Virus record (IMG/VR): IMGVR_UViG_3300021959_010405
Location: 53,430 to 117,429 of that record
From: a virus
Strand: one strand, 5' to 3'
Length of the DNA: 64,000 bases
The position numbers and the translations under genes are program-made. Below the pieces are notes generated by a model, which saw nothing but the letters and a program-made list of their open reading frames with translations, was not told the origin of the DNA and did not search any database. This document shows positions 1-64,000 of the stretch, in pieces. Position 1 is the first letter of the stretch; each line of letters starts with the position of its first letter.

Positions 1-262
1 GATCTTTACCTGCTGCCCATTTGTTGATAGCACTATATTTAATTTTATTAATGTTACCTTTCAAGTAATCTTCCCTATAGCTTGTAATTAAATCCTTATC
101 ACGTGTAATATATACGAGTTCAGTTAAATATTTAGCCTTAATAAAACTCTCACTGGATGCAGGGGGTTCTACATCATGAGAACGATTTACAATTGCACAG
201 CTTGTAACTAATACAAAAGGCAGTATAAATATCAATAGTTTTTTACTAAAATTCGTTAGCAT
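1..262 (-). CDS. Putative lipoprotein, 3'-truncated at the window edge (not in the ORF track)
   Basis: Manual translation from the ATG at 262: MLTNFSKKLLIFILPFVLVTSC-AIVNRSHDV..., i.e. basic N-region, hydrophobic H-region and lipobox-like VTSC; open to position 1. Confidence 0.6.
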   Translation of the reverse strand, partial: MLTNFSKKLLIFILPFVLVTSCAIVNRSHDVEPPASSESFIKAKYLTELVYITRDKDLITSYREDYLKGNINKIKYSAINKWAAGKD

Positions 263-455
263 ATAATTCCTTCTCATCATTTTCTTGATCTTTATCATCT
301 ATTAAAATTATTATCTCTTGATTTTTTTTAATTGTTTTAATTAATTTTTTAAATAATTTCTCTTGGGTTTTATTTAATAAAGTTATACCACCATTCGAAA
401 CGGCTTCCATCGTCTCAATTAAGTCGTCCTGCAAAAAATATTTTTTAAGCTTCAT
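246..455 (-). CDS. Small hypothetical protein
   Basis: 69-aa ORF overlapping both neighbours in the same operon direction. Confidence 0.55.
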   Translation of the reverse strand: MKLKKYFLQDDLIETMEAVSNGGITLLNKTQEKLFKKLIKTIKKNQEIIILIDDKDQENDEKELYANEF

Positions 456-1575
456 CCTTTACAACATCTCCGGTTTCGCTCTCTACAATCTCTTCAGGAA
501 CCTCTTCTTCTCCCTCCTCTAGATTACTGTACATCCATTCTGATTTAATTCTTTCTTCTAGTCTAGGTATAATAGTCTCTTCCCAGAGATCAACATCCTT
601 TCGAAAGTTTTTATAATATCCGATTTTTTTACCATCCTCTAACTGGTAAGTAGATCCAGTCTGTATCAAAACACCTAAACCTACAGCAATATCTAATAGA
701 CCATAAAATCTGTCTAGACCTTTTGAGAAGGATAGGTACATCTCTCCTTCGAGATATTGCTTTAAAAAACGATTTTTTCTTGTAAGAGCTCTAATAATAA
801 TACCAGAATATTTTTTCTGACTTACAGCAAGTTTACCATCACTGATCTTACCACCATCCTCCTTCATAGGTTTGCGAGCTAGCTGGACTGTTACAGATGG
901 CAGATATACAACCGATTTGCCTCCAGGCATATTTTTCTCAATTGATGGAAACATTGCAGATGGGTCATCGTATACATGGTTAGTAAGCAATACAGTTGTT
1001 TGTGTTGTAGCACCTAAATTAGTACATGTTTGAAGTAATGATTTAATTGCTCTAGCTTTAGTACCCATATCGACTGCGGTACTCTCTTTATTCATTCGAT
1101 TTAACTCAAGCTCGGATTGAAGATTCCCTAATGAATCTACTGCGATAATAAACTTACCTTCAAGCCCCTTTTCTTTAATAGCTTCGAATAATTTATAAAT
1201 AGCATTTCTTGTTTGTTCAATACTAGAACATGGTACATATTTTACATTTGAAATATCTAGACCAATCCTCTCAGCGGATTCCGGGTCGATCGCGTTCTCA
1301 GTATCAAATACGACTGGTATAAGACCTTCCTTTTGTGCATTAGCAAGAATCTTCATAACAAATAATGACTTACCAGTCATCGACTCACCCGCTAACATAG
1401 TCACTCGACCTTTGGGAATGCCTCCATTTACAGAACCAGAAATTATTGAATTTAATACATATGATCCTGTATCGATCCAGCCCTTTACCAGACTAAGGGA
1501 AGAGTTATCCAAGTAAGATGCGAAAGGGTTAATTTCGTCAATCTCATCTAATGCGCTTTTTATATCTTTATCCAT
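445..1575 (-). CDS. uvsX: RecA-like recombinase UvsX
   Basis: DTGSYVLNSIISGS, Walker A AGESMTGKS, FDTENA, Walker B IAVDSLGNL, MPGGKSVVY; T4-like context. Confidence 0.95.
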   Translation of the reverse strand: MDKDIKSALDEIDEINPFASYLDNSSLSLVKGWIDTGSYVLNSIISGSVNGGIPKGRVTMLAGESMTGKSLFVMKILANAQKEGLIPVVFDTENAIDPESAERIGLDISNVKYVPCSSIEQTRNAIYKLFEAIKEKGLEGKFIIAVDSLGNLQSELELNRMNKESTAVDMGTKARAIKSLLQTCTNLGATTQTTVLLTNHVYDDPSAMFPSIEKNMPGGKSVVYLPSVTVQLARKPMKEDGGKISDGKLAVSQKKYSGIIIRALTRKNRFLKQYLEGEMYLSFSKGLDRFYGLLDIAVGLGVLIQTGSTYQLEDGKKIGYYKNFRKDVDLWEETIIPRLEERIKSEWMYSNLEEGEEEVPEEIVESETGDVVKDEA

Positions 1576-1615
1576 ATACTACAAATAGTATAATATATAT
1601 TTTAAATTAGTCCAT

Positions 1616-1643
1616 AAAAAAAGCCCCCGTAGGGGGGCTTTTT
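1616..1643. terminator. Intrinsic terminator hairpin (A-tract/T-tract on both sides)
   Basis: AAAAAAAGCCCCC-GTAG-GGGGGCTTTTT. Confidence 0.9.
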
Positions 1644-1666
1644 AATTATTTATTTTATATTATTTT

Positions 1667-2086
1667 TTATTCATCAAAAAGTTTGATCACCTTTTCACTA
1701 TTATCTGGTGTTACAATTTTTGATTCTGGAACTAGTCCGAAAGTTCTATTGTATTGCTGTAAGAGTCTTTCATCCAGCTCAATAGGTTTATTACTTACCG
1801 TAATATCACTTTTATTAAAAACCCACTCAGTACCTGTATCGCGCTGATCCGAACTTAGCAGCTCTGAAAACCATACTGGGAAAAGCTGTACTTGAATTTG
1901 ACCATCTTGAGTTGGTTGAAGGTGAACCGATGCAGGATTTCTCACTACGAGGGTTTTGGTATTTTCGCTAACTAGCTGGCCAATAATTGATCTTTGACCA
2001 TCAATAAAGGAAACTAAATCTTTTGCTTCGACTGGTGTTTTTTCACTCATATATGTATATTTTATATTAACTTTTGTATTATTCAA
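1667..2086 (-). CDS. Conserved T4-like hypothetical protein (possible Sm-like fold)
   Basis: 139 aa, beta-rich (IIGQLVSE..LVVRNPASV..QVQLFPVWF), typical position downstream of the DNA polymerase. Confidence 0.6.
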   Translation of the reverse strand: MNNTKVNIKYTYMSEKTPVEAKDLVSFIDGQRSIIGQLVSENTKTLVVRNPASVHLQPTQDGQIQVQLFPVWFSELLSSDQRDTGTEWVFNKSDITVSNKPIELDERLLQQYNRTFGLVPESKIVTPDNSEKVIKLFDE

Positions 2087-4692
2087 GAAAATAATTCAAA
2101 TAAATCACAACGAATCTGCTCGTTAGGCTTTCTTGCCACCCAATTTACGCGTTTGTAGAATCGCTCAACAACGCTAAAAACAATTTTGTTAAACATTTTT
2201 TCATAATCAACCTTAAATAGATCTTTCATCTGACTAGGAAGTTCATCCTTAAACCCGATAACTGAGACCCCATACTTATTTGCTGGCTGGACATACATCC
2301 AGCGAATTTTATCGCCCGTGTTTACCGGCTCATATTCGGTATCAATTGAAAGATCTTTAAGGATATTATTATAATAGTAACCCGCTTTTGCATGAACTGG
2401 CATGCCTTTACATGTTTGAAATCCATTGCATTTTCTTACATACTCATCAAACGATGATAATCCCACAACAAAGGATATATCTTCAACTGGTAGCGAAGTA
2501 AAAATATCATATGCTTCTTTAACGGCTTTATCCGTCTCAGCTTGAGACCTTTTCATTAACATCGTCTCAATAATATTTTTTACATAAGGCTTTACCGGAT
2601 CGGGCATTGTTGTTCTTACAACTTCAACTCCGGTATACTTAAACTTATTAACCTTTACATCCTCATCATCTAGAATATGCATTGCATATCGTTTTTTCTC
2701 TAAAAATAAGCTAACATCGCTTATTACTTCCCTTTTAAATACAAGTCTACAATCTTGAGAGTTGAAAGATTTAATAGCCCATTCTGTTATGTTTTTGTTT
2801 AGATAATCTGTTAGTTCCTCACTGTACTTATAAACGTCGCTAGATAAATTACCATTTTCATCTGCAAACTCTTTTATAATCCCACTATCTACTAGAGACT
2901 TAATCGATATATAACACGAATCAGTATCATTATATACAACCGGGTCATTATGTTTTAAATAATCATCTGATATATTGGTCTTTTCTTTAAGATAGTTTTT
3001 AGCTAAAACGTTGGATTGTTTAATAACAGCTTGACCCGAAAGTGTAATACTACTAGCGATGTCATCATCTCCAATAGGCGAATGTTTATTACCGAAATAC
3101 CCATATGCGCTATTAATAAGAACTTTAATTGTCAATTGCTTAGTATCGAGTCTATTAATTGTAAATTTAAGTTCTTGCTTCCTGTTTTCGCTATCAATAT
3201 CAGTTTTATCTTGTAAGCTAACTAATTCTAAAGTAGCTTTACGAAGATCGTCCTTAACCTCTACTCGCTTGTTGTAATAAAAGTCTACCATCTCTGGCAT
3301 AATACCTTTAGTTTTCTGAGAAAATAAAATACCTGCTTTCGATATCGCTAAACTTTCTTTCTTAACTAGTTGACCAAATTGAGCAGGGGTTAAATCAAAC
3401 GTTTCTCCGTTTACGTACCTTACTACCACTTTACTCGAGTCATGAGAGACGATCTTACCAACTTTAGTCTCCGGAGACATGTTAAGAGAAATCATTAGGT
3501 TGGGATATAGGGAGTTAGCATCAAATGATACCACATACTGCTGAAAACCCTCTAAAGGTTCGCCTACGAATGCACCTGGATTCTTACCAGAGTCTTCATG
3601 TCTAACAAACGTTGCAATCTTTTGATTCCGGTCACGTGCTCTAATAGTAGCCGCTCCATTGATAACAGCAACAGCGCCCATTGCAGCTTCGAACGTAGTC
3701 AATCCAACGTATGCTAACATTCGAATCAACTCCATATATCGCAATTCTTCATCTAGCCTTTGGAGCAGAAAAACGTCGTGTATGTTATATTCAACAAACG
3801 TTTGCCAGTCTTGCGCACATAAATCAGCAATGTGCATATTGCCGTATTCGATTTTTTTCTCCCCGATTTCAATTTGAGCAATATTATCTAATTTATATGA
3901 ATCACGATTTTTTAATTGAAATCTTTTGTATACATCAAGATAATCTAAACAAGAAATGCCATCAATAAACCATCTTACTGAATTTTTACCGAATGCTCCT
4001 CTAATAGCTCTATTATAAACATTTCCAGTAGGTGATAATCTGCGAACATGCTCCTCACCCATTACGTTATGAATTCGGTTTATAATGTAAGGTATATCGA
4101 AGCCAGCTGAGTTCCACCCAGATATAATATCCGGATAGTCTGCTTCTAGAAACGTTAGCATTTTGTCAATAAGCTCAATCTCCGTCTTACAGTTGTAATA
4201 TGTAAGTTCAGATGGATCAAACTTCGAGGAATCAAACTCCCCTACCCCCCATACGTGCTTATGCTTCTCGATAGTATCATAGATAGTTACTACGTTGATT
4301 GGGTGCACTGCCTCTTCAGGGTCTGGAAACTCATCCCGAGCTACAGCCTCAATATCAATAAACTGTACCTTGAGAGGCATCGATGAAAACTCGGGCAGCT
4401 CATTATCCTGCCAGTATTCATCAATTAAGAACTGCTGATATGTTGGAAGATTTTCAAATAATCTTCTTATACCGGTATCACGAATAAACCTTGTTCTTTC
4501 ATACTGATTATTGAATACCTTCTTACGTACTTTAGTTTTATATATAGAAACTTCGTCTCCATTTTTGTCCTCGATATATACGTACGGTCTATATGGCTGA
4601 GTATACGAGGTGCGATTTCCTTGAGCGTCCCATGTCCATACTTTAACTTCTTTAGTCCGCGGTATGTATGAAATATTTCTATATCCTATCAT
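2083..4692 (-). CDS. gp43: Family B DNA polymerase (gp43)
   Basis: ExoI DIE, ExoII SGWNSAGFDIPY, ExoIII YNIHDV, motif A SFDANSLYP, motif B KVLINSAYG, motif C YNDTDS, KKRYA. Confidence 0.97.
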   Translation of the reverse strand: MIGYRNISYIPRTKEVKVWTWDAQGNRTSYTQPYRPYVYIEDKNGDEVSIYKTKVRKKVFNNQYERTRFIRDTGIRRLFENLPTYQQFLIDEYWQDNELPEFSSMPLKVQFIDIEAVARDEFPDPEEAVHPINVVTIYDTIEKHKHVWGVGEFDSSKFDPSELTYYNCKTEIELIDKMLTFLEADYPDIISGWNSAGFDIPYIINRIHNVMGEEHVRRLSPTGNVYNRAIRGAFGKNSVRWFIDGISCLDYLDVYKRFQLKNRDSYKLDNIAQIEIGEKKIEYGNMHIADLCAQDWQTFVEYNIHDVFLLQRLDEELRYMELIRMLAYVGLTTFEAAMGAVAVINGAATIRARDRNQKIATFVRHEDSGKNPGAFVGEPLEGFQQYVVSFDANSLYPNLMISLNMSPETKVGKIVSHDSSKVVVRYVNGETFDLTPAQFGQLVKKESLAISKAGILFSQKTKGIMPEMVDFYYNKRVEVKDDLRKATLELVSLQDKTDIDSENRKQELKFTINRLDTKQLTIKVLINSAYGYFGNKHSPIGDDDIASSITLSGQAVIKQSNVLAKNYLKEKTNISDDYLKHNDPVVYNDTDSCYISIKSLVDSGIIKEFADENGNLSSDVYKYSEELTDYLNKNITEWAIKSFNSQDCRLVFKREVISDVSLFLEKKRYAMHILDDEDVKVNKFKYTGVEVVRTTMPDPVKPYVKNIIETMLMKRSQAETDKAVKEAYDIFTSLPVEDISFVVGLSSFDEYVRKCNGFQTCKGMPVHAKAGYYYNNILKDLSIDTEYEPVNTGDKIRWMYVQPANKYGVSVIGFKDELPSQMKDLFKVDYEKMFNKIVFSVVERFYKRVNWVARKPNEQIRCDLFELFS

Positions 4693-5921
4693 CGATTAAA
4701 TTTCGATAACATTATACGACCTGGATCACCATAAGGCAAATTAAAAAGTTCTAAAAAGCAATCTAAATTTTCATCTCGTTCGAGAAATCTTTTTTCCGCT
4801 ACCTTATATCGACTAACAGCCTCTGATTTATATTTTCTACCATTAGATAGAGTCTGTTCAATTTTTTTGATCATGTCATCTCCATCACTAAACTTAATAG
4901 GTGCATCTTTATATGTGCACATATCTTGACATGCAATAGGTATACCGAGAGCACAAGCCTCGATATATTTTAGATCACTTTTCGCTCTATTAAAGTTATT
5001 ATCAACTAATGGGGCTACTGCCATTTGAATTTCAAGATCGTTTAATTTCTCAGGGTATAAATAAATTTGCTGCCATGGATGGAACTCTATCTCTCCAGAC
5101 TGTACGTATGGTCTAAGTGCAATAGGAAATGCTCCTACAAATACCCATTGAAATCTCTTACGTGTTTTAATTACAGCTTCTATAACGTGATTAAAATCAT
5201 CCCGTTGTTTATCTTTATTATCAACATCGAAATGTGCTCCTGAACCGGCATATAGTATTCGAGGTTTATTCTGATGCTTTTTATAAAGCTGAGTTACTCT
5301 TTTCTCATTAAAGAAATTGCCAATCCAAAACTTAGGTGGAAAGTTAGGTATAACTGTAACCTCCTCTTTACCTGTTTTTTCTCTATAATAATCACGCATA
5401 AACTCACATGTGCATGTAATTTCATCGCACAACTTCATTATTTCGAGAGAAGATTCTCTTATTTCGTCGCTTTCAAATGCAAACTTAAATTTATTATAAT
5501 CAGGAATATCCTCCCGAAATATAATATCATCAATTTCATAAACAATCCTACAGCCTACCCTGGGCTGTATTTCTTTCTTCAAAAATTTTACAAACTCTAA
5601 TTGATTTTTTGTAGCCTGGCGCTGTACTCGAATAACTTTTACATTTGTATAAAATTCAGGATTAGTAATCATTACTGATGAATTTTGTACTAATGCTTTA
5701 TTGTGTACATTTAATAAATGCTCAGGCCATAACATTCTCCATAAACCGCAACCACTATAGTCAGCTAAATAGTTAATACAGCGAGGTAAATCCGTGGGGT
5801 CTCCGGACTGCTTGGGAGGGGGCTTGGGTCGGGAGAAGTTTGATTCTCCAGATGGTAGATGTGGGGGACCATATGGAGACGAAAACGGAGATGAAAACGG
5901 GAGACCCTGATTGGTAATCAT
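4689..5921 (-). CDS. GT-B fold glycosyltransferase with Pro-rich N-terminus
   Basis: YEIDD, C-terminal APLVDNNFNRAKSDLKYIEACALGIP motif typical of GT4-like enzymes. Confidence 0.75.
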   Translation of the reverse strand: MITNQGLPFSSPFSSPYGPPHLPSGESNFSRPKPPPKQSGDPTDLPRCINYLADYSGCGLWRMLWPEHLLNVHNKALVQNSSVMITNPEFYTNVKVIRVQRQATKNQLEFVKFLKKEIQPRVGCRIVYEIDDIIFREDIPDYNKFKFAFESDEIRESSLEIMKLCDEITCTCEFMRDYYREKTGKEEVTVIPNFPPKFWIGNFFNEKRVTQLYKKHQNKPRILYAGSGAHFDVDNKDKQRDDFNHVIEAVIKTRKRFQWVFVGAFPIALRPYVQSGEIEFHPWQQIYLYPEKLNDLEIQMAVAPLVDNNFNRAKSDLKYIEACALGIPIACQDMCTYKDAPIKFSDGDDMIKKIEQTLSNGRKYKSEAVSRYKVAEKRFLERDENLDCFLELFNLPYGDPGRIMLSKFNR

Positions 5922-5944
5922 TGATATTATTTAAACTCCTTTAT

Positions 5945-7759
5945 CTAAACATCAACACTTTTAACACGTGTAGTTATACCATTTTCTTTTTGAAGATATA
6001 TTATTTCCGCATTATCAGTTATTGACTTAATAGCTTCCGGTCGATGTGTAATAACGAAAACACATTCATTATTAGACGAAACTCTATCGTTAAGAATATT
6101 ATTAACTAACTCTACACCCTTACTGTCTAAACTTGAGTCATATAGCTCATCAAAGAAACTAACATTGTATGCAACGTTCCCTTGCATGCGTCGCGCATCG
6201 GCGAAGGTAAACAAACATGCTAAATCTATATTTTTTCTTTCTCCGTCTGAAAAATTATAATAAGAACAAATTTTATTATTATCGTTTATAATTTCCTCTT
6301 CAAAATATTCGTTGAAGACACATATGCAGTTTGCGTCCATTTTTTTCAAATAGTATGCAAGTCTACTATTAAAAATCTGCAATATTTGTTTAACAATATA
6401 TGCTTTAACCCCTTCTTCGGATACTACAAATTTACTAATATCAATGATATTCATCATATCACGATTTTTTTCAACCTTTTGCGATATATCCTCTATCTCT
6501 TTCTTAACTTCATTAATTATAAAATCTATATTTGTTTCGGTTGATTTAAGGTTTGCAATATCTATTTCTAGACTCTCAATCCAACTCTCATGCTGTTTTA
6601 TATTTTGCTCAATATTATCCTTAGATGAAGCTTCTACATTAGCTACATTTAATTTTTGTTGAATCTTTATTAAGGATTCATTTAATTTATCCTTAACGGA
6701 TTGTAATTTACTAATTACCTTATTACAATCTTCAAGATCTTGTTTTCGAGTTTTTATTTTCTCGGCAATAATTTTCTTACCGTCAGATATGCAATCGCGA
6801 TCATGATCCTCAATCTGACGTAAACAAGTTGGGCATTTATTTTCAGTTGTACCAATATTCTTATAATCTTGTCCATCGCGTTTTATATCTGTTTTAATTT
6901 CAGCACAAATTTCAAGCTGATCTCTTATTTTACTTTCTACTCTTTCAATACCATCTACAACTTCATCTAATTTGCTTTTGATTGCAGTAGTATCAGCCTC
7001 TTTTATTTTATTTAATTTATTTTTTAAATCTTTAATAGTTTTTTTATTGTCTTTATATCTTTTATTGTAGTCGACTAATTTATCTTTTCTACTCTTAAGT
7101 ATATCCTCTCGTTGATCCTTATAATTGGTCTGGGATTTATTTTTTTCCTCTAATTTAGTTAGATCGATTTCATAGTCTCTTTTTATTTCATTATAATCAT
7201 TTCTAGCTAGCTTTAGCATTTCCCCGAATACCTCTAAGGAAAAAATATTTTCAATAAACTTACGCTTAGCAATAACCTTCTGACCCATAAACGGTATGGT
7301 ATTATTAGAGGTCATTACGACACAATTTTTAAATATCTCTCCCGACGCCTCTATTAGTTCTAATATATACTGTGTTGTATTAGCTATTGAGTCGCGAGTT
7401 ATATCTTCCCCATTTTTTATTAATATTAACTTCGAGGGGTTTAAAGATCTTTGTATTAAGTATTCGCTAGTCTCCTCAGGGGAGGTAATTTTAAATTTTA
7501 AAGATACGCTACATTTACCATTGGTAATATTATTTACAATAAGGTCTTTTTTATTTATATCTCGGATAGTTTTACCAAATATAGCAAAATAAAAAGCATC
7601 AGCTATAGTGCTTTTACCTACCCCATTTTTACGATCTATTTTATCCTTATTGTTACCCGTAATGACATGCATTCCAGGTTTAAATTCTATTTCGATCGGA
7701 TCTTCTCCAACAGAAAAAAAGTTTTGCAATTTAAGGGTTTTGAAAAATACGTGCTTCAT
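5945..7759 (-). CDS. gp46: Rad50/SbcC-like recombination ATPase (gp46)
   Basis: Walker A NGVGKST, coiled coil with CPTC zinc hook, signature FSDGE, Walker B FFDE, ITH. Confidence 0.95.
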   Translation of the reverse strand: MKHVFFKTLKLQNFFSVGEDPIEIEFKPGMHVITGNNKDKIDRKNGVGKSTIADAFYFAIFGKTIRDINKKDLIVNNITNGKCSVSLKFKITSPEETSEYLIQRSLNPSKLILIKNGEDITRDSIANTTQYILELIEASGEIFKNCVVMTSNNTIPFMGQKVIAKRKFIENIFSLEVFGEMLKLARNDYNEIKRDYEIDLTKLEEKNKSQTNYKDQREDILKSRKDKLVDYNKRYKDNKKTIKDLKNKLNKIKEADTTAIKSKLDEVVDGIERVESKIRDQLEICAEIKTDIKRDGQDYKNIGTTENKCPTCLRQIEDHDRDCISDGKKIIAEKIKTRKQDLEDCNKVISKLQSVKDKLNESLIKIQQKLNVANVEASSKDNIEQNIKQHESWIESLEIDIANLKSTETNIDFIINEVKKEIEDISQKVEKNRDMMNIIDISKFVVSEEGVKAYIVKQILQIFNSRLAYYLKKMDANCICVFNEYFEEEIINDNNKICSYYNFSDGERKNIDLACLFTFADARRMQGNVAYNVSFFDELYDSSLDSKGVELVNNILNDRVSSNNECVFVITHRPEAIKSITDNAEIIYLQKENGITTRVKSVDV

Positions 7760-8805
7760 TAGTGCGTAACTCTTTTATATAAGTCATTAACATATTGAAC
7801 AACTGGCTCATTATTATCTATATCCATTATGTTTATAAATTCGGTTATTGCTCTCTCCATATCAATTCCTGAAAAATCATGCTCACCCTCTTCATCAATC
7901 ATGGTATTGAAATTAATATCATGCTCTACTTCAATTTGTATGGGTTGTAAAGCTCTAAATTGTTTAAAAAGAAATTCCGAATGTTTGGTAGATATTCTCT
8001 TATCAATAATAAACTTTATTATATTGCCCTTTACAATCTTTTTTAGATCGGCTAGAGGTACTTTCTTTTCCGCAATCTCAGATAAAAATATTTTATAAAA
8101 TCGAGGCGATATATTATTTTCTATAAAATCAATGTTATTTGTATCTAAATCAACAAAATATATACCTTTTGTATCCCCAGCGTCACCAAAATCCATCTGA
8201 AACGGATTACCCACATAAATGATTTGACCTTTTTTTAGCTTTCTCTCAGATCTTAAATGAAAATGCCCTGTAAATGTTAGGGGTGATTTTTTAAGAATAT
8301 CGGAAGTCTTAATGCCATGGTCACAAATTTTAAATGAATTGAGCTTGAATGACTCAATCTCGAAATGACCAAATAAGATATCACTTTTAGGTATATCCTT
8401 CTCAGAGGTACCCCACGGTATAAAAGATATTTTTTTACCGCCATCCGTTGTTATGGTAGTAGTCTTATCTAGAACTGTAATATTATCTCTCCCGTCAAAA
8501 ATAGAAAGAGAATTTACTGAAGATGACTCTTTATAATAACAATCATGATTACCCGGAATAAATGTAATATTATAGTCCTTCAATTCATTAAGAACTTTAG
8601 CGGAGTGAGATATAGTATTGGTTGCGATTGAATCTCTATAATGGTAGAAATCTCCGCAAAAAACAATATCTTTTATACCTCGACTGTCCACAGTACTCTT
8701 AAACCACTTGACCCAATCAAGAGTTATCTTATGCCATATGGGACTATCTCTATGTACACCGATGTGTATATCACTAAAGATAGCAATGTTACTTGATTTA
8801 ATCAT
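7759..8805 (-). CDS. gp47: Mre11/SbcD-like nuclease (gp47)
   Basis: SDIHIG, GDFYH, GNHD, FGH, GHFH metallophosphoesterase motifs; adjacent to gp46. Confidence 0.95.
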   Translation of the reverse strand: MIKSSNIAIFSDIHIGVHRDSPIWHKITLDWVKWFKSTVDSRGIKDIVFCGDFYHYRDSIATNTISHSAKVLNELKDYNITFIPGNHDCYYKESSSVNSLSIFDGRDNITVLDKTTTITTDGGKKISFIPWGTSEKDIPKSDILFGHFEIESFKLNSFKICDHGIKTSDILKKSPLTFTGHFHLRSERKLKKGQIIYVGNPFQMDFGDAGDTKGIYFVDLDTNNIDFIENNISPRFYKIFLSEIAEKKVPLADLKKIVKGNIIKFIIDKRISTKHSEFLFKQFRALQPIQIEVEHDINFNTMIDEEGEHDFSGIDMERAITEFINIMDIDNNEPVVQYVNDLYKRVTH

Positions 8806-9251
8806 AAATCACTATCGTAAAAGTCACCTTCTTCTAGATTAGATATATTTTTTGTATAAACTTTACCGTCGCTGGAATCAATCATATGTCTTTCGTAAAC
8901 TTCTTCGCGATATTCGGTTTCTGCTTGATGCAATCTTTTTTCCTTTTTAATTCTATTAATAAACGATCTAAAAGCTATAGTAGTAAAATAGGAGAAGGGA
9001 TTATATTTTGATGTTACATCGAAATTTTTATTTTTTAAAGCTGCATACATCTTCACGATTGCATCACCTACCATCTCATCTCTATACGTATAATCTTTAA
9101 ATTTAGAATTGTAGCTTAAGCCTGTCGCTATTTTATTAATGCATTCTCCGAGATAATCTTCGAATTTATCGCTTTGATAGAAACGGGCTATTGCATCCTT
9201 AAACTCTTTAGGTTCTACATAATAATTGCTCTTATCTTTAGTCTTTGCCAT
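8802..9251 (-). CDS. gp55: Late-transcription sigma factor (gp55)
   Basis: NYYV...F, YTYRDEMVGDA, NPFSYFTTIAFRSFINRIKKEK. Confidence 0.93.
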   Translation of the reverse strand: MAKTKDKSNYYVEPKEFKDAIARFYQSDKFEDYLGECINKIATGLSYNSKFKDYTYRDEMVGDAIVKMYAALKNKNFDVTSKYNPFSYFTTIAFRSFINRIKKEKRLHQAETEYREEVYERHMIDSSDGKVYTKNISNLEEGDFYDSDL

Positions 9252-9262
9252 AGCTAACCTTC

Positions 9263-9290
9263 ATTATAGTAGATTATTATAATAATTCAA
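9263..9290 (-). promoter_or_regulatory. Sigma70-like early/middle promoter upstream of gp55
   Basis: TTGAAT-N16-TATAAT on the minus strand. Confidence 0.6.
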
Positions 9291-9294
9291 CTCA

Positions 9295-10746
9295 CTAAGG
9301 TTCTTTTATTGTAGAAATATTGAATGGTATACTCTCCTTTCGATATATTTCTAACCTTTTGTTTAAATGTGATATTCCATAATGTAGTTGATCGGCTAGA
9401 TCAATAATAATTAATTTATTTTTACTGTGATGCTTTCTCAATCCTCTACCAATCGATTGTACTAGACGTATAAAAGCCTTGCCCCCGCTTGCAAAAACAA
9501 TCATATGTATATTTTTAATATTAATTCCTGTAGAAAATATAGATGACATTGCAATACAAATAACCCCGTTATTATTCTCCATACTCTTTTTAATTTTCTC
9601 TCTATCGTCAACCTCTACCGAGCCTTGAACAAAATGAACTTCTCTATCTGAAATATTATTAAGAGTATCTAAGAGTATCTCGCCATGAGCTATATGATTA
9701 ACTAGTATTAAAATATTATTTTTAAAATTACTACTTACTTGTTTTATTATTTTGTTACGATATTCACTCTCATATAAAAAATCTAATTCTGCCTTGTATC
9801 TTGCCGTCGATGTAAATTCATCATCCTTAAAATATGTTTTAGGTTTCTTTTTATACTCAATTTTAAGAATTTTAACCTCCGCTGAAGTTAAAAATCCTTC
9901 TTCGCGAAGTTCATTACTACCTTTCTCATAATATACTGGACCTGTCTTTCCGATTATTGACCACCTATCCATCTGCTCCTCTGGTAGGGTACCAGTAAAG
10001 CCATATTTATTATTAGTATATATCTTACTAATTAATTTACCTATTTTGTTCTTATGCTTTACTTTATGAGCTTCATCAATAACTACTAAATCTACATGTT
10101 CTATCCATGAATGATCGTCAAACTGACTTTGAACAATTTGATTACTCGCTATTACAACATTTACATTAGTATCTAATTTATATTGTGAGGTCCATCTGCA
10201 GAAAGTAAATGGTACATTATACTCTTCAAAATCGCTGTATGTCTGCTGTACTAGACCGCGGTCAGGTACTAATAACAAACACCTAAAATCTTTACCTCCC
10301 TTAGTTTTATTAATAATATTATGTATAAGAGTAGCTATTGTTAAGGTTTTACCTCCACCTGTCCCTAAAACACATACCCCCTTACCTCCTTTAAGAGCAT
10401 TTTTTAAAATTTCTTCTTGATAATACCTTAATTCTAGATTATTATCTAAAAAGATGAGTTCATCGCTAAAACCGCAATCTACAATCTCTCTAACTTCGCT
10501 TGTAAAGGAGATCTTACATGTAGGTGCAGATTCTTTTATTGTTTTTATAACATCAGATAAGAGACCTGGCTCGAACTTACCAGCAGGAGTTATAGAGTAT
10601 AATCTTCTGGGGGCAAACTTGGACTGATATGCGGCCGCCTTATTAGGCACACTAAATTTCTCTCTTATTTCGTTTAACAATACGGAATTATCTGTTTTTA
10701 TTAAACAGCGATTATGATTTATTGAGTAGTCAATCTCGACCTGCAT
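9295..10746 (-). CDS. uvsW: SF2 helicase UvsW
   Basis: LRYYQ, GTGGGKT, DEAH, GFTGT, STGINIKN, QSIGRGLR. Confidence 0.93.
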   Translation of the reverse strand: MQVEIDYSINHNRCLIKTDNSVLLNEIREKFSVPNKAAAYQSKFAPRRLYSITPAGKFEPGLLSDVIKTIKESAPTCKISFTSEVREIVDCGFSDELIFLDNNLELRYYQEEILKNALKGGKGVCVLGTGGGKTLTIATLIHNIINKTKGGKDFRCLLLVPDRGLVQQTYSDFEEYNVPFTFCRWTSQYKLDTNVNVVIASNQIVQSQFDDHSWIEHVDLVVIDEAHKVKHKNKIGKLISKIYTNNKYGFTGTLPEEQMDRWSIIGKTGPVYYEKGSNELREEGFLTSAEVKILKIEYKKKPKTYFKDDEFTSTARYKAELDFLYESEYRNKIIKQVSSNFKNNILILVNHIAHGEILLDTLNNISDREVHFVQGSVEVDDREKIKKSMENNNGVICIAMSSIFSTGINIKNIHMIVFASGGKAFIRLVQSIGRGLRKHHSKNKLIIIDLADQLHYGISHLNKRLEIYRKESIPFNISTIKEP

Positions 10747-11141
10747 TATAACATCTCAAGCTTCATTAGCTCGACAATATTTTTTATATCCCAAACCATA
10801 GAGGTAAGATTTTTTTCAGTTTTTTCTAAAAACTCAATAATTAATTCTAACTCCTTACATTTATTAGTAAGTTCCGTCATTTCGCTACTACCTTTAGCCA
10901 TTTTAAGAGATTCTGGTATACTCAAGCGCGTTACAGATTTTTCTCTAAGTTTTTCAGCGATTTCTCTCTCACGCTGTTGCTTTTCTTTATATATTGAATT
11001 GAGCTCATGCTTATGCCTTATGAGTCTAGCAGTCCAGTAGTGTCTTCTTGCAGGAAGGCGGCGTTGAACCTCGCTCACGTTCATTTCATCTATAGAAAGC
11101 TCTAATTTAAGTTCCTCTATATATTTTTCAAGAAGATCCAT
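10746..11141 (-). CDS. uvsY: Recombination mediator UvsY
   Basis: 131-aa helical protein ending ...WDIKNIVELMKL, adjacent to uvsW. Confidence 0.75.
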   Translation of the reverse strand: MDLLEKYIEELKLELSIDEMNVSEVQRRLPARRHYWTARLIRHKHELNSIYKEKQQREREIAEKLREKSVTRLSIPESLKMAKGSSEMTELTNKCKELELIIEFLEKTEKNLTSMVWDIKNIVELMKLEML

Positions 11142-11162
11142 CTTATTAATATAAATACTAAT

Positions 11163-11411
11163 ATGGAGAAATCCAATCTTTATTTTAATACATTTATAAA
11201 AATACTATCTGAGGACTCAATCGCTGGAGATGGTGGCTCATTCGGTGAATTACAACCTACCGCTACTACATTTAGCGGAGATAATTATGCGCCAGGGGAT
11301 GCGCGTAATATATTCGGCGGATTACCTAATAAAATCCAAAGAAGAGCTGGAATTAGTACAAAAAAACGTAAAAAACGTAAAAAAACTAGAAAATCTCGTA
11401 AAAACCGTTGA
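11163..11411 (+). CDS. Small late protein with highly basic C-terminus
   Basis: TATAAATA 5 nt before the ATG; C-terminus KKRKKRKKTRKSRKNR. Confidence 0.7.
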   Translation: MEKSNLYFNTFIKILSEDSIAGDGGSFGELQPTATTFSGDNYAPGDARNIFGGLPNKIQRRAGISTKKRKKRKKTRKSRKNR

Positions 11412-11480
11412 CTTATAAACCACGGGAATAAATAACTCTTGGCTGGGGTTGGGAGCCCTGAATAAAAACGGCCGATAAAA

Positions 11481-11903
11481 ATGATAAATTTAGGCCATTG
11501 GGTTACAGAATTAGAGATACCAGAAGATCCGTACGGATTTATATACGTTATAACAAATACCGATAATAATCATAAGTATATTGGTAAAAAGCAGTGTAAG
11601 ACCATCCTCAAACGCGCGCCTCTTAAGGGTAAGAAAAGAAAAAGACACGTCGAGAAAGATACTGACTGGAGAACATATACCGGATCGTGCAATAAGCTTA
11701 ATTCTGATATTGAATCGATCGGTAAAGATAAATTTATTTTCGAAATTATTAGATTCTGCAATAATAAATGGGAATTAGCTTATTTCGAGATGAAAGAGCA
11801 GCTAGAAAAAGACGTTCTCATAAGTGATCAGTACTATAACGGTATTATTAATGCTAGAATCGGTAAAATTCCCGACGAAACACGCCGTCTTCTTGAAGAA
11901 TAG
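11481..11903 (+). CDS. GIY-YIG family nuclease
   Basis: YGFIYVITN...KYIGKKQ, YTGS, EII, YYNGII motifs. Confidence 0.8.
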   Translation: MINLGHWVTELEIPEDPYGFIYVITNTDNNHKYIGKKQCKTILKRAPLKGKKRKRHVEKDTDWRTYTGSCNKLNSDIESIGKDKFIFEIIRFCNNKWELAYFEMKEQLEKDVLISDQYYNGIINARIGKIPDETRRLLEE

Positions 11904-11941
11904 TTGATATTCTCTCATATCAATATATTGTTATATAGTAT

Positions 11942-12517
11942 ATGGGGGTAGATTTAAAATATTACAACATAGAGCTAATAGATATAACAGACATATTAGC
12001 GGATGTCGTTCTACCAGACTGGGTCGACTATATGCATGAATTCTCAGTAGATCTTAGTAAGAAATCTCATAAGCTTAAAATATTTTATCATTTTTTTATT
12101 AAAACAGTCTGCGATCTGCTCTTAGATGCAGATATCTCCACTAAAAAAGTACTATTTCTCAATCTTCGACAGGAGAGAATACCAAATACAATACTTCGTA
12201 ATAGAGCAGCTGCAGCTGGCTATAATGATAGTGAGTTTTACCTACTTGTTAAGGGACTTATAACAAAACTCGAACGTAATTTTCCTCTTAAATTTTACAT
12301 TAGTAGTTATTCTTATGATAAGTTCATGAAATTAATCGATTCTGGAGACGGTCACGCTGTTTATCACATCAATCTAATGCGTAGCAAGTTGGATACTATA
12401 GGTAAAAATAAATATCAATATAATTTAGTTGATAAATTTATAAAGAAATATGAATTAACGTGGCTAGACGAGAACTATTTTAATGGTTTTAAGACAAAAC
12501 TACTATCAATTCTATAA
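11942..12517 (+). CDS. Hypothetical protein (weak resemblance to the PIN/RNase H N-terminus)
   Basis: 191-aa ORF with own TTGATA-N16-TATTGT promoter; LIDITD...KKVLFLN pattern. Confidence 0.55.
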   Translation: MGVDLKYYNIELIDITDILADVVLPDWVDYMHEFSVDLSKKSHKLKIFYHFFIKTVCDLLLDADISTKKVLFLNLRQERIPNTILRNRAAAAGYNDSEFYLLVKGLITKLERNFPLKFYISSYSYDKFMKLIDSGDGHAVYHINLMRSKLDTIGKNKYQYNLVDKFIKKYELTWLDENYFNGFKTKLLSIL

Positions 12518-12530
12518 ATAATACTTATAT

Positions 12531-12944
12531 ATGAAGAAATTTGATCGTATAGCGCGTACCGCTATTGAGTATTTGACTGAGCAATCTCCAAATGAGGTTC
12601 TCGGCGCTGCAGCACCAGTTGATCCGAATTTAGCTGCAGATCCATCGATGGGAGCCGGGGAGATGGCGCCTCAAGAAGCGCCTCCGGTAGAGGAACCTGA
12701 GCAGGAGGTAGAGACTTTATCACCAGAGGCTGAGGTAGTGCTAGTTAAGTTTATACGTAAAGCACTTTTAATCGATTTATCCTTAGAAGATAAAGCTAAG
12801 TTAATTAATTTAATACCTACTGATAAAGATATCGATCAGACTAATGCTAAATCGATTTTGGAAGCCCTTCAATCAATAATTGGATCGTATTCCACTACAA
12901 AAACAACAGAAGAGGATAAGGATAAATTAAACATACCTGGATAA
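12531..12944 (+). CDS. Late hypothetical protein (candidate head-internal protein)
   Basis: TATAAATA upstream; N-terminus MKKFDRI..AIEYLTE; acidic Pro/Ala-rich linker. Confidence 0.65.
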   Translation: MKKFDRIARTAIEYLTEQSPNEVLGAAAPVDPNLAADPSMGAGEMAPQEAPPVEEPEQEVETLSPEAEVVLVKFIRKALLIDLSLEDKAKLINLIPTDKDIDQTNAKSILEALQSIIGSYSTTKTTEEDKDKLNIPG

Positions 12945-12945
12945 T

Positions 12946-14001
12946 ATGAGTTGCTGGAAATCATTAAGTGAAATATATACTGAAATATATACTGAAAACG
13001 TAGTTGAAGGTAAAGAATTATTAAGTGCCCAAGATTTAATTTCAAAAATTAAAGAACTAGACAGTAATAACGCGTTGACACCAGAAGTAATTGAATATCT
13101 AAATCAATATCTAAGTACGGTTCCATATAAAATAAAAATTATTAATCATCTTAACCGCCATAACTTGAATAGCTCGACCTTTAGCGGTGGCCCGGATAGT
13201 AATGTAGAAAATATCATTATTAATATAATAGCTAGAAATAATGATCTCGAAAATTATTTAAATTATATTAATAATCCCGTCGATCTATCCAGTATAGGAA
13301 AATCCGGTAATTTAGTAGCAATAATGACCAAACAAACTGGGATGAGCATTAATACTGTTAAGAGTCTTATAAATATAATAGGGACTGAGAGTGGTCGAGG
13401 GATAGGTAAAGGTGAAGTCTTCTCAGCTGCTGTTTTTAACGACGTATCTCAAGGCGGAGCGGGTGAAGGCGATCTTAATTGGAATGGAAGATACTTAGAG
13501 GTGAAGGGAACCAGCGCGAGATTAGGGGGACGGGGCCGAGAATTTGATAATTTTCAAAATATTACACTAGGTAAAATAGCATATACGCTTAATACTCCGG
13601 GGACGGCAAATTCTATTAAAATTGTAGATATTATTGTAAATATTGCCAAAAACAAAAGTGGTAATATTGAGAAAGAGCAATTGCAAAATGCAATTAGAGA
13701 ATTTATAACGATGGCTTATGGGGTAAATATCGACAATATTATTAAATTAGAGTCTATTGATTTAAAAGATCCAAGAAAAGTTCGCAATATGTTAACTACT
13801 ATATATTTTACCAGTTATGCAATGCGGCACAATGTATCGGATTTTCTTTTTATAAGAACAGATGAAAGTTCGCGAAGCGGGTTTGGTAACTTTAGATTGT
13901 TTAACGCTTCAGAAATTAAAAAGCTAGTGGATGAAGATATGATATCATGCGGCGTTATTACTCTTAAGAACTTAGATCCATCACTCAATACTATTAAGTA
14001 A
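12946..14001 (+). CDS. PD-(D/E)XK restriction-endonuclease-like protein
   Basis: GIGKGE....GDLNWNGRYLEVKG motif. Confidence 0.55.
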   Translation: MSCWKSLSEIYTEIYTENVVEGKELLSAQDLISKIKELDSNNALTPEVIEYLNQYLSTVPYKIKIINHLNRHNLNSSTFSGGPDSNVENIIINIIARNNDLENYLNYINNPVDLSSIGKSGNLVAIMTKQTGMSINTVKSLINIIGTESGRGIGKGEVFSAAVFNDVSQGGAGEGDLNWNGRYLEVKGTSARLGGRGREFDNFQNITLGKIAYTLNTPGTANSIKIVDIIVNIAKNKSGNIEKEQLQNAIREFITMAYGVNIDNIIKLESIDLKDPRKVRNMLTTIYFTSYAMRHNVSDFLFIRTDESSRSGFGNFRLFNASEIKKLVDEDMISCGVITLKNLDPSLNTIK

Positions 14002-14020
14002 ATATTGCTGATTTATAAAT

Positions 14021-15298
14021 ATGAGAACATTTAAACAATACTATAAAAATAAAAAACAAAATCTCTATTTAGAATTTTTTGATGCTATAGATGGCGCAGT
14101 TAAGCACATTGATCATTTAGAGGAAAACATTCTTAACAAAGGTAAGCAAGGAGTACATGACGCACTAAATCAAATTGAAGCTTCGATAAAGTACTTCACA
14201 GAAGAATCTGATTATAAAATTAGTGTTAAGTTTGATGGAGCTCCAGCTATAGTTGCAGGGACTGATCCTAGTGGAAGATTCTTTGTAGCCAGTAAGTCCG
14301 CTTTTGCAAAAAATCCAAAAATAAACTATACTGTTGAAGATATTGAGCGAAATCACGGCCACGCTCCAGGTTTGGTAGATAAATTAGTAAAAGCTTTAAA
14401 ATATTTACCTTCTTTAAATATAAAAGGCATCTATCAAATGGATTTTATGTTTGATGATCAACTCAAGCAAATAGAAACCCCACAAACAATAGATGGTGTG
14501 CCCAATGAGAATACATTTATAACATTTACACCGAATACCATTAAGTATGCTGTATCTCCGGATAGTCCGTATGGAGATCAAATACAGAAAGCACAAATAG
14601 GGGTTGCAGTGCATATTGAATATGAGGTGCGTGATGGGATTCTTAAGGTTAAAAAATATACATCAAGTCCGGATGAGTTTTCATCTTCTAATACGGTATT
14701 TTTATTCAACGTTTTAGCGGGTAAGTCTAAACAAGGTGTGAGTAGGTTCACAAAAAGACTTTTAACCGATGTTAAACGTAAGAAAGAGCGTGTATTAAAA
14801 TTATCTAACAATATAAAGTTTAAAGAGCTCGAACCTTATAACGCGTTAATAAAGACGTATATTAATAGTGAAATTAGAAGCGGTAGATTCTTAGATAATA
14901 TTGCAATGTCTACTGATGAATTAGTAAGATATAATGCTGATAGATATCAAAAGCAAATTGATAAGCTTAAATCCGATGCTGGTAAGCAAAGAAAGAAAGA
15001 ACAAATGGATGCAGATATGGGTAAGCTTATGGAGCTTAGATCTTCCGTTAAGGGGGTATTGGAAATTACTAAAATTATAGCAATGTTAAAAAATAATCTC
15101 GTTAAAATATTTAATGAGATAACTCGCAACGATTTGCTTGGAAATTATCTCGATGAGGGAGGCGGTCAATGGCAAACAACCGCGCCAGAAGGTTTCGCTT
15201 TATCGAAGGTAGATGATGAAGGGGCTCAAATAACCAAAATGGTAGATCGTCAAGAATTTAGTGCAGCAAACTTTGGAACTGGAAAACCTGGATCATGA
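14021..15298 (+). CDS. DUF6267-like protein with ligase-type nucleotidyltransferase motifs
   Basis: HIDHLEE, KFDGAPA (KxDG motif I), FFVASKS, EGF, KMVDRQEFS; usually paired with a cytidylyltransferase in T4-like phages. Confidence 0.7.
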   Translation: MRTFKQYYKNKKQNLYLEFFDAIDGAVKHIDHLEENILNKGKQGVHDALNQIEASIKYFTEESDYKISVKFDGAPAIVAGTDPSGRFFVASKSAFAKNPKINYTVEDIERNHGHAPGLVDKLVKALKYLPSLNIKGIYQMDFMFDDQLKQIETPQTIDGVPNENTFITFTPNTIKYAVSPDSPYGDQIQKAQIGVAVHIEYEVRDGILKVKKYTSSPDEFSSSNTVFLFNVLAGKSKQGVSRFTKRLLTDVKRKKERVLKLSNNIKFKELEPYNALIKTYINSEIRSGRFLDNIAMSTDELVRYNADRYQKQIDKLKSDAGKQRKKEQMDADMGKLMELRSSVKGVLEITKIIAMLKNNLVKIFNEITRNDLLGNYLDEGGGQWQTTAPEGFALSKVDDEGAQITKMVDRQEFSAANFGTGKPGS

Positions 15299-15894
15299 AT
15301 TTTACCCAATATGTAGAAAGTCAAAATAGTAACTCAGTAGCCTTACTACCGGGAGGGTTTAAGCCACCAACAAAGGGTCACTTTAGAGCATTTAAATATA
15401 TTCTCGAAGATGCTGATAAAGGTATTGTATTTATCGGTTCAGGTGACCGTGAGTTAGTAGAGAATGAGCCAGAAAAAGGAGTCATTACTCAAGCTCAATC
15501 AAAAGCTATCTGGGAGATCTATGCCAAGCATCTTGGTAAGCCAATTGAGGTTCGTACATCAGCAAATACCCCTGTTAGGGATGTATATAAATATGCAGAT
15601 GCAAATCCAGATTTACCAATTATTGTAGGTGCTGGTGGGCCGCGTGAAATCAAACCTGGGGTATTTGATAAGGGTGATATGAAGCGTTATGAATATTTCG
15701 TAAAGAACCCTGAGAAGTATCCTCTTGTTAGGGTTGTTCAGATTCCAAGTCAAGAAAAAGGTATGCGAGCTACTGTAATGAGAGAGCTACTTGCAAAGGA
15801 TTTAGATGCTGGTATTGAAGCATTTGCACCTCTTGGTGATGATGGTATAACAGAATCTGATAAAGATGCAATTAAGAGCATTTTAGGTGGCTAA
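15295..15894 (+). CDS. Cytidylyltransferase-like (HIGH family) nucleotidyltransferase
   Basis: GGFKPPTKGH (HxGH-type motif), IVGAG, C-terminal MRATVMR (KMSKS-like). Confidence 0.8.
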   Translation: MNFTQYVESQNSNSVALLPGGFKPPTKGHFRAFKYILEDADKGIVFIGSGDRELVENEPEKGVITQAQSKAIWEIYAKHLGKPIEVRTSANTPVRDVYKYADANPDLPIIVGAGGPREIKPGVFDKGDMKRYEYFVKNPEKYPLVRVVQIPSQEKGMRATVMRELLAKDLDAGIEAFAPLGDDGITESDKDAIKSILGG

Positions 15895-15906
15895 AAGGAA
15901 CTCTGA

Positions 15907-16071
15907 TATAATAATGTTGTTCAGATACCAAGTCAAGAAAAAGGTATGAGTGGTACTGAAATGCGAAAGCTTATTGCTGATGATTTAGACGAGGCTTTAA
16001 AATATTTCGTGCCAGAGGAGGTATCCACGGAGGGTCGTGAAATGATTAAACTAATTCTTCAAGGTAGTTAA
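15907..16071 (+). pseudogene. Orphan alternative 3' end of the cytidylyltransferase-like gene
   Basis: Reads YNNVVQIPSQEKGMSGTEMRKLIADDLDEALKYFVPEEVSTEGREMIKLILQGS*; 33-bp near-identical repeat of 15733-15765 at 15916-15948; in-frame TGA just upstream. Confidence 0.75.
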
Positions 16072-16306
16072 TAATACTCTTAAGTTTTTGGTCTTGCATA
16101 CTGTCTACTTTTGATTTATCTATATTATTTACCACACTTTTAAGAGTATCTACTAGCTCGTCAGTTGTAATTGTCTCATTATTGGTAATATTTACAGGTT
16201 GATTTTGATTTGATGTGATTATTGGATCTAAACCGGGGCCTAAACCGAGATTTTCTAAAACCTGATCAATAAAAACTCGAGTTGATTCTTTTTCCCAATT
16301 ATTCAT
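16046..16306 (-). CDS. Small late hypothetical protein
   Basis: 86-aa ORF with TAAATA upstream on the minus strand. Confidence 0.6.
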   Translation of the reverse strand: MNNWEKESTRVFIDQVLENLGLGPGLDPIITSNQNQPVNITNNETITTDELVDTLKSVVNNIDKSKVDSMQDQKLKSIINYLEELV

Positions 16307-16362
16307 CTATATATTATTTATATAAACTCTCTAAAAGACTATCTATTACCATAAATATTTGT

Positions 16363-16683
16363 ATGTCTAACGAGAATAAAGATATAGTTGCTTTATATGA
16401 GAAAGCGATCGCAATAATCGGCGCAATGCCTCATGATATGGATCATTCACATGAAGTAGCTGATGATCATAACCCTATGGAGCGAGATGAGAGTGAGATT
16501 CATATGGCGCTATCCGAACTTAAGAAGTTAGCTGAATACTCTCAAAAACTTTATGATAAAGTAGAGCAACTCGACGGTTTAGAGGGATGGGTTGCATCTA
16601 AGATTACTAAAGCAAGCGATTATATATCATCTGCATATCACTGGATAGATTACGAGCATGAAGATCACAATCACGGGTGCTAA
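16363..16683 (+). CDS. His/acidic hypothetical late protein of large T4-like phages (start adjusted to MSNENKD)
   Basis: TAAATA-N5-ATG at 16363; E.EIHMALSEL...LEGWVASKITKASDYI motif. Confidence 0.7.
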   Translation: MSNENKDIVALYEKAIAIIGAMPHDMDHSHEVADDHNPMERDESEIHMALSELKKLAEYSQKLYDKVEQLDGLEGWVASKITKASDYISSAYHWIDYEHEDHNHGC

Positions 16684-16709
16684 TAATAAAAATTTAACTA
16701 AATATAGCT

Positions 16710-17027
16710 ATGGGACAATCATTTACTGACAACAACGGAACGACTTTTCATAATATTAACCAATGTAGATCATTTACGTTTACTGCAGCCGCGAGTATCG
16801 CTAAGTTTGCTAGCCAGCCATGCTCAGAAGTCGTAATCGTTAATACTTCTGGTTCTCTTTTATCTGCTTATGATAGTGGATATTCAGATCCTGAAAATGC
16901 TCTTGTTATACCCGACAATACTGTATTTACTATTAGAGGTCTTACTAATAGTGATCAGGTAAGCGCGGCTGGTTCTGGCCCTTTATCTTACAGAACCCAA
17001 TTTTTTAGTAATAATCCGCAGAGATAG
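16710..17027 (+). CDS. Small late beta-rich structural protein
   Basis: TAAATA-N5-ATG; beta-strand-rich 105 aa. Confidence 0.6.
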   Translation: MGQSFTDNNGTTFHNINQCRSFTFTAAASIAKFASQPCSEVVIVNTSGSLLSAYDSGYSDPENALVIPDNTVFTIRGLTNSDQVSAAGSGPLSYRTQFFSNNPQR

Positions 17028-17065
17028 CATTGTTAATATTATCTATATTACTAAATAGATAATAA

Positions 17066-20008
17066 ATGATAGTGTTTAGCGAAAAGGTGCAACCCACCTT
17101 TACTAGCTCTGATCATAACGTCATTATTGTTGAAGATTTCAATGAAATCTTCTTCGACGTTTTTGAATTAGAGATAAACGGGAATAAATTTGTAGCGGAG
17201 AAGGTATCTGATCATAACGGATCCCCTGTTGTAACTATCCCTATTGAAAATGACGGTAAAAAATATAATGTACCGTGTATTCTAGAGAGGGGGGATAAAT
17301 TCGAGCTTTATTACAATAAGGACGCTCAAAAAACATATAAGCCCGTTAAAACATCTCCTAAGACTAACGATATTAATATACTCGAATTAGTTGAAACCAA
17401 AATACAGGAAAAAGTTCCTTTATTTGAAGTACCGGACATCGAGAAAGCGGTAGATAATATAAAATCTATTAAAGAATCTGCTGCCAGTTACTTAGAGCGC
17501 ATGCGACTAGAGTATCTGGATGAGCAAAAGCGTGAGATAGATAAGTACGAGAAGAAAAAGAAGAGTGAAATTAAAAGACTTAACGACGATTACCGTCGAA
17601 GCATGGTTTCTGAATTTTACGCTATTACAGAAAACATAAAAGACCAAATTTCTGAACAAAATATTAAGGAAAGAGATCAATATAACGATTTTATTAATGA
17701 GTCTTTTAACCAGTACTGTCAGGAATTAGATCAAAAGGTAGGAAAAGATTATCAATCCGCGATTAACCTGTTTGAATCTAAGATTGAGACTCTGACTAAC
17801 GATATTTTTACCGAAAAAATTCAAAATATCTTCGAATCTAAGGTAAGTGATCTAGAAAAAGTACTATCTGGTAAAGAAGCTCTCTTCGAAAAAGAGTTCA
17901 CCGGTAAATTTGACGAATATTCTAAAAAAATATTAGAGAAAGTTGAGAATAAAACTAATTCTTTCAATGAGCATGTAGAAAATCTTGCTAAACGTTATGA
18001 AGATGCTATTCAGTCATTGCGAGAGTCTAATATTGAAACGAATGACTTAATTACTAAGAATACTAATAGAGCTTTAAGTAGAATAGGTAATGTAAAGACG
18101 GTTCTTACTAATAAAATAGACGAAGATTTATCTAAATTACAAGAATCTAATAAAGAGGTAGAAAGGGACTTAAGAGCTAAATTATCCAATCACAAAAGCT
18201 ATATTAAAAAATATTTTGGGGATAAAGTTTCTATATTAGAAACTAAATTTACTGATATTAGTGAAGATTATAGAGATAATGTAATTGATTTAATACATAA
18301 GAGCGAGGAGAAGCTACTTAATGAAATTTCTAAGATAGATAGAGAACTCCCAACAGTATTTTTAAAGGAAGCTAAAGATAGCTCCGGAAATAATTCAGAG
18401 GTCTCGCTTGAAGATATACGTAAAGAGTTAGAGAATAATATATCTAATAAATTTAGTAGAGAAATAGTAAGTCTTAAGAGACTTATTGAAATGTCGAGCG
18501 GTGGAGGATCTGTAGCGCAACAATTTGCGAATGGCGGAGTAATCAATGGTGACTTAGTCATTACCGGATCGATCTCGGCGTCCTCATTTCTCGGAATTTC
18601 CGGTACTAGTGGTACCGGAGGTGGTACATTATCAGCAGATAGTATAATATTTAATACTCAAGCAGGTATTACGCCCGGTGTAGGAGAGTTAACATGGAAT
18701 GCAGATGAGGAATCTCTAGATTATGGAGTTAATAGTGATGTTACTCTTCAGATAGGTCAAGAGCAGTTAATTCACGTTAAAGCAGAGGAGGATATTAAGA
18801 ACGGTCAAGCGGTTTATGCTTCCGGTGCTAGTGGTACTGGCTCTGGTAATATAAAGGTTAGACTCTTTAGAGCTAATGCAGGAGGTACTGACGAACTTTA
18901 TTTTATCGGTATAGCTACTCAAGACATAGCTACAAACGAATTCGGATTTGTTACTACTTTTGGTAAAGTGCGTGGTGTACAGGTAGCTGATACAAGAGCT
19001 AGCGATGACCCTCAAGCATTAAGTGCCAATAATGAGGGTTGGAATATAGGCACAATTCTGTATGTGTCTCCTGCAGAGGCAGGCAAGTTTACACAAACCA
19101 AACCAGTAGCTCCTGATAAGGATATACCGGTAGTAATGATTCTTTCTGAGAATGGTAATCAGCGTACATTCTTTACCAGATATGAGCACGGGTATCACCT
19201 AAGCGAGATTCATGACGTATTATATAATGAGCCTATTAGCGATGGTGATTTACTAACCTGGAATAATACAATAAGTGCGTGGGAGAATCAGCCCTCTAAC
19301 TCGTCAGAAACAGATCCGGTATTTTCGTCATGGGCTCAAACTAATAGCGCTAACTACGATGTTGCATATGAGACCGTATCATCAGGCGGTGAAATTGGAG
19401 GAGATTTAACGGTTGTAGGTGATGTTAGCGCATATAACGTAACGGGTGAAAATATAACTTCTATTGAAAATAAAATAGAATCGATATATTCTTATCTAAT
19501 TCAAAATTTTGAACATACCTATACTGCAACCTCAACAACAATAGAAAATTTCGTTTCTAGCGAGTGGACTGCATCGTTAAATTTACAGCCGGGCGATATT
19601 TTATTACTATCGGGAGCAAATATAGCGTATATACTAGGAGAATCAGACGGTTCCGGTGTTGATAATTACTATCCGGTAAATTTAAAACCAAATTTTATTT
19701 TCTTTAAAGCGGGAATTGAAGATTATAGTACCCTAGATACTTTTCCCTTATCATCAACAAAGAGCTCTAAATATGTAGTTCAGGTAGAGGATAATGAAAC
19801 TGCTGATGTTTTTTATTGCGAGTTAAATGTGGTTTCTAATGGTACAATTGCAACTGTAACTGAATTTGGAGCGAACTATACAACTAATGAACCTTTTGTT
19901 GAGTTTGGCGCTGAGGTTGACAGCCAGGCAGTAGCATTAACCGCAACCGGTATTGATAAAGATATGAGCAATTTTATTTTTAAGGGTAATAGAATAAATT
20001 TATTTTAA
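17066..20008 (+). CDS. Large virion structural/tail-associated protein
   Basis: Long coiled coil, SSGGGSVAQQFANGG junction, fibre-like module, C-terminal SSKYVVQVED...ELNVVSNG domain seen in T4-like structural proteins. Confidence 0.7.
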   Translation: MIVFSEKVQPTFTSSDHNVIIVEDFNEIFFDVFELEINGNKFVAEKVSDHNGSPVVTIPIENDGKKYNVPCILERGDKFELYYNKDAQKTYKPVKTSPKTNDINILELVETKIQEKVPLFEVPDIEKAVDNIKSIKESAASYLERMRLEYLDEQKREIDKYEKKKKSEIKRLNDDYRRSMVSEFYAITENIKDQISEQNIKERDQYNDFINESFNQYCQELDQKVGKDYQSAINLFESKIETLTNDIFTEKIQNIFESKVSDLEKVLSGKEALFEKEFTGKFDEYSKKILEKVENKTNSFNEHVENLAKRYEDAIQSLRESNIETNDLITKNTNRALSRIGNVKTVLTNKIDEDLSKLQESNKEVERDLRAKLSNHKSYIKKYFGDKVSILETKFTDISEDYRDNVIDLIHKSEEKLLNEISKIDRELPTVFLKEAKDSSGNNSEVSLEDIRKELENNISNKFSREIVSLKRLIEMSSGGGSVAQQFANGGVINGDLVITGSISASSFLGISGTSGTGGGTLSADSIIFNTQAGITPGVGELTWNADEESLDYGVNSDVTLQIGQEQLIHVKAEEDIKNGQAVYASGASGTGSGNIKVRLFRANAGGTDELYFIGIATQDIATNEFGFVTTFGKVRGVQVADTRASDDPQALSANNEGWNIGTILYVSPAEAGKFTQTKPVAPDKDIPVVMILSENGNQRTFFTRYEHGYHLSEIHDVLYNEPISDGDLLTWNNTISAWENQPSNSSETDPVFSSWAQTNSANYDVAYETVSSGGEIGGDLTVVGDVSAYNVTGENITSIENKIESIYSYLIQNFEHTYTATSTTIENFVSSEWTASLNLQPGDILLLSGANIAYILGESDGSGVDNYYPVNLKPNFIFFKAGIEDYSTLDTFPLSSTKSSKYVVQVEDNETADVFYCELNVVSNGTIATVTEFGANYTTNEPFVEFGAEVDSQAVALTATGIDKDMSNFIFKGNRINLF

Positions 20009-20050
20009 GCTTTTATAGACAAAACCAGCTTAATTTAATAAATAATTTAT

Positions 20051-21751
20051 ATGGCCTTAAATAGAGACTTTAGAATAAAAGATTCACTTAATGTGGGAGT
20101 TAGTGCCCTTTTTAGAGGAGGATCATCACAATATGACCCGACTAAGGTCACCATAGATACGTATGGTTTAATTCTTTCAGGAGGTCGAGACCTTGCAGAA
20201 CTATTTGATACATCTCTAGGAGATATACCGAAATATGATTCGGTTTATACAACAACAAATACTAATAGTGCTAACTGGGATAGTACTTATACTACTGTTA
20301 GTAATAATAGTGCTAACTGGGATAATACTCTTGGAGAATCGGCTTATACAACAACAAATGCTAATAGCGCTAACTGGAATACAGCCTATACGGCGATTAA
20401 TGCAAAAGAATCCAAGTGGGATTCCAGCTATACAACAACAAACACAAACAGTGCTAACTGGAATACAGCCTATACGACGGTAAATGCAAAAGAGTCTAAA
20501 TGGGATTCTAGCTATACTACAACGAATGAAAACAGCGCTAACTGGGATACAGCTTATACTGCGATTAACACGAAAGAATCTAAATGGGATTCCAGTTATA
20601 CAACAACAAACTCTAATAGCGCCAATTGGAATACAGCTTATACTACTGTTAATACAAAAGAATCAAACTGGGATACAGCTTATAATGCGATTAATGCAAA
20701 AGAATCTAAATGGGATTCCAGCTACACAACAACGAATGCTAATAGTGCCAACTGGGATAATACTTATACTACTGTTAGCAATAACAGCGCTAGCTGGGAT
20801 AATACTCTTGGAGAATCAGTTTATACCTCCTATAATAGTGCTTCTGCAGCTATAGTAGACTCTGTTGCAGAGGGAAATGCTCAAGGAAAAGTCGCTGTAA
20901 CAAGTCTAGACGGGACAGTTACACAAGTTGATGTAAACAATTTACAAACGGACGATTCCCCAACATTCGCGGGAGTCCGCGGAGGTAATATTAATGTAGG
21001 TATTACGGATGACAATACTATAGACACCACTAGTGGTGATTTAACTATCAATTCATCGGGAGGAACTACTACAATAGACGATGAGCTCGTCGTCGCTGGC
21101 AATACTACAGTTCAGGGTAGTTTAAGTGTTACAGGAGATTTTACATACATCGATACGACCGTATCAGTTACTTCTGCTTTAGAAATCACTAATGCTGGTA
21201 CAGGTCCTGCACTAGTAGTCAATCAAACAGGGGCACAGCCTGTTGTTGATTTTCAAGATGATGGGGAAACTACACTATATGTAGAAGATGGAGGAAATGT
21301 TGGTATAGGAACTTCCGATCCCTCGACGAAGTTAACCGTTGCAGGAACAGTATCCGCTCAAGGCGATACAACGATCGATGGTTCAGTAACGATAAATTCT
21401 GACATTAGCCAATACTCTGCCCCGGGTGGTACGGAGTATATCAATAATCAAGTATTTACAGATAACCTTTTACTTGCATCACCTACTACAGTAAATACAT
21501 TTAGTAAGAGCGGTGTTAAGTCTATTAAGTATATCGTTTCTATGTACAATGTTGGATCTAGAACAGCTTTCGAAATAATTGCAACATATAACGGAACTGA
21601 TGCTTTCGGATCAGTATATGGTCAGGTAGATGCACAAGGAACTTCCTTACTGAGCGACGTTGATATATCCTCAACCGGTAGTACAATAGATTTAGAATTT
21701 ACAGTTACCGCTGATTGTTCTGTTGCTATTCATGGAATAGCGCATTACTAA
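20051..21751 (+). CDS. Tail-fibre-like protein with 14/28-aa repeats
   Basis: Repeats NSANW.TAYT.IN/KESKWDSSYTTTN; GNVGIGTSDPS fibre motif; C-terminal KSIKYIVS domain. Confidence 0.75.
   Translation: MALNRDFRIKDSLNVGVSALFRGGSSQYDPTKVTIDTYGLILSGGRDLAELFDTSLGDIPKYDSVYTTTNTNSANWDSTYTTVSNNSANWDNTLGESAYTTTNANSANWNTAYTAINAKESKWDSSYTTTNTNSANWNTAYTTVNAKESKWDSSYTTTNENSANWDTAYTAINTKESKWDSSYTTTNSNSANWNTAYTTVNTKESNWDTAYNAINAKESKWDSSYTTTNANSANWDNTYTTVSNNSASWDNTLGESVYTSYNSASAAIVDSVAEGNAQGKVAVTSLDGTVTQVDVNNLQTDDSPTFAGVRGGNINVGITDDNTIDTTSGDLTINSSGGTTTIDDELVVAGNTTVQGSLSVTGDFTYIDTTVSVTSALEITNAGTGPALVVNQTGAQPVVDFQDDGETTLYVEDGGNVGIGTSDPSTKLTVAGTVSAQGDTTIDGSVTINSDISQYSAPGGTEYINNQVFTDNLLLASPTTVNTFSKSGVKSIKYIVSMYNVGSRTAFEIIATYNGTDAFGSVYGQVDAQGTSLLSDVDISSTGSTIDLEFTVTADCSVAIHGIAHY
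20264..20830 (+). repeat. Intragenic tandem repeat, 42-bp subunits forming 84-bp higher-order units
   Basis: Recurring aatagtgctaactgg / gaatctaaatgggattccagctatacaacaac. Confidence 0.85.
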
Positions 21752-21794
21752 AATATATACACGTACGATAGGGGGAATGTGAACCCGATCAAAT

Positions 21795-23348
21795 ATGGAA
21801 AAATTTAATATTAAAAATGGGTTGTCTGTAGGGGCAGATAAACTAGATATAATAGATGCAACTGGTAGTCTTAGCGCTACTTCCATAACTCTTAGCGGTA
21901 CAGCAGTTACATCAACAGCTACCGAACTTAATTATTTAAATGGTGTTACTGGTATTACACTAGGTAGTGCTAATGAAATATTACTTGTGGGTGGAGATGG
22001 TTCTAGTATTACTAGTGATAGCACTCTAGCAGTGGATTCTGCTAGTAACTTCATTGGCATTAACCAAACCTCTCCAGAAGTTACCTTACACATGACAGGT
22101 GAAGGCGCTCAAACAGCGCAGATTCGTATGGAGCAGTACAATGACAGTGCTGACGCTCCAGATGTAAGAACAAGAAGATACAGAGGCACGATCGACGAGC
22201 CTGCTGCTGTACAATCAGGTGATTATCTATTTAGAAGTAACCACGAATACTGGAATGGTACATCACTACTTGTAGGTGGTGCCTTTGCTTTTGATAATAC
22301 AAATAATGCTGCTAGAACACAGTTTTCGGTTGCTGTTGATACTGACGGCACAGGTGCAAATCCACAAGGCAATAATGGGCAGTTTAAGATCGATGGTAAT
22401 GACAGTGGCGCTATTACATTCAACAACGCATACAAGTTTCCAACCACAGATGGAAGCGCTAACCAAATACTACAAACAAATGGTGCAGGAGCTTTAAGTT
22501 TTACAGGTTCTCCAACGTTTACGGGACTAACAGTTGATACAAACACACTCTATGTTGATGCAGCAAATAACAGAATTGGTATTGGCACAACGAGCCCAGC
22601 GTATCAAGTTGAAATAGAAAACACTGGCGCAAACGCACTAATAGTATTAGATAGAACTGACGGTGCAGCTTGTTTCATCGAAGGTGGTGCTACTGCTTCA
22701 GTGATTGGTTCTGTTGGTGCCAACGATGTTGAAATAGCCTACAATAGTTTTCCAGTGGTTACAATCGGTGCAAATGGTGCTATCACAGTTAATCCAGATG
22801 GAGATGGATTTACATTTCCAACCACAGATGGAAGCGCTAACCAAATACTACAAACAGACGGAGCCGGTAATTTGTCTTTTGTCGATGAAACAGATCCAGT
22901 ATTTTCATCATGGGCTCAGAGTGTAAGCTCTAATTATGATTCGACATATACAACGGTTCAAACCAATAGTGCGAGATGGTCTATTGTAAGTAGAGAATAT
23001 CAGGTATTTGACGCAAGTTTAGCTGCTAACGAAAAAGAATTATTGTTCGTCGCGACCAAGCCTGGAACAATTCACTGGGTCGGAGCCGTGGTAGACGATC
23101 CGGGCACCGAGGATGTTGAAATTTCTATTCTCAGTGATGGTGCGGGGATTTCTGGGAGTAACATTACTTTGTCAAATGCTTCGTCTTATGCTGATTACGG
23201 CTATGGCGTGACTGAATACAATTCATCCTTCTCCGCCGGTACCGTGATCGAAGTTGAGATCGTTGATCCCGGCGAAGGGGAGGGTAGCGGAGCAGTCGCA
23301 GCGCAAGGTCCACTATATATCGAAGTAGTATTAAGTTACGATGATTAA
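21795..23348 (+). CDS. Mosaic tail-fibre-like protein
   Basis: NRIGIGTTSP and NFIGINQTSP fibre motifs; duplicated FPTTDGSANQILQT; higher-GC C-terminal module. Confidence 0.75.
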   Translation: MEKFNIKNGLSVGADKLDIIDATGSLSATSITLSGTAVTSTATELNYLNGVTGITLGSANEILLVGGDGSSITSDSTLAVDSASNFIGINQTSPEVTLHMTGEGAQTAQIRMEQYNDSADAPDVRTRRYRGTIDEPAAVQSGDYLFRSNHEYWNGTSLLVGGAFAFDNTNNAARTQFSVAVDTDGTGANPQGNNGQFKIDGNDSGAITFNNAYKFPTTDGSANQILQTNGAGALSFTGSPTFTGLTVDTNTLYVDAANNRIGIGTTSPAYQVEIENTGANALIVLDRTDGAACFIEGGATASVIGSVGANDVEIAYNSFPVVTIGANGAITVNPDGDGFTFPTTDGSANQILQTDGAGNLSFVDETDPVFSSWAQSVSSNYDSTYTTVQTNSARWSIVSREYQVFDASLAANEKELLFVATKPGTIHWVGAVVDDPGTEDVEISILSDGAGISGSNITLSNASSYADYGYGVTEYNSSFSAGTVIEVEIVDPGEGEGSGAVAAQGPLYIEVVLSYDD

Positions 23349-24267
23349 ACGAACCCGCTTAAAAACTACTGGAGCTTCTGATCTGGTTAATAGGGGTTTG
23401 TATTCACGCGTAGACTATTCTTCTAAACGAGTTACTCGGAACCAGAAAGATTTTAGATCATTCGGGACTCCAATGGTGATCGAAGCCATTGTTACGGTTT
23501 GCACTGAAGCGTTAATACACGAGTTACGTGAATGGTTGCCAACCGCGCGAGTATGCTATCCTAGCATTCCTTTATATGTCGCAACAGATGTTTCGGAAAG
23601 CCGCGTAATGGAATATGCACGGGAAGTCAATGTTGAGAATGTTCAGGTTGTTCCCCTAGATTTGAACCACGCAGTTGGTCGTGTGGGTAATGTAAATGTT
23701 TGGGCAAAACATTGGATTCTCGAAGCAATATGGTGCAAACTCGATGCTCTTCGGCGGGTGGTCGAAATGCATCCTGGCGGTGTGCTTCTCGCGGATTGCG
23801 ATATCACATTTATTCAATCCCCGTATCGAAAAGAGTATTGGGCCGATGTGGTGTTAAGCCCCAATTATCATGGGGATCTGCAACTTACTACCAGGGACTT
23901 GGACGGCAAGACACGAATCCCTCTTTACGTTCGAGACTCGCTTTTTAATGCGGGTATGCTCGCAACTCGGTCGATAGAATTTTGTGAATGGTGGATCGAG
24001 CAATACGAAGCTGGTGGTCCAGGAACATTTGTCGAACAAACAGCACTTGAACAAGTACCTCGTTTATTTAATGTGGATTACTTTGGGCCTGAAGAGAACT
24101 TTGGTAAATGGCGTTTTGCTGCCCCACCTCCCAACACAAATAGTGTTCACATGCACGTCCATGAGAGGTCGCGAAAACCTGAAGTTACTATGTTGAAAAT
24201 CTCAGCGCAATCCTCAGCGGCTTCTGCGCGTAAATTTCTTCTAGAGAACCCCACTCGCCGAAAATAA
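23341..24267 (+). CDS. GT-A fold nucleotide-diphospho-sugar transferase
   Basis: KLDAL...VLLADCDITF (DxD), FNAGML, EQTAL. Confidence 0.7.
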   Translation: MIKRTRLKTTGASDLVNRGLYSRVDYSSKRVTRNQKDFRSFGTPMVIEAIVTVCTEALIHELREWLPTARVCYPSIPLYVATDVSESRVMEYAREVNVENVQVVPLDLNHAVGRVGNVNVWAKHWILEAIWCKLDALRRVVEMHPGGVLLADCDITFIQSPYRKEYWADVVLSPNYHGDLQLTTRDLDGKTRIPLYVRDSLFNAGMLATRSIEFCEWWIEQYEAGGPGTFVEQTALEQVPRLFNVDYFGPEENFGKWRFAAPPPNTNSVHMHVHERSRKPEVTMLKISAQSSAASARKFLLENPTRRK

Positions 24268-24900
24268 ATGATCTCATTGAATAACACATTTGTTTTTGTC
24301 CATGTTAATAAAACTGGAGGTACTTCGATAACGGAAGCCCTTTCAGATTACGAGGACGTTCTACACCCGGACTACGACCACTTATGTGCTAAGCTGACGA
24401 AGCGGTTAATAGGAGCTGATTTATGGGAAGAAATGTACTCTTTCGCTTTCTTTCGAAACCCTTTTGATCGGATGGTTTCAAGCTATTTTTATAGGAGACA
24501 AATACTCGAAGATACGAGATGTTCTCGGCCAGCCAAGGATAAGTCGTTTCGCGATTGGATGTTGGAGGATGTGGCCAGTTTTCACTATTGCACCCATGGT
24601 CACGAATGGAATAACCAACTGGCCATGGTAGAAGAAGGGGATGGAAATGTGATTGTAGATGACATTTTCTTTTTTGAAGATGGATTGCAAAAAGGTCTTG
24701 ATACCGCTTGCAATAAAATTGGAATACCAGTCCCAGAGCTAATACATAGTAATAAGACTGAGAAAGCGCATTGGAGTAGCTATTACGACGAAGAAACGTG
24801 CGAGATAGTTGCCGAACGATTTTCACGCGATCTTCTCTGGGCGGAACAGGTTCGTCCGGGAATATGGCCTTCCCCTTTAGATTTAGATATAGCTGAATAA
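24268..24900 (+). CDS. Sulfotransferase (Sulfotransfer_2 type)
   Basis: FVFVHVNKTGGTSI (5'-PSB loop) and FFRNPFDRMVSSY (3'-PB motif). Confidence 0.85.
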   Translation: MISLNNTFVFVHVNKTGGTSITEALSDYEDVLHPDYDHLCAKLTKRLIGADLWEEMYSFAFFRNPFDRMVSSYFYRRQILEDTRCSRPAKDKSFRDWMLEDVASFHYCTHGHEWNNQLAMVEEGDGNVIVDDIFFFEDGLQKGLDTACNKIGIPVPELIHSNKTEKAHWSSYYDEETCEIVAERFSRDLLWAEQVRPGIWPSPLDLDIAE

Positions 24901-24991
24901 TTTTTTCCTTATAATCTTAAAGGATTTTTATATAATAAATATTTGATCGTTAAGGATTATACTTTATTAAAACATAAGACTAAATATATAT

Positions 24992-25777
24992 ATGTATTCA
25001 GATGATATAGACGAGGATATCAATAGCTATCTAGATCTTTATAATACTCCGCCATCCAATCCCCCCGGGGGGAGCATTGGTGAATATCGGGCTCTTATTG
25101 AATATAAAATTAAGCAGCTATTAAAGCAAAAACTTGATAGAATACAAGACTCTAGTGAGGATTTCCAGAAATATCAAAACTTAAAGCACGAGTTAAAAAA
25201 AGGTCGTGAGGTGGAAATGGAACACACAAAAAGTAAATTAGAGGCTGAAAAAATTGCACTCGATCATTTAAAAGAAGACCCGAATTACTATACAAAACTC
25301 GAGAAAATACACGAGGAACAAGCAGTTTTTCAGAATTCCTTTAACTTTAATAGTATATATAATCTAGCAAGTTTACTAGAGAGAGAAGAGCTCGGATTGA
25401 TTGAGCCGATAAAAATTGAAGGAATTGACGCAAAAATGTCTGCCCTTATTGATTCAGGAAATGGGGCATATAACGTACTTCATGGTATAGATATTGAGGA
25501 TAATGGTAATGAAGTAAGATTTACTACAGTAGATGGTGTAAAGGTAGTAAAAGATAAAGTAGACGAAATAACCATTCACGTAGGTGCAGGCTATGATGAG
25601 CATAGACCAGTAGTGGAGTTCACTATTGAAATCGGTAATAAGGTATATCCCGATGTAAGATTTAGTATCGGTGATAGAACAGAAAATCAGCACCCAGTAT
25701 TAGTAGGTGCTGATTTCTTGAGTCAAATCGATGCTTTGATCGATGTAAATAAAACTAAGTCTAATAAGCTCACCTAA
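24992..25777 (+). CDS. DUF5661-like domain fused to a retropepsin-like aspartic protease
   Basis: KGREVEMEH...IALDHLKEDPNYYTKL; then LIDSGN (DSG), RPVV, SIGDR, PVLVG. Confidence 0.7.
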   Translation: MYSDDIDEDINSYLDLYNTPPSNPPGGSIGEYRALIEYKIKQLLKQKLDRIQDSSEDFQKYQNLKHELKKGREVEMEHTKSKLEAEKIALDHLKEDPNYYTKLEKIHEEQAVFQNSFNFNSIYNLASLLEREELGLIEPIKIEGIDAKMSALIDSGNGAYNVLHGIDIEDNGNEVRFTTVDGVKVVKDKVDEITIHVGAGYDEHRPVVEFTIEIGNKVYPDVRFSIGDRTENQHPVLVGADFLSQIDALIDVNKTKSNKLT

Positions 25778-26408
25778 GATCTTTCTTAGCGAATTCAACA
25801 AATTTATAAAACTCTGATCGACTTGAGTCTGCATTATCTAAAAATGCACCAGTCATTCTCGCTGTTCGCATTGTTGAATCGTGTTTAATACCTCTATTAG
25901 AGCAGCATGTATGATTTGCTTCAATCACAACCGCAACTCCTTTATTGCCTTCGCATATTGTATCGATATATGAGCTAATTTGCGAAGTTAAATTTTCCTG
26001 CACTTGAGGTCTTCTAGAGAACCAATCTACAACGCGATTAAGTTTACTAAGACCGATAACCTTACCGTCTCTACTCGGAATGTACGCGACATGTGCTACT
26101 CCTGTAAATAATGCATGGTGATGGCTACACATACTATTTACTTTAATATTGTTCTGGCATACAATTCCATCATACTTATCAACATTATCGAACGCAGTAA
26201 TACTAGGTGAATCCGAATAACATCCGCTAGCGAAATCATTTACAAAAGCCTTTGCAACCCTCATAGGGGTATCAGCTGAATTAGGATCATTTCTCCAGTC
26301 AAATCCCAGCGCATCCATATATGCTTCATATGCCTTAGATGCATTCATAATAATTTCTTGTTTCTCTTCTTCTGTTCGAGGTTTATTGTGATTTGCGTAT
26401 TTTAACAT
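25770..26408 (-). CDS. folE: GTP cyclohydrolase I
   Basis: DTPMRVAK, SMCSHH, VIGLSKLNR, RRPQVQE, HTCCSNRG. Confidence 0.95.
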   Translation of the reverse strand: MLKYANHNKPRTEEEKQEIIMNASKAYEAYMDALGFDWRNDPNSADTPMRVAKAFVNDFASGCYSDSPSITAFDNVDKYDGIVCQNNIKVNSMCSHHHALFTGVAHVAYIPSRDGKVIGLSKLNRVVDWFSRRPQVQENLTSQISSYIDTICEGNKGVAVVIEANHTCCSNRGIKHDSTMRTARMTGAFLDNADSSRSEFYKFVEFAKKDLR

Positions 26409-26453
26409 ATAATAAATATAGTATATTTTTTACGAAAGTCAATAAATAAAGAT

Positions 26454-27386
26454 GTGAAAAAGTTTAATCAAATATTAAGTTTATACGTCGAGGATAATAT
26501 AGATCTAGTAAAGGTCAGGCTTAAAGTTGATCCGAAGGATAAAAATATTGTTGATTATAAAGACTTTGACGGATACGAAGGGTATATTTTAAAGGAGGGT
26601 GCTTATTATAATGTATTTTTCTTACAAGAAAATCTACCAGTTTTACAAGTTCCCTTTTCTATTATAAGTGTGACGGATATAGAAGATACAAACAAGTTTG
26701 ATACCGTTAAGATGGCCGCTCTTAAACTACTCGATAAAAAAGGGTGTTTAACTGATAGTAAAATTAGAAAGATAGGGATGTGTAATGAGGTTGAATTCTT
26801 TGAACAATACTTAAGAGAAGAAGGCGTTACAGATTCAGAGATAAAAGATTTATATAAAAATAATTTATTCGAAAATGTATTGACGGAGAAGGTAAACTGG
26901 GGTAAGTTGGCTGGTTTAGCAGCTGCAGGAGTGTTCGCTCCTGGTTATGCTGCGGATGTATTAGCTGGGAAAGCTAAAGAAAAGCTCGGAAATGTATTTG
27001 ATCCAAGACAAGATATATTCAGCGATGATAAACATAAAGGTTCAAGCACTAATACCGCCTCCTCTACAAGCGACAGTACCGCATCGATGCAATTTTTACC
27101 AGCCAGGTATAAAAGTCTGCAACCTGATCGAAAGTCATCTGTACTAGTGAATGACCTAGATAAAATAGGCGATGAGTTACAGAGTAAGGGAATACAGAAT
27201 GACCTTGTACTTAAAATCGACAGTAATATTAAGGATAGTATGTTTGGATCATCAGTTAAAATGGTCAAAATAGAGGACTTAATAAATGTTTTAGACAGTC
27301 ACGAACTAGTAGAAGAAATACTAAAGCCATATCAACGCGGTAATACTGGTCAAGTTAAACAATTTTTATTACAAAAGTTTCCTTAA
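26454..27386 (+). CDS. Late hypothetical protein
   Basis: TAAATA-N5-GTG; N-terminus MKKFNQILSLYVE. Confidence 0.65.
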   Translation: MKKFNQILSLYVEDNIDLVKVRLKVDPKDKNIVDYKDFDGYEGYILKEGAYYNVFFLQENLPVLQVPFSIISVTDIEDTNKFDTVKMAALKLLDKKGCLTDSKIRKIGMCNEVEFFEQYLREEGVTDSEIKDLYKNNLFENVLTEKVNWGKLAGLAAAGVFAPGYAADVLAGKAKEKLGNVFDPRQDIFSDDKHKGSSTNTASSTSDSTASMQFLPARYKSLQPDRKSSVLVNDLDKIGDELQSKGIQNDLVLKIDSNIKDSMFGSSVKMVKIEDLINVLDSHELVEEILKPYQRGNTGQVKQFLLQKFP

Positions 27387-27390
27387 TTAA

Positions 27391-27418
27391 TTGATTTATT
27401 TAAAATATATATTATACT
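27391..27418 (+). promoter_or_regulatory. Sigma70-like promoter of queD
   Basis: TTGATT-N16-TATACT, 6 nt before the ATG. Confidence 0.65.
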
Positions 27419-27424
27419 CATTAT

Positions 27425-28054
27425 ATGAGTATGTATCAATCAACTAAAGTAATCGAATTAGGGTCTTGCGCATTTAGGCAATGGAAAGCAGAACACTCTC
27501 ACTGCAAGTATATTCACGGGTATCAACTTAAAGCTAAAATCTGGTTTGGTGGTAAGGAACTAGATGATAAAAACTGGATGGTAGATTTTGGAGGTCTAAA
27601 AGAGCTCAAAAAGAAACTACAAGATCAGTTCGATCATACTACTGTAGTTGCAGCAGACGATCCTAAACTTGATGTATTCAAAGAGTTAGATAAACAAGGC
27701 ATTATACAGCTAAGAGTAATGCCTGATGGTGTAGGTATAGAGAGAACTGCCGAATATGTCTGGAAGACTGCTAATGATCACGTTAAAGAGCTTACTGATG
27801 GTCGTTGTTGGTGTGTTAAAGTTGAGGTATTCGAGCATGAAGAGAACTCAGCAACTTATTCAGGAACATCGGAGAAAGCTAAAGAGGTAATTGATAGTCA
27901 GGATGCTGATATTATATCTAAATTAGGTTCTGTATCTGAGGAGGTAAAAGCAACATTTTCAGATAACCTAGAAACTAAAAATGTACAAGGGGGAAGGCCT
28001 GCACCGGTAGGAAACGCCGGTAACAAATCTTTAAAGGAAATATTTGAAACATAA
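27425..28054 (+). CDS. queD: 6-carboxy-5,6,7,8-tetrahydropterin synthase
   Basis: CAFRQW..SHCKYIHGY, WMVDFGGLK, FDH, ERTAE. Confidence 0.9.
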   Translation: MSMYQSTKVIELGSCAFRQWKAEHSHCKYIHGYQLKAKIWFGGKELDDKNWMVDFGGLKELKKKLQDQFDHTTVVAADDPKLDVFKELDKQGIIQLRVMPDGVGIERTAEYVWKTANDHVKELTDGRCWCVKVEVFEHEENSATYSGTSEKAKEVIDSQDADIISKLGSVSEEVKATFSDNLETKNVQGGRPAPVGNAGNKSLKEIFET

Positions 28055-28780
28055 TTAACTGTCTAGTTTATCACAAATAAATGACAGTAGAGGGTGTCTA
28101 ACAATTTCTGCACTGGTGAAAGTAAAGGTATGAATTCCCATATCTTTACTTTCTTCGTCATCAAAAATATCGTAAACTTCCTTATACCCGGATTTACCTC
28201 CAATATCGCTTTGTTTACAATCTCCTAAAAGGATATACTTAGAGCCTAATCCAAATCTTGTCAGTACCGTTATAAGTTCACTTTTAGTCATATTTTGACA
28301 TTCATCTACAATAACAATACTATTTTTAAATGTTAGACCTCTTACTAAATTAACTGGAACACAATTAATAATTCCGGTAGTCATTATGTGTTTAGCATCG
28401 CCGGGAGATAATATTTCATTCAATTTATCAAGTAGAGGCATAGACCATGGGTGAAATTTTTCATTTATATCACCGGGTAAGTGTCCAAGCTTGCTGCTAG
28501 CAGACTCAACAACGCTTCTTATATATACTATTTCTTCTACTAAATTTTTTCTTAGAGAAAGAAGAGCTGCTAATACTGCAATGTAGGTCTTGGCACTCCC
28601 TGCAGGCCCATTTACTATAGATAGATTATTATCTCTATTTAAGACACATTCTAAGAATTCTTTATGAAGACCTGTGAGCTCAAACTCATTAATAATGTCG
28701 TAGTTAGTGTTCCAACGTCGTTCCATGCTAGTTGTTACTTCGCTTGAAAGACCCGATACAGGGCGTTGTTTCTTTGCCAT
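28055..28780 (-). CDS. phoH: PhoH family ATPase
   Basis: GPAGSAKTY, RGLTF, IVDECQN, LGDCKQSD, IVRH. Confidence 0.93.
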   Translation of the reverse strand: MAKKQRPVSGLSSEVTTSMERRWNTNYDIINEFELTGLHKEFLECVLNRDNNLSIVNGPAGSAKTYIAVLAALLSLRKNLVEEIVYIRSVVESASSKLGHLPGDINEKFHPWSMPLLDKLNEILSPGDAKHIMTTGIINCVPVNLVRGLTFKNSIVIVDECQNMTKSELITVLTRFGLGSKYILLGDCKQSDIGGKSGYKEVYDIFDDEESKDMGIHTFTFTSAEIVRHPLLSFICDKLDS

Positions 28781-28896
28781 ACACTATTATTTATTCAAAA
28801 ATATGTGGGAAAAAAATTTAAAAAAACGTTGTAATTTTGTGCATAAAATGACTATAGTGTTGACTTGAACTAATAGCACCATAAATATACATCATT

Positions 28897-29604
28897 ATGA
28901 GGATAGCAGTATCTGGAACAGCAAATACAGGAAAAACGACATTTATAAAAGATTTCTTAAAGAAATGGGATAATTATTCTACCCCCGAAAAAACCTATCG
29001 CGACGTTTTGAAGGAAAAAAAATTAAATCATAGCGATAAGACCAATAAAGAGACACAGAAGTGTATTTTAGATTTTTTAGTTAATCAGCAAAAGGAATAC
29101 ACTAAAGACGACAACATTATATATGATAGATGCCCATGGGATAACTTAGTTTATTCTATGTGGGCGCTGGAGCAAGAAGATAGCGATATTGACGAGAAAT
29201 TTATTGATGAATGTATCCCTATCGTTAGAGATTCTATGAAGGATTTAGATATTATATTTTTTACCCCTTTAACAAAAGCGTCTCCTATAAAGATTGAAGA
29301 CGATGGAGTTCGTCAAGCTGATGAAAGGTATATACAGAATATAGATAGTGTATTTAAGGAATTCTATCGCCGTTATATGCATCAAAGTTTCGAGCCCTTT
29401 TTTCCACAAGGTGATGTACCAGCAATCATTGAGCTTTTCGGTGCTCCTCAGGAAAGAATATATATGGCAAGTCTTTATGTAGACGTCGACGGTGATGCTA
29501 TCGAGGGTGATATGGAATCTCTTCTTGGAGAAGAAAGTCTTAAGAGTCTACTCGGTGAGCAAAAAGAAGAATTGTTTAAATCTACAGGAATTATTACGCA
29601 GTAA
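28897..29604 (+). CDS. P-loop kinase (AAA_28/NadR-like, dNMP-kinase-like)
   Basis: RIAVSGTANTGKTT, YDRCPWD, EDDGVR. Confidence 0.75.
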   Translation: MRIAVSGTANTGKTTFIKDFLKKWDNYSTPEKTYRDVLKEKKLNHSDKTNKETQKCILDFLVNQQKEYTKDDNIIYDRCPWDNLVYSMWALEQEDSDIDEKFIDECIPIVRDSMKDLDIIFFTPLTKASPIKIEDDGVRQADERYIQNIDSVFKEFYRRYMHQSFEPFFPQGDVPAIIELFGAPQERIYMASLYVDVDGDAIEGDMESLLGEESLKSLLGEQKEELFKSTGIITQ

Positions 29605-30454
29605 GATCTGTACCTAAAATACCAAAAATATCATCTTGGGATATTAGTTCCAGCATTATCTGTATCGGGTATGTAATACCATTGTAGTGCATAAATGTAG
29701 ATGGCTCTGGTCGTGGTTGTTGAGGTGTTGCAAGAGACCCATCACCTATACAAATATTGCCATCTGTGCTCACTCTAAGACCTACTCTAGCAGTTTTACA
29801 GATATTAAAATAACCATCTATTGTAGATGTAATACTTGTTTTACCTGTTAATGATTCTGCTGGTATATGTTTTATATCACTGACAATCATAGATCTTTGA
29901 GGGCTATCTAATTGCGCTATGTCTGTAGATATTGCACAACCATAAGGATCTCCTAGGTATATACCATTATTTTCAAAATATTTTCCTGGATTTCTTACAG
30001 AAAAGCAAGCAGCAGCATGCACTCTATATGTACCTGGCGGTAGTAAGATACCTTCATCGCTAAAAATATTTAATCTATTATCTGTATAATATTTCTCCAG
30101 TGTATTGACCGCAAGGTGATTTACTGGCAATACTTTATTAACCTCATTTATTATTACAAAATCTTGATTTAAGTCAGGGGAGTTTTTATAGTATACAACA
30201 ATAGCTTCTTTAAATTTAGACCCAGCTTGTATATTGTCTTGCTGCTCAACAAAATCGCTATACACATTGTTTATACCTTGCTCTGTTTGATCTACTAATG
30301 ATCCAAACTGTGTATTGTAGTTTTTAAATTTAATATTATCAATCGCGATTGATTTAAGGCCTGTATCTGTATCTATAATAATACTATTATCCCCACTTGG
30401 TGTTGTATTAGATGGCAGATTATCCAGATTTACAGATATTGGTTTTTTATTCAT
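29594..30454 (-). CDS. Structural protein, paralog 1 (C1q/BclA-like beta domain)
   Basis: LPPGTYRV, QIMLELIS; N-terminal motif shared with 30455 and 33127. Confidence 0.6.
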   Translation of the reverse strand: MNKKPISVNLDNLPSNTTPSGDNSIIIDTDTGLKSIAIDNIKFKNYNTQFGSLVDQTEQGINNVYSDFVEQQDNIQAGSKFKEAIVVYYKNSPDLNQDFVIINEVNKVLPVNHLAVNTLEKYYTDNRLNIFSDEGILLPPGTYRVHAAACFSVRNPGKYFENNGIYLGDPYGCAISTDIAQLDSPQRSMIVSDIKHIPAESLTGKTSITSTIDGYFNICKTARVGLRVSTDGNICIGDGSLATPQQPRPEPSTFMHYNGITYPIQIMLELISQDDIFGILGTDLTA

Positions 30455-32233
30455 TTATATTATTTCTACATTATAGAGGTAAATTCCACTCTCAGCTAAT
30501 GTGTCTCCAGTTACATGATCTATAGCGCTAATAAAAACAGTTTCAGCACCAGAAATATTATTTACATCAAATTCTATCTCAGTCCTCCCATTTGAAAGAG
30601 CTACCTCAACATATACAAACCCATCGCTACTAGAATCTATAGTAGATAAAATGCTTGGGCCCCGAATTGCTGTAATTACCCCAGTATCTATCTCTCCAAT
30701 CTTTATATAGGCAAGAGCTTCTGTAGCATTTTCGCTTGTAAGTGTTATTGAAGCTGAATCTCCATTGGTTATAGAGCTTCGACTTACTGATAATTTATAA
30801 TCTGGTTTTTTGGCATTAGTATTGTTTGTACCTACATTAATAGTAGATGAGCTATTCCCACCTTCTGGACATCCAGTGTCAGCTGGGTCAGTATTGTATA
30901 TAATATCAGCAATAACACTATTTTTATCTACTCTTACAACTGTATCAAATTTATCACTTACATTACTAGTAGATGTTGATGGTAGTAATCCCCACCACCC
31001 AGCTGCTAATTCATTTAGATTTTGATCTCTTACATCATAACTAGCATTATTACTTTCTACTTCAGTTATTTCTCCAGTTTTTTTAGGTATTTGAGTTCTA
31101 TATTTTATAGTATCTCCCTTTTTCACTAATCCTTTATGTGCACTCGGATCTGTAATAAAACCTCTATATTCACCAGTAACTTTACCTTGAAATCTACTAT
31201 AAGGCAAACTATTAATAGTCATTTCTAAGTCAGTTGGTTTTACAATTGTGTTATTGCTAATATACTGAAGCCATCCTGCATTATAAATTAATGGTGCCTT
31301 AGGCGGTATAATAAATCTTTGTGACCTACCTACATCAGCTGATGCCTCAGTAGCATTGAGAGAATCAGTATCAGAAATTTTCTCCAATATTATTTGCGCC
31401 GGTCTAAATGCGTTTTTATTAAACTTATCTGATATGCTTGTAAATGTAGACAGTTCGTTTGTATATGTAGAATTAATAATTCCTGGAAATAACGTTCCCT
31501 GAACATTTAAATTTAAACTGAATTCAGTCTTTTGGTTAACATAAAAATATCCATTTAAATTTAGTGTAATGCTCTTACCTACCCCACCATATGTATAACC
31601 TTCACTCCCTATTAATATATCTCTTATAGGTGGTGTCAACTTTTTTAGAGATAAATACGATCTAATGGGCTCATATGAACATGACCCATCAGCTAGTTTT
31701 TGATTTGGTGTTACACTGACACAAGATTTGACTCTATATGTACCTCTTGGTACTGAAAATGTTCCCTCTCCAATAGTTATAGAAGCTGAATCACACTCTG
31801 CTATAGAGTCACTCTCTAGATCTATTGCCGTTTGAAGCTCATTAACTGCTGTATCAGTAAGTAGTACATGGTTTTCAGGCCCACTATACCCCTCACTAGC
31901 TATTATAGCCTCAACAAAATCACTACTATCATCATCTCCTACAGATGACACAGTAGTTGTATTAAATGTATGTATTATTTTTTGAGCTATGTTTAATTCT
32001 TCTGCAGTTGCAGATAAGAATTGTAAATTTGAGGTACTATAAGATAATAAATCTAAAAACTCTGTATAGTTGCTCTCAATTTGAGGTAAGAAATTAATTT
32101 GATCGGAAGTCACGTAAATATTATCAAAGTCGATTAATTTTATTCCAGCAGCTGGCTCTTGTATAATAATTTTATCTCCAGAGATAAACTTATCAGCTCT
32201 AGGTAGATTTTTAATGTTGTTAGAGATCGCCAT
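30455..32233 (-). CDS. Structural protein, paralog 2, with Ig-like C-terminus
   Basis: VPRGTYRV, QIILEKIS; C-terminal YKLSVSRSSITNGDSASITL. Confidence 0.6.
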   Translation of the reverse strand: MAISNNIKNLPRADKFISGDKIIIQEPAAGIKLIDFDNIYVTSDQINFLPQIESNYTEFLDLLSYSTSNLQFLSATAEELNIAQKIIHTFNTTTVSSVGDDDSSDFVEAIIASEGYSGPENHVLLTDTAVNELQTAIDLESDSIAECDSASITIGEGTFSVPRGTYRVKSCVSVTPNQKLADGSCSYEPIRSYLSLKKLTPPIRDILIGSEGYTYGGVGKSITLNLNGYFYVNQKTEFSLNLNVQGTLFPGIINSTYTNELSTFTSISDKFNKNAFRPAQIILEKISDTDSLNATEASADVGRSQRFIIPPKAPLIYNAGWLQYISNNTIVKPTDLEMTINSLPYSRFQGKVTGEYRGFITDPSAHKGLVKKGDTIKYRTQIPKKTGEITEVESNNASYDVRDQNLNELAAGWWGLLPSTSTSNVSDKFDTVVRVDKNSVIADIIYNTDPADTGCPEGGNSSSTINVGTNNTNAKKPDYKLSVSRSSITNGDSASITLTSENATEALAYIKIGEIDTGVITAIRGPSILSTIDSSSDGFVYVEVALSNGRTEIEFDVNNISGAETVFISAIDHVTGDTLAESGIYLYNVEII

Positions 32234-32242
32234 TATTTGTGT

Positions 32243-33130
32243 TTATTTTGTGTAACTATTATAATCCCATGGCTCTTCTACCATATAAGATTTAAAATTT
32301 TTACCATATTCAGATATATTATCTATATAATCAGATTGAGGATATTTATCATGAAATTCAATAAGTACGCTACCTTCCAATTTAAAAAATGTATCGAAAT
32401 TTATACCAATACCACCATATATGCCATATGGCACACTATTCTCAGTAACAATACCATACCATCCATCTTTTAAGGGTAGTAAATCATTAACAAATACATT
32501 ATTTATATTGTAATAATTACTTACAGTATTGGATGATATATTCTCACCAAACCCACCTGGTTCTGTATAAAAATTTCTGGTGCTATTATCTATAGATACT
32601 GGGGTAAATGCTTGTGCATCTAATTTTTTTGCAAAGACATAACTGCCTAATCTGAGGTTACCTGAATCTTCATTTGTATATGCTTGAATATCTCCACTTG
32701 ACATAGACCAAGAGGTAAATCCATCTGTAGATGGTGTTCTATTAGGGGTATCTATACTATATGTCTGTAAGAAATCTGGAATAGATCTTGTTTGGCATGT
32801 TGAATTCCATGGAGAATATATTTGATATTTTCTACATGTTGCTGCTAATAGGTATAATCTAATTTTTTTGAAAGCATCACTGTTAGAAATTCTCGATAAA
32901 CCTTCATACTCATCTACAATATAATCTATAACATCTAGAGGGTTATTAGGAAAACTTAATTTCAGGTCTCTAATAAAATCAGAAACCCCATCTTGATCAT
33001 AATTTGTATTAGATTGGAGATTACTCCAATCCCAACCATCAACATAGAATAGGAACCCAGAAAAATTAAATTTTTTATTTAAATTTAATAATGGTATTGA
33101 ACTGTTAGATATGTAATTTTGTTGGCTCAT
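32243..33130 (-). CDS. Hypothetical structural protein
   Basis: 295-aa ORF embedded in a late structural operon. Confidence 0.55.
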   Translation of the reverse strand: MSQQNYISNSSIPLLNLNKKFNFSGFLFYVDGWDWSNLQSNTNYDQDGVSDFIRDLKLSFPNNPLDVIDYIVDEYEGLSRISNSDAFKKIRLYLLAATCRKYQIYSPWNSTCQTRSIPDFLQTYSIDTPNRTPSTDGFTSWSMSSGDIQAYTNEDSGNLRLGSYVFAKKLDAQAFTPVSIDNSTRNFYTEPGGFGENISSNTVSNYYNINNVFVNDLLPLKDGWYGIVTENSVPYGIYGGIGINFDTFFKLEGSVLIEFHDKYPQSDYIDNISEYGKNFKSYMVEEPWDYNSYTK

Positions 33131-35328
33131 TCATCGTCTTTAAGTTTTCGTGCATTGTTTGGGAAGGATCTAATTTTACCTTTATCTGCTCCCCATATAA
33201 TTCTTGCTGCTCCTTGACCCCCATTTACCCCTACTACACGACTTCTCGATCCCATAAACTCTCCCTTGGCCCCTCCCCCTCCACCATACTCACCACCGAT
33301 GTCTGTTACAGACTGACCTTGATTCTCTTTTGACCCAGCACCGCCTCTTTGGCCATTTTTACTGCTAGTCTCAATACCACGTTGCCCATTATCCCCTTCA
33401 CCATAGAGCCCTACACCACCACCGCCGCCGCCGGCACCGCCATCGAACCTACCACCTTCACCACCGCCACCGCCGCCGCCGGCGCCGGCACCGCCAGGAT
33501 TTCCTGCATAATCACCCCCATTGCCGCCATTTCCGGAGTATCCTCCAGCTCCACCGCCACCACCACCACCAGTAGCTTTCTTTTGAACGCCACCAACACC
33601 GCCAAGACCACCATTGCCACCACCTACATTCTTTATTGATTTGTCTGTGCTGCCAGAATTAGCTCCATTTCGTCGAGCAGTATTTACAGTACCCGCACGA
33701 CCCCCAGCTGCTTTAAGTAGGGGTATATACTTACCTTTTCGTCTTACCTCTATTATTGTATCTCCACCATTTGTTCCTGCATTCTGCTGTCTCTTAGCAT
33801 TAGATTGTCTAGCAATGCCTCCATCACCAACAGTAACTCTTATTGTTTCTCCAGCCTCTACATTGACAAAATTTCTCCATCTCAAATCCCCACCATTACC
33901 TGCGTTCGGTCTCGCATCATTGGTAGCAGCCCCTCCGCCGCCCCCACCTATAGCGACCATAGATATTTCTGTAACACCTTTAGGCACTGTCCAATTATAA
34001 GTTGTAGTATTTGTAAATTCTTTTGCGCCTATTAATACTGGTAGTATTTGTATAGTATCCTCAACACTAGGATATCTAATAAGTTTAATTCGTAGTGTAT
34101 TCCTAGTTTTGTTAGGCAATGTTTTAATTGTAATACTAGCTTTATTGTCGTTTACTATAAAGTCTCCTACTAAGGACTTCACATCTATATCTTTTGTTGT
34201 AACTCCCGATATAATGTAAGGTACACGTGTACCATTTGATAAATCCTCTGTTTCTAAATTAGCTATAAACGAGTTTCCTTCTCTCACTACATCACGATCG
34301 AAAGATAAGCTATATGTGCTAGCAGCTAGCGCATCTACTCTATCTGTAATATCTGGTGGAGGTGTTTCAACTATAGGAGCAAGCGATACTGACTCGAGTG
34401 TGTCGAGTTCTGGTGAAGCAATATTAAAAAGGAATGGATCATCAGATATTTTCTCAAATAATATTTGAACCGGGTTTGTGTATGTAGGGGGCAGATCATT
34501 AACATTGCCAGGAGATGGGTACCCCGCAACATAAATTCCAGCTGTGTGTGCTCTTAAATCAACATAAGATGGGTTACAAATAGATACAAACCCATACATA
34601 TAACAAGTATGTGATGGTAAATTTGTAAATATTTGCTGTTCCTCTGGAACCCATGCAATTGCTGGTAAGCACCAACTGTCTGGAGGTGAGGTGTTTGTAA
34701 TCGCTAGCCCATGATCAATTGCTGGTGTGCTTGCAAGTAAGGTTTGTTGAGGATCAGTAAACTTAAACAGCTCTAATGATATAGCTGCTTTATCACCATT
34801 CCCATATAGATTTCCATTTGCATCAACACCGCCGGGTGGCCCTATTAGAGTAAAAGTAGCATTACATTCAACTCTATATATTCCTGGCGATAATAATAAT
34901 TTATTACCATCTAGTGCATTATAATCACCAGCATTAGGCGATATAGGCAAAGAACTAACACTACTTGCTAAGCTATTAATAGTGTTGACATGTAATGAAC
35001 ATAAAGGCAAAACTGTAGTCGCGATTCCTTCTATGCCTATTTGATCCGACTGGCTATTACTATGGACACTGTAAAATGCTGTCAAGAATTCCGGAGCTAC
35101 AAAATTATTAAATTTATCTTGAGTTTGTTGTTGAATTCCTGCAGATAATATCGGTAATGAGTCAGTCGCATTATCAATAGAATCACTAAAATCGAAATTG
35201 TCTTTATCGAAAATAATGCTTCCAAAGTCTGAAACAGTAGTTCCCTTATCGGTCTCAACTATAACCTGATCAGCTGGTTGTATTAGAGATTTCTTTTCAG
35301 ATAAAGTTTTACGTAAATTATCGGCCAT
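33127..35328 (-). CDS. Structural/tail protein, paralog 3, with Ig-like and glycine-rich domains
   Basis: LSPGIYRV, QILFEKIS; WTVPKGVTEISMVAIGGGGGG glycine-rich domain. Confidence 0.7.
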   Translation of the reverse strand: MADNLRKTLSEKKSLIQPADQVIVETDKGTTVSDFGSIIFDKDNFDFSDSIDNATDSLPILSAGIQQQTQDKFNNFVAPEFLTAFYSVHSNSQSDQIGIEGIATTVLPLCSLHVNTINSLASSVSSLPISPNAGDYNALDGNKLLLSPGIYRVECNATFTLIGPPGGVDANGNLYGNGDKAAISLELFKFTDPQQTLLASTPAIDHGLAITNTSPPDSWCLPAIAWVPEEQQIFTNLPSHTCYMYGFVSICNPSYVDLRAHTAGIYVAGYPSPGNVNDLPPTYTNPVQILFEKISDDPFLFNIASPELDTLESVSLAPIVETPPPDITDRVDALAASTYSLSFDRDVVREGNSFIANLETEDLSNGTRVPYIISGVTTKDIDVKSLVGDFIVNDNKASITIKTLPNKTRNTLRIKLIRYPSVEDTIQILPVLIGAKEFTNTTTYNWTVPKGVTEISMVAIGGGGGGAATNDARPNAGNGGDLRWRNFVNVEAGETIRVTVGDGGIARQSNAKRQQNAGTNGGDTIIEVRRKGKYIPLLKAAGGRAGTVNTARRNGANSGSTDKSIKNVGGGNGGLGGVGGVQKKATGGGGGGGAGGYSGNGGNGGDYAGNPGGAGAGGGGGGGEGGRFDGGAGGGGGGVGLYGEGDNGQRGIETSSKNGQRGGAGSKENQGQSVTDIGGEYGGGGGAKGEFMGSRSRVVGVNGGQGAARIIWGADKGKIRSFPNNARKLKDDE

Positions 35329-35354
35329 TAGCTACTTATATTTATTATGAATAG

Positions 35355-35382
35355 TTGAAAAACAACAAGTATACTATATAAT
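35355..35382 (+). promoter_or_regulatory. Sigma70-like promoter of the glycan cluster
   Basis: TTGAAA-N16-TATAAT, 6 nt before the ATG. Confidence 0.65.
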
Positions 35383-35388
35383 TACTTT

Positions 35389-36210
35389 ATGAATAATAAC
35401 TTCGGAGTAGCGTTTATCACATGCGATAGGGAGGATTTCCTTCATAGGTCGATGAATTCATTTATGTTAGGAATTTCTAAACATAAAAATAATAATGTAG
35501 TTGTAGTTAATGACGGTAAACCGCTCAAAAAAAGTATATCATATGGTGATTTGATACAAAACGAAAAAAATCTTGGGGTTGGTAAAAGTAAAAATTTAGC
35601 GTTAAAAGAATTGATGGGTAGAGGGTTTGATCATATTTTTATTATTGAGGATGATATTATACAAAAAGACAATAGTGTAAATGTATTTGACAAATACATA
35701 GAATACTCCCAAACAACCGGTATTCAGCACTTTATGTATGGTTACCATGGGCCTGCAAACAAAGGTGGAGTTTCTAAAGGATCGCCACTACCTAGATCCG
35801 TTATTGATTATGGAGATGGTATTAAAGTACTTCTCAACCTACATTGTGTTGGTGCATTTTGCTATTATAGTCGGTTGGTTTTGGAAGAAGTAGGGCTTTT
35901 TGATGAGGGTTATAATAATGCATTTGAGCATGTGGATCACTCATATATGATAGCAAAGGCTGGAATGATTCCAGGCTACTGGTGGTGGCCTGATATTGCA
36001 GATAGCTATGAATATCTCGATGAAATTGAGTGTAGTGAGGAGTCTTCATCGATTCGACCGCGAGCTGACTGGCAGGAAAATATAATGAAAGGTGCAGAAA
36101 TATTTTATAAAAAGCATGGATATAAACCAGCTTGGGATGATTATGTTCCAGATAAAAGTGAATATCAAATCAAGAAAATTTTGAAGGAAATCCATAAGAA
36201 ATATACTTGA
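35389..36210 (+). CDS. GT2-like glycosyltransferase
   Basis: VAFITCDR, VVVNDG, NLGVGKSKN, FIIEDD, FEHVD. Confidence 0.8.
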   Translation: MNNNFGVAFITCDREDFLHRSMNSFMLGISKHKNNNVVVVNDGKPLKKSISYGDLIQNEKNLGVGKSKNLALKELMGRGFDHIFIIEDDIIQKDNSVNVFDKYIEYSQTTGIQHFMYGYHGPANKGGVSKGSPLPRSVIDYGDGIKVLLNLHCVGAFCYYSRLVLEEVGLFDEGYNNAFEHVDHSYMIAKAGMIPGYWWWPDIADSYEYLDEIECSEESSSIRPRADWQENIMKGAEIFYKKHGYKPAWDDYVPDKSEYQIKKILKEIHKKYT

Positions 36211-36659
36211 TATGTAAAATATTGCTGGTAAATAATATGTATATGAACGAAGACCTAAAGTGGAGTTGGCGCCCAATCGAGCAAAATGCGCTTAAAAAGA
36301 CTATTTCTGCTATAATAGAATCGGCTGATAATAAGTCAAAATTACAGCTAGATAATGTTGATCCAGAGTTGGTGGATGCTATTACATCCTTACTTGTGAG
36401 TTCCTATCGATGGGGCGCTGAAGAAGCTTCTAGTATCGATATCGATACAATAATCGATGAAAATAGAGACAGATTGCAACCCTCAGACGAAGAAGTTGAT
36501 AAAATGGTTCAAGACGCAGTCAAGCCTCTACTTGAAGAAATTGCAGAGCTTAAACAGCAGAAAACTAAAGATGCTCAATCAATTGGAGGTCTAAGAGGGC
36601 AGCTCACGAAACTAAAAGCAAAGCTTGAGACTCTTGAGTCTGGTGAAAGCGCTGACTAG
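36207..36659 (+). CDS. Hypothetical coiled-coil protein
   Basis: 150-aa ORF in operon. Confidence 0.55.
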   Translation: MICKILLVNNMYMNEDLKWSWRPIEQNALKKTISAIIESADNKSKLQLDNVDPELVDAITSLLVSSYRWGAEEASSIDIDTIIDENRDRLQPSDEEVDKMVQDAVKPLLEEIAELKQQKTKDAQSIGGLRGQLTKLKAKLETLESGESAD

Positions 36660-36671
36660 CAATTCTAATAG

Positions 36672-37517
36672 ATGGTTACAGTTGTCATCACCCATTATAA
36701 TAGAGTACATCTTCTAGAGAGGGCTTTATATTCTTTTAAACACAACAAATCCGCAGAATTTAATGTAATTATAGTTGATGACTGTAGTAACGATCTAGAG
36801 ATTAAAAAATTAATATCTTTAAAGAAAAAGTATAATCAATATTTTAATATTGATATTATCTTAATAGATAAAAAGGATAAGTGGTATGATAATCCATGTA
36901 TACCATTTAATATAGGTATACGAGAAGCCAGAGGAGATATTGTAATAATCCAGTCTGCAGAGTGTATTCATCTCGGCAATGTTATTGATCATGCAAATAA
37001 AAACTTAACAGCTAATAATTATTTTTCTTACAGTTGTTATTCTGTTGATAAAGAACAAACTAAATCTTTATTGACTGATAAAGATTACAGTCCTCATGAA
37101 TTGCTTGATTTAATTAATCCTCCAAATAATGCCGCAGTTACTCATTGCGAGGAAAAGGGATGGTATAATCACCCTGTTTATAGACCATTAGGGTATCATT
37201 GGTGTAATGCCTACAATCGTGACGATCTATTAAAAATAAAAATGTTTGATGAGAGGTATTCTAAGGGGGTTGCGTATGATGATGATGAATTAAGTTTTAG
37301 ATCTAAAAGAGATCTCAAGCTCAATATTATTGAATCTCCCATTGTACTGCATCAATGGCATGGATTAGAAAATTATTATAAACAAACAAATCAAGTTGAA
37401 AATCAGATAAAACAAGATTATAATAGGAGCATGTTCGAGAGAGTCACTCAATCTGATTATAATAATGATAGTGTTCGAAATGATCTTTCTTTAACCGTAG
37501 ATTATATAAAGAAATGA
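36672..37517 (+). CDS. GT2 glycosyltransferase
   Basis: VVITHYNR, IIVDDCS, PFNIGIREARGD, FDERY...YDDDE. Confidence 0.88.
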   Translation: MVTVVITHYNRVHLLERALYSFKHNKSAEFNVIIVDDCSNDLEIKKLISLKKKYNQYFNIDIILIDKKDKWYDNPCIPFNIGIREARGDIVIIQSAECIHLGNVIDHANKNLTANNYFSYSCYSVDKEQTKSLLTDKDYSPHELLDLINPPNNAAVTHCEEKGWYNHPVYRPLGYHWCNAYNRDDLLKIKMFDERYSKGVAYDDDELSFRSKRDLKLNIIESPIVLHQWHGLENYYKQTNQVENQIKQDYNRSMFERVTQSDYNNDSVRNDLSLTVDYIKK

Positions 37518-38572
37518 AAACGGTAGTTACAGTTACAGGTATCCGACCGGATTTTATTAGAATGAGTAAGATCTTTAAAGAGTTGGATAATAGATTTAAT
37601 CATATTTTAATACACACCGGCCAGCATTATGATAAGCTTCTATCAGGTGTATTTTTTAATGAATTGCAAATTAGATGCCCGGATTATAATTTAGGTATTG
37701 GTTCTCCCGGATCAACTCACTATGAGCAATCTTCACATTTATCTATTAAATTAATCGAACAGTTAAAGGCAATAGGCTATTCTAATATAGATTGTGTAAT
37801 ATATTTAGGTGATTCAAATTCTGTTACCTCTGCAATGGCAGTAAAGAAGGAGGGTCTTAAAGTAGCGCATATTGAAGCTGGAATGAGATCTGGCGATAAA
37901 AGAATGCTTGAAGAAATTAATAGAATTGTCTGCGATCACTGCAGTGATTTCCTATTTACATATCATGATAACTACAACGACAAGCTCTCTAGAGAAAATA
38001 TAACCAGTGGTGTATTTAATTACGGTAATACTATTGTAGAGGTCATTCGCGAAAATTTTGACAATAATGATTTAAATTCCAAGAGTAGAGATTATATTGG
38101 TCTCGATATTCACCGCCCAGAAAATTTTAAATATAAAGATAGATTAATTAATATATTAAATTTTGCTAATAGTTTTGATCTCCCGGTTAAACTATTAAAT
38201 TTCTCACGAACTATAAAACATATCAATGATTTTAATATTGATTGGAGTGAGTATCAAAATATTGAAGTCGTCGACTTAATGTCTTATAAAGAGTTCCTAC
38301 AGTTTCAGTGGGACTCATATTGTATGGTAAGTGACTCTGGCACAGCGCAAGAAGAGCCAGCACTATTAAACACCCCGGTGATTGTTCCGAGAGACTATAC
38401 CGAGCGCCCAGAGTCAGTATATAATGGCTGTTCTATTATGGTTAATGCAAATAAAGAAATTGATCTGAAAGAGTCTTTGGATTTTATTGAATCTTTCAAC
38501 CCTAATATAGAATGGCTAGGTAGTGGCAATACAAGTAAATCTATAGCAAATAAATTAGAAGAGTTATTATGA
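37514..38572 (+). CDS. wecB: UDP-N-acetylglucosamine 2-epimerase (non-hydrolysing)
   Basis: GIRPDFIR, HTGQH, GDSNS, HIEAGMRS, EEINR, DSGTAQEE, TERPE. Confidence 0.93.
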   Translation: MKTVVTVTGIRPDFIRMSKIFKELDNRFNHILIHTGQHYDKLLSGVFFNELQIRCPDYNLGIGSPGSTHYEQSSHLSIKLIEQLKAIGYSNIDCVIYLGDSNSVTSAMAVKKEGLKVAHIEAGMRSGDKRMLEEINRIVCDHCSDFLFTYHDNYNDKLSRENITSGVFNYGNTIVEVIRENFDNNDLNSKSRDYIGLDIHRPENFKYKDRLINILNFANSFDLPVKLLNFSRTIKHINDFNIDWSEYQNIEVVDLMSYKEFLQFQWDSYCMVSDSGTAQEEPALLNTPVIVPRDYTERPESVYNGCSIMVNANKEIDLKESLDFIESFNPNIEWLGSGNTSKSIANKLEELL

Positions 38573-39357
38573 AAAAGAAGATTATTGGTTTCGGTCAACT
38601 TCGAAATGAAAGTGAAAATGGTAATTTAGAGAACTGGTTTCGTTGTATGGAGCCATGCGAACACATTTATATATTTGATCAGGCAAGTACAGATAATAGT
38701 AAAGAGATCTACGAAAAATATAAAGATAAAACTACTGTAATATATAGCCCAACAAATAGATTTGAGGAAGAGTTAATATGTAAATCGGAGCTTTATAAGT
38801 TACTGTTGAAGGAACATCCGGATGTGGATTGGGTATTGTGGTTAGATGGTGATTTGCTTTTAGATGGTAGATTATTACTAGACGATAATTTACAAAAGCT
38901 TTGTAACAAACTGGATGACGCTGGAGTTGATCTCCCACGTTTTGGCCATTATAATTTATGGCGCTCAGATAAGTGGTATCGTAAAGATAATTCATATCAT
39001 AATCTACACGGTCATTGGTTCCCCTTATGGGGTAAGCCTACTAGATTATGGTTTGATGAAAGGCCAGGATTACATCACGGGCAAGTACCGCAAGGAACTC
39101 AAAGCGCAGCTCTCGTCGATGTTAGTGTTATCCATTTTGGATTTAAAAATGAGAAAAAGATTGTTGGTAAATATCTGCATTATAAAAGTCTAGGCCAATC
39201 TGGCTGGGATTTAGATAGATTAATTGATGAAGAAACGTTGGATGTTGATGAAGTACCTAGTGAAATATACCCAGAGTGGTTTAATATTGAGGATACTGAA
39301 AAACCTACTGAAAAAGAGCCATTGCTAAGTCTTTATAAAAATAAATTAAATGAATAA
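38569..39357 (+). CDS. GT2-like glycosyltransferase
   Basis: FDQASTDNS, WVLWLDGD (DxD), VIHFG. Confidence 0.75.
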   Translation: MKKKIIGFGQLRNESENGNLENWFRCMEPCEHIYIFDQASTDNSKEIYEKYKDKTTVIYSPTNRFEEELICKSELYKLLLKEHPDVDWVLWLDGDLLLDGRLLLDDNLQKLCNKLDDAGVDLPRFGHYNLWRSDKWYRKDNSYHNLHGHWFPLWGKPTRLWFDERPGLHHGQVPQGTQSAALVDVSVIHFGFKNEKKIVGKYLHYKSLGQSGWDLDRLIDEETLDVDEVPSEIYPEWFNIEDTEKPTEKEPLLSLYKNKLNE

Positions 39358-40099
39358 AGAAGTGGAAGTAATTGCAATGGTATATAAAAGTACCAAGTTT
39401 GCAGAATTCATAATTGATCAGCTCAAACAATATTGTAAAAGTGATACAATTGATTGCTCGTTTACTATTGTATGTAATGATGCAACTGATCGCGTTATTA
39501 AATTTATCGAGAAATCAGGTGTTAATTATAAAATCTATAAAGATAGTAAACCTGAGGATTATTATTTAAATAGAGTTTATAGGGCTTGGAATTATGGCGG
39601 GTTTACTTGCAATAAAGAAAATTTAATTTTTGTCAATAGTGATATGGCATTTAGCGATGGTTGGATAGAAAATCTTTTTAAGCATCATGACGGTATAAAT
39701 ATACCTTGTAGTAGATTAGTTGAGAGCGGTAAATTACCAGTTGGCTCCGGCATACCAAATAATGGGTGGGCAAGAGCATTTAATTTCGGTAATCATCCTG
39801 ATAATTTTAATAGATCCGGATGGCAAGAAAGCTCAAAAATTTCAAAAATAGATAACATTGGAGATAAAGGTTTATATATGCCCTGCCTTTTAAATACTGC
39901 GAAATTTAAAGAAACAGGTGGATATCCAGAAGGTAATTTATATGAAGGCGGTGTTGGTAAACACAATACAGGGTTTATAAAATCCGGAGATGATTATTAT
40001 TTTCATGATATTTTAGAAAATGAATATAATATGAAACATATTACGGTTTTTGATTCTTTAGTTTATCATATGCAAGAAGGGGAAAAAGATGAGTTATGA
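39350..40099 (+). CDS. GT-A fold glycosyltransferase
   Basis: RAWNYG, IFVNSDM, GDD, VYHMQEG. Confidence 0.7.
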   Translation: MNKEVEVIAMVYKSTKFAEFIIDQLKQYCKSDTIDCSFTIVCNDATDRVIKFIEKSGVNYKIYKDSKPEDYYLNRVYRAWNYGGFTCNKENLIFVNSDMAFSDGWIENLFKHHDGINIPCSRLVESGKLPVGSGIPNNGWARAFNFGNHPDNFNRSGWQESSKISKIDNIGDKGLYMPCLLNTAKFKETGGYPEGNLYEGGVGKHNTGFIKSGDDYYFHDILENEYNMKHITVFDSLVYHMQEGEKDEL

Positions 40100-40626
40100 G
40101 ACACGAGAAATTTATTGAATATATCGCAGCGGGTAAAAGACCAAAATCATATTTAGAGCTTGGTCTGTATCGTGGCAAGACAATTAATAACGTATCAAAA
40201 TATATAGATAATAAAGAAAATGTTGTAGGGGTTGACATATCCCGAGATATAATTATCGATGGTGTTTTTTATAATATGTCAACAGATAATTTTTTTATTC
40301 AAAATGAAAAGAGTTTTGATATGATTTTTATTGATGCGGATCATAGCTACGAAAGCGTTAAAAAAGACTTTAACAACTCGCTAAAAATTTTAAATAGAGG
40401 AGGTATAATAATTTTACATGATACCGATCCGGAGAGCGACAGCCTATTCAGTAAAGGTTATTGTGGTGATGCATATAAAATTGTAAATGAACTAGAGTTA
40501 GACAAAAATCTTAATGTAATTACATTACCAATTCAAGAGGCTGGACTATCTATTGTAACTAGAAAAAACGAAACGCGCACAAAATTGAGAAATCAAGATC
40601 TACCCGGAGGGTGTAGCTTCATGTAG
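40096..40626 (+). CDS. Class I SAM methyltransferase (Methyltransf_24-like)
   Basis: YLELGLYRG, GVDI, FDMIFIDADHSYE, GGIIILHD. Confidence 0.85.
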   Translation: MRHEKFIEYIAAGKRPKSYLELGLYRGKTINNVSKYIDNKENVVGVDISRDIIIDGVFYNMSTDNFFIQNEKSFDMIFIDADHSYESVKKDFNNSLKILNRGGIIILHDTDPESDSLFSKGYCGDAYKIVNELELDKNLNVITLPIQEAGLSIVTRKNETRTKLRNQDLPGGCSFM

Positions 40627-40699
40627 ATCTGGAGGATGGTATACAAACTAAAGAATTTCTTAAAAATTATACAAACACAATAAACGGAGGTTATTAAAA

Positions 40700-41644
40700 A
40701 TGGAAGGCTGGCTAATACACGACCACATGACTTGTATACCTAATACAAGAACTTTATGGCATGACCTAGTTGAATGGTTACCGGGATTACAAAATAAATG
40801 CAATAATAGCGAATTAGGGGAATTACCTGACCATGTTGACTCGCTCTTAAAACATAATAGAGAACCGGAATATATTATAAGAAACGCTTCCTACTGGCCG
40901 CCGTACTATTTTAAAGATAGTAAAATAATATCAATACTTCAAGATTTTAGAAATGAGCCAACACTGAAGCAATGGCAGCTTGACGTTTGTAAAAATAGTG
41001 ATAAAGTTGTAGCAGTTTCTAATTTTGTAAAAGAGAGGTTCAAAAATGATATTGATGAAGATACTATAGAGGTACTACCAATAGGTACAGATTTTAATTT
41101 TTTTAAACCTCAAGAAGTAGATAATGATTTCAACATACTACCTAATTCAATTCTATGGGTAGGGGATTGTAATGATACTCCTAAAGGTTTTGATATATTA
41201 AAAAATATAATAAAACATACAGACTATAATTTTTGTATAGTATTAAAGTCTAATATTAAATTCGAACATAAGCGTATTAAATGCTTAAATCGAGTATCTC
41301 ATAAAGAGTTACTGAACATAATGAATAACTGTAAAGCAGTTTTATGCACTAGTAGGGAGGAAACTTTACACCTATCTTCAATAGAAGCTGCAGCATGTGA
41401 TCTACCCGTTATAACGTCAAATGTAGGTATACACTACAACACTGATTCGGGGATATGGGGCGAAAATGTTAATAGTTTAGATTATAGAGATTATATAGAT
41501 TCTATAAATACTGTGTACAATAATTATAATTATTATACTCCAAGAGAATATTTTGGTAGTCGATATAGCACCGCTGCATTAAAGAAAAGATGGGTTGGAA
41601 TGGTTAGTGAGATAGTTGATAGTCTTAGTACTAGTTGTAAATAA
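40700..41644 (+). CDS. GT4 glycosyltransferase
   Basis: VAVSNF, LPIGTD, KGFD, EETLHLSSIEAAACDLPVITSNVG. Confidence 0.85.
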   Translation: MEGWLIHDHMTCIPNTRTLWHDLVEWLPGLQNKCNNSELGELPDHVDSLLKHNREPEYIIRNASYWPPYYFKDSKIISILQDFRNEPTLKQWQLDVCKNSDKVVAVSNFVKERFKNDIDEDTIEVLPIGTDFNFFKPQEVDNDFNILPNSILWVGDCNDTPKGFDILKNIIKHTDYNFCIVLKSNIKFEHKRIKCLNRVSHKELLNIMNNCKAVLCTSREETLHLSSIEAAACDLPVITSNVGIHYNTDSGIWGENVNSLDYRDYIDSINTVYNNYNYYTPREYFGSRYSTAALKKRWVGMVSEIVDSLSTSCK

Positions 41645-41648
41645 TAAT

Positions 41649-42593
41649 ATGAAAATTTTAATTGCCGGCGGGGCTGGTTATATAGGCGGGGCGTTCGTTG
41701 ATAAATATTTAGACGATCAAGATTATGATATAACAGTTGCAGATAATCTTATATATGAAGATAGATATCTCAAAGATGTAAAATTTATTAATATAGATGT
41801 TAGAGATACTAATAAGCTTGACGAAATAATTCATGATTTTGATGCTGTTATACTTTTAGCTGCTCTCGTTGGAGACCCTGCATGCGCTGTTGATGCTCAA
41901 CTATCGTATGATATTAATGTAGCGCCAGTTAAGTGGGTATCGGATAATTATAAGGGTAAGATTATTTTCATGTCGACCTGCTCTGTGTATGGTAAAAATG
42001 ATAGTTTAATTGACGAAACTGCAGATCCAAACCCATTATCAATATATGCTGAAACAAAACTCGAAGCAGAAGAATATCTAATTAATGCTCGCCCGGATAG
42101 CCTTATTTTTAGGTTAGGTACACTGTATGGTTTAGGAGATACACATAGTAGACTGCGGTTAGATCTTGTTGTCAATGTGTTGACACTTAAAGCAGCACTC
42201 GGTGAGACTTTAAGCGTTTTTGGAGGAGAGCAGTGGAGACCTCTACTACATGTAAGGGATGTAGCTAATGGTATTAATTATGGTATTAAAAATAATCTAA
42301 CGGGGATTTTTAATCTATCAGAGAAAAATTATACCATTACCGACATAGCGAAAACGGTATCAAATATAGTCCCGGGATCTGAAATCAATTATAGCGATAT
42401 CCCGTTTGAGGATATGAGAGATTATAAAGTTTCTAATGAAAAAATTATTAAAACAGGGTGGAAGCCAGAACTCTCGCTAGAAGATGGTATATCAGAACTA
42501 TATGATATATTTAAAGATAAAAGAGTTAAATGTCTAGATGATGACATTTACCACAATGGTAATTACATAAAAAAGATATATGGAAAAAAATAA
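41649..42593 (+). CDS. NAD-dependent nucleotide-sugar epimerase/dehydratase (start adjusted to MKILI)
   Basis: GGAGYIG, STCSVYG, YAETK, RLGTLYG, QWRPLLHVRD. Confidence 0.9.
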   Translation: MKILIAGGAGYIGGAFVDKYLDDQDYDITVADNLIYEDRYLKDVKFINIDVRDTNKLDEIIHDFDAVILLAALVGDPACAVDAQLSYDINVAPVKWVSDNYKGKIIFMSTCSVYGKNDSLIDETADPNPLSIYAETKLEAEEYLINARPDSLIFRLGTLYGLGDTHSRLRLDLVVNVLTLKAALGETLSVFGGEQWRPLLHVRDVANGINYGIKNNLTGIFNLSEKNYTITDIAKTVSNIVPGSEINYSDIPFEDMRDYKVSNEKIIKTGWKPELSLEDGISELYDIFKDKRVKCLDDDIYHNGNYIKKIYGKK

Positions 42594-43017
42594 TAATTCT
42601 GCAGAAATTATAAAAGGGGGTAAAGCAGTTGATGATCGAGGGTCAGTGTCATTTGTTAATGATTTTAATTTCGATAATGTTAAACGCTTCTACCAAGTCT
42701 CTAATCATAGGAGAGGCTTTATAAGAGCATGGCACGGGCATGAAAAGGAAGGTAAATATGTTTATGTAGCAAAAGGTGCAGCACTAATTGGATTTGTAGA
42801 TTTTAAGAACAAAGATGCAAATCCAGATAAGGTGGTATTATCAGATACTAATCCGCAGATATTGTATATACCGCCTGGATTTGCGAATGGTTTTAAGAGT
42901 TTAGAAGAAGACACAATTATACAATTTTATTCTACTTCCACCTTGGAGGAATCATTAGGGGATGATATTAGATTTGATTATGATAAATGGAATATTTGGG
43001 AGGAAGATTTTAGATGA
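42580..43017 (+). CDS. rmlC: dTDP-4-dehydrorhamnose 3,5-epimerase
   Basis: DDRG, IRAWHGH, LYIPPGFANGF. Confidence 0.85.
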   Translation: MEKNNNSAEIIKGGKAVDDRGSVSFVNDFNFDNVKRFYQVSNHRRGFIRAWHGHEKEGKYVYVAKGAALIGFVDFKNKDANPDKVVLSDTNPQILYIPPGFANGFKSLEEDTIIQFYSTSTLEESLGDDIRFDYDKWNIWEEDFR

Positions 43018-43841
43018 AAAATATATTATTATTAGGCAATAAAGGAATGTTGGGTAGATATTTTCAAAAATATATGCAAACAAAAAGCGAATTTAATGTT
43101 TTATCGCTTTCTAGAGATGAGTTGGATGCTGAAACTGCTACAGTTGATAATATCAGGCGTATAATTAATGAGAACAATATTGAGGTCATTATTAATTGTG
43201 TAGGTATGATTAAGCCTCAAATTGCGAAGTATAGCATGTCGTCTGCAATAAAGGTAAATTCACTTTTCCCATATTTGCTAAGCGAGGCAGTTGAAGGTAG
43301 CGATACTAAGGTAGTTCATATTACTACCGATTGTGTTTATAGTGGCGATTTAGCTCAAACCTTGTCTTATAATGAAGACAGTATACACGATGTTGAAGAT
43401 GATTATGGATTGACTAAATTTCTCGGCGAGCCAGATAATGTAATGGTCTTGAGAACATCTATAATTGGTGAAGAAGTAGGTCAGCAGAGATCTTTAATTG
43501 AGTGGCTAAAGAGTAATAAAGGCGGTGAGGTTAATGGATTTTTGGATCATCACTGGAATGGTGTTACATGTTTACAGCTTGCTAAAATCGTTTGCAATTT
43601 GATCGATAAAAATGATATGTGGATTGGTAAGAGACATGTTCATTCGAATACAGTCAATAAGTTCGAACTTCTAAACATCATTAATGATGCGTTTTCTCTC
43701 GACTTGAAGGTTAATAAAGTCGATAGCGGCAATTATTGTAATAGAAGCCTTTCGACCAAATATTCAAACATTAATAATCTCAATCTTGTAGACCAGTTGC
43801 AAGAATTGGCAGAGTTTAATGAGTATCTTTACAAAGAATAG
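43014..43841 (+). CDS. rmlD: dTDP-4-dehydrorhamnose reductase
   Basis: LGNKGMLG, HITTDCVYSG, YGLTK, LRTSIIG. Confidence 0.85.
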   Translation: MKNILLLGNKGMLGRYFQKYMQTKSEFNVLSLSRDELDAETATVDNIRRIINENNIEVIINCVGMIKPQIAKYSMSSAIKVNSLFPYLLSEAVEGSDTKVVHITTDCVYSGDLAQTLSYNEDSIHDVEDDYGLTKFLGEPDNVMVLRTSIIGEEVGQQRSLIEWLKSNKGGEVNGFLDHHWNGVTCLQLAKIVCNLIDKNDMWIGKRHVHSNTVNKFELLNIINDAFSLDLKVNKVDSGNYCNRSLSTKYSNINNLNLVDQLQELAEFNEYLYKE

Positions 43842-43852
43842 CCCTACTCTAG

Positions 43853-43880
43853 TTGAATACTCTACTGATTGATATATAAT
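43853..43880 (+). promoter_or_regulatory. Sigma70-like promoter
   Basis: TTGAAT-N16-TATAAT, 7 nt before the ATG at 43888. Confidence 0.65.
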
Positions 43881-43887
43881 AGAGTAT

Positions 43888-44478
43888 ATGATTCTCAAGG
43901 ATATAAAACACTACGATGGCTCTTTAATTCATAAAAGATTCGCATATAACTTTTTTAGAAACCATACACTACCAATAGGCAATATTGTTGCATTTAGAGG
44001 AAGCATGGATGTATCAATCGACAATATGATTGATCAAGAGGATGTAATACAGAACGATACAATCATTAGTGATGATTCTATTAACTTCTGCTGGGAGATT
44101 CCTAATATGTGCCCCATGGGCGCTGTAGCATATCAGCGATTGCTTAATACTCAGATAGCGAACCTACTATCAACAAAGTATATACAAAAGCCGATTGAAG
44201 TTGATGGTGATGATCTAATGGTTGTAGATGAGTTTTTAGGTAGCGATAATAATAAAAGAGATAAAGGTAAGTGTAGTGTATCCATTACATACTCGAGTGA
44301 TAACGTTGCAATAGGTCATACTGGTATTAATGTTAGTGCTGGTAGAAAGGCCCCGCCATTCGCATATTCTACTAATTTATCAGACGATCAATGCGAAGAG
44401 TTTATGAATGATGTTATCTCAATGTTTTATGCTATAAATGATGATATGTTTATAGCGACCTCTAAGATAAGTGTATAA
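43888..44478 (+). CDS. DUF366-like protein (biotin/lipoate-ligase-like fold)
   Basis: YDGS, IVAFRG, MIDQED, QRLL, GDDL, HTGINV. Confidence 0.6.
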   Translation: MILKDIKHYDGSLIHKRFAYNFFRNHTLPIGNIVAFRGSMDVSIDNMIDQEDVIQNDTIISDDSINFCWEIPNMCPMGAVAYQRLLNTQIANLLSTKYIQKPIEVDGDDLMVVDEFLGSDNNKRDKGKCSVSITYSSDNVAIGHTGINVSAGRKAPPFAYSTNLSDDQCEEFMNDVISMFYAINDDMFIATSKISV

Positions 44479-44660
44479 TGTTTAGTAAATTGATTTGTAG
44501 AATCGTGGGTCACAGGTTTTATCACCCCGTAGTTATAGGGTTTAAAACATATTGGACCGTTCCAGCCGATTATTGCACTAGATGTGGGTACGGTAAGCGT
44601 GAATCAAATGTAGAAGATACTATTAGTACATATCCTAATAAATTTATTGATAGAAGCTAA
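44478..44660 (+). CDS. Small zinc-ribbon protein (DUF1660-like)
   Basis: LICRIVGH...CTRCG. Confidence 0.55.
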   Translation: MFSKLICRIVGHRFYHPVVIGFKTYWTVPADYCTRCGYGKRESNVEDTISTYPNKFIDRS

Positions 44661-45031
44661 TGAATATTTTTACATTAATTAATTCTCTCTTCTTTTCTAA
44701 GAAGCATATTGATCTTAATTCTGATGATGAGAGTCAGTTTAATGCATATATGATTAATAGATGGATATCTATGTATTCAATTGATATGGTCAATATTATT
44801 AATAATACATCTAATAGATATGCACATGTTTTCGATACTAAACAAGATCAATATAATTGGTTTTATAATTTGTTTCCTAGAGTTAGATTTAAAAAAATTA
44901 GTTATATCAAAAAGAACAAAAAGGAATCTAATACAAAAGATAAAACCGAAGATCTAACTTCTTTGATTGCGAAGAATCATGAGATAAGTGAGAGAGAAGT
45001 TCGAATGTATCACGATCTCTTTGGCAGTTGA
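44660..45031 (+). CDS. gp62: Clamp loader small subunit (gp62)
   Basis: FTLINSL..K, FNAYMINRWISM, QYNWFYN. Confidence 0.7.
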   Translation: MNIFTLINSLFFSKKHIDLNSDDESQFNAYMINRWISMYSIDMVNIINNTSNRYAHVFDTKQDQYNWFYNLFPRVRFKKISYIKKNKKESNTKDKTEDLTSLIAKNHEISEREVRMYHDLFGS

Positions 45032-45064
45032 CTTATACGTAAAAATTAATAATTATAATAACAT

Positions 45065-45478
45065 ATGCAAGCAAATATTGATTCTCTCCACCCTGAACGC
45101 GGACTTATTCAACTATCATCTGACGCGTCAGTAGATATTGATGTCGATGATTACAAGCTGACTAGACTCCATGGTGATGTTTTACTATGTGAATTTATCG
45201 ACGTTTCAGAAGATGGTGATAGTATTTTAAGAAATGGTATCTTTGTACCGATACACTCTCAAACAAAGGCATGGAGAAAGGCCCGCGTCGTTCTAGCAGG
45301 TACAGAAGCTAAATGGACAAAAGAGGGTGAGATTGTTATGTTCCCTCACAACTATGGAGTTGAGATTTCTAAAATTGAAGTTGGGGATTATGGTAAAGTT
45401 AAACAAGGAGTTTTCTTGAATGAATCACGTATTTTCGGTGCATGCGAACCAGTAGCAAATGAAGATAACGAGAAGTAA
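45065..45478 (+). CDS. GroES-like co-chaperonin
   Basis: LHGDVLL, NGIFVP, ARVVLAG, GEIVMFP, ESRIFG. Confidence 0.7.
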   Translation: MQANIDSLHPERGLIQLSSDASVDIDVDDYKLTRLHGDVLLCEFIDVSEDGDSILRNGIFVPIHSQTKAWRKARVVLAGTEAKWTKEGEIVMFPHNYGVEISKIEVGDYGKVKQGVFLNESRIFGACEPVANEDNEK

Positions 45479-45836
45479 TTTACAATCTATTTTACTAGAC
45501 AATGTAGCGGAGATTAGGTTTCGTCGTCGTACGAGCGATCCAACAAGAGCGCCATATAGAACGATGTTATGTACTAATAGTAACTCTTTACTTTATAGTA
45601 CTAATGGTAGAACAACACTAAACTTTAGCCCACCTTCGAAATCCTTAAAATATAATCCTCTATCTAAAAATATTGTTGTTACATGGGATATTTTAATGCA
45701 AGATTTTAGAGCTGTATCTATGGATGATTGCGAGCTATTGCAGGAATATCCGGCTGATGATGAGTTTTGGAAAGTCTTTAATGAAAAATTTTACGTGATG
45801 TCTCCAGAGCAAAAACTACTTTATATGAACGCATGA
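45459..45836 (+). CDS. WYL_2/DUF2693-like SH3 protein
   Basis: L...V.EIRFRRR...RTMLCTN...VTWDIL.QDFR. Confidence 0.65.
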   Translation: MKITRSNLQSILLDNVAEIRFRRRTSDPTRAPYRTMLCTNSNSLLYSTNGRTTLNFSPPSKSLKYNPLSKNIVVTWDILMQDFRAVSMDDCELLQEYPADDEFWKVFNEKFYVMSPEQKLLYMNA

Positions 45837-46177
45837 TAAATACAGAGAAATTAGAAAAATCTATATCCCACCTTTTACAAAGAAGTGTTCAATTTAAGGT
45901 TGGTGATAAAATTCTCCGGAAGGGTAAGCTTATAATTTTTAAAGTAAAGGATTTTTATATAACCTTCACTATTATAAATGATAAAGGGGAGACCAAATAT
46001 TATGATTTACCATACCCGTTTTCTGTAAATGTTACAGATACAGGCGCGGAGCTAGATTATACTCTTGATAGTTTATCGAATGGCAATAAAATGTTGCTCT
46101 ATAGATTAAAAGTTCTTAACCGAGTTAAAAAGAATAAATTATATGACAATATTCTCAGCATATCAGAAGTTGTTTAA
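45833..46177 (+). CDS. Hypothetical protein
   Basis: 114-aa ORF in operon. Confidence 0.55.
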   Translation: MINTEKLEKSISHLLQRSVQFKVGDKILRKGKLIIFKVKDFYITFTIINDKGETKYYDLPYPFSVNVTDTGAELDYTLDSLSNGNKMLLYRLKVLNRVKKNKLYDNILSISEVV

Positions 46178-46190
46178 TTTTAAAATTTAA

Positions 46191-46274
46191 GCCGAGGGAA
46201 TAGCATTGGCATATCATACTACTCATTTAGAGTAGCGTCTTAGATGTGTTGGAGATTTAAATACCTCTCCCCCC
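46191..46274 (+). pseudogene. Degenerate tRNA-like sequence (Leu-type, long variable arm)
   Basis: TTGGCA D-loop-like, CTACT/AGTAG stem with 7-nt loop, CGTC-TTA-GATG variable arm, TTTAAAT T-loop-like; acceptor and T stems imperfect. Confidence 0.35.
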
Positions 46275-46288
46275 TTTTAATAAAACTA

Positions 46289-46316
46289 TTGATTTACTAG
46301 AATAATATACTACAAT
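46289..46316 (+). promoter_or_regulatory. Sigma70-like promoter of the DinG-like helicase
   Basis: TTGATT-N16-TACAAT, 7 nt before the ATG. Confidence 0.65.
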
Positions 46317-46323
46317 ATATATT

Positions 46324-47913
46324 ATGTCTCTTATTTCTAAGTTTCCGAGCGGTTTTCAACCTCGCCCGGGTCAAATTAAATTGGTTAATGATATTGAGAA
46401 AGCGTTTGAAGATTACGATTTTGTGATATGTAGCGCGCCAACAGGTACAGGCAAATCGTTCCTCGCGAAGACCTTAGCGAATGCTAGCAAGGAACCAGCC
46501 CCGGATTTTGTAGATGATGTTGTTACGTATAGAGCATTTTCACAAACTCATGAAGAGGAGTACGATCATCAAGGGGCCTCGGTGTTGACCATAACAAAAG
46601 CGCTACAAACTCAATATAAATTCCTATTTGAAGATGCAGAAGAGCTTAAAGGTAAGAACAATTATGTATGTGAGGTAGACCCTAATGTAGATGTTGAAAT
46701 CGGGCCATGCGTTTATTTACCTAAAATAAAAAAAGATTGTTGGAAAAAAAATATATGCCCATATTACAACCAACGTAATGAATCTTTAGTTAGTAAGTTT
46801 TCAGTTTATAACTATAGTATGTTTCTAGCGCTCCCTCATGAGCTTAAAAAGAAAGAGTATTTAATTTGCGATGAGGCGAGTGAGCTTGAGGATCAAATTG
46901 TTAAGCATTTTTCTCTTAATTTTACTAGCAAGACTTTAAGATACATGGATGTAGATAGTAAGATGCCGAACATAACAAACTATAATAAATTCTATAGTTG
47001 GCTTGTAACGTTGGATTCGGAAATCTCTGATAAGGTTACTGAGCTTCTACAAAAGATTAACTCGAAGGATAAATCTGAAAAAGATGTAACGCGGTATAAA
47101 GCAATTACCCGGTTTAATGATAAACTCAAACTTATTATTAACTCATGGGAGGACTGTGAGTATGTACTAGATAAGAGGGATGATTTAGTAACGATTGTAC
47201 CTCTTCATATATCTTCTCTTACCTCGGAGATTTTTAGATATGGTAAGAAAATATTATTAATGTCGGCAACGATTATTGATCCGAAAAAATTCGCAACGTC
47301 GTTAGGAATTGAAAGGTTTAAATATATTGAAACCCCATCTCCATTTGATGCATCAAAATCACCGATATATGTATCAAATAAATATAAGTTAAATTATCAA
47401 AATATAAAAACTAATTTACCTAAAGTATGTGATATTATTCAAGAAATTTGCGATCACCATAAGGATGAAAAAGGAGCAATACATACCCATACTAGTTATA
47501 TCACCTCATTTTTAAAGGAAAACTTACAAGGCGATAGATTTCTGTACCGATTTGAAGATATCAATAATGAAAAACTAATCGAGGATCATATTAAATCAAG
47601 AAAAATACCTACAGTTTTAGTAAGCCCCTCTATAACTCACGGTGTAGATTTAAAACATACTCTGGCTAGATTTCAAATAATTGTTAAATTACCATATATG
47701 CCTCTAGGAGATAAAAGGATTAAACAATTATTCGATATTGACTCAGACTGGTACACTAATAAAATGATTAGTTCCTTAGTGCAGGCAGCTGGGAGAGGGG
47801 TAAGAAGTGTCGATGATTGGTGTGTTACCTATATACTCGACGGAAATACGACTAATATTCTTAAGAGATCGAAAAACAAATTACCTAAATTCTTTCTAGA
47901 ACGACTACAATAG
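46324..47913 (+). CDS. DinG/XPD-family SF2 helicase
   Basis: PRPGQ, APTGTGKS, four-Cys Fe-S segment (YVC..GPC..DC..CPYY), DEA, LMSATI, KLPY, QAAGRGVRS. Confidence 0.88.
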   Translation: MSLISKFPSGFQPRPGQIKLVNDIEKAFEDYDFVICSAPTGTGKSFLAKTLANASKEPAPDFVDDVVTYRAFSQTHEEEYDHQGASVLTITKALQTQYKFLFEDAEELKGKNNYVCEVDPNVDVEIGPCVYLPKIKKDCWKKNICPYYNQRNESLVSKFSVYNYSMFLALPHELKKKEYLICDEASELEDQIVKHFSLNFTSKTLRYMDVDSKMPNITNYNKFYSWLVTLDSEISDKVTELLQKINSKDKSEKDVTRYKAITRFNDKLKLIINSWEDCEYVLDKRDDLVTIVPLHISSLTSEIFRYGKKILLMSATIIDPKKFATSLGIERFKYIETPSPFDASKSPIYVSNKYKLNYQNIKTNLPKVCDIIQEICDHHKDEKGAIHTHTSYITSFLKENLQGDRFLYRFEDINNEKLIEDHIKSRKIPTVLVSPSITHGVDLKHTLARFQIIVKLPYMPLGDKRIKQLFDIDSDWYTNKMISSLVQAAGRGVRSVDDWCVTYILDGNTTNILKRSKNKLPKFFLERLQ

Positions 47914-47926
47914 ATAAATAAAGATA

Positions 47927-49087
47927 GTGGAAAGTCGAGCTTTTAGTTGGGAAGTTAAGGATATCATTACGCAGTTTATTGCGGCGTTTGATGATGTTGT
48001 TATAGGTAGATATAATCGCGATAGAGAAGAGCAAGATAAAGTAGAGGTAGGGTATATCTATCAACCAAAGCGACGCGTCATTCATGATCTGCAGAATAGA
48101 GCTCAAAATTTAAAGCTCCCCATGGGAGCGATTGTTATAAACAGTATAAGCCGAAACTCAGAAAGAGCGTTCAATAAAGTAGAAGGATTTACATACCCGG
48201 GAGTGAGAGATCCATACAAGCCTGGTCCAAACTCTGTTAAAATACCTCCCGTTGTTCCAATAGATATATCTGTTACGCTATCATTGATAGCTTCATATCA
48301 AACAGATATGGATCAAATTATAAGTAATTTTGCTGCTTATGCTAATCCATATATAATGATTACATGGAAGGTACCGACTGAGTTTGGGTTGCCTGATATA
48401 ATGCCTATCAACACAAAAGTGGAATGGGATGGTAATATTGCTCTCGACTATCCGGTTGATGTAACCCACTCAGAGAGATCTGTTATAACAGCAGACGCTA
48501 ATTTTACAATTCAGGGATGGTTATTTAAAGATTCAAATTTAGACCCTGTAAAGAATATATTTTTTATAGATGCAAACTTTCATAATAATAAAATATTATC
48601 AGCTGGAAATTTTATAGGGTATGATGATTATGCGGCATTGTCTGGATATGACTATAATTATAGCGAGGGTGAAATATCTATAACAGACGTTGATGTTGCG
48701 AGTGTTTCTGGTTCACCTACACTCACTAATATATTTTACTCTGTATCTGGTAAGGATAGCTTCCCAATATTAAATCAAGGCTATACTATTAACGACCCAG
48801 GTACTATAATTGTTTATGGTAAAAGATTTAATGAAACTACAAATGTGCTGCTGAGCAGCTCTGGATCGACTGTTTACGGATCGCTAACATCTTTGACTAG
48901 CTTTGATTATTTTCCTGATGCTTCAGGCGCTATCCTACCAGATAGTTCGTATAGAGTAATAACAGATAATGTAATGGAGATATATTTACCTGCGCTAAGC
49001 TCAGGAACATTTGATATTTTAGTAACAACACCGGCAGGGTGGGATACATCTTATAGCGCTATGTCTGGTAATTTCACAAAACAATAA
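47927..49087 (+). CDS. gp15: Tail sheath stabiliser/completion protein (gp15) with Ig-like extension
   Basis: ITQFIAAFDDV.I.RY, MDQIISNFAAYANPY, FTIQGWLF; C-terminal IPT/TIG-like strands. Confidence 0.8.
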   Translation: MESRAFSWEVKDIITQFIAAFDDVVIGRYNRDREEQDKVEVGYIYQPKRRVIHDLQNRAQNLKLPMGAIVINSISRNSERAFNKVEGFTYPGVRDPYKPGPNSVKIPPVVPIDISVTLSLIASYQTDMDQIISNFAAYANPYIMITWKVPTEFGLPDIMPINTKVEWDGNIALDYPVDVTHSERSVITADANFTIQGWLFKDSNLDPVKNIFFIDANFHNNKILSAGNFIGYDDYAALSGYDYNYSEGEISITDVDVASVSGSPTLTNIFYSVSGKDSFPILNQGYTINDPGTIIVYGKRFNETTNVLLSSSGSTVYGSLTSLTSFDYFPDASGAILPDSSYRVITDNVMEIYLPALSSGTFDILVTTPAGWDTSYSAMSGNFTKQ

Positions 49088-49102
49088 TAAATATATAGTA
49101 TA

Positions 49103-50920
49103 ATGGCAAAAGATTTTAAAGGAGCGGGAAAAGACTCTACATTTGGACGTAATTTAATGAATTATGTTGCGCAAAAATTACCATACTCTGGGTTTAGTGC
49201 TATTGATGCAGGGCAAGAAAATAATCCTAAATATAAATATTTCGAGAATCAAGGATCGCGCCGCTCCGAAGTTTTAGCTAAACATTCTGTATCTCAATCA
49301 AATAGCTTTAATAATGAAGCTGTGGGGGTTATTGACGGTAACAATAGCTTCGGGGACATGATGTATGCTAACGTGCAGAAAGATAAAGGCGCGCGTATAC
49401 AGGACTACAGAGTGATGGCTGCATTTGCAGAGGTTTCAGACGCTCTGGATGAAATTTGCGATGAGATAATAAATGTTGATGATAAAGGGGATGCATGTAA
49501 AATTATCATCGATAATAGATTAGAAGAGGATCTCTCAATGGAGATAAAAAATAACCTTTTAGATGAATTTAAAAAGTATATAGGTTTTTTTGACATTCAA
49601 GATAAGGGGTGGTCCTATTTTAGAGATCTATTAATCGAAGGGGAAATATATTTTGAGCATATAATGCATTCAAAATACCCTGATAAGGGAGTTCTTGGGA
49701 TTGTTAGGGTCCCGACTGAATTAGTAGACCCTATTTATTCAAATATACAAAATTTATTAATTAAAGGCTACTTGTATAGAAAGCCTAAAATTGACCCAGA
49801 TAAATTAATAAAAGGCGAAGAGGTTGACTTTATACCTCTGGAGCAAAATCAGGTAGTCTATATAGATAGCGGTACATGGAATGAAAATAAAAGTATAAAA
49901 CTACCGTTTATTGAAAATGCAAGACGGTCGTATAGACAATTATCATTAGTTGAGGACGCTATTTTAATTTATCGTTTAGTTAGAGCTCCTGAAAGACTGG
50001 TTTTCAACGTAGATGTGGGTAACATGTCACCTCCGAAGGCAGAGCAATACTTGAGAAAATTAATGTCTCAATATTGGTCCACTAAGACATTTGATTCAAA
50101 TCAAAACGATATTGTCAATAAATTTAATCCCCAGTCAATGCTCGATGCATTCTGGTTTGCGAAAAGAACTAATTCAGATGGTACTACTGTAAATCAACTT
50201 GAAGGGGGTGCAAACTTGGGCGAGTTGGCTGATTTAATGTATTTTGTTAAGAAGCTATACAAGGCTCTCAAAGTGCCTACTAACAGACTTGAAGCAGAAT
50301 CTACTCTCACAGATCCGGGCACTATGCTTAGAGAAGAGCTTAAATTTGCGAAGTTTATAGTAAGATTACAGCAACATTTCGCCGGTGGTTTAAAAAGAGG
50401 ATTTATAACTCATCTAAAGATGACGGAATTATGGAAAGATTTAGATATGAAAGAATCCGATATTCATATCGAATTTAATCCTCCATCAAATTTTTACGAG
50501 CTTAGAGAGGCTCAAAAGCTTGGAATAAAGGCTGAAAATTACACCAACCTCTCTCAATCCGAAATGATATCTCCAACATATTGTCAAAAGAAATATCTCG
50601 GGTGGGAGGATAGAGATATACTTGCAAATAGACAGTATATGCGAGTAGATAAAGAGTTTAACTGGGAGCTAGCCCAAATCGAGGCAATGGGACCTAACTG
50701 GAAAGATCAAATAGAAGCCCAGGCAGCCTCCATGGAAGGTGGTGCTGAAATGGGTGGCGATATGGGAGGAGATATGGGTGGTGATCTAGGCGGTGCAGGA
50801 GTTCCTCCAGATTTTGGAGGAGGGCCAGCAGCAGTAGATATAGGTGGTGAAGATGTAGGTGAACCGGTAGGGGCAGAAGTTCCAGATACAGACGTAGCTT
50901 CGGAAGCACCTATAGAGTAA
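49103..50920 (+). CDS. gp20: Portal protein (gp20)
   Basis: EDAILIYRLVRAPERLVFNVDVGNM, KALKVP, REELKFAKF. Confidence 0.96.
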   Translation: MAKDFKGAGKDSTFGRNLMNYVAQKLPYSGFSAIDAGQENNPKYKYFENQGSRRSEVLAKHSVSQSNSFNNEAVGVIDGNNSFGDMMYANVQKDKGARIQDYRVMAAFAEVSDALDEICDEIINVDDKGDACKIIIDNRLEEDLSMEIKNNLLDEFKKYIGFFDIQDKGWSYFRDLLIEGEIYFEHIMHSKYPDKGVLGIVRVPTELVDPIYSNIQNLLIKGYLYRKPKIDPDKLIKGEEVDFIPLEQNQVVYIDSGTWNENKSIKLPFIENARRSYRQLSLVEDAILIYRLVRAPERLVFNVDVGNMSPPKAEQYLRKLMSQYWSTKTFDSNQNDIVNKFNPQSMLDAFWFAKRTNSDGTTVNQLEGGANLGELADLMYFVKKLYKALKVPTNRLEAESTLTDPGTMLREELKFAKFIVRLQQHFAGGLKRGFITHLKMTELWKDLDMKESDIHIEFNPPSNFYELREAQKLGIKAENYTNLSQSEMISPTYCQKKYLGWEDRDILANRQYMRVDKEFNWELAQIEAMGPNWKDQIEAQAASMEGGAEMGGDMGGDMGGDLGGAGVPPDFGGGPAAVDIGGEDVGEPVGAEVPDTDVASEAPIE

Positions 50921-50937
50921 TATTTACCGCGCAGCCA

Positions 50938-50943
50938 TAAATA
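50938..50943 (+). promoter_or_regulatory. gp55-type late promoter
   Basis: TAAATA 5 nt before the gp13 ATG. Confidence 0.65.
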
Positions 50944-50948
50944 TAAAT

Positions 50949-52124
50949 ATGGCATGTAACATAACCCCTGTATCTGCGTTCCAGACAACTAATCTTAATA
51001 GTAAGATTAATACATACAGCCGTCTGGCTGATAGGATTGTGAGAGCACTCGGTGCTCCCTTAATTAAAATCGAGCTACATCAAGACCAGCTATTCGAAAA
51101 TATATCTATAGCTGTTGAAATGTACACTAAATTCGCGGGGTATACAGCTGAATATTTAGCTTTTGATTCAAATCTATATGAAAAAAATGTAGGTCTCCGG
51201 TTAGATCATTTGTTTACATTATCTAATCCCGATCTTACTTTAGAGCAGAAAGCAGCTCATCAAATTCAAGCTCCTGAATCCGGCTACTATATAGAGCAGA
51301 GAGATACAATGTATGTATCAACATCCTCTATCGATAGTAGTAATTTTTCTTCTTTATCGTCACTTAGCGGTGTATTTACTGATGGTATTTTTACTAATCA
51401 GATTTTAGATCAATCAACATATAATACACTACTCACTACATTCTCTAGTAATCAAAGTACAAGCGCAATACCTGTATCTTCTTACTTTATTGAAACTTTT
51501 CAAAATGTTAAGACGAGATCCGGTGAAGAGCTAACACAGGATGATACCTTAAAGCAAAATAATATGTTTGATTATGATATATTAGATTATAGAAAAGTTA
51601 TGGCTGTTAGTGAGTTCGAGGAAGGGTCTACAACTGGAATTAATACATTGTTCACCATTGAGCAGACTTTAGCGCAGCAAACATATTTTTCTTATGCGAT
51701 GGGCAATTACGGTTTTGATTTAGTCTCTTGGTATACACTTAAAGAATGGTTAGAGATGAGAGAGAAACTCTTAGCTCTAAGACGCTCATATACATTTGAC
51801 GAGAGGACTCAAATATTGCAAATGTATCCTGAACCAGACGATACTAGATTTTATGGCGTTATTTCCTGCTATGTTGAAAGACCAATAAGAGACGTTATAA
51901 AGGAGCAATGGGTATATCAATATGCTTTAGCTCTATGCAAGATAACTCTAGGTCAGGTAAGAGGTAAATATGGCAACCTAACACTATTTGGGGGTCAAAC
52001 GTTTAATTCTACCGATATACTTACAGAAGGTACTAATGAAAAAGAAAAGTTAGAAAGTAAATTATACGAAGGTGCTTCTCCAGGAATGGGTGACGCGGAC
52101 CCTCCAATGTTTCTCATAGGGTAG
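50949..52124 (+). CDS. gp13: Neck protein (gp13)
   Basis: RALGAPLIKIEL..DQ, YALALCKITLGQVRGKY, PPMFLIG. Confidence 0.88.
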   Translation: MACNITPVSAFQTTNLNSKINTYSRLADRIVRALGAPLIKIELHQDQLFENISIAVEMYTKFAGYTAEYLAFDSNLYEKNVGLRLDHLFTLSNPDLTLEQKAAHQIQAPESGYYIEQRDTMYVSTSSIDSSNFSSLSSLSGVFTDGIFTNQILDQSTYNTLLTTFSSNQSTSAIPVSSYFIETFQNVKTRSGEELTQDDTLKQNNMFDYDILDYRKVMAVSEFEEGSTTGINTLFTIEQTLAQQTYFSYAMGNYGFDLVSWYTLKEWLEMREKLLALRRSYTFDERTQILQMYPEPDDTRFYGVISCYVERPIRDVIKEQWVYQYALALCKITLGQVRGKYGNLTLFGGQTFNSTDILTEGTNEKEKLESKLYEGASPGMGDADPPMFLIG

Positions 52125-52188
52125 TGTAATGAGAGAAAATGAAGATCGCTGGTAATAGGCATAGCGTAGAGTAAATACAGGATACCTA

Positions 52189-52806
52189 ATGCTATCCAAA
52201 TTTATAAATAAAAAAGTGCGCCAAATTACCAACAATATAGCTGATAGAGTATATATTGAAACTTTTTTACAAGATGCTTCATTAACTAATAAATTAAAAT
52301 TGTATGCTATAAATAAATGTAGAACTAAAAATCCTGCAAAAATATCTACTGTGAAAAAGAGAAAAAAACCATCCAGACCATATAAACAGGGAGTATTTAA
52401 ACCAAAAAATCCTCTCAAATTTGATGGGTCTGCAGCAGTCTATCGATCATCTTACGAGCTAAAATTTTTTAGATGGTGTGATGAAAACGTAAATGTTCTT
52501 AAATGGGGTAGCGAGAATGTTGTAATACCATACGTTAATCCTAATACCAATAAATTATCTAAATATTTTGTAGATAGCTTTATTGTTTTAAAGGAAGGCT
52601 CAAAACATAATAAATATTTAATCGAAATAAAGCCCTTTAAACAAACTAGACCACCGAATCCGAGTAGGTATAGAAATAAGGATAATTTATTATACGAACA
52701 AACTATGTGGAATCAAAATCAAGCTAAGTGGGATGCAGCAAACAAATGGGCTAAAAAACATAGTGCCGAATTTATTATATTAACAGAAAAGGAATTAAAC
52801 ATATAA
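52189..52806 (+). CDS. gp4: Head completion nuclease (gp4); true start may be the GTG at 52351
   Basis: YKQGVFKPKNP.K, YRSSYE..F, WGSE...IPY, YFVD, IEIKP, NQAKW, ILTE. Confidence 0.88.
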   Translation: MLSKFINKKVRQITNNIADRVYIETFLQDASLTNKLKLYAINKCRTKNPAKISTVKKRKKPSRPYKQGVFKPKNPLKFDGSAAVYRSSYELKFFRWCDENVNVLKWGSENVVIPYVNPNTNKLSKYFVDSFIVLKEGSKHNKYLIEIKPFKQTRPPNPSRYRNKDNLLYEQTMWNQNQAKWDAANKWAKKHSAEFIILTEKELNI

Positions 52807-52842
52807 TTTTTATCGTTTTTATAAGATAATTTAATTAATCTG

Positions 52843-52850
52843 TATAAATA
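52843..52850 (+). promoter_or_regulatory. gp55-type late promoter
   Basis: Perfect T4 consensus TATAAATA 5 nt before the gp21 ATG. Confidence 0.75.
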
Positions 52851-52855
52851 TTAAT

Positions 52856-53533
52856 ATGGGATTCCGATTAATTACTGATGAGGCAGCGGCTACATTAGAC
52901 GAGTTCGAATATATATTCGAAGAAAAAGACCGTAATGAACCTAGATCGCTCTATATTCAAGGGCCATATATGCTAGCAGAAGCTGTTAATCGTAATAAGA
53001 GGAAATATCCTATCCACGAGATGAGAAAAGAAGTGGATAGATATACAAATGATATGATCAATAAGCAGAGAGCTATGGGAGAGCTTAATCACCCCACCTC
53101 TGCGGACGTTGATTTAGAACGCGCATGCCATTTAGTAGAATATTTAAAAGAGGAGAAAGAGGGGGACAGATATGTATTTACTGGTAGATCAAAAGTACTT
53201 ACTACCCCTTGTGGTAAAATTGTTCACTCATTAGTTAATGATGGAGTGTCTGTTGGAATGTCTTCAAGAGCTTTAGGTCAATTATCAGAGAAGAATTCCT
53301 TTAACGAAGTTAGCAACATGAGATTGGTCGCTATTGATTGTGTCGCAGATCCGTCATTTAGTGAAGCATTCGTAAATGGTATATTAGAATCTAAAGAATG
53401 GGTATTGAAGGATGATGGTCATTTCGAAGAAAACTACGAAGAGTTTGAAAAATCTTTACATAATCTACCAAAAGGCTGTAAAAAAGATTTTATTACAGAA
53501 CAAATTATCAATTTTATTAAAAATATTAGGTAG
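52856..53533 (+). CDS. gp21: Prohead protease (gp21)
   Basis: NRNKRKYP, GELNHP, GMSSRALG, DCVADPS. Confidence 0.93.
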   Translation: MGFRLITDEAAATLDEFEYIFEEKDRNEPRSLYIQGPYMLAEAVNRNKRKYPIHEMRKEVDRYTNDMINKQRAMGELNHPTSADVDLERACHLVEYLKEEKEGDRYVFTGRSKVLTTPCGKIVHSLVNDGVSVGMSSRALGQLSEKNSFNEVSNMRLVAIDCVADPSFSEAFVNGILESKEWVLKDDGHFEENYEEFEKSLHNLPKGCKKDFITEQIINFIKNIR

Positions 53534-53555
53534 TTTGTATAAATATATATTACAA

Positions 53556-53708
53556 ATGAGCACTCCCGAGCGCAAATATATAAAAAATTTTATAACTGCT
53601 CTTCTGCATGAAGAGTACAACACTGCTAATATAAATCTTCAAAAAGCTATAAACGAAAAGCTTAAAGCAAGAATTAATAATGCAAATAACCAGAAACTTT
53701 TTAACTAA
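53556..53708 (+). CDS. Small prohead core-like protein (start adjusted to MSTPERK)
   Basis: TATAAATA at 53538-53545; position between gp21 and gp22 like gp67/68. Confidence 0.5.
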   Translation: MSTPERKYIKNFITALLHEEYNTANINLQKAINEKLKARINNANNQKLFN

Positions 53709-54604
53709 TGAGTGAAGAAACAACACAACAGAAGGGCGATATTGGTAAAGTCTTAAAAGAAGCCACAGACGGTCTTCTTGATGATGATTCTCTTTCCGCA
53801 ATCGAAGAGGCCTTTAATCGCGAAGTCGAAGAAAGAGCTTCTTTAAGGGAAAGCGCTGCTCTAGAAATGCAAGATCAAGAATATTCTGAAAAGCTTATTC
53901 ATGTTCTTGAGGCTATTGACAAAGACAAAACAAATAAACTTTATAGAGTTCTTGAAGCAGTAGATAAAAGCAATGCACGCAAGCTTGTTAACGTCACTAA
54001 AAAGTATAAAAAAGCTTTAGGACAGGATGCGACCATGTTTAAAGAGTCTATGATCAAGCATATCAGCGACTATTTAGATTTATATCTTGAAGAAACCGTT
54101 CCACAAGAAGCGATTAACGAAGCAGTTAAGAATAAAAAGGCAATGTCCGTTCTTTCCGCATTACGTGGTCAGCTTTCAGTTGGATCTTCTCTATTAGATG
54201 AATCTGTAAGAACTGCAGTTCTTGACGGTAAGACCCAGATTGATACACTTAATGAATCTCTTAAAGAAAAAGATGATCAGGTAAAGGTTCTTAACGAGCA
54301 ATTAAGAGCAACTGCAGCTAATCTTTTACTTGAGAAGAAAAGTGCTGGTCTTCCTGCAAAGAAAAAAGAATATTTACAAAAAGTTCTTGCTAACAAGACT
54401 CCAGAATTTATTAACGAAAATTTTGATTATACTCTTAAACTCTTTGAGAAGAGGGAGAATGATCAGTTAGATATTCTTCGCGAAGAAGCGATGGATACCC
54501 GAGTTGTAAAGGAAGAGCCAAAGCCACGGATTATACGCGAGAAGGTTGAAAAGCCTGCGCAGCAAGTTAATCCTTATATCGAACAGCTTAAAAAATATAA
54601 CTAA
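53708..54604 (+). CDS. gp22: Prohead scaffold (gp22)
   Basis: Acidic coiled coil between protease and capsid; SDYLDLYLEE; ends YIEQLKK. Confidence 0.8.
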   Translation: MSEETTQQKGDIGKVLKEATDGLLDDDSLSAIEEAFNREVEERASLRESAALEMQDQEYSEKLIHVLEAIDKDKTNKLYRVLEAVDKSNARKLVNVTKKYKKALGQDATMFKESMIKHISDYLDLYLEETVPQEAINEAVKNKKAMSVLSALRGQLSVGSSLLDESVRTAVLDGKTQIDTLNESLKEKDDQVKVLNEQLRATAANLLLEKKSAGLPAKKKEYLQKVLANKTPEFINENFDYTLKLFEKRENDQLDILREEAMDTRVVKEEPKPRIIREKVEKPAQQVNPYIEQLKKYN

Positions 54605-54672
54605 TTTTTAACCCTTTAATGTAGAGGCTCGTGAAGCCTGAATTAGTCAAAAAATAGGAAAGAATATACATT

Positions 54673-56169
54673 ATGAAAAATCCGAATATTGATGGAAATA
54701 CAGCTAAAAGACTTCTTGAGAAGTGGGCACCAGTTTTGGACTACTCCTCTAAGAACATAGCTCCAATTGAAGATGAGCGTACCCGCGTTAATACCGCGAT
54801 TATGCTTGAGAACCAAGAGGACTGGTGTCAGGACCCTGAAGGTGGTCTCCTTATGGAGAGCTCCTACGGCGGAAATGGTGGTTCTTTTGGATCTGGATCC
54901 TCTGTGGGTGGAGTTTACTCCCCTCCTGGAACTGTTACTAGCAACGACGGATATGCGTCCGGAGATGCTCGTCTTCCAAAAATCCTTATTCCGATGATTC
55001 GTCGTACTTTCCCTGAATTGATAAGTAATGAGATCGTTGGAGTTCAGCCAATGAGTGGTCCTGTTGGACTTGCTTTCGCTTTGCGTTACAAGTACAACAC
55101 GGAAGGTCTCGGTACTGGCGGTGTTGACGGTGGGGCTACTGGTCCTGGCGGAACACACAACACGTACCTTGGATCGCCACCTAATGATGAATTAGGTTAC
55201 CAGCATCTCGATACCCGCTTTACTGGTACTTCTTCCAGTCAGCTCTCTGGCGATGGAGATTATTTTAACTTCGCAGCTCAGGATCAAGGTGTAGCCGAGA
55301 TCCTTAAGAACTGGGAAATTAATAACAACATCCCTCAGGTTGACATTTCTTTTGAGAAGACCGCTGTTGAGGCAGGTACGAGACGTTTAGGTGCTCGTTG
55401 GTCTGTTGAGCTTGAGCAAGACCTTAAGAACATGAATGGTATCGACGTTGATGCTGAAATCACGAACGCTATGGCGTACGAGATCCAGGCAGAAATCGAT
55501 CGTGAAATGATTGTTCGTATGATCCAGACAGCACTCAACGCCGGATACGGCGCTGGTTTCTCTGTTTGGTCACCTGCATCTGCAGATGGTCGCTGGCTCG
55601 TTGAGCGCAACAGAGACTTCTACCAGAGACTTATTATCGAAGCTAACCGTATTGCTGTCCGCAACCGTCGTGGCGCTGCAAACTTTATTGTTTGTACTCC
55701 TCGTGTTGCAGCTATTCTCGAAATGCTTCCGGAATTCCAGTGGGTTCCGGTTCAAGGCAACGTGAATACACAGCCTGTCGGTATCGCTAAGGTTGGTAAT
55801 CTCGGTGGTCGTTTCAACGTTTATCGTGACACTCGTACGGAAGTCCAAAACTCTGGCGTATATGGATCGCAAGGTTACTCTGATGGTAGTCTTGGTGGTT
55901 CAACTTATACTCGCACTGATGGTGTTGAGTACGCCCTCCTTGGTTACAAGGGGCCTGAGTTCTACGACACTGGTATTATATACTGCCCGTACATTCCTGT
56001 CATGGTACAGCGTACGATTGGTCCTCAGGACTTCGCTCCTCGTGTTGGTCTTCTCACCCGTTACGGCGTGGTTGACAACATCTTTGGTGCGAATCTCTAT
56101 TACCACATCATTATTGTTCAGGGACTGGGTGCGGCGTTTACGCCGGCTTCACAGTCTGTTTACTTCTAA
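54673..56169 (+). CDS. gp23: Major capsid protein (gp23)
   Basis: LLEKWAPVL, MIRRTFPEL, GVQPMSGPVGLAFALR, ELEQDLK, EIDREM, IYCPYIP, LLTRYG. Confidence 0.97.
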   Translation: MKNPNIDGNTAKRLLEKWAPVLDYSSKNIAPIEDERTRVNTAIMLENQEDWCQDPEGGLLMESSYGGNGGSFGSGSSVGGVYSPPGTVTSNDGYASGDARLPKILIPMIRRTFPELISNEIVGVQPMSGPVGLAFALRYKYNTEGLGTGGVDGGATGPGGTHNTYLGSPPNDELGYQHLDTRFTGTSSSQLSGDGDYFNFAAQDQGVAEILKNWEINNNIPQVDISFEKTAVEAGTRRLGARWSVELEQDLKNMNGIDVDAEITNAMAYEIQAEIDREMIVRMIQTALNAGYGAGFSVWSPASADGRWLVERNRDFYQRLIIEANRIAVRNRRGAANFIVCTPRVAAILEMLPEFQWVPVQGNVNTQPVGIAKVGNLGGRFNVYRDTRTEVQNSGVYGSQGYSDGSLGGSTYTRTDGVEYALLGYKGPEFYDTGIIYCPYIPVMVQRTIGPQDFAPRVGLLTRYGVVDNIFGANLYYHIIIVQGLGAAFTPASQSVYF

Positions 56170-56196
56170 TTTAGAGGTACAGAATCCCTTTAAGAG

Positions 56197-56218
56197 CCTC
56201 GGAGAGAAATCTCCGAGG
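56197..56218. terminator. Bidirectional intrinsic terminator between gp23 and the LRR genes
   Basis: CCTCGGAGA-GAAA-TCTCCGAGG followed by TTTCTTT. Confidence 0.85.
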
Positions 56219-56223
56219 TTTCT

Positions 56224-56895
56224 TTATGTAAATATTCTGCCTCTTACTCCCGGTAACATTCCTTTAAGTTCTTCCGCAGTATATTTTTTACTTATCGGGG
56301 TATTAGTTAGATCTAAATCACCACCTACTTGTAGATTATCTGGCAGTGATGTTATTTGCGTATTACGTAAATCTAAACTACTGCCTACTTCTAGATTATC
56401 TGGTAGTGAGGCTATTGGTGCGCTAGATAAATATAAACCACCACCTACTTTAAGATTATCTGGGAGTGATGTTATTTGCGTATTACGTAAATCTAAAAAA
56501 CCGCTTACTTTAAGATTATTTGATAGTGATGTTATTGGTGTGTTAGATAGATCTAAATAACCGTTTACTTCTAGATTATCTGGTAATGATGTTATTTGTG
56601 TATTAGGTAAATCTAAACTACCACCTACTTGTAGATTATCTGGTAGTGAGGCTATTGGTGTGCTAGATAAATATAAACCGCGACCCACTTTAAGATTATT
56701 TGGTAGTGATGTTATTGGTGTATTAGTTAGAATTAAATCACCTCGCGACCCATTATCGATATAATCTTGTATCTTTTTATACGCCAATCTCTCTAAATGA
56801 GCTTGCTTATCCTCTCTAGAGTACTTTGGTTTATGATTAGTCAAATCGATAGATTCTCTAAGGATTTGTTTGTATGCTTCAAATATAGGGTCCAT
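56224..56895 (-). CDS. Variable leucine-rich-repeat protein C (7 full 20-aa repeats plus terminal repeat)
   Basis: Repeats GxLxLxxTxITSLPDNLxV; conserved N-cap MDPIFEAYKQIL and C-cap TPISKKYTAEELK. Confidence 0.9.
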   Translation of the reverse strand: MDPIFEAYKQILRESIDLTNHKPKYSREDKQAHLERLAYKKIQDYIDNGSRGDLILTNTPITSLPNNLKVGRGLYLSSTPIASLPDNLQVGGSLDLPNTQITSLPDNLEVNGYLDLSNTPITSLSNNLKVSGFLDLRNTQITSLPDNLKVGGGLYLSSAPIASLPDNLEVGSSLDLRNTQITSLPDNLQVGGDLDLTNTPISKKYTAEELKGMLPGVRGRIFT

Positions 56896-56912
56896 TTAAT
56901 TTTTAGGATTAT

Positions 56913-57527
56913 TTATGTATATATTTTGCCTTCTACTCCTGGGAGCATTCTTTTAAGTTCTTCCGCAGTATATTTTTTACTTATTGGGGTATTACGTAAA
57001 TATAAATGACCACCTACTTCTAGATTATCTGGTAGGGATGTTATTTGGGTATTACGTAAATATAAACCACCACCTACTTCTAGATTATCTGGTAGGGATG
57101 TTATTTTAGTACCACCTAAATTTAAATCACCACCTACTTCTAGATTATCTGGCAGTGATGCTATTTGTGTATTATCTAAATATAAATCACCACCTACTTC
57201 TAGATTATCTGGCAGTGATGTTATTTGCGTATTACCTAAATATAAACCACCACCTACTTTAAGATTATCTGGTAGGGATGTTATTTGTGTATTACGTAAA
57301 TTTAAACCACCACCTACTTCTAGATTATCTGGTAGGGATGTTATTTGCGTATAAGATAAATCTAAATTGCCTTGAGATCCACTATCGATATAATCTTGTA
57401 CCTTTTTATACGCCAATCTCGCTAAATGAGCTTGTTTATCCTCTTTAGTGTATTTTGGTTTATGATTAGTCAAATCGATAGTCTGTTCACTTAGGATTTG
57501 TTTGTATGCTTCGAATATAGGGTCCAT
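56913..57527 (-). CDS. Variable leucine-rich-repeat protein B (6 full repeats plus terminal repeat)
   Basis: Same caps and 60-bp repeat modules. Confidence 0.9.
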   Translation of the reverse strand: MDPIFEAYKQILSEQTIDLTNHKPKYTKEDKQAHLARLAYKKVQDYIDSGSQGNLDLSYTQITSLPDNLEVGGGLNLRNTQITSLPDNLKVGGGLYLGNTQITSLPDNLEVGGDLYLDNTQIASLPDNLEVGGDLNLGGTKITSLPDNLEVGGGLYLRNTQITSLPDNLEVGGHLYLRNTPISKKYTAEELKRMLPGVEGKIYT

Positions 57528-57555
57528 ATGTTTTATTAAATCATATATTGATTAT

Positions 57556-58167
57556 TTATGTATATATTTTGCCTTCTACCCCTGGGAGCATTCTTTTAAG
57601 TTTTTTCGCAGTATATTTTTTACTTATTGGTGTTTTCTCTAAATTTAAATATTCACCTACTTTTAAATTATCTGGTAGGGATGTTATTTGCGTATTATGT
57701 AAATCTAAAATACCGTCTACTTTAAGATTATCTGGCAGTGATGTTATTTGCGTATTACCTAAATATAAACCACCACCTACTTCTAGATTATCTGGTAGGG
57801 ATGTTATTTGCGTATAAGATAAATATAAATCACCACCTACTTCTAGATTATCTGGTAGGGATGTTATTTTAGTACCACCTAAATTTAAATATCCACCTAC
57901 TTTAAGATTATCTGGTAGGGATGTTATTTGCGTATTATGTAAATCTAAAATACCGTCTACTTTAAGATTATCTGGTAGGGATGTTATTTGTGTATTAGCT
58001 AGTTCTAAATTGCCTTGAGATCCACTATCGATATAATCTTGTACCTTTTTATACGCTAATTTATTTAAATGAGCTTGCTTATCCTCTTTAGTGTATTTTG
58101 GTTTATGGTTAGTTAAATCGATAGATTCTCTAAGAATTTGTTTGTATACTTCAAATATAGGGTCCAT
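57556..58167 (-). CDS. Variable leucine-rich-repeat protein A (6 full repeats plus terminal repeat)
   Basis: Same caps and 60-bp repeat modules. Confidence 0.9.
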   Translation of the reverse strand: MDPIFEVYKQILRESIDLTNHKPKYTKEDKQAHLNKLAYKKVQDYIDSGSQGNLELANTQITSLPDNLKVDGILDLHNTQITSLPDNLKVGGYLNLGGTKITSLPDNLEVGGDLYLSYTQITSLPDNLEVGGGLYLGNTQITSLPDNLKVDGILDLHNTQITSLPDNLKVGEYLNLEKTPISKKYTAKKLKRMLPGVEGKIYT

Positions 58168-58184
58168 TTAATTTTCATGAAAGA

Positions 58185-59027
58185 TTAATTAATACCAACT
58201 ATTTTCATCCACGTATCTAACATATCACGACCCATCTGACTATCAGTACCGTCATATGCGTCATATGTATAAAAATTACCTTCACTGTCTTTTCTTGTTA
58301 TTATCTTTTCCCCGACTTTGTCAATTCTGGATGAATCGTTAATCGGAATTCTTGCCAGCGCAACCACATAATGCTTCTCATCAAACCCACTACGCTTAAG
58401 CTGATTTTTTAAACTATCGCTCTTTATCAATGTATAATAGAAATCAACATTATTATTGTAGTAATAATCATCCCAATGTGTTGAAGTACTATACGTAGTA
58501 CACCATGCAGAATCTTTTTTACCACCTTTGCATTCTCTAAAAGCAAAACCTCCCTGTTCTACAGGGGTAAGGCCTAGCTTTCTAGAAGCTTCATGTGTAT
58601 AAGGTATAACTATACGTATATCGTCATTGTCAACAATAACGTCAAAATCACCAGACAATTCGCTTTTCGATGCAGTCGTTTCAGTTTTATTAAGCTCATT
58701 AACAATATTATACAGATCCTTAAAACTTTTGTAAGATTGAATATTTGACTTTTGATCTTTTATCAATCCTTTACGAACAAAAGCGTCAAATTCTTCTATT
58801 GTATTGCGGAGATTATCGATATCTTGTTCTTCTCCTCTGACATATACTCGAGCTAACCACCCAGTATATTTTTTTTGTTCGGTTGGGTCAATACCTACAA
58901 TAGTATCAAACTCTTGTTTATCTAACTTTCCTTGCTGTAGAAGTTGTTTAGCTTCTCTCCTACTCTCAGTAATAACGTTATAAAATAAATTTAGTATATT
59001 AACAGAATCTTCATTAAGAACTTCCAT
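58185..59027 (-). CDS. Late hypothetical protein with DPT..KKY..W and SAWCT motifs
   Basis: TAAATA-N5-ATG; DPTEQKKYTGWL and SAWCTT..WDDYY motifs; co-transcribed with the LRR genes. Confidence 0.7.
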   Translation of the reverse strand: MEVLNEDSVNILNLFYNVITESRREAKQLLQQGKLDKQEFDTIVGIDPTEQKKYTGWLARVYVRGEEQDIDNLRNTIEEFDAFVRKGLIKDQKSNIQSYKSFKDLYNIVNELNKTETTASKSELSGDFDVIVDNDDIRIVIPYTHEASRKLGLTPVEQGGFAFRECKGGKKDSAWCTTYSTSTHWDDYYYNNNVDFYYTLIKSDSLKNQLKRSGFDEKHYVVALARIPINDSSRIDKVGEKIITRKDSEGNFYTYDAYDGTDSQMGRDMLDTWMKIVGIN

Positions 59028-59028
59028 G

Positions 59029-59817
59029 TTAATATTTAGTCAATTTTATTTTTTTATTAATAAAATTTATAGTATTGATCATACTCTCAGGAGTGCCCAT
59101 ATCTGACCAGAAACCATCATATACCATGTAGCCAACATTATCGAGTTTGGCGTAATATCTATTAATATCAGTAATTTCAAGCTCGCCTCTATCAGAGGGT
59201 AGTATATCCTCTACTATATTATATACATCTGGAGTATAATAGTACATTCCAGTTACAGCGTAATTAGAGATATAATTAACCGGTTTTTCAACAATATCTA
59301 ATATCTTATAAGAAGGAGTATCGAATTCTGCAACTCCGAATCGGTTCCAATCATCTGTATACTTTAGGAATAGACCACATTTAGTTTTATTATTAAACCG
59401 GCACCGCGAAATAAATTCTGAAACTTCGCCCGTTCCAATTCGATTACTCATTGGCTCGAAATAATTATCGCCCAATATTGCAACAAAGTCCTCTTGTTTA
59501 GTATAATCTTTGCAGAGCTTTAAAGCACTGGCTATTCCTGGAGGTCTATGAGGATCATTCATCTCTTGAATCTTGTATGTAAATTCAAGTCCTCTTGAAT
59601 AACCATCTCCTAAATAGTCTACAATAATACCACAATGATCTTGTGATGTTATAATTAGAATTTCTGTTATACCTATATCAGTTAGTGTCCGTATAGGATA
59701 TTCTATCATTGGGAAAGCTCCCTCGCAAGTATAAACAGGTAGTAGATGCTTATTATTGGTGTGAGAGGCCGGTAGCATGCGTGTACCGAAACCTCCAGCT
59801 AAAATTATACCTTTCAT
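59029..59817 (-). CDS. rmlA: Glucose-1-phosphate thymidylyltransferase
   Basis: GIILAGGFGTR, NKHLLPVY, ILGDN, FGV, EKP, AVTGMYYY, RGELEITD, WSDMGT. Confidence 0.92.
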   Translation of the reverse strand: MKGIILAGGFGTRMLPASHTNNKHLLPVYTCEGAFPMIEYPIRTLTDIGITEILIITSQDHCGIIVDYLGDGYSRGLEFTYKIQEMNDPHRPPGIASALKLCKDYTKQEDFVAILGDNYFEPMSNRIGTGEVSEFISRCRFNNKTKCGLFLKYTDDWNRFGVAEFDTPSYKILDIVEKPVNYISNYAVTGMYYYTPDVYNIVEDILPSDRGELEITDINRYYAKLDNVGYMVYDGFWSDMGTPESMINTINFINKKIKLTKY

Positions 59818-59843
59818 TTTTGTTTTTATTGATAAATATTATT

Positions 59844-60377
59844 ATGCATTGGTTTACAGCAGATACTCATTTTTTAGACACCGATATGAAGCGTCACAAT
59901 AGACCTTTTAGATCTCCAGAAGAAGGTTTTGTTAATATAATTAACAATATTAATTCTAGAGTTAAAAAAGATGATATATTATGGCATCTCGGTGATGTGT
60001 ATTTATCAGATTATCATGATGATGCAAGAAGGTACCTATCTAAGATAAAGTGTAAGAATATGGTTCTTGTAAAAGGTAATCATGACGAAGACGAAAATAG
60101 ACTCCGAACATTGAAACCTTTTTTTCGGAAAGTTCTAGATGAGTGGGAAGGAAAAATAGAGGGTATAGATATCTATATGAATCATATACCCTCTAAATGC
60201 CCTAAAAGTAAATTTTGTCTAACTGGTCATGTACATGATGCGTGGAAAGTAAGAAAAAATCTAATTAACGTCGGCGTCGATGTACACCATTATAAACCAG
60301 TTTCGATTGAAGATATTATTATCTACAAAGAAAAAATGAATAATGGAACATTCGATAAAGAGTCATTTATTGACTAG
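59844..60377 (+). CDS. Calcineurin-like metallophosphoesterase (start adjusted to MHWFTADTHF)
   Basis: ADTHF, HLGD, GNHD, HIP, GHVH, NVGVD. Confidence 0.85.
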   Translation: MHWFTADTHFLDTDMKRHNRPFRSPEEGFVNIINNINSRVKKDDILWHLGDVYLSDYHDDARRYLSKIKCKNMVLVKGNHDEDENRLRTLKPFFRKVLDEWEGKIEGIDIYMNHIPSKCPKSKFCLTGHVHDAWKVRKNLINVGVDVHHYKPVSIEDIIIYKEKMNNGTFDKESFID

Positions 60378-60380
60378 TAA

Positions 60381-61328
60381 TTACTGTTTCGGGGTCTTAG
60401 CATGCGGAACCGTAGCAGATGATAAGGTAGGATGAAGCAACGTTACATCTGATGCTCTCTCCGGGTTAATGTCAATACCCCCACGTCGAGCATATAAACA
60501 TCTTACACACAACTCTTCCGGTTCTAGAACATCCCAAATTCTCTTATAAATTGTTTCGCAAATCTCTTCATGAAAATGACACTCATCTCGGAAAGATACA
60601 ATGTATTTTAGCATACTGATTGGATCAATAGTCTTGCTACTATGTTTCATATAAATATAAACATCGCCCCAATCTGGTTGAGAGGTAACCCTGCAATTAG
60701 ATTTAAGTAGAGCACTATGATATCTGATCTCTGAAGCTTCGCTATCGATAACTTCAAGTAGATCTGGAGTTTCATTATATACATCAAATTCAATCTCTGA
60801 TGTATTATAATCATCTTCTAACGTCGAGTATGAAAGTTTCTGTACTTCTTCATAAGTAGAATTAATTTCATGCTCCCACTCATAGATACCAGGAAACGTA
60901 CATTTAAGCACCTCATAGTTAAACGCAACTTTGATATTAACTTCAGCTTCGAGTAATTCAGAAAGATCTTTTTTAGCTTTTGATTCAATCGAATTAACGA
61001 CCTCAATAGGGTCTTTTCCAAGCTTAGTCATATTAAACGAATTAAAATATAACTTAATAGACTTAGACTCTACAATATATTTACTATTACAAGGATATAC
61101 AATTTTTGCAATACCCGTTACCGGGAGACCATTATCTGTTAAAGCAGATACTTCATATGCATTCCATGTATCGTTACCTACGAAAGGTAAGTTATCATCG
61201 TCTAAATCTAGATGCTCTCTATTTGATTTCCGAGGTTCTCTAACAAGGAGACTTGGATCATACAGAGACTTGTACTGAGAGGACTGACCTAGATGTTTAC
61301 TGATTCGCGAATTATCGAGTTTACTCAT
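60381..61328 (-). CDS. queF: NADPH-dependent preQ0 reductase (bimodular QueF)
   Basis: D.WNAYE, IVESKSIKLYFNSFN, LLKSNCRVTSQPDWG (catalytic Cys), HFHEEICE, YARRGGIDINP. Confidence 0.92.
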   Translation of the reverse strand: MSKLDNSRISKHLGQSSQYKSLYDPSLLVREPRKSNREHLDLDDDNLPFVGNDTWNAYEVSALTDNGLPVTGIAKIVYPCNSKYIVESKSIKLYFNSFNMTKLGKDPIEVVNSIESKAKKDLSELLEAEVNIKVAFNYEVLKCTFPGIYEWEHEINSTYEEVQKLSYSTLEDDYNTSEIEFDVYNETPDLLEVIDSEASEIRYHSALLKSNCRVTSQPDWGDVYIYMKHSSKTIDPISMLKYIVSFRDECHFHEEICETIYKRIWDVLEPEELCVRCLYARRGGIDINPERASDVTLLHPTLSSATVPHAKTPKQ

Positions 61329-61331
61329 ATA

Positions 61332-61901
61332 TTAATAATTATAGGCTATATTTTTTTTTATTCCAGTATTAATTATACTATCTTTTAATATTTCCATTCT
61401 TTCTTCTACAGACCCTTTCAGCTCAACAATATTTTCACATAAGGGTTTATATTTATCAAATAACTTAATAATATCGTCTCGGAATTCCTTGTTAATACTA
61501 CGTTCACCATCATCGACAAGAGGTATATCTGGGCATGTATAATAAATTGTATCAATCTTAGGCATTAACTCTCCGAACATTTTTCTCGCATAATCTAGCA
61601 CCCACTCATCCACTTTTTTGTTATTGAATAGATACTCTGTATACACAACACCGTCAAGAATACATCTATCCATTATAACATGCCCCTCTCTACAGGTTAA
61701 ATAATTTTCTAAGTGTTGGTTAATAATGCATAGCTGCGTTATATTATTGCCTTCCTCATTAATACTAACACCAAATTTTCTTTTAACTAATCTAGTAACT
61801 TCCGGTATAAACTCACACTTGGAAAAAAGATGATTACGTTTGCAATTCTCGAGAAGGGTAGTTTTTCCAGTACTTTGCGCTCCACTAAATGAAATAATCA
61901 T
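61332..61901 (-). CDS. P-loop nucleotide kinase (AAA_28/dNMP-kinase-like)
   Basis: FSGAQSTGKTT, MDRCILD, DDGER. Confidence 0.75.
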   Translation of the reverse strand: MIISFSGAQSTGKTTLLENCKRNHLFSKCEFIPEVTRLVKRKFGVSINEEGNNITQLCIINQHLENYLTCREGHVIMDRCILDGVVYTEYLFNNKKVDEWVLDYARKMFGELMPKIDTIYYTCPDIPLVDDGERSINKEFRDDIIKLFDKYKPLCENIVELKGSVEERMEILKDSIINTGIKKNIAYNY

Positions 61902-61903
61902 AT

Positions 61904-62482
61904 TTATATAATAATGTTGTTCCTAATAAAATCTACCCAAAGACCGAGAGAGTTTCTTCTAATGCTATCATTTAAACTATCAAAATCTTTATATAGATCT
62001 TTGCCATAGCCATCAGCAAGTGGGAAACGTTTCTCACTAATAATTTCACCCTCATCAATTTCTGGTATTACCTTATGGATTACGCATCCAGCATAATCAT
62101 ACATATGATAATTTTCCCAGACTCTCTCGACAGGATCTTTGCCTTTAAGGTCTTTATATAAACTTATAATACCAGGATGCCCATTATATATAGTATATTG
62201 TTCACAAATATCAGCTGGAATTATTTTTAACCAACCGTTAAGGGTTATTAGAGTATCATCATGCCTTTCAATAATACGTTTATATGTACTACTCGTTATA
62301 TTATCATCAACTGCAATCAACGACTTAGTCTCGCTCTGTCTGTAAAACTCAAGCAAATTTTTATTAATGTTATTAAATTTGTTGTTAGTAACAACAATGT
62401 CAGGAAAATAATCAATTTTACGAGAAATATCTAGAATTTCTGACCCTGTTTGGCTAAAGAATGCTACCCACTTCTTTATCAT
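61904..62482 (-). CDS. PurN-like formyltransferase (candidate DpdN)
   Basis: FFSQTGS, LNGWLKIIP, NGHPG, GCVIHKV..EIDEG. Confidence 0.8.
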   Translation of the reverse strand: MIKKWVAFFSQTGSEILDISRKIDYFPDIVVTNNKFNNINKNLLEFYRQSETKSLIAVDDNITSSTYKRIIERHDDTLITLNGWLKIIPADICEQYTIYNGHPGIISLYKDLKGKDPVERVWENYHMYDYAGCVIHKVIPEIDEGEIISEKRFPLADGYGKDLYKDFDSLNDSIRRNSLGLWVDFIRNNIII

Positions 62483-63291
62483 TATTTGTGTCCGTTTAAA
62501 ATATTATCGAATTGTTCTATATTATAGTAAATATGTTCCTTTTGATCTTCATCAAAATCTTCCTTATCTATAATATTTTCATTATCCGCTAAATGTATTT
62601 CATTTAGTAGCCCATTATCTCCGTAATATTTCATTTGTTTAATTCCAGCAATTACTGGATTGCTAGTATCAACCGATCTTATATTATAAATATTATTTGC
62701 ACCATAATGTTTAAATTCTTTAGCAAGAGAGCATCCTAGAAGATGGTGTGGTTTTTTCCAGTTCCAATAACCGTCAAGAATAAGCTGGTCTATTAGTCTC
62801 ACTCTACCTTCAGATCGTCTCTCGTCAGGAGAGTCTCCAAGCCCGGTAACTTCAAAATATTTCATATCAAAAGAGATAGCAATATAATCAGCATATTCAG
62901 CCATAAATTTATAGCAATCAACAATTTCCTGATAGGTAAATCCTTGAACTGTTCCCATTCTCATTCCAGGTGCATTTTTATATTCATTTACCCAGCTAAT
63001 AAACCCGTTAATAGTTTCAGCGCTATCTTCGAGAACATCCGGAACTATATAATATGTTGGCATTAATTTATCAACCCACTTAATATATTCCTTTGGGTCG
63101 AATGCAGTTTTTAGTTCAAAAATACTATTATCTAAAATTACCTCTCTATTATTAGCAAGAGTTCTCGTAAAAAAATCGTAATATTTTTTATAGTTCTCAA
63201 AGTGATGAACAAGAGCATAATCATAATCTGTCCTTTTTTGAACGTCGTCCATTAAAGCAATCGGAGCTTCATGCGCTTTTAATATCTTCAT
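62482..63291 (-). CDS. TGT-like TIM-barrel guanine transglycosylase (candidate DpdA3)
   Basis: ILDNSIFE, IVPD, VQG, HHLLG, SVDTS line up with TGT catalytic segments; operon with queF. Confidence 0.65.
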   Translation of the reverse strand: MKILKAHEAPIALMDDVQKRTDYDYALVHHFENYKKYYDFFTRTLANNREVILDNSIFELKTAFDPKEYIKWVDKLMPTYYIVPDVLEDSAETINGFISWVNEYKNAPGMRMGTVQGFTYQEIVDCYKFMAEYADYIAISFDMKYFEVTGLGDSPDERRSEGRVRLIDQLILDGYWNWKKPHHLLGCSLAKEFKHYGANNIYNIRSVDTSNPVIAGIKQMKYYGDNGLLNEIHLADNENIIDKEDFDEDQKEHIYYNIEQFDNILNGHK

Positions 63292-63298
63292 ATTAATA

Positions 63299-63326
63299 AG
63301 TATATACTTGATTCTTGATAAATCAA
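63299..63326 (-). promoter_or_regulatory. Sigma70-like promoter of the dpdA-like operon
   Basis: TTGATT-N16-TATACT, 7 nt before the ATG. Confidence 0.65.
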
Positions 63327-63340
63327 CATAAATATACTAT

Positions 63341-63997
63341 ATGGTTGATTATAAAAATAATAAATCAGACTCGACTGGAGAGATTATAGAAAATAGTAGT
63401 TTTCTATGCTATCCAGAAAAGTTAAAAGAATATAAGACAAATCAATCAAGCACAGCATCTATAGGATCTACACCTTCAAAAACTTTAGAGGCTGCAGATA
63501 CTATAAAGGGGAGTTCTGCCAAAGTAGTATCTAATATTACTGCTACAGCGTTTGGAGCTCAAACTGTAGAACAATGTGTTATTGATTTGCAGCCAATATG
63601 TAATAAGATGCTAGGCGCAATTAAGAATATTAGAGGTGATGCTGATGATACTAGAGAATTTATATTATCTCAAGAAAACTGTAATTACGTTGGAGGAGAT
63701 ATTCAAAATCAGGTACATAATCTTATAACATACAAGAGAAATAAGCTCACTGCTCAAGAATTATATGATACTGAGAAAAATAGTGACGAGTTTATAGACA
63801 GCGCATTAGTAGAAATACCTAATGCAATTAACGGTATAGCAGGAAAAAACGATGCATCTATAGCGCACAATAACAATATAAATACCTTAGATAATACCCT
63901 ATATTATAATCTACCACCTGCTATAGACCCTAGCACGCTAACTCAGACTGAAATAGATGCATTTAATTCTACTGGTAATGGGTGGGTTTTAGAATAA
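63341..63997 (+). CDS. Late hypothetical (probably structural) protein
   Basis: TAAATA 6 nt before the ATG; 218 aa. Confidence 0.6.
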   Translation: MVDYKNNKSDSTGEIIENSSFLCYPEKLKEYKTNQSSTASIGSTPSKTLEAADTIKGSSAKVVSNITATAFGAQTVEQCVIDLQPICNKMLGAIKNIRGDADDTREFILSQENCNYVGGDIQNQVHNLITYKRNKLTAQELYDTEKNSDEFIDSALVEIPNAINGIAGKNDASIAHNNNINTLDNTLYYNLPPAIDPSTLTQTEIDAFNSTGNGWVLE

Positions 63998-64000
63998 AAA

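Follow-up and report, generated by a model that had tools for sequence, protein, structure and literature searches.

Shuffled leucine-rich repeat proteins and a constant partner form a putative two-part module in an uncultured T4-like phage

An uncultured T4-like phage, sampled as a 64,000-nucleotide stretch (the window) of a 117-kb IMG/VR record that covers about 55% of its genome, carries three tandem genes for leucine-rich repeat (LRR) proteins whose diversity is germline, consisting of module shuffling, gain and loss of modules and whole genes, and an excess of amino-acid change at the concave face. Such binder sets are inherited, shuffled by recombination and common in aquatic phages. In the explanation that we favour, and to which we give about an even chance, the variable LRR proteins would form a two-part module with a constant 280-aa protein (hereafter the hub), their diversity being inherited and their target lying inside the host cell. 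The partner gene (58185-59027) stands directly upstream of the LRR genes, just outside the region covered by a preliminary description of the locus. The three LRR genes are intact minus-strand ORFs (A, B and C; 203, 204 and 223 aa), and the features of the locus are as follows.

58185..59027, minus strand: hub gene, a 280-aa ORF directly upstream of the LRR genes
57556..58167, minus strand: LRR gene A, 203 aa; leader, docking segment (predicted), N-cap helix, six full modules plus a cap module, C-cap
58066..58167, minus strand: gene A leader and docking segment, residues 1-34; leader, residues 1-14, MDPIFEVYKQILRE; residues 13-34 predicted to dock
57655..58014, minus strand: gene A array of six 60-bp modules; A2 is near-identical to A6
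56913..57527, minus strand: LRR gene B, 204 aa; six full modules plus a cap module
57423..57527, minus strand: gene B leader and predicted docking segment, residues 1-35, near-identical to gene A
57012..57371, minus strand: gene B array of six 60-bp modules; B5 is close to A3, B1 to A4 and B3 to A5
56224..56895, minus strand: LRR gene C, 223 aa; seven full modules plus a cap module
56794..56895, minus strand: gene C leader and predicted docking segment, residues 1-34, equivalent to gene A
56323..56742, minus strand: gene C array of seven 60-bp modules; C2 is close to C6 and C5 to C7
56194..56221, no strand assigned: hairpin with a 12-bp stem, lying where the major capsid gene (stop at 56169) and gene C (stop at 56224) converge

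The hairpin is likely the end of both transcription units, that of the capsid gene and that of gene C. A late promoter was considered at TAAATA, a late-promoter-like motif that precedes the hub start by 5 nt and gene C by 14 nt, and was dropped: motifs of this type are frequent in the AT-rich genome (TATAAATA, 23 found versus 18 expected) and TAAATA is not consistently kept upstream of hub genes in relatives. A scan for sigma-70 promoters returned the background level only. No close cultured relative emerged from a megablast search of the locus against GenBank phages; tblastn of the hub gave no match, and a search with the LRR protein matched only repeat regions of Edwardsiella phage Edno5.

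The preliminary description had read the locus as three tandem paralogs with constant caps and 60-bp/20-aa modules, a reading borne out by the ORFs, by Tandem Repeats Finder (60-bp periods with 6.2-7.2 copies per gene, and higher orders of 120 and 180 bp) and by a module parse that resolved genes A, B and C into 6, 6 and 7 full GxLxLxxTxITSLPDNLxVG modules plus a cap module, with N- and C-caps common to all. Variation concentrates, as had been proposed, on the xLxLxx strand, with entropy peaks of 1.4-2.7 bits at module positions 2, 4, 6 and 7; the ITSLPDNL half is nearly constant. L3, L5, I10, S12, L13, N16, L17 and V19 are invariant in 19/19 modules, and T8 is kept in 18/19. Genes A and B exceed the Pfam cut-offs for LRR_4 (31.2 bits each; cut-off 27) and LRR_1 (24.3 and 22.0 bits; cut-off 20.6), and gene C falls below both (22.4 and 17.9 bits). 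The structure prediction called for in the preliminary description yielded an LRR solenoid: the AlphaFold model of gene A (pLDDT 92.7, pTM 0.82) has regular strands every 20 residues, and all of its top Foldseek matches are LRR proteins (Leptospira, IpaH/SspH and YopM, with VLR LRRs matching more weakly). Genes A, B and C thus encode LRR solenoids of the short ‘bacterial’ class. Their caps are helical and cysteine-free, and neither a signal peptide nor a membrane segment is visible in the sequences. The best matches among solved structures (TM about 0.6, identity 26-27%) are a Vibrio polar flagellar motor chain (8z5u_0, E 7e-7) and Leptospira LIC12234 (E 4e-5), short-repeat bacterial LRR solenoids of similar size that differ in caps, context and partners; the match shows no shared function.

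The module recurrences named earlier are all real. Specifically, exact tracts are shared by A3 and B5 (LNLGGTKITS; 58/60 match, within a 60-bp tract at 57890-57831 and 57127-57068), by A5 and B3 (GLYLGN; 58 bp) and by A2 and A6 (GILDLHN; 69 bp). Because the three longest tracts shared by A and B differ in register offset (about -2, +3 and +2 modules), the two arrays are not collinear. Eight module pairs lie no more than 4 nt apart, versus 0.92 expected when codon columns are shuffled (0/2000 shuffles reach 8), the median difference between modules being 11/60 positions. These results support the earlier suggestion that modules have been moved and copied by recombination or conversion. The drivers proposed with it, UvsX/UvsY/gp46/47, did not stand up: they are generic T4 recombination functions and do not point to a dedicated mechanism. 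Under the favoured explanation, the sources of diversity are unequal crossing-over and gene conversion among the 60-bp modules and the paralogs, together with gain and loss of whole genes.

Selection appears to act on this diversity at the concave face, where it would favour amino-acid change. The per-position dN/dS comparison proposed in the preliminary description gave 2.05 for dN at xLxLxx positions over dS (bootstrap 1.59-2.77) versus 0.09 for the scaffold, the former an estimate from paralogous, non-independent repeats with 4 codons per module. When the entire family is taken together, the signal is saturated (0.73). The N-cap, with a dN/dS of 0.16-0.26, is under purifying selection. Synonymous divergence is about 0.32 among modules, equal to the 0.30-0.39 of the gene caps, and from this equality it follows that turnover is evolutionary rather than per-infection and that module copying is neither recent nor frequent.

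In short-read metagenome assemblies, on which all comparisons with relatives rest and in which 60-bp repeats may collapse or mis-join, module order and number are not kept between related phages, so that a fixed order across relatives, which the preliminary description had named as grounds for dropping its reading, is not what these assemblies show. A variant of gene C in another assembly (P0003) encodes 183 aa and is identical save for the absence of exactly two modules, the ends of the indel falling in a 33-nt tract common to modules C5 and C7. Three further loci (L050, L051 and L055) have hubs that are 99.7-100% identical, yet one LRR gene differs among them by exactly three modules and a second carries a different module set; the downstream gene of L050 is the same as that of L051, and its upstream gene the same as that of L055. 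A whole LRR gene found in L069 is missing from L065, which is 99.8% identical. We consider it very improbable that the arrays, or the differences between relatives, stem from mis-assembled 60-bp repeats. The short-read origin of all data and the position of the P0003 indel within the C5/C7 tract are what such an artefact would have in its favour, whereas intact, in-frame, capped genes of the same LRR family recur on dozens of independent contigs, the same alleles are found in different samples (L050/L051 and L050/L055) and a median of 11 differences per module is enough for assemblers to resolve.

The preliminary description had likened the locus to the variable lymphocyte receptors (VLRs) of agnathans, and for the evolutionary outcome the likeness holds: a capped LRR solenoid, concave-strand diversity and a module mosaic, with hagfish VLR B59 as a weak fold match (E 1e-3). 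For programmed assembly it does not. In VLRs, AID-like deaminases help to fill an incomplete germline gene with flanking cassettes in somatic cells, and the caps are the Cys-rich LRRNT and LRRCT; here the genes are complete in the germline, the caps are Cys-free and helical, and turnover is evolutionary rather than somatic. Frequent rebuilding of the arrays by VLR-like cassette copying or by the mutagenic retrohoming of a diversity-generating retroelement (DGR) is accordingly a reading that we hold to be extremely improbable, its appeal lying in the VLR-like mosaic and concave variability and in the whole-module differences between near-identical phages. Against it, all three genes are complete, each with start and stop codons and both caps; no silent cassette store, truncated acceptor gene, donor cassette, further copy or fragment was found elsewhere in the 117-kb record; and the synonymous divergence of modules is as large as that of the caps. 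The earlier statement that this is not a DGR also stands, as a search of the same, about 55% complete, record with the reverse transcriptase profile PF00078 found nothing at E <= 1 and the differences are not adenine-only: variable codons extend beyond adenine positions, and near-identical modules show G/T, C/T and C/G as well as synonymous changes.

The hub divides into a helical domain at the N-terminus (about residues 6-118) and an alpha/beta domain at the C-terminus (119-280), with the conserved motifs P-x-T-H-E-A-S-R-K-L-G and D-S-A-W-C-T-T-Y (model pLDDT 84). Its family is large (462 close homologues; 2133 clusters at 50% identity), such that the function of the hub, once identified, would annotate thousands of ‘hypothetical’ phage genes at once. 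Searches with the hub of Pfam, PHROGs, PADLOC and NCBIfam gave no usable match, Pfam had no match in 49 hub homologues, a sequence-profile search of the PDB returned nothing below E 0.5, Foldseek of the model against the PDB nothing at E <= 1e-3, and the ESM Atlas lists no common family for the hub clusters. A wide VIA-align search gave a best Z of 5.5, confined to the helical N-domain, and no convincing fold neighbour.

Linkage between hub and LRR genes extends well beyond this phage. When the hub profile alone was used to fetch 80 viral loci, LRR genes on the same strand stood immediately beside the hub in 61 of them, with up to 7 per hub, and some of the loci scored negative hold other LRR types with the same N-terminal segment; hub homologues likewise adjoin LRR genes in 10 loci fetched via the LRR protein. 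Each of the other genes of the window co-occurs in at most 4/80 hub loci. In one locus (L032), hub and LRR form a single ORF (BLASTP E 8e-37), and many representatives carry the hub fused with ankyrin repeats, with the present LRR type or with a Cys-containing LRR type of 22 residues, the repeats having been recognised by eye and by regular expression. Some LRR types have one cysteine per repeat; outside the hub, ten long fusion proteins gave no Pfam match. At the fusion junction, the LRR N-cap segment (ILVPRRS..EER) follows directly after the hub C-terminus. ORFs of similar length upstream of the hub in two loci (L042 and L063) were considered and rejected as hub paralogs.

Prediction of a complex between the hub and the gene A protein gave a score of 0.74, the best of 3 controls reaching 0.00; the 0.74 mark is attained by 58/80 solved complexes and 2/110 mismatched pairs, counts that are only rough (own alignments). 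At least 60% of contacts agree between runs, and partner pLDDT is at least 83. The predicted interface involves hub residues 129-143, 189-197, 224-226, 245-253 and 277-280 and LRR residues 13, 15-21, 23-25, 27, 30-31 and 33-34, with L18 among the lowest-error contacts; across 42 family members, conservation of L18, P23 and E28 reaches at least 90%, and the N-terminal segment as a whole stays strongly conserved from one LRR repeat class to another. Docking on the hub is thus predicted for this constant segment of the LRR proteins, probably as an added strand on its C-terminal alpha/beta domain, in an arrangement that puts the hub C-terminus beside the LRR docking strand and so matches what the fusions require. 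Given the layout of each LRR protein (leader, docking segment, solenoid and C-cap), the phage would make one hub and three alternative hub-LRR heterodimers, differing only in the concave, ligand-facing surface; in other phages, both parts reside within one polypeptide.

Were the LRR paralogs instead free-standing, they would be tandem duplicates acting alone, and the adjacent hub would reflect co-inheritance of a mobile cassette without interaction. Tandem duplication and changes in repeat number are indeed common in repeat proteins, three loci (L009, L022 and L029) hold LRR arrays of other N-cap types with no hub within 5 kb, and the docking is a prediction only. However, the junction segment is the same in natural hub-LRR fusions, 61/80 independently fetched loci keep the neighbourhood, the complex prediction stands clear of its controls and the N-terminal segment is conserved across LRR repeat classes, and we regard independent action as quite improbable.

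In other phages, the cassette occupies unrelated contexts (DNA polymerase and GroEL, an exonuclease, replication genes), and because of this the proximity to the major capsid gene, a real adjacency to which the preliminary description had given prominence, is incidental. Two cassettes (L006 and L053) lie among baseplate and tail genes, as would be expected if the hub anchored alternative LRR heads outside the particle and the paralogs served as adhesins or receptor-binding accessories. Phage receptor-binding proteins are usually built from a constant N-terminal attachment part and a variable binder at the C-terminus, and recognition of the host at the virion surface would explain a constant attachment part with a variable binder equally well. 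That near-identical phages differ at this locus is also often the case for receptor-binding genes. As a precedent, virion proteins of phage Goslar have DUF7941 as a conserved N-terminal module, after which come carbohydrate-binding or LRR domains, and a role in host recognition is proposed for them (bioRxiv 10.64898/2026.04.21.720040). These and branched multi-tailspike systems resemble the present module in combining a constant part with exchangeable heads and several paralogs per genome. A homologue of the hub in Pseudomonas phage PA5oct (EST35_0205; hhalign probability 97.3%, E 2.5e-11) bears a structural-protein annotation and was detected in virions by ESI-MS/MS; the PA5oct virion list holds 93 proteins, 7 of them classed by its authors as virion-unrelated enzymes (PMC7318152). 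By contrast with the Goslar systems, the hub is not DUF7941, its model has no fibre-like, coiled-coil or trimeric beta-helix part, and the cassette keeps no fixed place in a tail module, lying also beside capsid, DNA polymerase/GroEL, exonuclease and replication genes. Ankyrin fusions and cysteine-rich LRRs occur more typically in binders of the cytoplasm, and the conserved (I/L/V)xE leaders on hub and LRR proteins would be unexpected for tail proteins. On balance, we deem a surface role unlikely, albeit deserving of serious attention.

Under the intracellular reading that we prefer, the LRR proteins would recognise a variable host protein within the infected cell, in a phage-host arms race, and the hub would contribute an activity or an anchor that stays constant. 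That a T4-type capsid-targeting leader delivers the proteins from the phage head is a lead only, with about one chance in three of being correct. The LRR leaders start MDPIFE.YKQIL(R/S)E and the hub leader ends ..NVITE, with E21 invariant in 49 homologues; T4 IPII and IPIII start MKTYQEFIAE and IPI has ..STITE, the shared (L/I)xE ending being a three-residue pattern and a likeness at motif level only. A gp21-type prohead protease is encoded at 52856-53533 of the window (Peptidase_S77, E 5e-28), beside gp20 and gp23 homologues. The internal proteins of T4 form a diverse, injected anti-defence set with only the capsid-targeting sequence in common (PMC3012670). The genes at the present locus resemble IPI, IPII, IPIII and the hyperplastic ip loci of T-even phages in being small, highly variable, non-essential-looking and outside structural modules, as well as in their 10-20-residue leaders and the presence of the protease; they differ in that the T4 proteins are unrelated in sequence and fold, are not repeat proteins and have no hub partner. 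An intracellular or packaged reading also leans on one ankyrin-fused hub, on the LRR types with a cysteine per repeat, on the lack of a visible signal peptide or membrane segment and on the PA5oct hub homologue detected in virions, and the cassette floats among unrelated contexts as T4 ip genes do.

LRR proteins are classic evolvable binders in immune systems and bacterial effectors, and their use by bacteriophages is almost undescribed in the searchable literature. What is new here is the hub partnership, in which a widespread phage domain is linked with rapidly changing LRR or ankyrin binders, either covalently or by a docking strand that is predicted. The binder genes differ between otherwise identical phages, making the locus a concrete, testable unit. 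Should the LRRs prove to target defence or surface proteins of the host, then phage-host specificity in aquatic phages would have in this module a major overlooked determinant, and the module would also be a natural scaffold of exchangeable binders. Among bacterial systems, the closest in kind are the IpaH/SspH/SlrP effectors, which share the short LRR class (Foldseek E about 1e-4 to IpaH9.8, IpaH7.8 and SspH1; NCBIfam SlrP LRR region at E 1e-8, far below its cut-off) and in which target choice falls to a variable LRR and all else to a constant partner domain. Unlike in those effectors, the NEL E3 ubiquitin-ligase domain is absent from genes A, B and C and from the hub (Pfam, NCBIfam), the constant part is an unrelated, uncharacterised domain on a separate polypeptide with several LRR partners, and the system is phage-borne rather than delivered by type III secretion.

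A more specific variant, which we judge decidedly unlikely, makes the hub a constant effector, perhaps nuclease-like or otherwise catalytic and remotely akin to PcfJ or BECR-type domains, that would be loaded into the head with its interchangeable LRR adaptors, enter the cell along with the ejected DNA and be aimed by the adaptors at variable host defence proteins. If true, phages would have their own equivalent of adaptor-guided effectors such as F-box or IpaH systems, and the LRR genes would be a reshuffled, inherited ‘anti-immune repertoire’ differing even between strains that are 99.7-99.8% identical. PcfJ (PF14284) had no Pfam match in the 49 hub homologues, nor in the genome at E <= 10, hhalign of hub against PcfJ gave a probability of 0.1% or less, and a paper on polyvalent proteins (PMC5512222) makes no mention of PcfJ or LRR. 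The idea arose from the motif order E-x-x-x-G..C-T-T-Y..Y-Y and from PcfJ-LRR fusions. For hub residues 119-280, PcfJ makes up 25/30 among the ESM-Atlas matches listed to named clusters (scores 0.87-0.90), and PcfJ-LRR fusions with the same LRR type occur (P0030 and L024).

A distant T4-like phage is the source of the window, which takes up the right-hand 64 kb of an IMG/VR virus record that is 117 kb long and has an estimated completeness of about 55%. Homologues of the gp20 portal, a gp21-type prohead protease (Peptidase_S77) and the gp23 major capsid protein are present in T4 order, gp23 shares only about 33% identity with its cyanophage counterpart, and no near relative was found among the GenBank phages searched. 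Just past gp23, on the opposite strand, lies the leucine-rich repeat (LRR) locus, in which three consecutive LRR genes separated by 17-28 nt end at a hairpin with a 12-bp stem, common to the convergent capsid gene. The gene directly upstream of gene A is referred to here as the hub.

56224-56895, minus strand: LRR gene C, intact ORF
56913-57527, minus strand: LRR gene B, intact ORF
57556-58167, minus strand: LRR gene A, intact ORF
58185-59027, minus strand: hub gene, 280 aa
59029-59817, minus strand: nucleotidyltransferase gene (Pfam NTP_transferase, E 6e-46)
52189-52806, plus strand: ORF with a TnsA-like endonuclease N-terminal domain (E 3e-16)
55793-56560, 56797-57009 and 57548-57817, plus strand: antisense ORFs through the LRR arrays, with periodic GVL..KSK..PPT.. 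translations

The long antisense ORFs were rejected as genes, their periodic translations being shadows of the repeats. The nucleotidyltransferase gene shares the strand of the hub, ends 1 nt short of the hub start and may be co-transcribed with the hub and LRR genes; it is not a companion of these genes in other loci. The TnsA-like ORF lies between the prohead protease and head genes and may be an insertion of the homing-endonuclease type.

Tandem Repeats Finder detected 60-bp units in each of A, B and C, which were parsed into 6, 6 and 7 full modules, respectively, and one cap module per gene. Across these 19 modules L3, L5, I10, S12, L13, N16, L17 and V19 are invariant, and the x positions of the xLxLxx strand (2, 4, 6 and 7; the concave positions) each hold 4-8 different residues. 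The ORFs, modules and recurrences reported in the preliminary description are all real: every recurrence is present, as an exact tract of 58-69 bp, and the tracts shared by A and B sit at three different register offsets. Eight module pairs differ by at most 4 nt, against 0.92 expected when codon columns are shuffled among modules, a count reached in none of 2000 shuffles. Pairs sharing concave residues also share more nucleotides at the remaining, scaffold positions (Mann-Whitney p = 0.006), which suggests that whole modules share ancestry and did not converge.

Selection appears to act on the concave face. Nei-Gojobori counts over all module pairs within the window gave a dS of 0.32, a scaffold dN of 0.029 and a concave-position dN of 0.66. 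The resulting concave dN/dS of 2.05 (bootstrap over modules 1.59-2.77), counted from few codons in non-independent paralogous repeats, is in line with the proposed excess of non-synonymous change and supports a face driven or kept apart by selection. Across the whole family this signal saturates, at 0.73. Purifying selection acts on the caps (N-cap dN/dS 0.16-0.26), whose dS of 0.30-0.39 is the same as that between modules, so that the genes and their modules would be comparably old; this comparison of caps and modules in the window gave no sign of continual recent module copying.

Related loci differ in module number and order, as the preliminary description had anticipated. Three loci that are about 81-85% identical (L011, L012 and L014) carry the same gene type with other module numbers and sets, and share single modules, for example DLYLDNTQIAS. 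P0003, a protein from another assembly, differs from gene C by four substitutions in the N-cap and a gap of exactly two modules and is otherwise identical to it. Among three different IMG/VR metagenome records fetched through the hub gene (L050, L051 and L055; hub DNA identity 99.7-100%), L055 matches L050 at 99.6% identity over 4.7 kb except that its downstream LRR gene is short of exactly three modules, and the upstream LRR gene has nine modules of different content in L051 versus six in L050 and L055. A whole LRR gene is present in L069 and absent from L065, two loci that are 99.8% identical. Random mis-assembly of repeats could also produce such differences, but the recurrence of identical alleles in independent assemblies speaks against it.

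Genes A and B match Pfam LRR_4 and LRR_1 above the cut-offs, and the AlphaFold model of gene A, built on 42 relatives, has a pLDDT of 92.7. A leader helix modelled with lower confidence (residues 3-15) and a short hairpin precede the N-cap helix (27-47); the chain then makes seven regular turns and closes with a helical C-cap. Among solved structures the model comes closest to short-repeat bacterial LRR proteins: a Vibrio polar flagellar motor chain, Leptospira LIC12234, YopM and the LRR domains with which IpaH and SspH1 bind substrates; hagfish VLR matches at E 1e-3 only. Among predicted viral structures the top match, with 50% identity, is a protein named 'Leucine-rich repeat' from an uncultured phage. 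Members of the family are frequent in metagenomes (244 close homologues), with lengths including 123, 143, 163 and 183 aa that lead up to the 203 aa of gene A one 20-aa module at a time. The LRR proteins have no visible signal peptide or membrane segment.

What these analyses add to the original finding is a two-part module of hub and LRR proteins. In two loci (L005 and L006) the LRR genes follow a hub homologue amid otherwise quite different genes. The hub matches no Pfam family and has 462 close homologues; a profile search of 1.84 billion representatives returned 2133 clusters. Many are longer proteins in which the hub domain is followed by LRRs of the A/B/C type (as in the L032 fusion, E 8e-37) or by other repeats, either a different 22-residue Cys-containing LRR type or ankyrin repeats; in P0388 ankyrin repeats stand in place of the LRRs. 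To remove the bias of an LRR-based search, 80 viral loci were fetched with the hub profile alone. Same-strand LRR genes lie immediately beside the hub in 61 of them, flanking it on one side or both and numbering as many as seven for a single hub, and any other window gene is linked to it in at most 4. Since the neighbours vary (tail sheath, baseplate, DNA polymerase, GroEL, exonuclease), the hub and LRR genes form a self-contained, mobile cassette. Several loci scored as LRR-negative carry other LRR types with the same leader and an ILVPRRS..EER segment. Examples of this leader and docking segment (ILVPRR..E.R) on different LRR classes are:

L063, 4225-5465
L056, 4223-4882
L076, 3450-4805

At least three repeat classes share the segment (20-aa SLPDNL, 20-aa SLGNLTSVGG and 22-aa Cys-type NxLTSLEGAP), which suggests a wider family whose constant element is the N-terminal docking piece. 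In P0025, P0045 and P0081, A/B/C-type LRRs are joined to another conserved domain at the C-terminal end, which bears the motifs YADGILTHIK and YR.ITGAC..GT..F, has no Pfam match and seems to serve this LRR class as a further constant partner. PcfJ-like domains are also fused to A/B/C-type LRRs (P0030 and L024).

Structure prediction suggests how the two parts may fit together. In the fusions, the hub C terminus continues straight into the N-terminal segment of the free LRR proteins, after their leader of roughly 12 residues. The predicted complex of hub and gene A scored 0.74, against 0.00 for the best of three controls. Solved complexes attained the 0.74 level in 58 of 80 cases and mismatched pairs in 2 of 110 (rough counts, as custom alignments were used). 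Three runs agreed on at least 60% of contacts, with a partner pLDDT of at least 83. In the predicted interface, the hub C-terminal sheet and last four hub residues face LRR residues 13-34, centred on L18; L18, like P23 and E28, belongs to a small number of N-terminal residues kept in at least 90% of the LRR family. This predicted docking has the geometry that the fused forms require and would account for a conserved N-cap alongside a variable solenoid face. The constant hub and the LRR proteins would thus make up a two-part module, docked through the LRR N-terminal segment and varying on the solenoid face.

As modelled (pLDDT 84), the hub combines a helical N-domain with an alpha/beta C-domain and has as invariant polar residues H, E, S and R; C, D, S, W, C, T and T; and Y. 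Neither Foldseek nor VIA-align returned a convincing structural neighbour. Its ESM-Atlas neighbours include PcfJ-like domains, which hints at a resemblance that HMM and profile-profile comparisons did not confirm. The one homologue found in a cultured phage is EST35_0205 of PA5oct (hhalign probability 97.3%), whose annotation as a structural protein derives from virion mass spectrometry:

L038, PA5oct 126.5-135 kb: hub homologue adjoining the large terminase gene and a gp32-like gene

The same mass-spectrometric 'structural protein' label is attached to the gp32-like gene, so the label is not specific; the virion list holds 93 proteins, 7 of them classed by its authors as virion-unrelated enzymes (PMC7318152).

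The leaders bear on the site of action. In T4, a 10-residue N-terminal capsid-targeting sequence is cleaved by gp21 (PMC10229621), T4-type prohead proteases cut after glutamate (PMC5694885), and T-even internal proteins are a diverse injected anti-defence set with only this tag in common (PMC3012670). T4 IPII and IPIII start MKTYQEFIAE, and IPI has ..STITE; genes A, B and C start MDPIFE.YKQIL(R/S)E, other LRR subfamilies MIKLISFLKEE or MIKFKDILE, and the PA5oct hub homologue MKLFEVFTLYE, and the variable stretch of about 20 residues at the hub N terminus ends in an invariant (I/V/L)xE. Judged from this three-residue motif, packaging of the hub-LRR proteins in the head through a T4-type leader is conceivable and somewhat improbable. 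The main alternative is a surface adhesin, with an attachment piece bearing LRR heads, a design proposed for the Goslar DUF7941 proteins (bioRxiv 10.64898/2026.04.21.720040). Leaders of the same style as in the LRR genes (MRTFKQY.. and MNFTQYVE) start a further pair of window genes:

14021-15894, plus strand: DUF6267 protein (DUF6267 E 1e-77) and overlapping next gene

The preliminary description had read the arrays as a VLR-like shuffled repertoire. Recombination and selection hold up in that reading; the antibody-like mechanism does not, and the locus is neither a VLR system nor, by a reverse transcriptase search of the 117-kb record that gave no match, a DGR. The hub-LRR module would work like adaptor-guided effectors, namely IpaH/SspH, which join LRRs to a constant domain, and F-box-LRR proteins, would evolve like arms-race repeat families, and resembles T-even ip loci in its genomic behaviour. 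Few window genes have a Shine-Dalgarno-like sequence at their start, and many, known structural genes included, have TAAATA 5-15 nt 5' of the ATG, a combination that may reflect a Bacteroidota-type host and very short leaders.
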